Assembly: GCF_037042905.1 (NCBI RefSeq)
Contig: NC_087251.1
Location: 13,394,001 to 13,458,000, forward strand
Direction of reading: 5' to 3'
From: Lytechinus pictus
Lineage: Eukaryota
Length of the DNA: 64,000 bases
The notes beneath the pieces are model-generated. The model worked only from the letters and a program-made list of their open reading frames with translations, searched no databases and had not been told where the DNA came from. Shown in pieces: positions 1 through 64,000 of this stretch. The position numbers and the translations under genes were made by a program. Positions within the stretch are counted from its first letter, which is position 1. Each line of letters opens with the position of its first letter.

Positions 1-1124
1 TTTTACATAATAACCCATACAATCATGTTTTTAAGCCCTGTGTCTATTACAGCTACCTGTCTAATAAGCACTTTCTGGATATGAAATTACACATCACAGC
101 ATACCAAGACAAGACTTTTTCATGCATTTAGCATTGAAAAATTGAATAGTTGTTCTCCTTGCAGCTAAACATAGGCAATCAATCAACTGGAGTCCATCTT
201 GACCATCAGATAAGTCCATTATATCTTAACCCCTTTGAAACAATAGAATACTTGAAGCATACATTTTACAATGTTTTATTCTTCAAATATTTCTTGGTAT
301 CTTTCATCGCTGCATAATGGATTATATAAAGATTGGTAAAAATATATACTTTCCTTCCATATTTTTTTTTTCAAACAAAAGATACATGTATGTACTTGCA
401 ATAGAAATGAGCACATGAGATTTTTTTACTCATACTTAACTTATGTGTTTAACGTGATGCCGATAATTCTCAATCAAATGTCATTCGGCTTAACCACAAA
501 ACATGGTCACTCAAATGGTTTACTTGCATAGTAAATTAAAGACAGTTTGAGAAAAAAAATAGTCCATGAAAAGCTTTTATTTGACAAAAAGGGACCATAC
601 AAATGTTAGTGAAATCACCATTTTAGAATTACCCCCACATAATATGAATGAATATTAGTGAATCTAAATGGAAAATCTACAATTTTTTTTAGGTCAAGGC
701 TGGTCAGCAGTTTATTGCAAATTCTATTAACATGATTATGAAAATTGGAAAAACATAAGAGATTCCTTGTAAGTACTTCATGCTTCTTCCCTGAGTTGGT
801 GTGCAAACTATCATTAATACTTGATCAGCTTATGAAGCACTGGGACTTCAATGAGTTTCTTCAGTTATGTTAACACGACATCCAAACTTCAAATGAAGAA
901 TATACAATTAGTTGGGGGAAAATGTGTAAATTTTCAGCATCAAATGCAATTTTCCCTTAAATCAATTTCATACGTGTGACATTGGCAGTAAGAATATTGC
1001 AGAAGACATTTATAGAAGAAATGGTCTTGATGTTGTTATGTGTTGTCAAAATCATCATCTCTCGGATGAGACTAAGAGTGGACCACGTAAGCTAAAACTA
1101 AGAGACTGATCATTGTGCATATCT

Positions 1125-1290
1125 GATGATGATAATAATAAAAGTTATAATAATAATAACAATTTTCATCATCATCGTGGTGATTATAGTTATAATGATA
1201 AGGATGATGATAATAATCATAATAATTATAATAATAATCATTGTCATCACCATCATCATCAACATCATGATCATAATGATTATAATAAGA
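1125..1290. repeat. Degenerate (AAT/ATC)n trinucleotide microsatellite
   Basis: Runs of ataataatc/atcatc; explains the poly-I, poly-N and poly-H ORFs listed at 1072-1368. Confidence 0.95.
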
Positions 1291-1299
1291 GCAATAGAA

Positions 1300-1530
1300 A
1301 TTACCTTTTTTTCCCCCAGGAAAACCACTTAAGCTGATCTTCCAGCGGGGTCTACATAACAACATCATAAATTATCATTACCCTTGATATTCTTACATAC
1401 CTGCCTATAGTACCTGGCAAGAAGGCAGAATGTCACGTTCTTAAGTATTTGGTACGACTTGGCTGGGAAATTGAACCCACATTTTCTGGTTCATATGATT
1501 GGATTTTATAATAATGAGTCAACACTCCCG
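1300..1530 (-). mobile_element. Decayed tRNA-derived SINE (Meta-domain-like)
   Basis: Minus strand reads GTGGGTTCAATTTCCCAGCCAAGTCGTACCAAATACTTAAG (B-box-like, then a core similar to the 17.4-kb copy); its 3' end abuts the microsatellite. Confidence 0.5.
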
Positions 1531-2888
1531 AGCCATGAAATGATGAGAATAATGTTTGTATGATTATGAAGTTCAAAAGTTATCAAAGAAATGAACACTA
1601 GTAATCTTTCTCTCTGAACACACTAGCATGCATTTGTTAAAGACGAAATAACCATCTCCCAAAAAGGTGATCTGTAATGAGAACACGACCAGAGAGGTGT
1701 TTAAAAAGAAGCTGCAGCAGTAAGCGCCGATGTGACAAGAATATGGCTGATTGCCTGCGACGACGACTGTCTGGCCCAAATTGGAGGGTGAATTGTGATT
1801 AATAGCACCTCACTTGAGTGGGTAAGGGATGGATTTCCACCCACGTCTAAGGGAAGTCAAAGGCTTGTTTATTCTAAAGAGGCGAGAAGACTACATTTCA
1901 CAAATGAACACGAGAATCAGCAATGTTCTCGGTATTTGTGTTTTCAACAAAACAGGAGGAGTAAATGAGTCATGCTCTCACTGCTTCAGAGATACATGTA
2001 TATTTTAAAGTAATTAGCAGAGTCATCATTTAAAACAATGGAATAAATGAAATAGAATAAAACTTTATTCTAAATCTAATATAATTTGGTGCTGTAGATA
2101 TTCATATTTATTATTCATCATTATTTATACATTTATTTCAATTTAGTTTCTTACAAATTGGGATGTATCTTCAGACATACATATGCAGCTGCTTTTCTCA
2201 TATGAATGAACAAAATGAAAAGTGGAATTAAAGAAGATGAAAGGTATCTTGCAAATTCTTCCACAAAAATAGAAATCTTGCAACTCTGTGCATACTAAAT
2301 GGCACAAGTGTTTTCAAAGTAACCAATTCTAATCATAACATCAATTTGAGGGCTGATGATTGTTGTACAGAAACACTCAATCAAACATTTTATGCAGAAT
2401 GTATTACTTTCCAAACAGTGGTTAAAAAGTAGACCTTCCATATAATGGGTCATGGAATGATTGCAAAACTTGATCAATGTCAAGCAAAGGCATCTTTGAT
2501 GATAAAAAGTTGGAGACATTCTTAATGGTGATAGTCAATCATAATATTTATCATCTCTATCTTCCCTTTGTTAATGCAGTATTGTGACAGGCTGATGAGA
2601 ATAAATTGGTCTAGTGTCTGGAGCAATTATTTGTATTATGTATTCATATGAATGAATGGATGTTTTGTAGGCTCTACAATATAAAACTTGAAAACCTTTA
2701 CTTTTTCATATGCATGAAAAAAAAATCTGTGTTTGAATTGGATACAAACAATGATTCCTGGAAGTATGTAACTACTGTACTTGTTATATGATCAAGCAGA
2801 ATTTAGTCTTTAAAGATAATGTTTCATCAATAATTATATCAACTATATCCTTTCAAATAAGCCTACATGTAATTCCAGATAATAATTA

Positions 2889-3462
2889 TTATTAACCGTA
2901 TCAGACATCTGAGCAGGGCAACTTTGAAACATTGTTGCCTGCTTAAGACTGGGATCAAATGGCCGGTCAATAAAATTCCAATTGTTTATCCACGGGCCCA
3001 ATTTATTGCCCGCTCAGGAAAGTCAATGAGAAAATGCGTGGAAATGTAGCGGGCAATAAAAGGCAGCGCTGACATCTGGGTATTCTACGCGTTTTTGCAC
3101 GCGTCCTTGAACCGCGTAGTGCTATACGTCATAATGGTAATCAAGTTGAGACAACGCCGGATACTGCGTCCCTAGGCCAGGGACGCGTCATTTCAATTAC
3201 GTCACAATGGTAAAGTTCAGAGGCCCAGTCTGCTCAACATGATAAACTAGATTCTCATTCTAAAAATTTGAAATATCTAAATTTTAACGATTTTTGCTCT
3301 AGATGTCTGATTTGGTTAATAATAGCAATATTGACTGGCCTGGGGGCGAAAGGACATATATCGCCCTCACTACATTGATATCACCCTCGTCTACGACTCG
3401 GGCGATATAAATCTAGTTTGGGCGATATATGTCGTATCGCCCCGAGGCCAGTCAATATTGCT
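2889..3462. mobile_element. Non-autonomous element with subterminal inverted repeats plus a terminal ~140-bp palindrome
   Basis: ttattaaccgtatcagacatctgagca (2889-) pairs with tgctctagatgtctgatttggttaataa (-3322); 3324-3462 folds on itself (agcaatattgactggcc...ggccagtcaatattgct). CpG-rich relative to the flanks. Confidence 0.75.
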
Positions 3463-3492
3463 TTAATATTTCAGGAAAGCAGTAATATTCAC

Positions 3493-3552
3493 AAATACAT
3501 TTCTTTCTAATAATGAAAACAAATACATTTCTTTCTAATAATGAAAACAAAT
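3493..3552. repeat. Short tandem duplication (28-nt unit x2)
   Basis: aaatacatttctttctaataatgaaaac repeated directly. Confidence 0.9.
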
Positions 3553-6500
3553 GCTTCTTTCTCTAAACCAGTTTTTGGTGTGCACAGGATTTAAAAAAAT
3601 CCTTTGAGCACATGGATCTATATATGTGCTCTGCATAATTCATTATTTTGCTCATCAATCCTGTTTAAAAAATCTCTTTTAAGTTTTAAGATTAAGTTAA
3701 TGCCATAAAAAGAATCACTATTTTCATTTGAGAAAACACTTATTTGGGTACTCAAATTATAGCAATATACCTGTTATTTCCAAGGCTTAGGATGGATCAA
3801 GATAGGAAAGCATAAATTGGTGCCCCGAACATTTTTTGTTTTCTTAATTTTTTGCATGACATTAAGACAATTGATGTTCAATGTATTCAATGATGTACAA
3901 ATGTTATATGTTACAACATGTTTAATTTACAATTGTTCTCTACCGGTTTCTACTAGAGTGCTTTTTTTTCCATACATCTAGTAAAAAAACTTCAATATTT
4001 AAAGATCAACTTCAGTTCTGTTCATGAATTGGATTTTTTGAAGAAAAAACTGCCTATAAGTGACTAGTAAATTCTTATAATGCTGTAACATTTGGGAATA
4101 ATCTTTTTATTCATTTTAAAAATCATTAAAACAACAAGTCTGCTGAAACTCTCATGCACTGCACACAGAAAAGCATAAACAAGACTATCACAAAATATTG
4201 TTCAGCTCCAATACTTCAGCTACATTTTTTGGTCATGTAGACAGCTCCTGGGTAGCAATCCTCCTTATTGGACATTGCTTCTACAAAGTTATGCCTAAAT
4301 CAAGTGAAAAGAACTTGAATGCTGAGATTATTTCTATCAAGATTTTCCCTTTAATCTGATGTTGAAATGATAGGCCTCTTCTACCACACAGTAAATGATG
4401 GGGAGCGAACCTGTGAAAGGGTTGAAGAGGACGGCATAGTCGTCAGCTCTGATTGAATTATGGATGTGGTCTGTGGATCAGCAAGGGAGCCGATCAATTT
4501 ACTCCCCCATCGCAGCTTGCTAAACACACAGGGGTAGGGGTAAGGTGGTGAGGGGGCATGACAAGTGATTGATGGAGAATGGGGTGCGCTTATCATACAA
4601 ATCAGATATTTGACAGTGTGAGGGAGTGAAGGGTCATGTTAAATGCCTTCAAATCAGCTTACTGCCTTACTGAAGTGAGATGAAAAAATAATCATAGGGA
4701 AATCATGAAAGAGGGACCACATACAGTGATTTCTGCTATGTGGAGATGCATACATCATGGGTGGAGAAGGATAATGTAGAATTCGAGGAGATCTTGTCTG
4801 CCATCACAGCTTGCTATGACAAACAAGATGATGAGGGGATTGTAAGAGTATCAATCAAAAGTGAAGAAATAGGACAATACTGTGTCAGGCAAAGGAATAT
4901 TAAAGATCACCAAAAAAAAATCTTGAAAGGATGCAGTGGCACCATCAGTGATGAATGTGTGAGAATGGTAGGGGGCAAATGGGAAGGGGTATAACAGTAA
5001 AATTTACAATGAAATTCATTTTCAGTGTGCTATTGGGATGGGGAATAAAATTTGCACAACCATCACTTGAGTGACATTCACCATTGTGGTGAGGATCATG
5101 TATATGAAAAAAAGGGGCTTGAAAATAGAAAAGGTCAGGTCAGGGTATGAAAAAAAAATTGTGGATAATTTGAAAGCTATTGATATTTCATGCACCCTCC
5201 CTATATATTTCATGATTTTTGGTTTAATTCTTCAATTTGAAAGTCGCCAGCTGATACATCAAAAGTCAGGACTCAGTTTCACTAGTATGTTAAGAGTTAA
5301 AAAATAATTTATGATTGATCATGAAGAGAACAAATGTATGCAACCTACAACATGTGGGTGCTCATTCTGAGGGTGGTCATCACATCTCATACATCACCAC
5401 AGAAGGGTTTGTAGACATTCCTAGACAGTGATGTATGGTGAAAGATTGGAGGGTCAACAATGAGAAGGAAAAGAAGGATGATATATCATACGCTAGAGAC
5501 ATCTGTATTATGAAACACACATATACGATAAGGGTTCAACAAAAAGATAAATGTCACATGTAATACATGCAGTATTTTTAAAACAGAGAGGAAATTAGAA
5601 TGAAAGGCAATTGAAAAATTGCTTTTCATATATAAAAAGTTAGATCTAATGTAGATGTGAAAGAACTGAAAAGTGAAAACAATTGGTTTTTCTTGTCTAA
5701 GAATATATGATGAAGGAGTATTTAATTAATATAATTTATATTAAATGTACTATATATATATATATAATATTATAGAATGATAAATAATTAATGCAAATAA
5801 ACTGATAGACATCTCATTAATTGTATTTTACAAGAAACAGAGATTCTTGGCCATTATAAGTGTAACAATAAAGTTACAAAAGCAATAATTACAAGCACAA
5901 TAATAGAACCCAAAACCTGTCAAAGCATGTGAAAAAATGTATTAAGTTGTAATCGGAAAAAAAAGTTTTCAAATGATCATCCATGGCTATCTTACCAAGA
6001 TATGAAAGAAGTGGCAAATCTTTAAATAGTTCAAACATGATAATAACAACAAATTACAAAAATTAGTTTTGAATTTGTGGAAAGAAATTAAAATAATGAT
6101 AAGGTGAAAGAAAAGGAAAGGCAGAGTTGAATAAAATTGGAAGAAAAATAAATAAAGAGAAAGATTCCCAGACACTCAATGATATATTTTTTTGAAGGAC
6201 CAATATTTGAGAATTGATTTTGAACTCCATTTTCTGAGAGATGTATATGTGTGACTATCTCATGAAGATGTGGAAGTATTAAACAATTATAGCTCTTTTA
6301 CCATGCCAAAATAATTGCTGCTCTATTTTTTTATGTATTATACTGTCATTATTGCCATCTTTGACCAGATAAGATAATTTTCAGGGATATCCAAAATAAA
6401 GATAAGTGATGAATATTTTATATATATCTATAAAGCAAATTTTTGTACATGATTTTCCAGACAGGTTACATTCCTACTACCTTATACTTGTATGTTACAG

Positions 6501-8147
6501 AGCCCTGACATCATGAATCAATAGGAGTATAAGATTACCTGAAACCCCTTCAACTTATAAGAAATCAATAGAAGCTGTGATTACACTGCATTTTTTAAAC
6601 AAAGTGATAGATCACAGCTGCTTTTACATGCAAAAGGCACGGGACTTAAGATACACAAAAAAAAGCCTTGTCACTCATTTTCGTGAATTTTCACATGAAA
6701 TGACAGATCTCAGTGGCACACAAACATTTATGAAAAAACTCCACTCGTCAATGTGTACAATCTTGGTGACTGTTGTGCAAAACAAGTGCGGTTCAAGATG
6801 TTAGTGAATAATGTAAATTGATATTTTTTAATGGAAAACTCAAAAGAAAATGTATTTCCTCACTCTGTGAAATCAGGGACAAATACATATATGTATATTT
6901 CAGATAAGTTTACATTTTTTTTAATAAGGAATCCAAACTTTGCAAATAATTAAATGAATGTTTACTTTTGATCTACCAAAACTCAATTACAGGCTTTAAT
7001 GAAACATCTGTAAATAAGACTAATGAATATTCCATCTGATCTACTTTGCATGCAAAGTATTTCTACCTCCCCAATCTACCCTCTTCTTAATGGATTACTT
7101 AAAGAGCTGACCATACAGACTAAGCGCAAGTACTCTTCATTAAATGAATAGCTTTGAAAATCACTTTTTACAGCTGGTAACTTCGTTAGGCATGAGCAAT
7201 GAAGACATACATGTATGCTTCTTCTATACTTGTGAAATGTCAATCAATGGCAGGGGTGAAAATCTTGCATACAACACGGAAAGTGTACATGTGGGACTAG
7301 GCATCCTGGGCATAGATAAAGGGAGTGGGGGGATCTCTCATAATTTCATAACCAGACTGGAAATCTGCATTTATTTTACTGGTACGTATGAATTACAAAC
7401 AACTCCAGCTGACAATAGAAATAAAATGACACATTTTCCCGCTTTCAACCTTTTGTTAAACATTCACTGAATAAACAAACCTACACATTACCCCTAAAAT
7501 CATTGCACAGTACCATTTCATTGATCAATATTATTTTGCAAATATACATGTATTTCATTATTCTTCTAAAGAAATAGTATAATTCAAGACTATAAAGAGG
7601 TATGAATGGATAATAAAATTAATAGTCTCATATCTCTGCAATGTAATGTAGCCTGTGTCAAATTACCAACTCTGGGCTCACTACAAAATTACAAGATTGG
7701 CTTAGGTAGCCATGGTATAAGCACACATATTACTTTACATCAATCAAGAATTAAAGTAAAACATGCTGGCAGTGCGTGTAAATGGGGGAGAAACTCGATC
7801 AGGGATTACGAAGCACTTTAAAAAGCATATGCGGATGTTGTAGAGTCTCGGTGTGCACAGAAGGCTGCATCTGTTCAAATATGCATTGGCTGTTCAAGCC
7901 TATTTTCGATTCCCTTGTCTGTGATTAGAGCATTCTTCAAATGCCACACGCATGTTCATTACACGGCTGCAGATGAAACATACGTCTCCTTTCATACTCA
8001 AATGTCATTCTTCCCATTTCTATCCAGGACTTCAATAAAGGAATGAAACCTTTGTGCTACATGTACATACCATGCTAAATTTATCCACTTATATTCCTCT
8101 GTGTAAAGGGAAATACTAGTACACGTGTCTAATGAATGACAAGTTAA

Positions 8148-9563
8148 AGGGCAAGTCCACCTCAAAATGAAGTTTGTTTGAATGAAAAGAGAAAAATCAA
8201 ACAAGATTAATAACGCTGAAAATTTCATCAAAATTCGATGTAAAACACACAAAAATTATGACAACTTAGATTTTGGTTAATTTCACAAAACAGTTATATC
8301 TATATCCTGGTCAGTAATTTAATGAGGTAACCAATGATGTCACCCACTTGCTATTTCTTTTGTATTTCATATCATGTGAAATATGGAATATGTTAATTTC
8401 CTCCTAATTGTGATTTAAAACTATTTCCTGACAATGTTGAAATGTCACTGTAAAACTACAGTGCGTCCCACAAAAAATGAAACCGAGAATTATCGATGAT
8501 TTATCATAACTTAATCGCAAATACAATAGACAAATGACCTACCATTTTAAAGCTTAGAATCTCCTCTTTCATCTGAAATTACTAAGATTATTTCTCATTC
8601 ACGCATGAGTGAGCAAAAACAATTTGAAAAGGGGATACCAAAAAGTCACTTGGCGGGCCGTATCTGGGTTTTAAAAAGAAAACCACATTTTTTAAAAGTT
8701 CAATATCTGCTCTTTAATTTGATACCTCAATTACAGAAAATGGTCATGAAATAACAAAGTTCTGGTTATTTGAAATAAGGCTTAATTTCAATAATTTCAT
8801 AAAATGAAGAGGTTTTACAGGCTAGCGTTCAAACTCACTTGACACTCCGTTTTGTTGACGATCAGCCATGCATTAAGTCTTTTGTTACCGTGCGATAGCT
8901 TTAGTGGGAAACCGGTGAAAACACGTTTATTTAATGAAATTATGGAAATACAAGCATTGTTTCGAGGGATCATAACTTTTTTACTACTTGACCATTTTCT
9001 GTGATTAAGGTATCAAAGAAAAGAGAAGATATTGAACTTTTTATTCATGTGATTTTCTTTTTGAAATTCAGATACCCCCCGCCAAATGAGTTTTTGGCAT
9101 CCTTTCTTCGAATTGTTTTTGCTCAATCATGCGTGAATGAGGAATAATCTAAGTAATACCAGATGAAAGAGGAGATTCTAAGCTTTACATTGGTAGGTCA
9201 TTTGTCTATTTTATTTATGATTAAGTTATGATAAATCATCGCTTAATCTCAGTTTCATTTTTTCTTGGACGCACTGTATAGTAAATTTATTTATAAAATA
9301 TTTCCTTATCGTTAAATCTGTAATGATTGAAATATTGTATAATTCATAAAATAAAATACAAAAATGAGCAGGAGAGTGATATCATTGTCTCTCTCATTTG
9401 CATAACACTCTATTGTGTATTTACCTGCTTTGAAATTTTTTTGAAATTTCATAACTTTCTTATTTTACATAGATCCAATTTTTGATGAAATTTTCGAAAT
9501 AAAGCTTGTTTGATTTTTCTTTTATTGAAATCAGCTTTTTGTCTGGGTGGAATTCACTTGCAT
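8148..9563. mobile_element. TTAA-flanked non-autonomous DNA transposon (Kolobok/piggyBac-like MITE), interrupted by a Tc1-like MITE
   Basis: ttaa|agggcaagtccac ... gtggaattcacttgcat|ttaa; subterminal inverted repeat aaaatttcatcaaaatt / aatttttgatgaaatttt. Confidence 0.7.
8459..9276 (+). mobile_element. Tc1/mariner-type non-autonomous element with long TIRs (copy 1)
   Basis: TA|CAGTGCGTCC ... GGACGCACTG|TA; TA TSD; about 290-bp imperfect terminal inverted repeats; near-identical reverse-complement copy at 38428-39247. Confidence 0.92.
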
Positions 9564-11869
9564 TTAAAAACTTAAAATAAATTATATAAGAAAGTGTTTT
9601 CTCCCTTGCCAACCATATCAGCCCCTAAAAACTAGGGACATCAAACAGATCAAAATAGGAAAAATTTGTTCTCACACATCCTATAGTCTTGAAGGAAAAG
9701 TGGCCCCATTTAAATTCAAAATTCAATGGATATTCTGAGGATCATCAATCTCAAATCAGTCATGATATAAATGTGTAACTGTTTTTTGAAAGATTATAAG
9801 CTAGGTACAGTGGAGAAATAGAAATCTCCCAAGGTTACTTAAGATCCTGATGAATGCAAATGCAGGTTCCACTTTACTTAGAAGTGTAATATGACCCAAG
9901 TCTCGATGAATATTACATTGGGGCCAGAGTGACACACACCTGTATTTTTCTAGCAGCAAATGTTCCTAAGTACCAACAAAGAATGCATTTCATATATTCA
10001 GATTTTACAAAAAGAAGGCCTTAACTAGAAACCAGTGATTTTGAGAAAAATCATGCTAAATAACTATTTTTATCAGATAAATATAGTCAAGGAGTGTAAT
10101 ATTTCTTTTTATGCAAAAGTAAGCATGGTTTTCAGAAAATGGAGGATCTACTTGAATATTGCTTTGAAATTGAGAGGTAACATACTGATACACGTATATG
10201 CACCCCTCTTTGATTTTCTCATCTTCAATAAGCTTTTTACTTCAGCATAACTATACATCACTGATTATTTTGGTACCAAAATCTGACATTGGCCAAAATG
10301 TGAAGTACATGACTTGCGTCCTTCTGTTGGTTGAACCTTGATATAAACTTGTTAAATCTTTTGTCATACCGTTGGTTACCTTCATCTGCATTCAGAGGCC
10401 TTTCAGATGTCATGAATATTGAGAAAGAAGTGGTATTACTTTCAACTGGGGTGGAGGGGTGGGAAAGGGTTTGAGTTAGGACAAGGGTTCGAGTGTGTGC
10501 GGGTTTGGTACATTGAACCATAAAGACAGAAATAAATCACCAGGCATTGCATAACTATCTTGATATTAAAGTTGTAAAATCCTTTAAACACATTTTTTAA
10601 ACAAAAAATAGCTTAAGCATCATTTGTCACATTAAAGCGAGTGAAACATTGCAAATTACAGAAAACTACAACCGAGTACGCTGTAAACCCAATATAGATA
10701 AACACATGGGCTTGATTACCTGTCCCAATCTGAGAAAAAAAATACTAAATTTGGAAAGAAATCAGTACACTCTTGTCATCTTGGTGTTGGGACAATTCTT
10801 ATATCAGAATAGCTGCTTTAGCACCAAAAAAGATACATCAGCACCTGCACCAACATGAAGCTGGTCTTTGGAAAAACCTCAACGGGTATTGAGCTATCAA
10901 TGATGCATTTTATTTTCATTTACTCAAAATAAGTGCTACAGAAGGCAATTTAAATAGCGCTTCCAACAACGCCAACTCAAGCACCAACACCAACATCGAC
11001 ACTTAACTTGAAATCCCCCAATGTATCGATACCTACCCCTTCTACATGGTAGTGGGTTGTAATAATTTCACAGCTTGTGAAAGCATGTGACACGGCGACG
11101 TATTTTTATTCTACTGTTGAATTTACAAGCACAGTCGCTCCATGCATTTGACACTTCAGTCAAATCCATAGGGATTTGGGCCCACATTTATGTCAGCTTG
11201 AAATTGATCATGTCAACCATTAACAGCTGCAATGCAAGGTCCAGGTAAGAGTAGTCTACTCCATCAAAGGAACCATGCATAAACATTGTGTGCTGATCAA
11301 TATGGTTCTGGTGCAGTAAATTAAATGCTGTTAATCATTGTAGCTTCACGGTCAATTAACACGGAGCAGAGGGGTTTGCTGCATGGACCCTAGACGTCAC
11401 AAGTTGATGTGATTCCCATCTTAAACAATCTTCTTAACACCCATCCAATCACAAAAATACTTGTTAATTACAGGATTCAGACCTAGACAAGGCCTCAAAA
11501 TAATAATACATGTATTTTATTTGACATATTTATACCCGTCTGAACAGGAAAAGGTCACTCATCAAGAAAACCATTTCATTCCTATACAAAGAAAATAGGA
11601 CTACTTTAATATTTATTGCCTAAATATCTTCTATAATTTTCTTTCACATTTCAAATGTCCCTTCCACCTTGAAGATGCTGCTGAGAACAGAGAAGGATAC
11701 AGCAATTTTGAAAAGAACTACTTTGCAAGTACTTTTTCTAGGATTTTACATGCAGAATTCCTGACTTCGTCAGTCACCTACTATATTCTCACACATGTAT
11801 ACAATTTACTAATATTACCCTGATACTATCGACTGAAATGAAAGCATTGAATGAGCAATTGTCTATTTA

Positions 11870-11914
11870 TAATGATGATTATGATAATAATGATGAATGA
11901 TAATGATGATAATG

Positions 11915-11950
<36 letters not shown>

Positions 11951-12430
11951 TAATAATGATAGGAAAATTATATTAATGATAATAGTAATAATAATATTAA
12001 TAATAATGATAATGACAATGATAATAATGATATTGAAAATAAATAACAATAACAATAATTAAGAGCAAAGTTGTACCGATTTTGAGTGAAATTATTTTAT
12101 ATTATGTATTTTCCCCTTATTTGTATGACTGTATGTAGTTTGTTGTATTTCTTTGTATGTTTTTTTTTTCTGTATATCCTGTAATAATGATAATGATAAT
12201 AGTAATGATTGATTATTGATAATTGTAATAATAGAAACAATATTAATAATAATAATAATAGTAATAATAATAATGATAATAATACTAATAATAATAATAA
12301 TAATGATAATAACAATGACAATAACAATAATAATAATAATAATAATACAATTAATAATAATAATCATAATGATAATAATAAGATTGATAATAATAATAAT
12401 GATAATTATATTAATAATAACGATGATTAA
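11870..12430. repeat. Two (AAT)n/(GAT)n microsatellite tracts within a ~370-bp tandem duplication
   Basis: Tracts at about 11870-12060 and 12183-12428, each followed by a similar unique segment aagag(c/t)aaa...taccgattt...gaaattatttt.tattatgtatttt. Confidence 0.9.
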
Positions 12431-12489
12431 GAGTAAAATGTTACCGATTTGATTGAAATTATTTTGTATTATGTATTTTTCTTCAAATA

Positions 12490-12623
12490 TGTGTGATGTA
12501 TATATATTCTGTAGAATTCATCTTTACGCTTTGATTTTGTATATTTCTGTGTATATGTAAATGCCAACAAGAATATTTTCCTAAATGGACAGAATAAAAT
12601 CAATTCTCAATTCTCAATTCTCA
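12490..12623 (+). mobile_element. Probable 3' tail of a non-LTR retrotransposon
   Basis: AATAAA followed by a short tandem tail (caattct)x3, as in CR1/L2/RTE-type 3' ends; no ORF remnant seen. Confidence 0.4.
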
Positions 12624-14324
12624 GATCAGAAAATACCAAGAGATTTTTTTACTTGGCTGGGTGTGAAAGCATTAACTTTGTAGTTTACATACATATAAGC
12701 CACTGCAGATCTGAGTATTGTCATAAAACATTAGAATGAATAGCTAGGAAAGTAATGGGGTTTTATGCATTCTATGTAGCAATTACAGTAGGTCACCATA
12801 TGCATTTTAAATCATGAGATATATTGATTATAGAAACAATGCTGTCCACCACTTGATTTGTACTTTACTTAGACTATCATTTTCATATTAAAAAAATAAT
12901 TTTCACAATAATGGCTTCTGTACGACAGAAAGGTATTTCTTTTAAATAAACTTTGAAATGATCTTTATTTTTATACTATGTCAAGTGAGAGAGCTAGGGC
13001 AAGCAATCTACATGTACATGTATCTCATGTTTTCAGTTCCAACACCAACCCAGTTCTAATGCCAAAATTATAACTTAAAATGTGAAGCCCCTTTCACAAC
13101 CACATGGAGTTACACAAATCAACAATATTTATTTATCTTGCATATTTTTTGCTGCAGTTACTAGACTGCCAAATCCATAACAAAAATTTTGCTCTACCCC
13201 ACCATCCATAAGTGGATCAATTTTCTACTTAACAACAAAAGCAACATAAAATGCATTTTTTTCAGGCCATGATTTTAGATTTCAGATGCAATTTATCTTC
13301 TTCCCTCTCAACTGACCAAAACTGAAGTCTCTGCTGGAATCGATCGTAAAAAAAGTAAGATGGAATGCATATATTTTGAGTGAAAGCAATTGGAGAATGG
13401 AGACAGTGACAATGGCATGTATTCCACTTGGATGTTTTTCAAAGATTTTCATTTTATTAGGAGAAAAAGACGGGGTAGTTTGATTGGGACATGCAGGGAA
13501 TAGAAATAGCATGGAATAATTGGATGAGTAGATTGGTGAACTTTATAAGATGGAGGGTTGAAACGCAGAAGGACTTAACACACAAAAAGTAGAGATTTTG
13601 AGGAGAGCAATGTTCATTTTCTACCAAGCAAATATATTGATATGTGGTGGAGTGTCACTTTGTGTCATAGGCATTTGGAGGTTGAGTTGAATATTAAAGG
13701 ATAATGATTAACAGAATCTGAAGGTGTTTCTGAATATTTGGCACCAAATTCTTGAAATGGCCTAATAGTAAGTTATGTCCTATTGTTTGTTAACACTCGA
13801 GATGTTGTCTTCGTGTTCTTGCCCTTTCCACATATTCTCTTCTGGTTTATGATCGTTAACATCACCTGAATATAAATCGGGATAGCATGGGCAGATAATT
13901 CTGTTTTAAAAAACAGATTTATCTAGACAATATAGTAAATGAGAGCAGGAAAATGCACAAACTATAGGCTTAGATTATTTAATTTGCTATCCAATTACTG
14001 TAAGAGATTGAGATTAAAAGCTTATTTATAGTCAATACAGTTTTACTTCTAAATCTAACAGATTAAAGTTGTGATTTTTATTTTATTATTTCTATTTATG
14101 AAAGAATTAAGAATGTGTAATTATTGTTGAATAACCTCTGATCAAATAATAATGTAATGTAAATGGTATCAAATGATAAAATAATGTGTGCTTATGGTTT
14201 GTCAAATAAGCTGCATATGGCACTTCATAGCCATTAACCCCAGCTTTAGCATACATCTAGGTGCCAATGAGGTGCTTTACCATTTCAATTCAAGGAATAT
14301 ATTCTTACCACATGTCTACAGGTA

Positions 14325-14930
14325 CAGTGAGACCACCACATATCGACCACCTCTTTTGAAACCGACCACCTTGCGCGCATTAAAATTATTGCGTATTACA
14401 AACGATACGCGCGGGAGAGTAGGCGCAGTGTATGTAAGAATCGATTTTATGAGAAAAAATTGTAAAAATTTAGTAGAATTCATCAAAATTGTATTGACCA
14501 GACCCAACCCCGCTAAAAAACAGTTGTTCATACCAAGAAATCCGATAGGAAAAGGCTTTAGAACAAATATCCGCCGTCAATCGTCGAATCATGTGCCGGA
14601 GCTCGCAGTGGAAGTAGTGAGACGATCAGTTAGCATGTTGACATCTTAGAACTGATTTGGAAGAGACAAAATATTTCGCCACCGCGACAAGAATCGGCCG
14701 TAAACTTAGTGTATCGCGGGTGGTCGGTATCAAAAGAAGGGTTAAAATGAGCAAATGTAAAATCGTTGCATTCGTTGTTCGCCGATATATACGCGAATAG
14801 AATCGGAGTTGTCGATCGAAACATGGGAATCTGATCTGCTCAATTTTTTTCAAAAATTAGACGAAAACTAGGTAAAACTGATAAATATTTTGCTTAGAAA
14901 ATTAGATGGTCGATAAGGGGTAGTTCCAAC
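14325..14930. mobile_element. Degenerate pogo/Tc1-like non-autonomous element
   Basis: Starts TA|CAGTGAGACCACC..TATCGACCA; tggtcgata near the right end; internal inverted pair cctcttttgaaaccgaccacc / ggtggtcggtatcaaaagaagg; CpG-rich. Confidence 0.6.
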
Positions 14931-14940
14931 CATACCCATA

Positions 14941-15159
14941 CACTGTAAATTCCAAGGATTTGAAATAAATCCAGATCGGCTGTGAAAAGTGACCAGCCGA
15001 ATTTTGAATTTATTTCAAATCTTAAGGATTAACTTTTAAATCTCAAAATATTTCAATTCAAATCTTTTAGATTTATATTTAAATCAACAAGGTTGAAATC
15101 TAAATCTAATATTCGGCTGGTCACTATTCACAGCCGATCTTGACTTGGAATTTAGAGTG
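14941..15159. mobile_element. Palindromic MITE with TA TSD
   Basis: TA|CACTGTAAATTCCAAG ... CTTGGAATTTAGAGTG|TA; internal inverted repeat agatcggctgtgaaaagtgaccagccgaat / attcggctggtcactattcacagccgatct. Confidence 0.88.
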
Positions 15160-17394
15160 TATACTTGACCTTGACCCAGTAGGTCAAGTGAAGCAAATGT
15201 AGATCAATGTCTTGCAAGAGAACATGAGGATCACAGCTGGATTTGAAACCAATACTTTGTGATCTTTATAGTAAGGGGAGTACATCTATCAAGCATACCA
15301 TGACATGTGTACACATACATTAGCAAGATGTGGTGTTGAATAAAATTAAAAATCTAAACACCGGTGATTAATGCTTGGTGTGATCTTCTATGCAGTGTTA
15401 TTACCAAGTGGTTTGCACCTATTCAAATAACCAAACAGAACACATAAAGAATAACCTCTCCTTGGAAAAAAAATTAAGTCACAAAAAATTATAAATTTTC
15501 ATAAAGCCTAAATTCTGAAGCAATGAGGATAGCACAGATTGAGGTGGCATCTAGGATGCAATTTGCCATTACAACTGAAACCATCCTAGCAATACATTTT
15601 TGCTGATGAAACAATGTTTTTAAACATGCATGGCCAGCCTAGAATTGTACTCTGAAAAGTGAAGTGTGTCTCGATCTCAGTCGGCAGAAACAAATTTTCA
15701 GCCTGCCTACTTTAGCACGTTTTTTCACCACTTCCGTCGCACACATCACAAGGCATCTTATCATCCGCTTGACAGGAATGTCCACAAAAACATTCAATCA
15801 TTTTTTTTCCTTTAATATTATTCCATCATACATGTATATGACCAGAGTCCTCCCCCCCCCCCCACACACACATCTTCATTTTCCTTCAACTTCAAGGATT
15901 CATGCATGAATTCATTTTTTTTTTATGTGTACATATTTTGATGCTTATTATGATTCCTGAAGTGCATGATATTTTTTCTGATATACTTGACAAAACTGTT
16001 TACAAAGTATTGTGCAATGTACAGTATAGATTAATAGAAATGATAGCATGTGATGTAACCGATGTGTATTCATGTTCCACATCATGGAAAAAACTTGTAG
16101 GCATATGGACAGATAAGGATAACAAACAATAAGTGGGTCAATTTTATTATGATTTTCTGACAAGCAAAGATGCCAAGGAAAGTTTATCACTTTCACAAAG
16201 GACAAAATTGCTCTAAAAAAAAACTAGCAAAAAACACCATTATTTTTGCTATGAGAAATGATGTGCTCCCTTCCTTTAGAACAAGAAAATTTTTATCATA
16301 ATCAAAATTCCCCCAAAAAATGTTTAGAAAGAAAAATGGCACTGTGATTATTAGAGCAAAGGATATTGCAAACCAATTTTTTTTTCAATTCTTGTATCAG
16401 TTTAAAATCAGGACGCAGTATTTCTATGCAAACATCTCAGTATCAAACTAAATCAAATACCTTGAAAAGAACAAGGAGTCAGTCATTTTTATGACTGGAC
16501 ACTAATTAAAAGAACATATATATAAAATGGTTCTTGATTTATATCAAAATATATTTTGCTAGAACATCGTTCCATAGATGTAAATCCACATGCATGTGCG
16601 AGATGACGTGAGAAATAAATAAACAAAACCTACATAATCATTGATTCCATTCTCATATACATGCTCACTAAAGGCAATAATCCATTTACACACAATTGGG
16701 TACATTTCTGTTGCAATTAATGCAAGACATTAATTGAATTCAGAACCCCAATACAAATTCGATCGAGCAAAGTGGCCAAACACACAAACATACACACCAA
16801 GTCAATATCACGCTGCAATGTAAGTCAAAGTCATACAACAAACGTGCTGGTGATAGAGAAATGGCTGGTATAGCTCCAATTCTCTGGGGATTCTACGTAA
16901 AGAATCACCATGGCAATGGGAAAGCGTATCTGAACAATGATCTACCTAGCGCAAACTAACCAAGGTTCGTTGTGCAATAAATCAAGCTGCTCTATACCAG
17001 CAAAACAATAGTGAGCATATAGTTTCCCCAATGCAAGCCTTCCTGCAAGAGCAGACCTGTCTTATTACTGAGCAATCTAAAGCCCAATATGAGTAAAATA
17101 GCAATATGACTCACAATCTCAAATTTGTATCAGAGAGATATATATTAAAGGTGAACTAATCATCAGGCATGAAAAGTTCTCATGCTACATGTACACGGAA
17201 TCGGATACTGTATATCTACCAATATCACTTTGTCGGGTGGGATACTTGTGGACTAGATGAATAAAGGCGCAAATATATCAGGCAATTCATCTTTTGAAAA
17301 AATCTATATTTTATTGTTTGAAATAGAAACATCAAGAAAATTCATCTTGCCCAATTGATCATGGGCCCGACAGCCACTGTGCAGTGTCAGATCG

Positions 17395-17532
17395 ACGAGG
17401 CTCTATTGAACACCAAACAGGGTAGCAGCAACTCCACACTTTTTACGTCTCTTGGTCTGACACGGCCGGGGTTTTAACTCTCGACGTCCGATTGTGAGAC
17501 CGATGCTCTACCAACTAAGCCAGCACACCGGT
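17395..17532 (-). mobile_element. tRNA-derived SINE 5' part (Meta-domain-like)
   Basis: Minus strand: TGGCTTAGTTGG (A box) ... GAGTTAAAACC (decayed B box), then CCGGCCGTGTCAGACCAAGAGACGTAAAAA...GTTGCTGCTACCCTG. Confidence 0.75.
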
Positions 17533-19149
17533 TGAAAAATATTTTTGAAAGCTGAAACATGAATATTCCAACATGAAAGGCATATATCTCAGAAATTTGA
17601 AGTATTTAATTTTTGAAAAATTACAGATTTGTGTGGGAATAATACCCAACTTCATTGATCAGCCTAATTGCTCCTATATTGTATGTGAATATTTTGTCAA
17701 TAAAGGTTTTATTATTGCAGTTTGCCCAGTCCAATAATCCCATAATCAATATGTGCTGCAACAAGTAAGGATGTAAAGTTTTTTTAATGTAATCAGGAAA
17801 ACAATATCTTAGCTCCCAAAGCTCAGAAGACCACTGGAAACTAAAAAAGAGGACGCTAGAAACCCGCATTCATTGCAATGATAAAGCTTACCAATGTTGC
17901 AGAATTAGACAGTGAGTTGTGAAAAGTGGAGCAATCAACATCCATTTCATTGAAGAAAATGTATAAATGCATTGTGGATCAGTGGATGATAAGTCCTTGG
18001 ATTGCATTCTGAATACGCATTTTTTTTCTAAGATAATTAAAAAAAACATGGTTAGATGCCTACAATTAAAATCAATTTCAATCAAGTGAACAATCCTATG
18101 CGTTGATACATAGTAAGGTATATCATGTGCTATATATATATCTATCAAGCAAGAACCAAGATTGAATATGGAGTGCTATCTAAGGTAGATATGGATACCT
18201 CAACATGCAATAGTGGATGAAAATTTATAAAAGATGAAATTTTGTTTTATTTGTATTCTCTCTAATTGTAAATTTAGCGTCTGTCAATTCAGTTTAAGAA
18301 TTTTGGATGAATGGAAACCTGAACTCTCAAACAAGAAAAAGCCAATGTAACAGACACCTTTCAAATGCAAATATACATACTTCTCACTGTTTATAATTGA
18401 TTGAAAGAAAAATATATATGTATTAATACAAATAGCCTCTAATGAATACAAGAGTTTTTATGAGCTATTTAAGTTTAATGTTCAATATTCCAAGTCAAAT
18501 GTTAATTCTTGTGGATAATGGAGGAACAATCTAACATGCATTCAATAATGCATTTCCAGCAACCTATTATTTACAATTTGCTTGGTTAATAGATTATTCA
18601 AAAGCATTGAAATAAAATCAATAGGCATATTTAGATCGTGCATTAATAATGATTTTAGAAAGCTTTTGAAAATAGATGCATTCGGCATACAATAAAATTG
18701 TGTAATTTCATTTTCATATTTCTGTATCTCCTTTTAAACAGTTTGCAGTCGGGAAACAGAAGTTTGAATTTGCATGGCCACCAGATTTCCTTACTTTCTT
18801 CATTCTGAGTATACAAAATGGCTGAATGTAAACCCCCTGTAGCAACGAAGGAGGTGAGAATCATAATTACATCTATGCTCCCTGAGAAAAGATGGGCAAC
18901 GTCTCTTAGGATGCGTTCAAGCAATAATTGTTCACCCTTGAATTATGTTTCAAAGATGTTCAGTTGAAAGAGACAGATGCATTAAAATATATTTCTACCA
19001 TTTATACAAATAATCCCTCAAAATGTGAACACACAATGCTGTTAAGCGTGCATGAATGTAACAGAGAATTCAAATCACAATGTGACAATTCGATGATATT
19101 ATTAACTTGGCCTGCTTCAGGTTTGGACATGCATTATGTATATATACTC

Positions 19150-19485
19150 AAAGTTGACCTACACTTCCAGGGTCATACTATACAGTGCAATGCCATAAAC
19201 ATATCTTGCATTACAGGTGAACTTGCATTGATTAAAAATCGCTTGAACACTATCTCACTAACACATCAACTGTGTTTTGTATTTGTGATTTTTTTTATCC
19301 CCATTTGAGATTTTAGCATTGCATACTCCAAAATAGATCTTTATTTCCTGAGTCAAACTAACACGTTTAGAATTATGGGAGAATCCACACTGATGCAAAA
19401 CTACTTGAACACTATCTCACAGCAAGTATGTTTTGGATCAGCATTTTTTTTTTATTGTGATTTAGAAAACTGCTTGAACACTCCC
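19150..19485. repeat. Decayed short tandem units (cttgaacactatctcac), probably a Helentron-type internal repeat remnant
   Basis: cttgaacact at about 19242, 19404 and 19473; preceded by a tgaccta...agggtca motif. Confidence 0.45.
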
Positions 19486-22400
19486 TCTTGCTTTACTTCA
19501 AGTGGAGCAGGAACAGTTACGATTTTCCAGGTCGACATCAGAACAATCATTCTTCCCCGCAAAGCCTATTGTTGTTGAGATCGACTCGAGTATGTGTCAT
19601 AGACAGATGGATGAGGGAAGCAAGTACTCAAGAAAAGAACTGAATAGGAGTTACTTGCTTCGAGGGATTGATTTATCAAGAGAATATTCTGTCTGCAAAA
19701 AACATGAAATATGCATAGATTACAGTGGGAACATGTTATCATCATACAGGGAAATAACATCACTGTCAGGCGTTCAAAATATAGATAGCAATAAGAATGA
19801 AGGTACAGGATCTGACATTGCATTTGATAATTACAACAACGATAAACAGGTGGTGAGAAGATTTAGCATGTACATGTAATGGCAGGGAATAGTAATATGA
19901 AAAATGTTTAATTACCCCACTCTTGATAACAGAATGTTGGCAGCTCTGCAGGTTATCCAAATATTTACCTCAATACCTCGAAAAGTAAAGTGATATATTT
20001 CAAACATACCACCACAGGCGCAAGTGACAACTAACAAATATTTGCTCTGCTGAGGCTATTGGAAGTAATTATTTCTTAATAATGAATACAGAAGCAACAT
20101 AGCTCTGCAAATGAAACAAGAAGAGGACACCAACATGTGACTCAAGAAAGGCAATCGCAATATACATGCACATGTGTGTATACTCTATGATTCTTAACCA
20201 ACAACATGAATTGCATATTTTTTCTTTTTTTCCTTTTGACTACTTTTTTTTAATCTTACATAAAAAAAGGAAATTCCACTTTTAATGTTTTCAAAATATT
20301 AGTCAGTTGACAATAATAATGTAAATTTATTTTGGCAGAAATCAAGCCATTTCATTAGGAGTCAGTTTAATATAAATATTCAAATTAACAAGAAAATGTA
20401 CTGATTGACCATAGTGTTGAAAATGAGAATAGGTATGGTCTTTCTGAATGCAATTATGGTGTTTGCACAATATACGATATATGGTATACATATACATGCT
20501 GGTTCAGTTCACTTCAAAGAAATTCAGTTATTTTTTTATTTCTTTTCAGAAGAGAGAGAGATTTGGTCATCAATTTGAGATTTCTAGAAAAGAGTAATAA
20601 GATCAAAATTACCGTAAAATAGTATGATGAATTCAAAGGCTTGTGAAATCAAGAATAAATTACAGTATACATTGCAATGAATTTGTTGGTTTATTGATTT
20701 TAATGAAATAAATACTTCAGATGAGGACAAAAAATTGACAATAATAGACAGAAATCAATCATAATGAAAGAAATGAGAAAAGAGTGATATACAGTATGTA
20801 CATGTAGTTGTATATGTTTTGAATATATGGGTCAAATTTGCATTGTTATGCTTGTAGTTAACATGGTTTTGATTTGTAATTTTCAATTTTAGCTTCAGTT
20901 GTGGTCTTTAATTGTGCCTAAAGGACAAAATGTCATGCTCCCTGATGGGGAAAAAAAACCTAAACTATCTGTACCTCTATTGCATAATGTACTGCTTCTT
21001 GATGTGTATGTAACGTACGGTTGAAAATAGAAATAAGAAGACAGCTACTAGAGCAATGGTTGATTGGGAACGATGAGCTTGAATGACTCCATGTTGGCCC
21101 CCAACCTGCATTCATCCCAGCGTTCATGACGGAGGCAATGAGGCTCATCAGGCTAACTGGCCTTCATACCATTTTAAATGTGGAATGCCACCAGAGCCTT
21201 GCCTAATGAAAGTACAACTAAGCAGACTGTAGTGATAAGAGGTCCCATGGAGGGGGAAAACATTGGTGTACGGTACTTATGGTTGGATTTTTATGTGTAT
21301 GTTATCAGAATAGGTCCATGATTGTACGAAGCATATTTGTAATGCTTTGAATCAGAGAAGATTAGTGACAGATTTCAAGTAGTGTATAGTACGATGGGAG
21401 TTAACGTTATTTACAATATGATTCCAAACTATTTGAGTCCTCAAGAATTTTTCATGAATACAAAAAAGCACAAAAGTTCTAAATGTAAAATGTAAGTTTG
21501 TACAATCATGTTGTTAACATATTAAAATGCTTTTTATAATTCTGAAAATTGTAATTAGATTGGAATTCAATTTGACCTCATCTTCCTACACTTTCATTTT
21601 TTTTTCAAAACATTTAAAGGTATCTAGATCCTATAAGTATACAAGATTTTTGATTTCAGCCACACCTCCCCCCCATGTCAATTGGTACACATAGGTTTAC
21701 CAAAAAGGTTGGTCAAACAATTCTGATTGCAAATGAAAGAAATAGAAAGCCTTCTAAGCACAAGTAACCTCCATGAAGAAAAAGTAAGGGTAAAATGTCC
21801 ATGCGTGGGTTTATGATGATTCACTACAATCAATACCACAGCCGTACAAATGAACAGACAAGTTTACATCTGTGGCATATATACACCCCCTCTTTTCCCT
21901 CCCTTTAGATTGCTGTATACATTTTGGTGGACTTATGCAATTAGCAAACGCATTTGCAAAAATCCTCATCCAATTATCATCCTCACCGTGCTACGTCAGA
22001 AGGACAGATCGCATTATTTTGGGGCGCAACTGATTAATTCAATATTTGTCGGCGATGGTACTCGAACATGCAGCTCGGCCTGCATGAGCAACCTCTCCTA
22101 TCAACTCCACTGGGATAAAATCAATAGTGACAACCAAATGAAAAGGCAGAATCAATGCTCTTCTCCTGACCAATTTATATTTATCAACCCGCTCATGTAC
22201 AGTTAATTTCGAGCCTTCACATTAAAGAATACATTTGCATAATATCAATCCGCAATTTATCTGCTGCAGTAACACTGCCGCAAGGTAGATAATTAAAGCT
22301 ACAACGAATCACTTATTATATGGGTGACGTTTGCAGGTTACTATCAAGATAGGCACTTGTAATAGAGACAAATTGGTATGTGTTGTAGAAATTAGCAGGT

Positions 22401-22924
22401 TTGATTTGCTTTATTTGATTTGATTTACAAATTCATTTAACATACAGGTATTGCTAAGAGAATGGAGAAAAGACTTGTGGAATGGAGTTACAATTATTTA
22501 ATTTGTTTTCCCTCCATGTTTAATGAACAAAAATACAATAGATATCAATTCATTGAATGAGAGCTAAAACAAATTACTGAACATTGAAATTGCACACTAA
22601 ACTACAAAGATTAATTATTTTTTCCTTTGTAGAATTTCTAATTCATTAATTACTACATCTCAGTATGCAAACATTGTAATAGCCAAACAAAAATTCTGTG
22701 CTCATTTCAGCCAGTGAAACACAGGGCCCATGCCGCTTAAATTTCACGGCCTCACAGTGGCACACTTTTATTGGAATTGTGCATCGGAACTGGTCCATGG
22801 TTGACCTATATTTACGAGGTCTAGCTGAGCTGAACCGAAGGAAATTCAATATTAAATAAGAAACTTATTGACAAACTTGCACTGCAAAAGCTCTGCAGAA
22901 ATGTGAACCATGTGTATATTCCCA

Positions 22925-23096
22925 GAGAGCATTTCATCCCAATTTTTTCTCCAAAAAGATTTTTTGTCCAAAAAGTTGTCAGATCTTACAATTTTTCTTG
23001 ATTCTAAATGGCTGATAACTGTTACTATGGTAACTATTGAACAAAAAAGGACTTGTCGGATGAAATGTCTGACAAGTCCTTTCATGAAATGCTCCC
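22925..23096. mobile_element. Short MITE
   Basis: Terminal inverted repeat gagcatttcat / atgaaatgctc; internal hairpin ggacttgtcgga...tctgacaagtcc. Confidence 0.65.
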
Positions 23097-23331
23097 TAGA
23101 ACTAAAAAATTGGATGTTATGCATAAGTTTGGCATAGAATATCACAATCGCTTACAGCAAATACAGTTTTTCATATTTTCACCAATTGGTGGACCTGGAA
23201 CATCCAAAAAAATGTTATTGTTGGTAATGTTGATTGCTATACCTGACTAAAACAAACCAAATGAACTATGGCATTAGATTATCTCTGAAGAACGGGATAA
23301 TGTAGATTGAGACACAAATGGAGACCTTAAA

Positions 23332-23844
23332 AGGCTTTTCACATTGCATTTTCTCAACCCCATACTATCCTAAACACCGGACTATCCTCAACCCCATACT
23401 ATCTTTTTTTGGATTCACACTGTCTTTCTTAACCCCATACTATCTGCTTAGCCGGGGTTAACGCCTTAACCCTGGACTATCCCACAGCTCAAGAATTGAT
23501 ATTGATGATTTTACCATACAGAGCGTGATTAACGTGCAATTTCGACTTCTGTGATTGGCTATTGCTCAGCCCCACTTTTCCTTAGCCCAGTTTCGTTTCA
23601 CACTGCATCTCTTAGCACCGCAATTGTGGTGCTAGCACCACAATAAGCCGGCTAACCCTGCTTTTTTGCAGGGCCAGATAGTACCGTACTATTTACCGTG
23701 CTAGCCCACTTTGCTAAAACATAGTGTGAAAACGAAGTGGGCTATGCTTAACCCCGGGAAATTGGTGGGGCTAAGCCCCCCCCCCCCCCCTTAGCCCCAC
23801 CAATTTCCCGGGGTTAAGGAAATAAAGTACAGTGTGAAAAGCAT
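23332..23844. mobile_element. MITE (PIF/Harbinger-like termini) with internal AACCCC/TAGCCC motifs and a perfect hairpin
   Basis: gcttttcacattg ... cagtgtgaaaagc TIRs; internal repeats of ttcacactg and aaccccatactatc; 29-bp perfect stem at 23747-23818. Confidence 0.8.
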
Positions 23845-26800
23845 ATTAGAGTATCTGACAAGAAAAACGGTTATTTATTGTGCCTTTCACTATTTGTACA
23901 ACCTATATTTCCCATTATATCTTTGAAAATGTATAATGCTCAGACTGGTCGCAGCTTTCCAAAACCCAAATTTCTGGCCAGTAGACCCAGCACTTAATGC
24001 AATATCAAGCCTATCCAACCAGAACTAATATCCCCATTAATAATAAAAATTGCTGAGATTTTGATTCTTGTGGTTTTTAAAAGCCAACAGATACAGTGAG
24101 AATATTTGTGCAAGCAGCAGGGTGTCACACCATGAAATCTCCAACAAGAGAAAATGGCCTGTGACAACACCGACTAGAATTTTGTGCTTAAGAGAGAGAG
24201 AGAGAGATCTCCTAAATATTCATTTAATATCATATTTTTAAAAAAACTAGTTCAAATCAGAATGTTTATGTTATTGGTCAATGAATGCATTACAGAATGT
24301 GTAATTGCAGGAGGATGGAGGATAGTGCAATTTTACCAATGCCATTATCATCTATTTGTCAATAATGACAGGAATACAAGAGAATAAAAAGACTGGATAC
24401 AAGCTTATCTTGTGTGATTTACCTCTTACAAATTATGCAGGCACATTTTATGCAAACTATTGCTAAGTATGTAGTTTCATTGTTTTCATAAAGTTTTAGA
24501 GAGATAAGAAGATTTCTAGAAGCTATATCCCAATCCATTGGAGCAGAAACAATTGAAATCTTTGGAGTACTACATGTATGTACTATTATTACTACCTGTA
24601 CATGTTGATCTTGATATTCCATGCAGAAGAATTTTATTATATTCTCATACAATGTGTGTATATGTTTTGCCTCTATATACATGTAGGCCTATATAGGATC
24701 ACTAAATCAAATAGAATAATATCAAAGTGAAAATTGAAGGGAAGTTCTATTCCAGAACATCCTTCCTGGTGTCTGCTACATGTACATTTATGAGTCAGTG
24801 AATCAAAGAAAAACTGACCATCGAATGGATCGTAAATAGTGAATGTAGAGGGCAATTTATTCAGGCTGCATATGCATGTCCGTATGTTCAGGAAATTGCT
24901 GAGTGTACAAAGCTAGTTCACCACCCATCTAAATGGGTATATTTGAGTCTGACCTGCTATGTCACAGAGGAGAAAGGACAGCGGTAGATTTGTGACGTCA
25001 ACCAATAACTGATTGCCTAGTCTGGGAATCAATTTAAACATATGTCCTAATTTTGCATCTCCCCTTTTCACAAAAAAAAATCATTTCTGCTCTTCATGAA
25101 TAAATCAATGCATTGCTAAGAGGTCGGTTGATGTCGGGGTTTGCAAAAACCATTAATAGCCATCACCCAGAGTACACCATACATTAAACCTTAAGCTGAA
25201 AAAATAATAACAATAAATCGAAGTGACATATTTTCACATATTTGTACCTTTAATATCATTTGAATTCATAAATTTGAGAAGAACTTCATCCTTTACATTT
25301 TATTAATAGCCACACTGTATGAATTTCTTTTACTATTTCCTGCATTTAATTCCATTCATTCTGACCCAACAATAGGTTAAAACTCCCTGAATAAACCAAA
25401 CAAAAACTTTGGAATGAAGAAGATGACCAAAATATAAGGTGAAAAGGACATTTTATACATGTACAATTGAAAGAATGTGTTTGATGAGAATGACAGAATC
25501 ACACACACAAAAAAAACAAAGAATGCATTTGTAAATAATCATCACAAACATATAACAAATGGAAAGTTAACATCACGATCATATCAAAATAACTTTTAGA
25601 TAAGGGGTCTTGCCACCCATTCCCTTCTTTTCAACCTAACATTAAAAATGAATAAATAAATCTAAACTGTGATGATGGTCACTGATCTCTAGATATAATC
25701 AATAGCCGCTATATCAAGAATACATCCTGGATAGACGTCAGCACACCTGTCTTTTACAAAGAAATCCTGGCACAACCTAGATAAACATCCACATTAGCAC
25801 ATTTGAATGTGATGTCGGCCCGCTGCATTTACTCACTCGATTCCGCCTTTCATGGTGAGTAATCAATAATGTGAATTGTTCCTTCGTTATACACAGGTAT
25901 TGATCTATTGAAGCATTTCAATATTGGCATCCTGTTTACATGACAAGCAGTCACATTGAAACATGGAAGCTTAACCTTTTGAACACTATTTAATGTCAGA
26001 TAGACATTTCCCTTAGACCCTAATACAAGATATCTTAGGTGTAGGGCTCAATGGGTTAACGGGGCATCATATCATCATATTGAAAACCACTTAATAAAAC
26101 AATATGAAAAGTGGGCACTAGTTCTTTGCTACAAACACATGAACCAATCAGGTCAGATTTACAAATACAACTGTAACAGTTCATTTGTTTATACCAAGCT
26201 GTATAAAAGAAGTCCACAAGTTTCATTATGATACTCTCCCGGTATGTAGCTTTAAAGGGATTACTTGATTTCAACAAAAGTAAACAAATTTGAGAGTAAT
26301 GAGAGGTATACTCTATCTTGTTCTGGTGTATAACACATGCAATAATTGCTAAACTTTTGTATTAACCTTTCAGACGCCCCCCCCCCTTCCTCCCCCTTCC
26401 AAGCAAAGAAGGAAACTCAAAATATCTGTTTACAGTGTATTATCTACCTGTGTATGCCTATTAATTTTCATTTATTTTGACATGATCAAAAGAAAAGAGA
26501 GAATGTAATTGCTTGATTATCATGGACACGGATTGTCATAGCGTAAATACCCAGGGCTTTTGTACCGTGCTAGCAACTGATTGTGAGTTATCTTTGCCTC
26601 ACACCTCTCAATGTCATTGTATACATGTGTTGGGTCTGGCCAGTATTTATGTTCTTGATGCGTAACAAAAGAAGCGTGAGGCAGCACAACCTGGCCTCCT
26701 TCATTGCAGTTTAACCCGAACAAGCTAGGGAAATGGCAGCTCTGTGGGATTTGTGTGTATTATGCGGTGCCTATAGATGGTATTGGCATGTAAGTGGTTA

Positions 26801-29800
26801 AAGTTAAACTACACCTACATGTACATATATTTTTTTCCACAGAGCATTGGCATTTAGTGGATCGACACTTCTGCATGTGTATATCTACAACAATTTTCAT
26901 GTTCAGGGCTGCACAAGATATTTCACAAAAGTCCTACAAAAATATTGCAAAATACCGATGGCATGGAAAGGATGGTTTACTCAGTTATCTTAAATTAGCT
27001 TTAAATAAATGGAGAATATGATAAGGACAAGTGTCTCGTTTGTGGGGAATAAAAATGTATAAGGCTCTGTACTCTATTTAAGATACAAGTCAATCAATGT
27101 AAATTGTAATTCTGTAAATCTAAGTGAAATCATATACAAAAGTTACACACAGTTATAAGATATTTCTCATGTTACAGACCCCAGATATTCAATTGAAATA
27201 TAACATAATGGAACATGTAGTCTTAAAAATATAATGCTTCTTTATTATACTCAGTATACTTGTAGTCTGAGTTCACAAGAGTGTGAATGAATCAAGCAAG
27301 GACAAGGAGATTTCAAAAGCTGTCTCAAAAGAGGATTACATAAAGACCTTAATTCAACTTTGGATTAATATCCATGAAATCACTTCAAGCACACAAGAAT
27401 TTACCTCAAATAAGACTTAAGGGATTCTTGTAAAAGAGTGGGAGGTGAGGTTCTTTTATATGACACCCAAAATGAAACGTGTTCAATACATGGATTCTGG
27501 CAGCAAATATTTAAACATATATTTTTTTTCCAGACATGCCATAACATTAAACTAATTTGCTTTTATTATAAAGGAAAAATGAAGGAAAACCAAGTGCAAA
27601 ACTGGAGAGATGGGGACTGGATCAGTGCATGAAACAGAAGTACACTGTACTATGTTTGGCATACAAATGTTTGGTGCAACGAATAGTTAGTTCAGTCACT
27701 TAAACTCATGGTATTTTGAAGGAGGGGCAAAGTGACCAAAATGTGACTTAGCTGTACATATTTTCCTCAATGAAAGAATATGAATATCATGATAGGTGCA
27801 TAAACGACATAGCATACTCTTTTTATTACTCCTCATTATTCCTTCCCCTTTATATTTTCTCCTTTTTTTTCAATACTTTTCTCTAAAAAAATCATTGAAA
27901 ACCATAAAGGGGGCAGTCACCATCCTGCCTCCTCCCCTCCCTGATGACGCCACCCCTGATCAGGGACGTTTGTCTTTTAGAAGAGGCTCTGTCATCAGCA
28001 GCTGAGATGAGAAGTAGTACAGTGAATGATGAGGACACAGTTGCTGGAAGATTGTTTCTAATCATCCTGGATTATAAAGACAAATATTACCAAGCAGAGA
28101 GAAAGCTGTGTGCATTCATTGCCAGATGCTAAGGGCGCAGCTTTGCATTCAACCTACATGTAGAGGTCTATTCACATCTCCCCATCAGGAAAATACCTGT
28201 AAATATCAAGGACTTTAATGTTTGTATACCTCAATGTACCCAGTAATTAATGTACTTGATAATCTAAATTCACATTCACACCTGTCTCAACCAGATAAAT
28301 ATTTGAATGTTATAAGCAAAGAATATGCATTCTTCATTCCTTACATCAAAAGTTTTTTTTAAGTTTGCCTTTATAATTTGCAAATTTTCCTGAACACTAC
28401 CAAGTTCTTGTTGTTTAACAAAAAATGCAGGAAATTTCTTTAAGGGGAGGGTAACAAATATTTGCATTCACAAAGGCAAAATAGATTCATTATCACAAAA
28501 ACCAGATAATTTGTGATTGGGTAGGTGTAAAAACCCCTTATATATCTATAGTAGATATAGACTGATAATTCACTCCCACATTACTCCAGCCTCCAGTCTG
28601 ATCTCTTCCCTGAAGTATGGTTTATTGCTATGCTTCTCTGTGAATAAGGGTGGGCATGCAGGGTATTATATCCTCTTCTTTGGATTACTATGAATGGTTG
28701 GTCATTATCCTTTCTATGAACAATGGTAGATGATACTCCTCTTTGATGTCAGATGATTTCCAGATGAAAGGTTTGGAATCATTTCTTTGAAATGGAAACA
28801 CGGATCTGCCTCTCCTGTTTGTCAAAACATCTCACAAATTATAAGGGATAATATATCTCTTTATTGTGCAGGTACTAATCATCATATCATTTTGCATATT
28901 CATTTTTAAGTTTCTGAAAGATATCTTTTCATTCTTTTGATACATCACTCTGTTTTTAAGGCATGATTAATAATGGAAGACTAGCTTGGAATTTAAGTCA
29001 CGCATCAATCATACTAAATACAAAAATCAGGCAAAATATAAATCCAAAATTTAAAAAGGCGATATTAAGGAGAAACAACTTTCTATGAAGTGACAATAAA
29101 AATGCAATTTGATATTAATAATAAACATTAAAAATGATGGGGAAATATTCAGTTGGGCTGCCCATGAGATATCAAATCCTCGATTAAAATAGAATTCCCA
29201 GATATTTATGGTGTTGTTTTAATCTCGTTCATGTATACTACAGACATATGCACTCACCAGAAAACTACTTCATTTCTGTGGGGGGGGGGGGAAATAATTG
29301 AGTATGCTAATCCTACACAATAGCCGGGAGATTTCTACAAAGTCTCTCCATGTCACCCCAAGCTGACTCAACCCACCCAAATTGGACACATCACAAACGG
29401 CAGAAAGGTTGTCTTATTATGAGCATCCCTGAATTTATGCACGGAGCTAGGAGGAAGATGAAGGGAAAATGTCATAGGGCGTGTGTGGCCATTACCAGGA
29501 GCCTTTTGCTGCAGCGGCGAACACTGTTGCTCACCGTGTTAGCAGTGTATGCAGGATTGATTATATGTGTGCAGCATCGCTACTGCTGCATGCATACTGT
29601 TGTTTACTAGAAGATTCTATCGTGTGTACTCCCAACTGAGTGTGTCTGCATCATATCTGTATGAAATCAAATGATCCCTATAGAGAGCGAGTAGATGCAT
29701 TTCAATTGATTATACAAAAATCAATGGACTAATAACCAACAAAATTGTCTTATTGCATTATATGATTAGGAATGCTGGGCTTTTTGTGAGAAAAAATAAA

Positions 29801-32332
29801 ACAGAAATGACAAGAGATGGAGATAGTGAAACACAATGAAATACGCTCTGAACAAAAATGTGATCTTTTGAATCATCCATCTAGTTATGAAAATAACAAC
29901 AGCAACAATTACAATAATGATTAAGTGTTTTTATCCTCTGCAGAGTCGTCAAGGAGCCAGTTATTGTCAACTAAAATGTGTATCTTAAACATACTTGATA
30001 TAAAATCATACATAATATTCATTTTAATTATCATTTATTACAATACATCCTGTCCAAATTTGAAAAACCCAACATGAATTAAAAATGGGGGTCTACACTA
30101 TACAATATAAACAACTGGGTTGATCTTGGACCAGGAAAAGAAATGATGCTACAAAGATGCCCATGTTTTATTTGCAGGTCACCATCTATGCCTGGGGTTG
30201 CTAGAAAGGTGCAAGTCAAAGATCAATATCTCATCCTGATTGTCAAGGCAAAAAGAAAATTCTAGTGAGTGAAAAAGGTAAACTCACATACGCAGTCATA
30301 TCATAAACTGCAACTTACGTCGGATGCTTTTACTCAAAATTTCATTATAGAAAATGCTCTTTAAATGTTGCCTCCATATGAGATCAACATCCACAACCTG
30401 CTATTAACACAATAATCTAAAGAAAAATTTAAATGCATGACTGATTTGAATATTTTTTAAATATTTTTTTTTATTTAATAAGTCTGCTCTCTATAACATT
30501 TTGACATTTCTGTTTCATGAAGGTCTCATCTTCACTAGGAAGTATTTGTGAGAGATAGATCAGATCCTATGCACTGGGACTTTTTCCTCACACCTTCAAA
30601 TTAAGGGTATACTATCCCAGCCACGTTCTCCCAGCTCCCTTGATTTTACTAAATACAGCACCCTCCCATTTCCAACACACCGACAGTCTCTGGCCATGGA
30701 TGAGATAAGTGCAAGGGCGATATTCATCCCCATCAGGGAAGTAGGCCCCTCATGTTTGTAAGATGCGTGGGTGTCCAGTTTGCACGGATCTTTGACCACT
30801 AGGCGGCCGTTATCCTCAAGTAGCCGACGACATAATCATCAGAGACATATCACTGCAGCTCTCTAGAATGGGTTTTATTCTTTTAAAAAAGTCTGCATGG
30901 CTATTAAGCAATATACATGCAGCAAGCTTCTTGAGTCGAGGGAAATATAATCCAGGGAGAATTTATCCCAAGCTCTCATACGGGTACTTCATTCTCAAGA
31001 AAATCTCTTCCATATTTAATCCTATGAAGACATACTCTCATCTCAGTCTGGCAACGTGAGGTACATGATGTGCGTAATTTCAGAGAGTCATCTATGGTCG
31101 ATAGAATACATTAGACAAAGGGCAAACTGAAATACTGAATCCATTTTCCAGACTTATTGAAATTGACAAAGTGTTAAAAGAATAATTGCCATCCAATATG
31201 TCAAATTTGATTCAATTGTGCTTTGAATGTAAAATGCTGTATGATAAATCCATTTCCTGCTGTTAGTAACAAAACTGTCCTGTGTAAAAAATTCAAACTC
31301 TTTGTTAATATTTGATTTGAAGGATTTGAAAGTGACTGGAAATAGATGTGGTGGTTTGATATTGATTTGAGCAGGCCTCAATTTTTTTTTTTGCTGGACT
31401 GGATTGTCAGTGCTTGGTTGGCTTGTGGCAATGCTTGCTGTTCATAATTCAGTTCCGATTTCAGTCTGACTCCTTTTTTCATTTATCAATTCATGTTTAT
31501 AATGGAGTTCTTTTATTTTGCTTTTCTCTAAATTTCTATTTTATTTTATTATCTAGTTACTAATTTCATGTAAAGGGGCTTTGATTCATTTGATTAGGTT
31601 GAAACAATTTAAAACCCTTTTCTTTGAGGATAATGAATATTAAATCAACACAAGAGCACCTTATTACCAATTAACTTGGTTTCTATTTTGAATGACAATA
31701 TTTTTGTTTTTATGCCTGAAGGTCTTGTATCTATTAAAGGGACAAATGTTTGCTGCGTATATGTACATGGAACTAGTATTTCAAATTTCACACCTAGCAT
31801 TTAACTATGTTTTAAATCAACAAAGAATCATCAAGGACATGTTATCATAATAGAACACTTCTCTTTCTCTTTCAACTTTTGAGTTTTGACTTTAGATACA
31901 TACCATTCAGCTCCTGTTTAAACATCCATTGTTGCAATACTTCTTCCAAATAAATACTTTATCTCACAATTTTATTCCAAACACTATACAGGAATTAATG
32001 AATACATTAAAAGATGTATTTATGGTCATGATAAGTGAATCTTTCCTTTTCCTTGCATCCTTGCTCGCTTTCATACCCAACCAATCAAACAAAATACCTT
32101 GCATTTTCTGATCAGGAATCCTGAATTTTGCCAGTGTGTATATAATGTACTTGTAATTTCCCCTGAAGAAAATAACTGCAATTTTAATACAGACTACCGT
32201 AAATATTATGAGAACTTTTGTTGCAGGGGTTTTGGCAGAGTGAAAGCACACTTTATTAGGAGATCTATAAATGCAAGGTAATAAAAAAAAGTTTATATAC
32301 ATGATAGAGTCTTGTTGCTGGCTCATATTAAT

Positions 32333-33376
32333 CAGTGGCGTCACAGGCGGGGGGGCAAGCTGCCCCCCCCCCTGGCAGATTTCACCCGGAAAATATTTTT
32401 AAAAACAGGGGAAAAAATAACAGGGAGGGAGAAAGAAAGGGAAAGGGAAAAGGAAAGGGAAAAGAAAACGAAGAAAAAAAAATTTAATGGAAAAGGAAGA
32501 AAAGCGGGAAAAGGAACGAAAGAACATTTGAGAAAGAACAAATCATTCCGAAATAGGCCTATGTAATGCAATAGCATGATGGGAAATAAATTAAAAGATG
32601 ATGCTTTTTACAAATTTTCCCACATTGCTATGTTTTGCCCCCTCAAAATATTTGGTTCAACTGGGTTGAATAAATGTGTTGTGTAAAAGCTATATTCTGT
32701 ATATAACCACGATTTGATTAAAAATAGCGGCAATCTGCGAGGTTCAAATGGCTTTGATATCAAGTTCCGGGAGCTCAGACGGACCCCAACCGCATAACAC
32801 TGCCGTATATGAGTACGGGTTGGGCCATGGTCCCCAAAAGTTCTACAACCAAGAAAAAAAAGGAGGCAAGAAAAGCAATTGAAAAGTGTAGGATATAATT
32901 TTATTTACTGAATATAATGTCAAAAAATATCTCAAAGTTACATTCTCATGAAAATGTGATTTTTATTTTCGCTCGCTCGGGACTAATATTAAGCAGCTTT
33001 TTTGCACATGTGCCATACTGCGCCTCTCGTTTTTTTTACTCTTCAAGCTACTGCTGCAAAGAATCATGTTCACAGTGGCATACAGAACACAAAAAAGGAA
33101 TGGAAAGAGAGAAAAGTGAAATATATTATTCTCTGGATATCATGTCAAAATCTATCACAAAATTGGATTTTTGTATTAAAAATGTCAATTTTTTTTTGCT
33201 AGCTCGATTCGCTCGCTCGCAACTTTTTTTAAAAGATAAATTCTGCCTGATACGCAATGTCTGGCCCTCTCAAAATTGTCACCTCATTACACCATTACGC
33301 CTGTTCATACCGTGATATGACCGGGAAATTTTTGGCTCTTGCCCCCTCCTGGCCACCCACCCCTGTTACGCCGCTG
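32333..33376. mobile_element. hAT-like non-autonomous element (CAGTGGCG termini)
   Basis: cagtggcgtcacagg ... cctgttacgccgctg; purine-rich tract and gctcgctcg repeats inside; no clean 8-bp TSD recognisable. Confidence 0.7.
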
Positions 33377-36300
33377 CTAGTGCACAAAAATATATATGAT
33401 TTGTTAATTGCACCCTCACCATGCTTTTGTAACTATACCCTAGGTATGAAGAACTCTAAAGTGATTCTCTTTGAATTTGTACTTAATGAAATAGTTTTAT
33501 CTTTGGCAAACAAATGTAAAGATATGCATATATACATGGTGTTGTATTTTGGTATTAAAGTGTAAATACATGTACATCCTAAATTGCCAAAATGATGTTA
33601 TTTATGCCCATCATCTACATTACTTCTTGATAAACATGAAACACTGTAGTGGTACATCAGTTTTATTTTCAAACATGGAGACAGTGCATCTTCTGGCTGT
33701 CTAAAAATTATTTGCTTGTCTGCATAAATAATTCTTTCTCTTTCTTTTGAGGTTTTCTACTTGCTTTACCCTTGGGAGAGCAGTCTTCATCATATCCATG
33801 CTGGCTGGACTGGAAGCATGCATACATGTCCTGCGGTCACACTATAGCAATTAAGGAAAAGTAGTCTAATGTGAAATTTTACGGATTATGGCTGGAAGTT
33901 AATGCTCAGACATGCTCATCCCCAGGATGATTGCATCGGTGTCCGCAGTTCTGGCATTTCTGACGTACATGCAATAGCTGGTCAACCGCAGTATAATTGC
34001 ACTGAATATCTATTGTGGTAGAGCTTGGTCGTCAGGGTATGGATGTACAATGCTTATTTGCAGGTTTGCCTTGTGAAGGTTCTGGGGAAAATTATATACT
34101 GAATGACTTGGATATCACAACACATGACATTCAAATCAAAAAATCTTTTAAATATCTGTAAATCCAAATAAAAATAATGTCTTTCTTTGAATGTACATCT
34201 CTCGGCTTTCAGCCAGCCAAACTTGATGTGAAAGAATTTTGATATATGCAGCACATTTGGACTGAGCAAAGAGGTGCACGTCTTACCAGGGGAAACCTAA
34301 CCTTAATGGGAAAGAATACAAATGCTTTGACCAGCCCAGATCCCAAGTTCACATTCATGCTTGCTTGTGTGCATGGTTGGGACTCGTGTTCAGATTGCCA
34401 AAAGCGAAGGGATGGTGAGAAATTTTGACCAGTTCAAATCTTGGTAATCTGGATGACTTGCTTCCAGAATTTTGAGTTTGATTTGGATAGCCAAATAGAT
34501 ATTTATTTGGTCTAACATGATCTTAAGTTATGTGTAAAGGGACAAAAAGCATGAACTGAGAATCGACTCATTTCAAATCAAAGTATCAGTTTATTTGACT
34601 GGATGGAGCTTACTCCATTCCAATGCAATTTGTAAATATAATTTTTAATAGATCTGCAGAAAAAAAGTATGTTCAAGAGTTTAAGAAGCTTGATGTACAA
34701 TGCAGGAATATACTTTTTTTTTTTTGGGGGGGGGGCATTTACATGAAATCAGCAAATGTAATTATGATTTGATACTGCAAGGATAAACTAGTGGAGCAAT
34801 CATATTAAAAGGCAAAGGAAAACAAATGTGAATATAAAGAATGTTATAATTAGAGACACATATAACTACATAAACAGAACATCTACATGATACATGTACA
34901 GGTGGAAACCAACACATTACTTTTTTCAAAATTCTCACTATATGGTCTCAGGTTTTTTCAAAAGAAAGAAAATATTATCATGACATCAAATCTATTTTTG
35001 TAAGATTAAAATAGCAAAGCAGTATGTGTCTCCAAATGTACTATCTTTCATGTAAGCTGTTGATATCACAAACTCAGATTTTGATTATTTGAGGCTCTTT
35101 TCGTCGCAGTTTTTCCAAAAACGTATACACAGTGCTTCATGCCATACCAAAGTCAGGCAAACACTCCAGGACCCTGGAACACAAATTTTAATTATTGATC
35201 ATAGGGCTGATTTTACAACTGATTGCATGTATCACTACATGTAATCACTTGCACAAATCAACAATACCATCAATTACTATGCTTTGTGTAAAAGGGAACC
35301 AGATCTGAAATTGGCATCCCTGTAATGATCGACACAATAACCATGATTGCGCACCCATCCAAATGAAAAAAATGGGAACCAATTGACACCTTGCTTCGAT
35401 ATTGACATTTAGAGAAAGATGGGAGACAAGTAATTAAAGTGGTGTTGGAGGGAAGCAGGTCCATGTGAAAATATGTTGCTTCCAATAAAGAGAGTAACAA
35501 ATACAGTCAAATAAAATCTCAACCAATTTATTTTTGGTAGGGTAGGCCTTATCGAGTATGAAATGGAAATTGCAATAACAGTGTATTGAAATGAAACGAT
35601 CCAAAGCTCTCCAGTTCGTATTACCACTATATTACCTTGCTGATCCGCCAGCAATGGGTTAGAAAAGGTCATTTTATACAAAATTACCAAGAATGGAATT
35701 CATTTTGTAAAGGCTATTCAAATGGTAAAGCACATTACGTTTGTAATTGCTTGTTGCAAAATACTTGATTGATACAATAAAATTAAAGATTTTGTCATTC
35801 TGAACCATGAAAAAAAACTTTAAGATTCGAGAAGAGCCATTACAACACTAATATATCAAACTTTTCTACTGATAGAGGATCTGCAATACGAAAGAGAAAA
35901 TCAGCTATCCTTGACAGCATGAAATACGATTTAGAACACGCAAGACTTTACCATATTGACATTTATTATTAACAGACTACAGGTGCTGCTTAAAGATTAT
36001 AAACACATCAGGTTAATAACTTGAATCAATTAAAACCTAGATAAGCAGTGTCATGGGCATGTATTAGATCAGCAAAAGGAACTGTATCTATTTAGAATGT
36101 ACATGTAATGTAAAGAAAAATTAATTAAATCATTCAACTTCCAAAATTTTCTATCTTTTCCTCCCCTCTCTCTCTCTCTCTCTTTCTATTTGCTATATCA
36201 TTTATTTTCTAGAAAATGCACTATTTTCAGAATTTTGTGTTTACATTTTGAAAAATGTCTATTCATATAAAGAACAGAAAGAATTTTAAACCAAACTTTG

Positions 36301-38093
36301 ATTAAATATCTTGCAAACTGTGATTCTAGAGTGAAAAATAGTCACTTGAATGCAACTCATCATTCAAAAGGGAAATGCGTAGAGTGCACTTCTAACAGAT
36401 TTAGAAAGTATGACAGGTCAGCCAGTGATGGTCAAGGAGTGTGTTTATTAACGAGACTCAACATCCCATTAAAGATGACATTGAATCAATAATGCTTTTT
36501 ACGCTAAAGCACACATGCCATAGATTACCCCTAATGGATAGCATCGCTTTGGGATTCAAGTCCATGGATGCTGATTGTAAAGTACAATGTGTGTTGGCAT
36601 GGATCAAGAAGGCTAACACTAACCTTTCAATCATATGCTACACTCCCTACTTCATCACAATATACAATACACAATTTTATAATGTTGTATTTAGCAAGCC
36701 AAGAAGTTCACCTGCAATCCGCTCAAAGATGGGTTTATAGACGTATGCCATTTACAGTATATGATGTAAAAATAGAAATAAACTTTGACATTTAAATTTA
36801 AAGGGGCAATTGACTTGGATTCTAACTCAGAGCGCAATGTAACTAGAATAAAGATCCATATTTAATGATTGTATTATGAGTATGTTCCCATCTTCCTTAG
36901 ATCACTCTGATGGATCCGTTTATATGAAAATAACAATGTCCATAATAGCACAACAACCACACAAATACTCATGTGCCAGGCTTCATAATTTCACACAAAT
37001 AAAGAACTGCTGATCGAATTAAAGAGTATATTATTTTTAGTGGTGATGCTGCACACTTGAGGGTATTTACATGTACAATGGTACAATAGACTCAAAGTGC
37101 TAGATGAGTGCTTGTCCAAAACAATGAGAATACCCGAGGTACATCCATCTTCACATCACAAACTCAAACTTGTGCATTTATCACGTTTGATGAAAGGGAG
37201 AGTTTATAATAGAAGAAGTGTTTGAACGTCCCCCTAAACTTCAACACATTGCAGACAGGTAGGTTAATACCAACTAATCTTTTACATGTATGTTAATATG
37301 ACAGCTTTAAAACTGCAATGCAACTTCAATACTAACATGTTTATCAGGCCCAACTACTGCCTGCACGAAACAATTTTTCAATTTTTTTAATAAATGCAGA
37401 GTTACATCGCAAACTGAAAGATGCTTAAGTATGATGCACTTTCTGGACAGTGAACACATCTACGGTGTATATTCTTGCCATGGTCTTCTCTTTGAAATAC
37501 TAACATTTCATGGGCTATAAAACAAGGTAAAAATTGAGCCTAGTTTTTACACACCAAAAGTAGACCAATGGATGAAATGTGCTGAATCCAGAATATACAT
37601 GTGGATGGTTGCATAATAAAATGAGTGATGTACATGTATATATTGTAACACCCCTGAACTATAAAGCCAAAATAACACTTCTGTTACAAAGTACACTGTA
37701 CAAGTACATGTATGTAACACAAGTTCTAATCATCAGTGATTTTTGTTAGATTTTGGGCAGTTATTGTATTTGGTAGTGTACAATAAAATAAAACATTGCT
37801 CAGTAATCAGTAGCTATGTACGTGAACAGCACAGAGTATTGTTCACACTACACTGTACAGTAGATGAGCATGCATGATCCTACATGTAAATCCACCAAAG
37901 TTATTTAGAATATTCCAGCTATTCCTCTGCATGCAATGTACTTTAAGGACTGTCGCAGTTATCTCACAGTTTACTTTGTGTGCATTCCTTTTACAACATA
38001 TTCATATACTCAATGAATCTATTTGAAAAAACTACACCACTGGTGTGAATAAAGAACAACACAAGAAATTTTTAGTGATGTTAAATTCCTGAC

Positions 38094-38273
38094 GGGTGTT
38101 TCATAAAGCTGTTTGTACAGTTACAAACGACTTTACGCACGACTGGAACTTGTTCTTAGGTCATACATGTATAACTCTATTACATGTATGTAGAGATATC
38201 ACATAGCACAAGAAAGGATCACCAGTCTTGCGTAAAGTCATTTGTATCTTACAAATAGCTTTATGAAACACCC
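38094..38273. mobile_element. Palindromic MITE
   Basis: gggtgtttcataaagct...gactttacgca...gactgg pairs with ccagtc...tgcgtaaagtc...agctttatgaaacaccc. Confidence 0.85.
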
Positions 38274-38427
38274 ACCACATGTCAGACTGTCAGCTCCACA
38301 CACAGTGATATCATAGCATCGTCTTGGAGACTAATACACATGAAAATTCCAATTTGAAGGTGCAATTCTACTACCCGAGGACACAGTATTCTATTCTTCA
38401 CCAATTAGTGTAATTTGCACAACCATA

Positions 38428-39247
38428 CAGTGCGTCCCAGAAAAAATGAAACCGAGATTTAGCGATGATTTATCATAACTTAATCATAAATAAAATAGAC
38501 AAATGGCCTACCAATGTAAAGCTTAGAATCTCCTCTTTCATCTGGTATTACTTAGATTATTCCTCATTCACGCATGATTGAGCAAAAACAATTCGAAGAA
38601 AGGATGCCAAAAACTCATTTGGCGGGGGGGTATCTGAATTTCAAAAAGAAAATCACATGACTAAAAAGTTCAATATCTTTTCTTTTCTTTGATACCTAAA
38701 TCACAGAAAATGGTCAAGTAGTAAAAATGTTATGATCCCTCGAAACAATGCTTGTTTTTCCATAATTTCATTAAATAAACGTGTTTTCACCGGTTTCCCA
38801 CAGAAGCTATCGCACGGTAACAAAAGACTTAATGCATGGCTGATCGTCAACAAAACGGAGTGTCGAGTGAGTTTGAACGCTAGCCTGTAAAACCTCTTCA
38901 TTTTATGAAATTATTGAAATTCAAGCCTTATTTCAAATAACCAGAACTTTGTTATTTCTTGACCATTTTCTGTAATTGAGGTATCAAATTAAAGAGCAGA
39001 TATTGAACTTTTTAAAAATGTGGTTTTCTTTTTAAAACCCAGATACGGCCGCCAAGTGACTTTTTGGTATCCCCTTTTCAAATTGTTTTTGCTCATTCAT
39101 GCATGAATGAGAAATAATTTAAGTTATTTCAGATGAAAGAGGAGATTCTAAGCTTTAAAATGGTAGGTCATTTGTCTATTGTATTTGTGATTAAGTTATG
39201 ATAAATCATCGATAAATCTCGGTTTCGTTTTTTTGTGGGACGCACTG
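38428..39247 (-). mobile_element. Tc1/mariner-type non-autonomous element (copy 2, inverted relative to 8459-9276)
   Basis: TA|CAGTGCGTCCCA ... TGGGACGCACTG|TA; the sequence is the reverse complement of copy 1 with few differences. Confidence 0.92.
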
Positions 39248-42200
39248 TATATTCTGCTAGCAGAAAAGACTACCGGGCATTCATCACAAATTATTGTTAA
39301 GCCTATTTCCTGATAAAGCTTTTACGCAATATTTCCGCAGCAAAAGTAAGAGAATTTACACTTATTTTCACCCTTCTTGAATAGGTAAATGTGCAGATAA
39401 TTTACCCAATTGCTAAAAAAATCCAACTTAAAAAGTGCACCATTCCAAATTAACTTTATTTTGTCTTTGTGAAAATCAATGGGGTAAAAACCCAGTGAGA
39501 TAAACCCTGCAGATATGCGGCCAATGCAGACCCTGCACTGCTTAGTATCAGCACTGCTGATGCATTTTTATACAATACGCGCACAGGAAATGATGCAGTC
39601 AAGGTGTTTTTTTTTTGTCTCAAAAAAAAATTGGTAATCGAATCAACAGTATCAGTCGGTATCCATTATTTCTTGTGTGGTTGGTAGCTGATATTCTTAA
39701 TATTCTCATCTGCCTTAAAGGATAAAACATTTTTATAAATGCCCTTTCAATTTTTCATTAAATGTTTCTTTAATATTGGAATGTGTTGTAGGCTATAGAT
39801 GAGTGCAGCCCCCTAAAATATTGAAATTTGAAGGAAGTCTATCCACTTCGTACATGAAAGGAGCACTAGGCTAGTCTTGATACAAATATCTTTTTAAAAA
39901 CTTGTGTGAAATTAGGTACAATAGGTGGTTTAGCACCTTAGTATTCCAGTTGCTCGTAGATAACCTTAATATGAAAATGATTTACTGTACACTGTATATT
40001 TTCAGGATATACAGTATATGATTATGGGACACTTACATGTAGCACAATTTGTAATACACACATCAAAAATAGAAGAACAATTTCTTTTCAAAATGAAATG
40101 ATTAATGTGATGAAAGGAGGAATAAAAAGCCCTTGTCATCAATAAGTATCCTCCTTGTCATATTTCTTGAGATTGAAAATAGATTGCATTTCACAAAAAG
40201 GCCGGCAAAGACCTATAGTTAGACACCAACTAATATCTATCACCTCCCACTCGCCTCTGACTTCCAGTGCCGAGGTCCTCCCAGGCTTTCACCACCTCAA
40301 TTACTTAAATGTCAACCCCGTCATTTATTGTTAGCTGATGCTAACCCCCCCATCCAGGGGCACAACCAAGCCACATTAAAGAAAGTAATGGCGAGGAAGA
40401 AAACAAGAGCAGGGATTAGCACTAGATGAGAAATAATTGTAGGATTCAATAAAGGTATACACCGTACTGGTGCATATTAAAAAAAAGTACAATTCTGAAA
40501 TTCAAACATTTTATATATATACATTTATAACACAGACTTTAAAGCAAATTATTCCAACACTAAACAGGTTACAAAAGGCTATTCTATCTAGAAGGAAATT
40601 GCTATTTTAAAGCGTGATGATAGAGAAGAGGTAAAACTGATATCACAAAAAATCACCAAGGTCGTTCAGCAAAATTGGTAACTTTACGACAAATACAAAT
40701 TTAAAAAGAGCCTACCGGTACATGTACATTATGCAGCGACTCCAATTTTAACCAAATCATAATCAGGAATGGCTTCCACTTTTAAAGGTGAGCAAATACT
40801 GGGTTGAAACCAGTGGTTTCATTTCCAGAACTACAAAAATACATTAAAAAATGGTAAAGTTCTCAATGGATATTGATTAAAAAAAACTTGGCAAAAAAAG
40901 TTCATTATAAGGTATCACTCTGGATCAGTAGCTCAAAGAAGAAGCCGGAGAAAGACATCTCAAATTGTATCATTGAGAGCAAACTACATAAGACTTTCTG
41001 TCTAATTTTCTTGAACACCTACAAGTGTATGATAATTACTTCTGTCAATATAAAACAATTCTCTCTATGAGACATGGTCAGAAACCCTATGAAAATAATT
41101 TTGAAAAACGCCCAGCAAATTTTCCCCCATGACGTCAAACCGGTTTTCTTCAAAATCACTTCACAGCCACAGGGATTTGGCTGGAAGTGGTATGCGTCAT
41201 CTGTGTCAAGTGGACACAATAAAGATGGGATTAAGCCCTTTCAGACAAGTTGACTACCGTAAACCACTGCTTCAGTTTACTCTAGACATGGATAGTAGGA
41301 TCCATGGTGAGACCAAGTCCAAGACCCTTTTAGACCAGGTGCTATAAACTTTATTAAAGAACAGTTTGAATTGACTAGGGTTCCAGGCAATTCCTTTTTA
41401 ATTTGATTAGTCCCATACTCTACATTTATTTCAGCCCTTATTAAATCAATGACATTAACAAGATCATTCCAATCTATATAATCATCCACTTATCACAACA
41501 TATCATATTACAACTATGATTCACAAAAATGAAGGTCAAGTACTCAGCAAAACTATGCAATCTGTCTATCTACGTAAATCCCAAGCTTAGAGATCTCACA
41601 CCTTGTCATTTAAGGGTCAATCTCCATTAGCCCTGGTTTACTAAATCACACAATTCGAGCTCTAATTAGCCCTCTTTATATTAAACCTGAGATTCTAGAG
41701 ACTCCCTCTCCATCAGCCCAAGTGGGAATTTGGGCTAAATAGTATGTGCACTATGGGCCCCATCACGTTATGGTACCATGCATACACTGTAATTAATCCA
41801 GAACCAAAACTTGAATACATTTCTCCTTGTAAATTTGTTGGATAATTAACCAACAGACCAAATACATGAAGATCATTATTTTACGCAAAAAAACAAAAGT
41901 TGAATCAGGATTGTAATGTTGATATACAACATAAGAAATAGCCTAATAGTAATAATAGCGTTTGCATACAAGACAACAATCAGGAAATTAACTTGGATGT
42001 GATAGTTTGCTGAATAACTTGGGCCGATGAAGACAGACCGACACTGTAATGGTAATATGATGAGCAGTGTATACCCTTAATGAGCCTCAGGTGGAGGGCA
42101 GTCAGGGGGGTAAGAGGTACCTGGTGGCAAGGTGTTGAAGCGGCACAAAGTGATTGATACCCTAATTAGATTGGAAGTTCTGGATTAGAGCAATAACTGA

Positions 42201-43159
42201 TAGATGAAATATATTCAAGCAAAATTCAGTTGAACACAGAACTATCAATCAATTGCAAATGGTGCCATTTATTAAATGGAAGAATGACAGCCTTCACCTG
42301 AATTTTACCCTAACTAAAATAAATATTTTCCTTTAGAAAAATACTTTTGTATATTTCTTAAAAACTACATGTAGCAAATAATGTGAAGACTGGATGATGA
42401 ATTTAAGTGTTACATAACAGAAAAATCTGTACCTCATAATAAACTTGATAATTTGTAAGCAATACAAATTTAAGAAATTTTGTGATATTGCCCACATAAT
42501 TCACTTTGAGGAATATCTCTTAAGACATGGCATTTGTATTTACTCAATTTCTGTAAGAGATATAAGTCAATAAGTGACCAGTGTAAATTTTATCTAGATG
42601 TGCTGTTTTATGATCTCATCTTTGAATGAAAATCATATTGCATGCTTACATTCCCCTCCCCCTAATAATCTTTAGTGATTATGAAGACATCTGCTAGCCA
42701 TAGCAGGATAGTAGATTCGCCTGAACTACAATACTGGTTACAGCACTTTTTCTCATGATATATGGTAATTAAGTAAGCAGAATGTGATTAACACACACAA
42801 GGGATAGCAATAACTTGAAACAGGGAAAGATGGACTCCATCTATATTATGCTTGACAAATTTCTGAAGGTCAGGTGACCATCTGCATTGGGTTTTTTTTT
42901 TTGTGAAATACGGTGTACACAATATGTAATTAAGAACTGCAATGTTTACCTTTTAAAGCACTGCAGTGTAGTATCATACCAGGTACATAAAGAGTATTGT
43001 TTTACTTTTTACTGTCTTCTTATCCCATAATTATTATTTTTTTGTATACCGGTAATTTCAGTCACTTTCTGTTTTAATCTATAGTCAAACACTCTAAGTG
43101 AGTGAATGATAATTATGAGTAGCAAATCTATTGTTAGCAGGAAGGGAAAAAGTACTTAC

Positions 43160-44934
43160 CAAGTTTCGTCATTCTCAAATTCCAGCTCGCCTTCCACATC
43201 CACAAAGTCGATTCCATTTCCTTTGGCGGTTCCCTCGATCGTCTTGTAGGGAACGCGCACCATGCCTCTTGCTCCAGCAGATCGAACAACCTTGAACTGT
43301 GCCTCTCCAGAGGATTCTGGAATCTTGGCAACTTTGTCTTCAAAGTGGAATATGCCAGCATGATCATCGTCCAGGATGGTGATGGTGGCAAGGAGTGGCT
43401 CCACAATTTGTGCTTGCTGATCATTGCAGTTGCTCTGGAACATCCCGTCAGGGCCACCAACACGGATGTTATTCAGACGCACATAAAAGTGCTCATCCTC
43501 CTCAAAGATATCGTCATCGATGATGCTGAGGGGAATCTCCTTGTGGGTTTCCCCTGGCTTGAAGATTAGAGTTCCCTCAGCATAGTGGTAGTCCGAACCA
43601 GCATTGGCCGTACCGTCTTCTGACTTATAGTCAACATACACGGTGCTGTTCATGTCCCCGCCGAGTCGCGCAACAGTGATGGTAAAATTTCCCACATTCT
43701 CCATGACAGTGTAGTTGGATGGGTCAAAGCATACGCGGGTGATGGAGTCATCCTGCGGTACTTCTATCTTCACTTCTGCCACACTTGCTCGCTTTTTCTC
43801 CAATGTCTTCTTGAGGATATTACCAGCGCCGCACATCTTCCTAGTAGCCTGAATACGGTAGAAGGCCCTGCTCTTTTGCTGGTTGTTGAGGGCTTCATAG
43901 TTGGCCATCTGCTCAAGGGTAGCAAGATCAGCATCTGGGTGTTTCTGTCTCAGTTCCCTAAGAAGGCGAATTGTTTCCTTCCTAGAATCCTCCAAATCCT
44001 TGATGTCACTCACATCTCCATCCAGATCCTTATATCTTTTGCCCTTGAACTCAACGCCATCCATTCCATGATTGAGATGATTCTCATGCATCTCATTCTC
44101 GCCCATCTCCATTGCATTTTGCAAGTTGGACCCCCTCCTAACGACCCTTTCAGCAGTGTACTTTTTCCTGAGAAATCTGTAAAAAAAGATGCGCTTATCG
44201 GCAACGTATGCCCAAATAACAGTCACAGGAAACAGCATCAGTGTTACTATTGCTTCCCACAATTGAATGACACCAGGAGAGAAGAGCTTCAAAATGGCAA
44301 GTAACCACACATAAGCCAATATACTGAATGTAGCGGTAACAAAAAACACTCTTAAATGCTTCAAGCGCCGAAGCTCCCCATTGGGTATACAGTATATACA
44401 TATTGCAATGATAACAAACAGGTTAAATGCTGCACTGCCAACAATTGTTCCTGGGCCAAGATCTCCTGCCTCAAAATTTCGCCCACAAATTTCAATAATG
44501 GAGAGCAGGATCTCAGGAGCTGAAGACCCAAGAGCCATAAGAGTTAAATTAGACACAGTCTCATTCCAGATTCTTACATTCACAGTTACAATCTCTCCAT
44601 TGGGCTTCTTGATAGTGACTTCTTTCTCCTTTGAAGTGATGACTTCAATGGCCGACATGAAGCGGTCAGCAATGATGGACACTCCGAGGAATATGAACGC
44701 AAGTGCAGTGAAGTACACAATAGCTCTGGCGATCTTATCTCCAAGGGTTATGTTCTCTTGCGGTTCCCAGATAGGCAAGATTACTCCCGGTTTACAAACT
44801 GTCTTGTTATTGACATTCTTTGCTGCTTCTGTTCCAGAGACTGTAAAAACTTGAAGAAGCAGAAAGCACAGGATTATCCTCAAGCTAAGACGTGTAGGCA
44901 GCTGCCATACAACAAACCTCCTTGTCTGGGCCAT
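43160..44934 (-). CDS. SLC8A: Na+/Ca2+ exchanger (NCX, SLC8 family), first coding exon: signal peptide, TM1-5, alpha-1 repeat, XIP region, CBD1 and start of CBD2; gene continues beyond the left edge
   Basis: Hallmarks CKPGVILPIWEP, IADRFMSAIEVITS, LMALGSSAPEILL (alpha-1), KSRAFYRIQATR, IIDDDIFEEDE and ILDDDHAG (CBD1 Ca2+ ligands), GELEFENDET. The ORF-track start is TTG; the real start is AAC-ATG-G at 44934 with an in-frame TGA 7 codons upstream. Ends at a phase-2 donor TG|GTAAGT (intron starts 43159). Confidence 0.97.
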
Positions 44935-45205
44935 GTTGTCTGTCAAGCTCTGTGCTCACCTGTCTCCAGCAGCAGAATTGTTCAAATTAGCAAAGTGTAC
45001 ACTGATGTAACTTCAGGCTATCTCTCTAACTCATACATGTAGGTACTCATTGTGACATGTCTCACTTTCTAGAGTTTTAGAGAATGTCTAGTAAATGCTG
45101 ATGTGGAACTGGGTATAGGTCAAAGGTTGGTCTCTATCACACAAGGCTGTTCAGTTCTCACATAGTGGAAGTCCATGTGGAAATGCAATGAACCTCAAAA
45201 AGTAC
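44935..45205 (-). other. 5' UTR part of NCX exon 2
   Basis: Acceptor ttttttcttatctgtatttacccag|GTACT at 45206/45205; contains upstream ATGs. Confidence 0.7.
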
Positions 45206-47917
45206 CTGGGTAAATACAGATAAGAAAAAAGTGGTTATTTTCTTAATATTGTGGTGTAATATTACCACTACCACAACACCAATTCTCTCATATTTTATGA
45301 TGCAGTAAACATGTACTGCCAATTCTACTATAAACTCACATTGTGACAGCTAGAAAACTGTTATCATTCATCCATCCACACTTGTTAAAAAACAGTAACA
45401 TATTTGGATTGTGACTAAACATGTTTTACAGTAATATCAATTTTCCTTCCCTTTCCACATGATTAGCTTTATGGATTATGTCCGACGGTCCACATTTTCC
45501 TAGTTCACATGTGTATAATTCCAATGCCAAATGGTAATCTCTTTTTGTATTATTTGTCATGAAAGCTTAGATATCTTGAACTAATGCAGGAAATGAAAGA
45601 TTTATATACTGCACATCATACGTTATAACTATCATATTGAAGGTCACCAATATCTATCACGCATATGATTATGATCGTGATAATGTTCCATGACCATGTT
45701 CATATTGACACACAAATTAGGAACAGGCTAGTCATATCTTTTAGTATATGATGAGTCTTCAGGACTCTGTTTCAAAAAGTTTCTGCACCCATCTTTTGAG
45801 AAAATGCAATGTCCATCATATTTTACATAGACATCAATGGGAATTTTGGGGGGCCCTAATCACTAAAAACAGAAAACCTACATGCAAATTATGCAAACAA
45901 TAAAGCAGAGATGATATACAACAAGTACAACCTATACTGAATATATTCTGTCACTGTCCTTGTCCTATATATTTAGTCTAAGTACTGTGATTATCATCTA
46001 AATCAATCAGCTGGGGTTTTTGCCCTTTAATACACCCATAACGATGTAACACTACACATCCATTTATAGAACAAGAATGAAACAAGCTCACTCTTTCTCA
46101 CACTATAATCAATCAATAAACAGGGGTTGTTATGTCACTCAACCGATCAACTTCCTGAAAAAAAGAATCAATTCTCAATTGTGTGGATTTCAGCCCAAAT
46201 CAATCTATGGTACACCCCCCCCCCCCATATTCTTTTCACCCTCTTGGCAGTAACAATTGATCCAGATCTGCAGAGTAAGATGCTTTTATTACATTTATAT
46301 TTATATTTCATTCTGCAATAGTAACTTATATGCAATTTCACTATAAAGACATAAGGTAAGGCTCAGGATATTAATGGAGTTCATGCCTTCATGGACAATT
46401 TATAATATTGATTAGACTTATGTGTGTGGTAGGGTGTTGGGCTTAATAACTAGTTTTCCCATAGGAGCAATTGTTGCTTGAGCAATTACCCCCACCCCCC
46501 CCCCCCCCCCCCCTCCGATAAACACATAACTAAGGTATTAGATTTCCAAAGAACCAAGCAAAGAACAATGATAATTTACATTACCCTAAATGAATGTTGA
46601 CACTAAAAAAATTGGTCCTGCTCCAAATATAGGCCTGGCTCAAGACAAGAAATCTCAATCAGTCTGTATGAGACATTAATACACCCCAGAGACTACCAAT
46701 TTGTAAGGGAGCTTCTCAGGTTATACAATTATCTGGTCAACTATAAAACTCGTTAGCTATTAAAATACAAAACCCTAAAGTAAAAAAAAGACTGAGTGAT
46801 ACTACATGTCTCACATCCATGGTGTTATTTCAGTGGCTGATAGTGATACATTTACAAGCCGGGGGGGGGGGGGGTGTCCTATTTTTTGGGAAAACATGAC
46901 AAGCAAAAATAAGTAATCACTACTCACTGGGTGCATTTACATAGATCTACCAAAAAAATTGTCACAAGAATAAGATACATACATATACATGTCTATCTAT
47001 TATAAACATGCAAAAAGTAAAATAACTTTTAGTGTTCTTTGGTTTAGGTCATGGGAACCCCACTATGCACCATTGTATCTAATTTAGAATTGGACAGGTG
47101 TTGACAGCTTATTATGCTCAAATAATGCGCTATGGGGACAGCTAACTTACGCACTAGACTTATCCACCCCTTCCCCCTGTTGTGGCACCTGGGTTCCTTT
47201 TTTTTTTAATTAGCAAATGAGGTTCAAAATAATGGAGGGCAAAAGAAATGTTGTTTGGAGCAGATTGGTCAAGTTTTCTTATACCAAACAAAGTAAATTA
47301 TTGCTGTGTGCAGTGAGGTTGGTGCTGTGGTGCTGAAAATGATGGTAGGGAGGGGCAGTTGCCCCCCCCCCCCCCCCTCACACAAGTTTAAATCTCAGTA
47401 GCTACATGTAACACGTCCCAACATTAATAGATCCAATATTAAAATACTAATAAAATACTATAATCTAGATATAATCTAGATAGCTCTCTTTGCCTACAAA
47501 TTCCATGAATTTCACTGTTGCACATGCAGGTCCCTATCCAAAATTCCAAGCGTACATCCATCTCATTTTCATTCGAATGGCTCTAGTATAACACTTGTTA
47601 CACAGACACAGTAACTGCCGCAGCTGCAAACCCACAACACAGCGCAGGGCCAGAGCGAGCAGAGGCAGGGCTTGCGCTTGGCATGGCAAGCACTGGACTG
47701 GACTGGGCCTGGCCTGGCGCCTGTGACTCGTTTCACTCAACTCCTTATCGTCCACGATCACCGTTAACTTCCAATTTCGGGCTGTGCTCATTTCTTTCAA
47801 CAAGAATTCACCATTCATCTCACCTATTTCACAGAATAGGATCTAATAATATCGTTTAATCCATTAAATTCCAGATAAAACATGAAAAATATCAAATATG
47901 TCACAACCATATCTTAC

Positions 47918-48100
47918 CGGTTTTCGTTGCAGACGATCTCGGGAAACAGCAGCAGCAACAAACAACGTACATATACCGTATAATATATATATCTCGTCAA
48001 AATTCGTCGGCTGCTACGGTACGTACGAAAGGCCTCTCGGATGCTGGTAAAGCTCCATGTATCAGCCGTGTGTGTCTGTGTGTGAGGAGCGGTACGGTGC
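47918..48100 (-). other. Putative non-coding first exon of NCX (5' boundary approximate)
   Basis: Strong donor CCG|GTAAGA at 47918/47917 inside a locally CpG-rich stretch; GC-rich block just downstream in intron 1 (47610-47760). Confidence 0.6.
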
Positions 48101-48154
48101 CGAAATCAACTCAAAACCCGACCCATCACATTTTCGAATCATCTCATTATTCAT

Positions 48155-48162
48155 TGACGTCA
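48155..48162. promoter_or_regulatory. Perfect CRE (TGACGTCA) in the putative NCX proximal promoter
   Basis: tcatTGACGTCAtga immediately upstream of the putative exon 1. Confidence 0.55.
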
Positions 48163-48391
48163 TGAAATAGCGGCAGAGAAAATGATAAACGTACTGTGCG
48201 TGCATGGTATTACCTCCTCTCAAAAGCATATGATACCGGGGGAATAAGGCACAATAATTAAAAAAATAAAAAATACTGATTCAAATGAAAACAAAAATCG
48301 TGCCAACATCAAACACATCGCAAAGGATTACGGATTTTAATCAAATTGAGCAAACACGTCAGGAATAAGCTTATTATGGATAAAGAATAAG

Positions 48392-50116
48392 CAGGGGCGG
48401 GTCCAGCATTTGCCAATAGGGGGGGGGGCGAAATAAATTTCACCCATCTTTTCCCCGATCAGCAGCTCAAAATTGATTTTTGTTTGTTTCTTTGAAGGGG
48501 TAGTCCTTAGCAGTCACAAGTCAAGCCCTATGTAAATCATAGGCGGATCCGAATGGGGGCGAGAGGCACGTCCCCCCCCCCCCCCCATTGGCGGAGCAAA
48601 AATAAATAAATAAAGGGAAAAAGAAAAAAAAGAGGGGAAAAGAGGAGAAAAGGAAAAGGAAAAATAAGAGGAGGAAGACGAGTGAAAAAAGGTGAATACT
48701 TGGAAATAAATATCCCTCGCGCTTCGCGCTCGCATTGCCTGCGAGGTGGTTTACATATCTTGCTCAATATGGAGCTTAAAATATCAAATTTTGAAGTCAA
48801 TATTAAAAACATATTTCAGCTCGGAAATCGAACTTTCATTATTTTGTTTGATTTACAAATTGATTTCTTTAAAGTGCTCTATGCGCGATCGCAAAATTTG
48901 ATTTGTCAGGTAGGCCTACAGATAATTTTCGTGTTTTCCATAAAATTCTCAAAATATCCCAATTCAGGTCTGATTGTCAGAAAGTATCAGTTCGCACTGA
49001 AGGCTTACATTTTGATTGATGAGTATCTCAATATTAAGTCTGTAACAAAATACTTAAAATCCCTATTTCATGACTGCTTATCAAAAATTTCAGCTCGCGG
49101 TTTGCGTTCGCATACATAAGTTGTTAAAAATATATTATCTCATGCATCCTATAATCATAATTACAAAAGAGCTTGAAAATCCAGTTTTCATGCCATATTA
49201 TTAACAAATTTCGCGCGCTCTTTAGGCTTAGGTTTATATTAGATATTAATCTAATAATTAAATTGTCCCTTTTACAAAATAGAATATCGACAACTTTTAT
49301 CTCGCGATTAGGGAGAGGAATAGTAAGATAGTCATAATTTTCATATGACAAAATGTCTTTAGAAGGTCCCGGTCCTATGTCAACACTAGATTTAATGAAA
49401 AATATCGGCTCTTTATTAAGTGCGATCGATCCATATCCACTTCACAAAGTTCCTACAAAGTCCTTGAAATATAGAGCTTAAATTAACCCACATTCAGATC
49501 GGAATATCAAATATTTTAAGCTCGCGCTTCGCGCTCGCTTTATTGATTTTCATTATAAAAAATGTATTTAGAATGCCCATATTCTAGGTCTAAAGCTGGA
49601 CCCGCGCGTGCATGTTAATTCAGATATGCAGCTTGTTGTCTATATTTAAATCATTACCCAGTTTCAGATCAGAATATCCAAAATTTTCTGCTCGCGCTTT
49701 GCGCTCGCATTATCAATCTAGAAAGAGTCCCAATTACTCATCCTTTTCATGATTTACAAAACATGAATAGAGTGTCCTGTATTTCATACACAAGTGAGGA
49801 CCTTTTTTTTTCTTCTTCTTTTTGGCTTGTCAAATCTTACGTCGCACAAAATTACCTTCATTTTTGGTTGAAACCTTTATTTTGTATTTCTATTTGTTAT
49901 TATTTTTTACTTGTCAAATTTTCCTAGGGAAAATATCCTCCCCTTTCGAAAATCCTGGATCCGCCCCGATCATAGTGATTGATTTTCTCGAACAGTGCCA
50001 CATGCTCCCTCTGTTATTATTTGAGAATTGATAATTGAACCTTCATAAAATTATGTAGTTTAATATCAGGAAATTGTCATCTGCGCCCTCTCTATTTCAA
50101 GGGCTGGATCCGCCAC
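48392..50116. mobile_element. Composite/nested hAT-like MITEs (CAGGGGCGG/CATAGGCGGATCC termini)
   Basis: Left ends caggggcgggtccag (48392) and cataggcggatcc (48538); right ends ctggatccgccccg (49968) and ctggatccgccacc (~50116); repeated ctcgcgcttcgcgctcgc motif inside. Confidence 0.7.
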
Positions 50117-50334
50117 CTTTAAAGTGCGCAAACAAAGGCGCACATTGAGGTTCTCAGGGGTTCTTAGCCGAATGGCGTTATCAGATGCCTGGGTGTATAA
50201 AGAAACAATTTCCTTTAATTTCTTTGCCACTTGATCTTTAAATACCTCATAATAGCATGAATAGTGAGGAACAAAGCCAACATGGATTCTTACTGTCTTT
50301 TTTTAGCATAGACCATCTCTCAATAGGCCTATAT

Positions 50335-50548
50335 ACACTCCCAAAACAAATCAGTCAAAATGACTCAGGTCAGCTATATAGCTGGGTGTAACTGTTATTC
50401 TAGTCACATTGACTATTTTTAGTCATATTTTACTAGAACAAGAGTTATTTCTGACTAGAATAGGCTCTATACGTCAAAAATTTGACTACATATTAGTTGC
50501 ACCCAGCTGGCTACTGATCTAGTCAATTTGAGTTCGTTTATACGAGTA
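50335..50548. mobile_element. Degenerate palindromic MITE
   Basis: agctgggtgtaact / agttgcacccagct inverted pair, with repeated agtca/tgact motifs. Confidence 0.6.
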
Positions 50549-50561
50549 TACAGCAGAACTG

Positions 50562-51893
50562 CACACACAAAACACGGTATAAAATTGCATAAGTTAAAAT
50601 AGAATTGTATAAAAATTGCAGAAGTTGTATAAAAAGCATATAGTTGCTTTATAACTTTGCGTTGAATAAAAAAAAATCGAACGATATATTGATAAAAGCT
50701 CAAAATTATTCAACATTGAATAAAACGAGTCACGTGACCAATATTTTCGCGCCAAAGAATTATGAAAGTATTCAACATTAATTGCATAAAAATGAGTCAT
50801 GATTGCGGTTTCGCGCTGTTTCATGCCGCGCGCAAAGGCTTCTGACGTCACTTTTTCTATCGATCGTCGATTGGAAATTGGCGATCAGAAGAAAATTGCG
50901 TGCCCGGTGGAGGAACTTCTCCGAACCTGGGGACTTGATGTCCTGATTGGGCAGTTTAAAGGTGAGTAGTTGACCGTATATTTGAGCGTAGTGTTCACCG
51001 TGGTATCAAGAACAAAATACTGTAATTTTTGTGATTTTATTTTCTGAAATTTGACGATAATAATTGCGTCATGGCTCTGGCATGGGCTGGTGTCCACGAG
51101 CGAGGCCAATGTGACGTTAAACTACCATACCGAGTAGCCTTCGATATGCGGGCTTGATGAGGATCTCTTTGTAAAATAGTGGATCCGGGCAAAGAGTAAA
51201 TTGAAAGCAATTTGTTTATTTTTAAAATATGTCAAATTCGCCTCTTGATTGAGTGCATGGTGTTTCATTGCAGTGTTCCAGTATATACCATTTTAACTAA
51301 CTTTTATGGTTATAACAGTAAAACTAACCAACATGGATTAAAATACAATCTTATCCTCTTAATACAACATTCCTAAAATTTAAGCAATTTATTATTGTGC
51401 TTAAAACAATAAAATTAACCAAACATGGCCTAATATTTATGCAACTCCTTTAACCAACTCAAATTTCAGAAAATAAAATCACCAAAATTACAGTATTTTG
51501 TTCTTGATACTACGGTGAACACTACGCTCAAATATACGGTAAACTCGCCCTTAAACTGCCCAATCAGGACATCAAGTCCCCAGGTTCGGAGAATAGTAAC
51601 AACCTCTTAATATCAAAAATTTAAGCAATTAGTGTGGGTTAAAATAATCAAATTAACCAATGATGGCCTAATATTTATGCAACTCCTTTAACCAACTCCT
51701 AAAGTTAAAAGTTTAAGCAACAAAATTGTATAACACCTTTATCTTATTATTGCTTAAAACATTTAAGCAATTGCTGTATAAACTTTAGACAACTTACTTG
51801 CAGTTAAGTTTTAACCAATAATTAGCTGAGGCTCGGGATAACCAGTGGTTGTATAAATTTTTATACTACTTGTATAAAACAATTCTGTGTGTG
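50562..51893 (+). mobile_element. CACAC-ended (EnSpm/CACTA-like) deletion derivative carrying a promoter and a SAM-domain-like exon remnant
   Basis: cacacacaaa ... ttctgtgtgtg ends; subterminal gtataaaa/ttaagcaa repeats; 50907-50961 translates VEELLRTWGLDVLIGQFK followed by AAG|GTGAGT. Confidence 0.55.
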
Positions 51894-52324
51894 GGGGGGT
51901 TATAAGGGACAGCGCAGGGGTATAGTGTGGGCAAGACAGATCTCTTTTTTTTTCTCTCTCTCCCTCTCAATCACAGCCTATAATCTTTCATTTTTAAGCT
52001 CTCTTTCCATTTCTCTTTCTTCCTCCTTTCCTTCTTTCTCTCCTCCTTTTCCATCTTAGTTTCATTCTCTTGAAAAACCAATGGCCGGGGCGGTTGATCC
52101 CTCAAGGCGCTGATCTAGGGTTCTTGTGAAAAAAAAGGAACACGGGAAAAAGGGAATGGAACATTGAGTGAGTTTCGAAAGTTATTTTGAAAGTTTTGAA
52201 AAAATATCCAAAAGAAACACAAGAATATACATGTATATCTTTGTGAGAGTCATATGCCTATAATATTGGCAGATTGGATATACGTTTACCAGTGGGTCCT
52301 TATGATGTAAAACACATTTTTATT

Positions 52325-52390
52325 TTTGACTGGGGATCGAACCCACGACCTGCTCAGAGGCGGGCGTTAAACTTAATTCTGAGCCACCAC
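52325..52390 (-). other. tRNA-like Pol III head fragment (SINE-type), not a tRNA gene
   Basis: Minus strand GTGGTGGCTCAGAA...GTCGTGGGTTCGATCCCCAGTC; no complete cloverleaf. Confidence 0.5.
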
Positions 52391-53682
52391 ATAATTTGGC
52401 GACAATGACTCCTGAAAAGATGATTCTTATATACAGGGGCGGATCAGCTGCTCGAATAGCTAAAATTCGAGTTGGTTGTAATAACCAAAATAAAGTAATA
52501 TTTTAAACTTTAATTTTAAATACCAGATTAACATTATCATATTACAGTCTAAAGAGATTGTGAGCACGAAACGTGAGCGGAAGTATGCCTACGCATGAAA
52601 AGGGACATATTAAGCACATTTTGTATTACAATCGTGAACAAGATAAAAATGTCTAATTTCATCAAAGTAATAATGGTATACTGATCCCAAAAAGTGTTGT
52701 TGCAAGAATGGATATGATATATATGTATGACACTAAAGAAAAAGGCGTCGTGCATCTCAGTATGCAAATCTCGAGCTCGTTTTTTTTTTACATGTATACT
52801 CAACTATACGCAAGGGACGGAAGTAGGATAATTATATACTTTCATCAAATATAACAAGTGGAACGCCTCTAGTAGTCTCGCCTTCATTACGCGATTCGAT
52901 ATAGCAGCAGTGCATTGAAAACAGCTATTGAATAATTATTCACAAAAGAAAACACTCATAAAATTATGATGATAAAATACTTGACCCAACATGACCATTG
53001 ACCATGATCATGACTGTGACCTACGACGTGTAAAAAACATACTTGATTACCCTTATGTCTATATGTTTCATGAAATACATGTGTAGAGCCAAACTTTCTA
53101 AGTTATGATGCCAATTCAAAATACCCCCAACACGGCCAAAGTTCATTGACCTTAAAATGCCTTTAATATTGGTCATGTGAACTGAAACACGCACAGGATA
53201 TGGCAGGGATACATGGTTACTCTTATGTCCAAGTTTTGTGAACTCAATAAAAAGTAATGATGATCGACAATTCACAAATATAACCCAACATGGTCAAAGT
53301 TCGTTGACCCAAAGTGACCTTTGACCATGGTCATGTGACCTGAAACTCAGGCAGGATCTTCAGTGATACACTATTACTCTTATTATGTCTAAGTTTCATG
53401 AACTAGATCTATATACCGGTAGCTTCTAAGTTTTTACGACATTTCAAAAACTTAACCTTGGTTAAGATATATTGATCCCCCAACATTGTCTAAGTTCATT
53501 GACCCTAAATGACCTTTGACCTTATTGATCATGTGACCTGAAACTCAGGCAGGATGTTCAGTAATACTTGATTACCCTCATGTCCAAGTTTCATGAACTA
53601 GGTCCATACACTTTCTAAGTTATGATGACATTTCAAAAACCTAACCTTGGTTAAGATTTCAATTTTGACGACGCCGCCGCCG

Positions 53683-56278
53683 CACAGTGGGCCAGAATGA
53701 ACCCAAAGTGCGCCAAAACCCATTATTCACACATTTGTATGATTAAATTTGGTAGATAGGGGTAATTTCACCCGTAGAATTCAATAAAAGTATTTTCAAA
53801 TATTGATGACGTCGTTAAAATACTGTTTTCTGATTGGCTGTTAACATTTGAGCAGAAATTACATGTTTCTAATTCTACAATAAGTTTCAAATTTTCAGAA
53901 ACAAGTTTTAGATAAATTTCAGCAATAATTAAGCATATTAGCAAACAGCAAACACAAAAAAAGGCAACCAAACCAGAAAAGTCTGTGCTCGGGGTACAAA
54001 TAATTCAATTGGTGACTTGAGTATCGCTTAAAGAGGGCGCCCTACCATGAATCCGGAATTGTACAATTCAAAGTGAAATTGTAAAAAAAAATGAAAAGGA
54101 GTATTCTATTCCCTGTGTACAATGATTAACCACACCTACATGAAATAAATTGGATTGATACCAGAAGTGGACAGTGAAATCGTTAAAATAATGATTCCAG
54201 TGATTAGAGGCCGGGTCCTCTGCAGGTTAATCAGTACAAGGCCCTACAAGGCCTACCTATTTCACCAAGAACGGCGCATACAAAGTTATTCCGAATCAGA
54301 GTCTCTCTCTACTATCTCAACAACTATTATGTCTTTGGTGAGAGTATCTTTTAGCATACTTTGAACATCAGAGGGAAGAGGCTGTGATTGTTGTACTCTT
54401 AAAAACTTCAACTAATCACAATGTCACATGTTAACATTAGCCTGTGGAATACATATAAAGTCAATGAGAATCATAAACCAAACAATCCTTTAAATGATAA
54501 TATACACTTCCTTCTTGATCGATACTAACAATTATAGCAAATTTAGAATGAGCCACGAGATAAACGAATTCATACGTGTATGTGAAGTTACAAACCCTTT
54601 TGGGGGATAAATACTAATAATGAAAATGCAACTTATACATGACATATAGAGCCCACGTATATCCCACCACTGTCCAATACACATTTTCATATTTTGTCAG
54701 AAAACTGCGAGAGACCTATCACATCCCTAGTCATGTGTGTTATAGCGATATACAGTAGCCCCTACTTGGTTTATGAACAACAAACCAAACATATAATCTT
54801 ACCCGGGAATCTTACCTTAAGAATTAATCTTCTCAGTATGACAGCATATCAAATATGGAACACGGGATGGAACAGTTTGGCATCAAAATGAAGTTGCGTT
54901 ACATGTATTATTATATAGTTAGTGGAATTGGAAATGAAAGCTTGCCTTTACGTATGTTTAACGAAAATATTTTAAAGGCAGACACCAGTGACAAGAGCCA
55001 CACACTTGAGCCAGACACCCCCCCCCCCCCTCTCTCTCTCTCTCTCCCAGAACGCGACGGGGAGTTTGATGTTTAAAGGAGAATGAAACTCTTGGAGCAA
55101 GTTAGCTTTTGTGAAAGCAAAAAAATCAAAGAATAAGATCAACAAAAGTTTGAGTAAAATAGGACTAGCAATAGAAGAGTTATGAGCATTTGAATGTCGA
55201 GATCACTAATGCTATGGAGATCCTCCCATTGGCAACGCAACCAAGATCTATGATATCACAGATGAACAACTCTCCCCTTTTGGACACTGAAAATATACCC
55301 CAAAACATCTCTTTTTGCTCATTCTAATCATATGACAAACGATTCATCAATGATATAATGTTGTGAAACCTCTGTACTTGTCCTCTCATAAAGAGAACAC
55401 CTCACCTTGTGATAGATTCTATAAAAGTGAGAATATAATTGAAATAAGTACTAAAGCAATGAGGGAGTTGTACGTGTGTGACATCACAGATCTTGGTCGC
55501 ATTGCCAATGGGAGGATCTACATGGCATTAGTGATCTCAATATTCAAATGCTCATAACTTTCTTATTATTCATTCAATCTTCCTCAAACTTTCAACAATA
55601 TGTTTCTTTGTTTTTTCTCTTTGATATGGATTCAGCTGGTTTCAAGGGTTTCATTCTCCTTTAATGTCACCCGCAACGTTCGGCATGCACGCGCATAATG
55701 GGACAGTAACTTGGAACGATTTTTGTGATAAAATACGGCGAACATGTGGTTGGAAAATTGGTTATATCTCCAGGAAATGCACGTATATGCAGCTAAATTT
55801 GGTATCAGTGTAAAGCATGAACTATAACAAAGACCGCCATGGTATTTACAGCGCAGCAATCGGCAGCAATTTGTAAAAGAAATGCTCATGAAAAAAAAAT
55901 TGCTAAAAACCCCCCATTGTCAAATGGTTTCGTCCAAAATTGCCTCTGAAGGGATTATCATTTTATCTTGAAAATCTTTGATCACTTAAAAAAATTATTC
56001 ATCAAAGAGCACCGTGAATTAGAAATAAATTAAGTAATCCGTTTTGTTAAAACAGTGAAATATCTAAAACGTGTCATTTACACATGCGGTAGCCGTAAAG
56101 AGTCATTTTCCGGTAATATTGAATAAAAATGGGCAACTAATATTAAATTTAATGGAGAAATATTGAACGGAGGCATTCTACAGGTTCTTATCTTTGCTTA
56201 GAACATGAAAAAAACCAAATTTGTTTCATGACCAAAAACCAGTTTTGGCGCACTTTTGCTCTCTCCTGGCCCACTGTG
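53683..56278. mobile_element. Non-autonomous Transib/RAG-transposon-type element with RSS-like termini
   Basis: CGCCG|CACAGTGGGCCAG ... CTGGCCCACTGTG|CGCCG: exact 5-bp TSD (53678-82, 56279-83); 37-bp bipartite TIRs (53683-53719, 56242-56278) sharing AAAGTGCGCCAAAAC. Confidence 0.88.
55077..55660. mobile_element. TTAA-flanked MITE (Kolobok-like AGG termini) nested in the Transib-like element
   Basis: ttaa|aggagaatgaaac ... gtttcattctcct|ttaa; about 80-bp internal inverted repeat (gttatgagcatttgaat...gatcctcccattggcaa / ttgccaatgggaggatc...attcaaatgctcataac). Confidence 0.9.
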
Positions 56279-56948
56279 CGCCGTCGGAAAAGCGGCGCCT
56301 ATTATAGTCTCGCTCTGATATGCAGGCCAGACCAAAATGTGAGTGCAGAGCGCGAGGTGGCTTTTATAATTGACCTGAAAATGGGAAAATCAGTTAATCT
56401 CATTTTGTAATCGTGAATACGATACGTACAGATGCGTCACAAAACAACCTGACAAGGGAGATTTTTTAAAAAAATGTAGAAATTCGCGAACTTCATACAT
56501 CTCACTATACAAATCAAAGGCAAGCGCATAGTGCGAAAATCCCCAAGCTATTGCTATTTGAACGATATCAGCAATAAAGAGGAACCAATAATACATTTTG
56601 GTTCGTCACCACCGACATGTAAAATTTGGTCTGCACTGAATATCATAATCATCTTGTCCTACCCAAATTCGTCCTTTTTTTTCGGAACGCTTTCCCCATT
56701 CAATGTTTTTTTTTTTTTTGCAGATTGATTCCACCCACAGGCAATCGTCCTGAGGTACGTGGTTGTAAGATGACGATGATGGCGCTATCAAAATAAGAAG
56801 AAAGTACATTATTAAATTTCTGTTGATCCACCTAATTTTTTTGTGGCCCCCCTATAATTTTGGTTGAAACCCTTTTTCTTTTTTTGCTTGTCCAATTATT
56901 TACCTGTGTCCATCCCAAAATTTCAGGTGGACCCCCCCCCTAAAATGT

Positions 56949-57216
56949 GGAGCGTTGTGGCCCAGTGGATTAGTCTTCGGACTTTGAAACAGAGGGTCGT
57001 GGGTTCGAATCCCAGCCATGGCGTAATTTCCTTCAGCAAGAAACTGATCCACAGTGTGCTGCACTCAACCCAGGTGAGGTAAATGGGTACCGGTAGGAAG
57101 TAATTCCTTAAAAAGCTGTGTGCGCTATGAACGCCTAGCTTAGCCGGGTAATATAGGAGCGCCTTGAGCACCTAACAAGGTGGATATGTGCGCAATATAA
57201 ATACCCTATATTATTA
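56949..57216 (+). mobile_element. Full-length tRNA-derived SINE
   Basis: A box TGGCCCAGTGG, B box GGTTCGAATCC, central cccaggtgaggtaaatgggtacc, LINE-like 3' end gagcgccttgagcac...gtggatatgtgcgcaatataaat and (tat)n tail. Confidence 0.9.
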
Positions 57217-58598
57217 AATTTGTTGGCTTTCGCCACCAATGACCGCACATGAACGGAAGTGAAGTAAAAGTAAAATATATTTATAAATTAATAACAATAA
57301 TTTATTTTACTCAGTGAACCAACTTATGAAACTGCTCTATCATGTGATGTGGGCCCTGCATTACACGATATAATAATTATCACTACCCTTCTCCAATCTT
57401 AACGCTGAGCGCCTAGCAAAGTCTGTGATATGATTCAGCAAGGGGCGCTCTTTCACCATGTCTGGTCCAATCATAAATGAATATCATAAATATAAGTTTG
57501 GATTAAAGAAAAAATGTTTTCTTATTATTATCTCAAGAAGAATGATCAAGGCACGGACTAAAACAATTATCATGATTATATCAGGGAGGTTTGGTCTGCG
57601 TCATGAGATTGTAGATCTGAGCATGTGCAGATGTAGATATATATTTGTACTGAAATATAAAACCTAATGACATGGAATTCTTAGAGTTTTATCTGCCATA
57701 GCAACACTAAATCCACACAAACTGGATTCCAAACACCTAAATCAAATGAGGGCAAAATGTCTCGAGCTGCTTGGTTAGAGCTGGAATTATAATTATAAAT
57801 AATGATAATAATACTGATTTGTGCGTATTTTCTGCGCTGTAATTAAGAGCTTATATGAAATACTTGAGGACAAATTTAGAGAACAGGGAAAAAGGGAATG
57901 TATGCTGGGAATTAACTATATTAGGGCCTATATATGACTATACTCTTTGTAATATTGATATAGCGGGGTGGAAAATAGAGATTTTTATGTTCTGGTAAAA
58001 AGTTTATTTGCCTTGCACTATTTACATTCTGAATGTGTTCATTTCAGTTGTCAGCTTTCTGAGTCAAGCTGGCGTTTGCAATGCGTAGAAGTGAAAGGTA
58101 AAATAATTCAAACTTATGGCTCGGTTGTTAGGCGTTTGGGATGTCTGGGATTTAGAATTAGTATTTTTCGGGGCTCAAAGGATTTGGAAGAGTGGAGTTG
58201 AATACTATATTAGAATTTATTGACAGTCCAGCTGAACTGAAATATTTGTTTATTCTGCTTCTGATTTCCTGTTCTCCGGCTCGCTTGCATTCTTCAAGAG
58301 GGGGTGGAGAGAGATAATTGAGTAGAGCTGTACAGGGAGTGGTTAAAATGTGAGAGTCGCAGAGAAAGGAAAGTTGATCGAGAGAGCGATTGGGGGAGTG
58401 GTAAAGAGAGGTTAGGTAAGAGGGAAGATGATGGAAAGCCGAAGAACTTGAATTTGGAATTAGAATACGCGCATCAATTAGTTCCGTTTTATACAATAAT
58501 ATTACAGGCGGATTAATTTGGCGCATAGCACCAAAAAAGCGATAGGCCTATCATTCCTATAGGACCGATTTTGGGAAGGGTTTTCTCGCCATAAGGTA

Positions 58599-60670
58599 TA
58601 GTCCAGGATAGGCCCCATAGAAAATTGACCAAACCTTGTTTTTTCATTATATACAATACTTTTTGCTGGTTTCTTGTCAATTCGAGGGTGCTGATTACGA
58701 ATCTGAATGATGCCACTAATGTAACCTTGAGCACTTTCCGCAAATTGGCAAAATCCAATATGGCCGCCAAAATATGCAAATTTCCCATGAAATTCATAAA
58801 ATTGCCTGCATATTTGCTATAAAATGCATGAAATTGTGTGGCAGGAGTGAAATACTCTCTGAAAAAATAGTTTTTGACAAACTATATATTTTCTGGATAT
58901 TCAAAATGGCCGCCATAGGCCCCTGTATACTCTATTATGTACAATATAGGGAAAACTATAATTTTCACAAAAATTAGCACTAAACTGCAAGAATTGTGAA
59001 CGAAGTACTCACGGTATGCAAATCATCATCATGAGATATATCATTTATTTTGTCATGTATGGGAAAATTGCTGTATTTTGATATTTAAAATAGCCGCCAC
59101 TGACCCAAACAGTATAATACAATTGCAATGGGGGCCAAATAATTCACAAGAGTGAGCACTAAAATGCATAAATATTAAGATAAACGAGTGGAATACTGAC
59201 TATAAAACAAAATTGTTAGCGAAATATATTATTTAATATGCCATGTATGTGATAAATGCTGTATTTTAAAATTCAAATGGCCGCCATAGGCCCTATATTT
59301 ATTATGTACAATGCGAAAGGAGAAACTAATTTTCACAAGAGTAAGAAACATGAAATGCATGTAATATTGTCTGAAAACATGTTTTCTAGCGAGACATTTC
59401 TTTTGTCATGTATGAGATAAATGCTCTATTGTGAAATTCAAAATGGCCCCTATTGGCCCTAACAGTATTATCTACAATGTAAATGGGGACATAATAATTT
59501 TGTAAGAATTTGGATTTGCTTGACTAGGACATCCATATAATCCTGTTGTATGAGTAAAATACTATTTGAAAACATAATTTTCATGAATTATAGCATTTCT
59601 TCTGCCATGTAGGTGATAAATATTGTATTTTGACATTTAAAATAGCCGCTACAAGCCCTAACTAAATTATGTAACATGCGTATAGGGAAACTAATTTTCA
59701 CAAGAGTGAGAATCATAAAATGCATGTAACTGTGATGTACGAGTAAAAATATTGTATTAAACATGTTAAACATGATTTCTAACTACATATTGGTCATGGA
59801 GGTAATGTTGTTCTTTGAAATCCAAAATGGCTGCCATAATGTACATTGTAACTTGGGACATATAATTTTGACAGAATTTGGCTTTGCTGGGCTCTAAATA
59901 TTGTATATTGGGATGTTAGGGTGACATTGTCTAAAACCATGGTTCCTAACGAGATATAGCATATCTTGTGTAATTAAGTTGATAAATGCTGCATAGGCCC
60001 TTTAGATAATTTTACAAAATGACATATGGTGGCCATTTTGAATGTTGAAATGTCGTATTTATCACCTAAATTATATAAGATATGATATATTTTGTTATAA
60101 ATCATGTTTTCAGACAATATTTCACTCATAATAATTATATACAATACCATTTAGTCAAGCAAAGCCAAAATCTGTTGAAATCATTTGTTCCCATTCACAT
60201 AATAAACCGTAAGGGCCTGTAGTCCCCTGTAGTGGACTTGACTTTAAAAATACAGTATTTAACACTTAACTTGCAGAATAAATGATATATCTTGTTAGAA
60301 ATTATGCTTTCAGACAATTTTACTCATGGATCACTATTACTTGCATTTATGGGCTCACTCCTGTGAATATTGGTCTCACAGTTTGCATTATACATAATAC
60401 AGTCAATGTCTATATGGCAGCCATTTTGAAAGTCAAAATAAAGTATTTAACACAAATTTGAAACCTGAATGATATATTTCGTTAAAAATCTGTTTTTTTT
60501 AGACAGTATCCCATTACTTTATCACATAATTTATATATGCATTTTAGTGCTCACTCTTGTGATTTCTTTGGTCCTCTTTCTCATTGTATATAATACTGTT
60601 AGGGTCTTTTGCAGCCATTTTGAATATCAAAATACAACATTTATCACATACATGGCACATTAAATATAGA
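58599..60670. mobile_element. Foldback-type element with ~185-bp subrepeats (direct, then inverted); TAG start suggests Academ-like
   Basis: Starts TAGTCCAGGATAGGCCCCA; units containing aaaatggccgcc at about 58.9, 59.08, 59.27, 59.44, 59.63 and 59.82 kb, then the reverse complement gccattttga at about 60.03, 60.42 and 60.61 kb. Superfamily is inference. Confidence 0.6.
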
Positions 60671-60698
60671 CGGGTCAATATACGACCAAAAATAGCCT

Positions 60699-63600
60699 TA
60701 CCCGGAACAAATTGCAACAAATGATTTTTCAACGGTATTTTGTACTATTTGACCTCAGGAATAACATACTAAAAATCTACCAAAATCCGCATACGGGAAA
60801 GTGGTTATTTTCAAGATGGCGTCCAAGATGGCCGCCATTCACTGAAAATTGATACAAATGACACATTATCCACCATAGAATCCTAATTCGGTTCATATTC
60901 CATGGTCTGGGGGTAAAAAAATTGATATAGGCTAGAATGAATTATAAGCCCTCCAGTGTACCAGGCAAATCCAAGATGGCGCCCAAAATGGCTGCTGTAG
61001 GCTGAAAATCCACAATTCATCTAAATTTGTTTTCTATTCAATGGTTTTGAGGGTGAAATAGTACATTGAAACAAGTTACAAGGACAGCCAGTGGTCTGGT
61101 GTGTCCAAGAATCCAAGATGGCTTCCAAGAATGGAGTTTAAAATGGCTGTTGATAATTAAAATGGACAAAGTTCATTTCATATTCGCCTGGGACATAATG
61201 ATTTTGGTGACTAGACCATGATTTCAATGGTCAAATAAGACATTGGGACAAGTTACAAGGACAGTCAGTGGTGCAGTATGTTAAAAAATCAAAGATGGCT
61301 TCCAAAAATGGAGTCGAAAATTGCTGTTGCTACTTAAAAAAATCCGACATAGTTTGTTCAATGTCCAGAAATATGATTTTTGTGTCTCTACCATGGTTAA
61401 ATGGGTCAAATAATACATTGGGATAAGTTACAAGGAAAGTCAGTGGTCTGGTATGTGCAAAAATCCCCGATGGATTTCAAAAAATGATTCTGAAATGGCT
61501 GCTAATACTTAAAGCGGACAAAGCTCATTTCATTTTGACCTGGGATATGTGATTTTCATGTCTAAACCACTGGTTTCAAGGGTCAAATAATATATTAGGA
61601 TAAGTTACAAGGAAAGTCAATGGTCTGGTATGTCCAAAAATCGAAGATGGCGTCCAAAAATTGATCTTAAAAATATGCTGCTGATACTTAAAGCGGACAA
61701 AGCTCATTTCATATCGGCCTGGGAAATGTGATTTTGGTGTCTAAACCACTGGTTTGAGGGCCAAAATGATACATTAGGACATATTTTAAGGCCAGTCAGT
61801 GGTCTGGTATGACCAAAAATCCAATATGGCTTCCAAAACCTGATTTTAAAATGGCTGTTGATACTTTAAAATGGCATATATCATTTTAAATCCGCCTGTG
61901 AGATATGATTTCGGTGTCTAAACTATGGTTTCAAGGATCAAATTATATATTAGGACAAGACAATGGCAGTCAGTGGTCTAGTATGTCCAAAATTCCAAGA
62001 TGGCTTCCAAAAATGGAGTAAAAAATGTCTGATGTTACTTATAAAAGGACATAGTTTGTTTAATATCTGTATGGGGAAAATGAGTTTGGTGTTAAACCAT
62101 GGTTTAAAAAGGTCAAGTAATACACTAGGGTCAGTTACAAGACCAATCAGTTGTCTGTATTTTAAAAATCCTAGATTACTTTAAAAAAAAATGGGGTGTA
62201 AATTGACTGTTGTTACTTACAAGTATGCATAGTTTATTATAAATACACCTTGGAGGTATGATTTTGCTGTCTATGCTAGAGTTTACAGGGTCAAGCAATA
62301 CATTTGGTTAAGTTGAAAGGACAGTCAGGTGTCAGGTATGTCCAAAAATCGAAGATGGCTTTAAAAATGGGGGTCTTAAATGGCTGCTGTTACTTAAAAG
62401 TGGATGCAGAACATTATAAATACACCTTGGGGATATTATTTTGGTGTCTACACTAGGGTTTCAAGGGCCAAACAATACTTTGGGACTGGTTACCATGATA
62501 TGCAGCTATCCATTTTGCCTCAAAATCCAAGTAAACTTAAAAAATGGGTTCTAAAGTGACTACTGTTACGTAAAATATCTACCTGTTAGAAATAATCTAG
62601 GTTCCTGCACTTAAATGCATGGGGACAAGTTATTATTGTTTCATGAGTTGGTACAGCACCCATTTTGATGAAATTTTAGAATCCATCATGGATTCTTTGA
62701 CAACATTGAGTACTAACCATCCTTGTTACTTGTCCGATTGTATTATTTGACCCTTCATACCACAATTTGGACACCAACATTATTTCTTACAGGTGAATAT
62801 TGTAGAACTCTGACCACTATTGAATATGAGTCGTTTTAGATTCCCTTTTTAAAAACCCTCTTGTGTTTTAGGCAAACTGGACAACTGCATATCAATGTAA
62901 CCAGTCCAAACGTATTGTTTTAACCATGAAACCATAGTGTGGTCACCGAAATCATATCTCCTTGGTGGATAATGAACTATGTCCATTTTAAAAGTAACAG
63001 CAGTCATTTTAGACTCCGATTTTTGGAAGCTTTCTTAGATTTTCGACATACTGGACCACTGACTGTCCTTGTAACTAATTTTATTCCTTTTGAAACCATG
63101 ATATAGGCAACAAAATCATATGCCCTTGACGAATATAACATGAACAATTTGCATTTTTAAATACCATCGCGGCTAATTGATACTATTTTTTAAGCCACCG
63201 TGGACTTTTGGACATACTTGACCACCCATCGTCCTTGTAACTTATCCCAATTTATTATTTGACCCATTTAACCATGGTATAGGCACAAAAATCATATTCC
63301 CGGATATTGAACGAACTATGTTGGGTTTTTTTAAGTAGCAACAGCATTTTTTACTCCATTTTTGGAAGCCATCTTGGATTTTTTAACATACCGGACCACT
63401 GACTGTCCTTGTAACTTGTCACAATGTATTATTTGACCATTGAAACCATGGTCTAGACACCAAAATCATATCTCTCAGGTAGATGTGATATGAGCTATGC
63501 CCATTTTAAGGATAAACAGCCATTTTAAACTCAATTTTTGGAAGCCATCTTGTATTTTTGGACACAGCGGACCACTGACTGTCCTTGTAACTTGTCACAA

Positions 63601-64000
63601 TGTATTATTTGACCATTGAAACCATGGTCTAGACACCAAAATCATATCTCTCAGGTAGATGTGATATGAGCTATGCCCATTTTAAGGATAAACAGCCATT
63701 TTAAACTCAATATTTTTGGAAGCCATCTTGTATTTATGGACACACCAGACCACTGACTGTCCTTGTAACTTGTCCCGATGTACTACTTCACCATTAAAAC
63801 AATCGAATGGAAACCAAATTAAAGCCACTTAAGTAAGTAATAGATGAATTGTGGATTTTTTAGACTACGGCAGCCAATTTGGGCGCCATCTTGGATTTTC
63901 CTGGTACCTTGGAGTGCTAATATTCACTCTAACTTGTCTAAATAAATTCGTTTACCCATTGGACCATGGAATATGAACCCAAATAGGATTCTAGGGTGGA
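60699..64000. repeat. Large palindromic array of ~177-bp units (probably a second foldback element; right end beyond the window)
   Basis: About 9 units (ggacaagttacaaggacagtcagtggtc...ccaagatggcttcc) at 61.07-62.5 kb, about 7 inverted units at 62.7-63.8 kb; 60870-61023 mirrors 63841-64000. Confidence 0.9.

Follow-up and report, generated by a model that had tools for sequence, protein, structure and literature searches.

A mobile element whose two ends resemble the 23-RSS of V(D)J recombination raises, in a sea urchin, the question of what kind of transposon it is and which enzyme would act on it; to our knowledge, sea urchins, being invertebrates, lack V(D)J loci. The element lies in a 64,000-nucleotide stretch of the Lytechinus pictus genome, which was analyzed as a whole and is referred to here as the window. 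It is very probably a copy of a non-coding, non-autonomous transposon of the Transib superfamily (family A), about 2.0 kb in length, which reaches 2.6 kb in the window via a nested insertion of 584 bp. Membership in the superfamily is assigned from the hallmarks of the DNA, from which we also infer the enzyme and the chemistry.

Ends and internal structure of the element

A preliminary description of this DNA had reported ends formed by the heptamer CACAGTG, a 23-nt spacer and a nonamer-like box, together with bipartite terminal inverted repeats (TIRs), and both features were confirmed (Table 1). When the two ends are aligned, the terminal 13 nt are identical (CACAGTGGGCCAG), the next 9 differ (AATGAACCC on the left, GAGAGAGCA on the right), and the following 15 are again identical (AAAGTGCGCCAAAAC). 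In the notation used for the family, the ends are CACAGTGGGCCAG...AAAGTGCGCC. In the window copy, CCAAAAC is found 23 nt past CACAGTG at both ends, and the right end (reverse complement of 56240-56278) reads CACAGTG, 23 nt, CCAAAACTG. Counted position by position, the match to the nonamer ACAAAAACC is 7/9 at the left end, as previously stated, and 5/9 at the right end. A repeat search of the window returned both TIRs as one inverted pair (I2), and exact matches to the 13-mer and the 15-mer are present in the window solely at the two ends of the element, the chance expectations at up to two mismatches being 0.65 and 0.19, respectively.

Table 1. Positions of the element, its parts and related loci. 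Unprefixed positions are those of the window; a prefix (C1, C3, C4, C182) denotes a contig.
Feature	Position	Strand	Description
Whole element	53683..56278	+	2,596 bp; non-coding, non-autonomous, probable Transib-type copy of family A; delimited by similarity to other copies
Left target-site duplication	53678..53682	.	CGCCG; identical 5 bp at 56279-56283
Right target-site duplication	56279..56283	.	CGCCG; read from sequence
Left TIR, 37 bp	53683..53719	+	read from sequence; paired by inverted-repeat search
Left TIR, heptamer	53683-53689	+	CACAGTG
Left TIR, conserved hexamer	53690-53695	+	GGCCAG; adjoins heptamer
Left TIR, end-specific 9 nt	53696-53704	+	AATGAACCC; left-type 9-mer found again among genome-wide matches
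Left TIR, conserved box	53705-53719	+	AAAGTGCGCCAAAAC
Left nonamer-like box	53713-53721	+	CCAAAACCC; 23 nt after CACAGTG
Right TIR, 37 bp	56242..56278	-	minus-strand reading CACAGTGGGCCAG-GAGAGAGCA-AAAGTGCGCCAAAAC, then TG
Nested insertion, 584 bp	55077..55660	.	palindromic, MITE-like; ends AGGAGAATGAAAC / GTTTCATTCTCCT; inverted repeats I1 and I3; missing from 12 other aligned copies
Host repeat H	52852..53682	.	degenerate tandem repeat of ~190 bp; stops at the insertion site, runs on for ~60 bp past the element (56279-56338)
Family B, example loci L064-L066	C1:623296, C1:4567691, C3:77654564		
Intact RAG1L frames, L056 and L057	C4:15670800-15680700, C182:12400-22300		last exons of 624 and 612 aa

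The proposed duplication CGCCG flanks the element on both sides. Because the left flank consists of a GCC-rich repeat, a single duplication of this composition would carry little weight. Its length of 5 bp is established by the complete copies examined, all 19 of which are flanked by an identical 5 bp.

The window copy contains no open frame longer than 95 aa and no Rfam match, and no Pfam signal was obtained in the element. A profile built from 40 RAG1/RAG1L proteins likewise gave no RAG1-like signal in the six frames, in any copy of the family, or in the rest of the window. The element is thus non-coding and non-autonomous. A run of C followed by a (CT)n microsatellite is located within it at 55018-55047, just upstream of the nested insertion.

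The nested insertion accounts for the window copy being ~590 bp above the standard length. In the alignment it appears as a 588-nt insertion private to this copy; the remaining 12 have the unoccupied site GTTTGATG-TTTAA-TGTCACC. The tetranucleotide TTAA is duplicated at 55073-55076 and 55661-55664, with TTTAA or TA as alternative readings. Long inverted arms inside the nested element measure 159 nt and are 79% complementary. The summed depth of this stretch in public contig runs is very high, and the nested element is therefore probably abundant in the genome.

A family with a strict target, spread through the genome

The assembly (811.7 Mb, 368 contigs) was searched with a pattern consisting of the terminal 13 nt, any 9 nt, and the 15-nt box, and with the same pattern reversed as a control. 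This search with the TIRs, which the preliminary description had advised, returned 215 exact matches (107 forward, 108 reverse), while the reversed control returned 0 and 0; the matches are far beyond chance, and they include the right-type 9-mer GAGAGAGCA again. Ends were paired by coordinates, in our own reading, among the first 100 matches listed, which gave 40 plus/minus pairs and 20 single ends. Among these 40 pairs, 24 measure 1.83-2.10 kb, 10 measure 2.1-2.8 kb, including the window copy, and 6 measure 3.5-9.2 kb, a typical copy being ~2.0 kb long. Every pair that was read in sequence combines one left-type 9-mer (AATGAACCC or a one-base variant) with one right-type 9-mer (GAGAGAGCA or a variant), which fixes the polarity of the element.

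Complete copies were represented by 12 rebuilt from paired loci, the window copy, and 6 long copies. Their 5-bp duplications are always CGNCG; all four possible forms were seen (CGCCG, CGGCG, CGACG and CGTCG), and no duplication of another length was encountered among the 19. Some of these copies are segmental duplicates: L024-29 is one locus present three times with identical flanks, and L031/L032 is one locus present twice with flanks 99.5% identical. The 19 copies thus correspond to ~16 independent insertions. At the level of single ends, CGNCG flanks 176 of the 215 (67 CGCCG, 67 CGGCG, and 42 CGWCG, i.e., CGACG or CGTCG); one of the remaining 39 (L006) is flanked by TGCCA.

Pairwise divergence among 13 aligned copies ranges from 0.1 to 7.7% with a median of 5.4%, and the distance to the majority base is 1.8-4.5% (3.2% for the window copy). 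Nearly identical copies are present at unrelated sites, e.g., L004/5 and L014/15, which differ by 0.6%; L018/19 and L020/21 are 1.6% apart and have different duplications. Because copies at unrelated sites are so similar, movement was recent relative to the overall spread of the family; family A has spread relatively recently.

Host repeat H, into which the window copy is inserted, was delimited by self-matches and by matches to the flanks of 7 other family loci. Eight of the 19 loci, the window included, occupy the same position of this repeat, while the flanks of the other 11 are unrelated. At the same site the element is present in reverse orientation in L012/13 and L033, so that the element must have entered this favored site several times independently, as opposed to one composite having been copied. 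A second, shorter version of the repeat that lacks the tandem part is located at 58632-59277 of the window, 2.4 kb downstream, and the summed depth of the repeat stretch is 10^5 to 10^6 in two public runs. Public reads (four runs, short contigs) contain joints across the element with just 20-28 letters on the shorter side. The best reading of these joints is that they stem from paralogs of the host repeat which the element does not occupy; since both the flank and the nested element are high-copy repeats, the joints have no bearing on polymorphism or excision.

Shortening the inner box of the search pattern revealed a sister family of ~1.2 kb, family B. It has the AAAGTGCGCCAAAA box and the same terminal 13 nt as family A, with a different internal sequence. 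Its ends read CACAGTGGGCCAG-AATGAGTTG-AAAGTGCGCCAAAAT and ...GGCGAAACA-AAAGTGCGCCAAAAG, and it is flanked by CGWCG, with at least 93 ends flanked by CGACG or CGTCG. Two additional genome searches for other end types sharing both boxes gave 3 and 7 matches, all of them variants of family A or B. Common to both ends of both families are the heptamer, the next 6 nt (GGCCAG), and AAAGTGCGCCAAAA; the free positions are ~9 central nt and the final three of the "nonamer". GGCCAG and the 3' half of the "spacer" (AAAGTGCG) are kept at either end and in either family, so that a heptamer and a nonamer separated by a free spacer would be too simple a description of the ends. This pattern of conservation suggests that the regions contacted by protein are likely to be the terminus and a box centered ~30 bp inside.

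Candidate sources of the transposase

Transib transposases are DDE enzymes of about 700 aa, encoded by autonomous partners which have the same ends. In the proposed mechanism, a RAG1-like DDE transposase supplied in trans would bind both 37-bp ends, using the CACAGTG heptamer where cleavage occurs and the AAAGTGCGCCAAAA box, which lies some two turns of the helix further in. Excision would be followed by reinsertion via a staggered 5-bp attack on the palindromic CGNCG target, which would generate the duplication.

The preliminary description had inferred an autonomous partner in this genome and advised a search for long copies that encode Transib or RAG1L, with or without RAG2L. Six long pairs were read whole (L031-L036, 3.5-9.2 kb), as was the central 2-kb piece of a pair on contig C19 that spans 6.2 kb; the reading left out pairs on C17 (3.1 kb), C31 (9.3 kb) and C13 (10.8 kb). 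No such copy was found among the long pairs read, and these were rejected as autonomous copies: they represent the 2-kb element broken at differing positions by foreign nested elements. The insert of L035 includes the tail of a Penelope-like reverse transcriptase with a weak GIY-YIG match, that of L031/32 is a non-LTR-like fragment, and those of L033, L034 and L036 are non-coding DNA. The middle of the C19 pair is non-coding and unrelated.

The RAG1 Pfam model PF12940 gave 19 matches in the genome and a RAG1L C-terminal query gave 26. All of these are RAG1L genes or pseudogenes, with no family ends at the 19 PF12940 matches, and they were rejected as the autonomous partner; echinoderm proteins are the best matches to the RAG1-like proteins of the assembly. 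In searches of protein libraries for a Transib transposase, the best 150 of 486 matches and 40 word-index matches were all RAG1 or RAG1L. Four low-identity candidates were rejected also, their PDB match being RAG1L and not Transib. An autonomous partner was thus found neither among the long copies read nor among the RAG1-core matches, in a search that is blind to a canonical Transib transposase: sea-urchin RAG1L reaches the solved Transib transposase (PDB: 6pqn) with only 25.5 bits over just ~100 residues, and for this reason the failure to find such an enzyme is not evidence of its absence.

The genome does contain two or three intact convergent RAG1L-RAG2L pairs, on C4 and C182/C233, in which RAG2L ends in a PHD finger. 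The translated RAG1L frames on C4 and C182 end in a C-x2-C-x3-GH-x4-C knuckle, and no GRPR/K motif was seen in the RAG1L translations. Neither family ends nor any CAC-type inverted pair with a 5-bp duplication were detected in the 9.9-kb stretches around eight RAG1L loci, and flanking inverted repeats of any kind were not seen in the stretches around the intact frames L056 and L057. Contigs C182 and C233 and the surroundings of C4:15.67 Mb contain none of the 176 ends flanked by CGNCG. A single CACAGTGGGGCCAAC... end near a RAG1L pseudogene (L058:3318) lacks both a partner and a CGNCG flank, and was set aside as a relic or a chance match. At C9:18152600-18177300, C-terminal fragments of RAG1L form a tandem array of at least 7 units; spaced by ~2.4 to 4.1 kb, the units are 52-56% identical to the intact gene, and each contains one stop codon.

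Based on these observations, it could be argued that this young family, which numbers more than 100 copies, lacks a canonical Transib source in the genome and is instead mobilized, or excised and policed, by the resident and apparently domesticated RAG1L/RAG2L. The intact gene pairs and the lack of an autonomous Transib among the paired ends are compatible with this proposal, as is the consensus RSS heptamer with a conserved block at the position which TR2 occupies in the ends of RAGL transposons (PMC10629977); 5-bp duplications are also made by RAGL transposons. In RAGL-B, however, the heptamer is followed by an adenine-rich TR2 that is bound by the CCGHC tail of RAG1L, and the passages of that study which deal with amphioxus indicate that an enzyme with such a tail binds TR2 and not the nonamer (PMC10629977). 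The block in the L. pictus ends is GGCCAG, which is not adenine-rich, while the RAG1L knuckle described above is a tail of this type. The absence of family ends from the surroundings of the RAG1L genes argues against the proposal as well. We consider it unlikely, since the apparent lack of a Transib source reflects a limit of the search and is not a result.

A source in some other superfamily of DNA transposons, with CAC ends and short duplications that arose by chance, is more doubtful still. No transposase is linked to the ends and the superfamily is called from DNA hallmarks, which leaves this reading some room; but 5-bp duplications set Transib apart from the other eukaryotic DNA-transposon superfamilies known in 2005, according to the text of the original definition (PMC1131882), and only in the Transib/RAG group are the heptamer, the 23 nt, the A-rich box, the 5-bp duplication and a GC-rich palindromic target found together. 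It is also highly improbable that the copy number reflects segmental duplication of a composite of host repeat and element in place of transposition. The shared host repeat and the multiplied loci L024-29 and L031/L032 point in that direction, and segmental duplication does add some copies. It fails to explain the family, given the unrelated flanks of most loci, the four different duplications and the insertions into the host repeat in opposite orientation, and as sole explanation it is largely refuted. A non-autonomous Transib therefore remains the preferred reading.

The element in itself is a matter of routine repeat annotation, and its value is practical. Its family spread recently, has ends in which the RSS heptamer is exact, keeps to a strict CGNCG target, and occurs in an animal which has RAG1L and RAG2L genes. 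We know of no DNA substrate of the sea-urchin RAG1L and RAG2L genes. The ends of the family offer ready-made substrates for assays of cleavage by RAG-like proteins of echinoderms or by a Transib transposase. If RAG1L/RAG2L cut them, these ends would be the first natural DNA substrate of the sea-urchin RAG-like genes, and the idea of RAG as a guardian against Transib (PMC8355894) would become directly testable.

Comparison with Transib, RAGL and V(D)J ends

The preliminary description had placed the element in a Transib/RAG-like family, in agreement with the CAC-initiated, RSS23-like ends on both sides and the 5-bp duplications documented here. As defined by Kapitonov and Jurka in 2005, in the portions of that paper that describe the termini, a Transib end of 38 bp consists of CACAATG, a variable 23-bp spacer and AAAAAAATC; in the RSS heptamer positions 1-3, and in the nonamer positions 5-6, are kept, and the targets are GC-rich and sometimes family-specific (PMC1131882). 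The same text lists sea-urchin Transib1_SP, with the duplication CGGCG, and the non-autonomous TransibN1_SP, so that, as the preliminary description had stated, non-autonomous Transibs of sea urchins were already known (PMC1131882). The symmetric 23/23 arrangement, which the preliminary description had ascribed to a possibly undescribed family, is the norm and no novelty, because the published definition has RSS23-like ends on both sides in most Transib families (PMC1131882).

The L. pictus family resembles the non-autonomous elements described there (TransibN1_SP of the purple sea urchin and TransibN1-3_AG) in the ~38-bp end found at both sides, with its CAC heptamer, spacer of ~23 bp and A-rich nonamer-like box, in the 5-bp duplication and the GC-rich, palindromic, family-specific target, and in the lack of coding capacity with many copies (PMC1131882). 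It differs in that its heptamer is the exact RSS consensus CACAGTG and not the Transib consensus CACAATG (PMC1131882), that the target is CGNCG, and that conservation reaches into the "spacer", parts of which are common to both ends and to two families. The GC-rich palindromic target CCANTGG, reported by Linheiro and Bergman in 2012 for Drosophila Transibs, has the same form as CGNCG, i.e., a palindrome with a free center (PMC3276498). In the sections of Martin et al. (2023) that concern echinoderms, Transibs with intact ends are recorded in numerous species, and no transposition-competent RAGL element is known to these sections (PMC10629977); the relevant passages of three papers report that RAGL ends were not found in echinoderms (PMC10629977, PMC9885083, PMC4411706).

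With RAGL transposons (amphioxus ProtoRAG/RAGL-B and Ptychodera RAGL-A) the family has in common the CAC heptamer, a GC-rich 5-bp duplication and a conserved block adjoining the heptamer and, with RAGL-A, an AT-rich nonamer-like box (PMC10629977). Unlike RAGL transposons, in which convergent RAG1L and RAG2L lie between the ends, the family has neither RAG1L nor RAG2L between its ends and no copy matches the RAG1 profile. The block adjoining the heptamer is not rich in adenine, and the symmetry of the ends contrasts with the 10-bp asymmetry of RAGL-A ends (PMC10629977).

The likeness to the 23-RSS itself comprises CACAGTG, a spacer of 23 nt and, at positions 3-6 of the nonamer, an A-tract, in addition to the nonamer matches given above. 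In V(D)J recombination, the RSSs form an asymmetric 12/23 pair flanking gene segments. Both ends of the L. pictus element are of the 23 type and hence do not make up a 12/23 pair; what they enclose is a mobile element, flanked by a duplication, and not gene segments.

When compared across these hallmarks of the DNA, the family fits Transib on every point tested and RAGL solely on features common to both groups. Resemblance to the RSS is how the Transib group is known, and the find is real but largely ordinary. A text search of the literature with the 13-nt terminus CACAGTGGGCCAG gave 3 unrelated matches and no relevant one, and family A may be new, as judged against the descriptions, and not the Repbase or Dfam sequences, of known families. 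Further details of the family are the strict CGNCG target and the hot spot in one satellite-like repeat.
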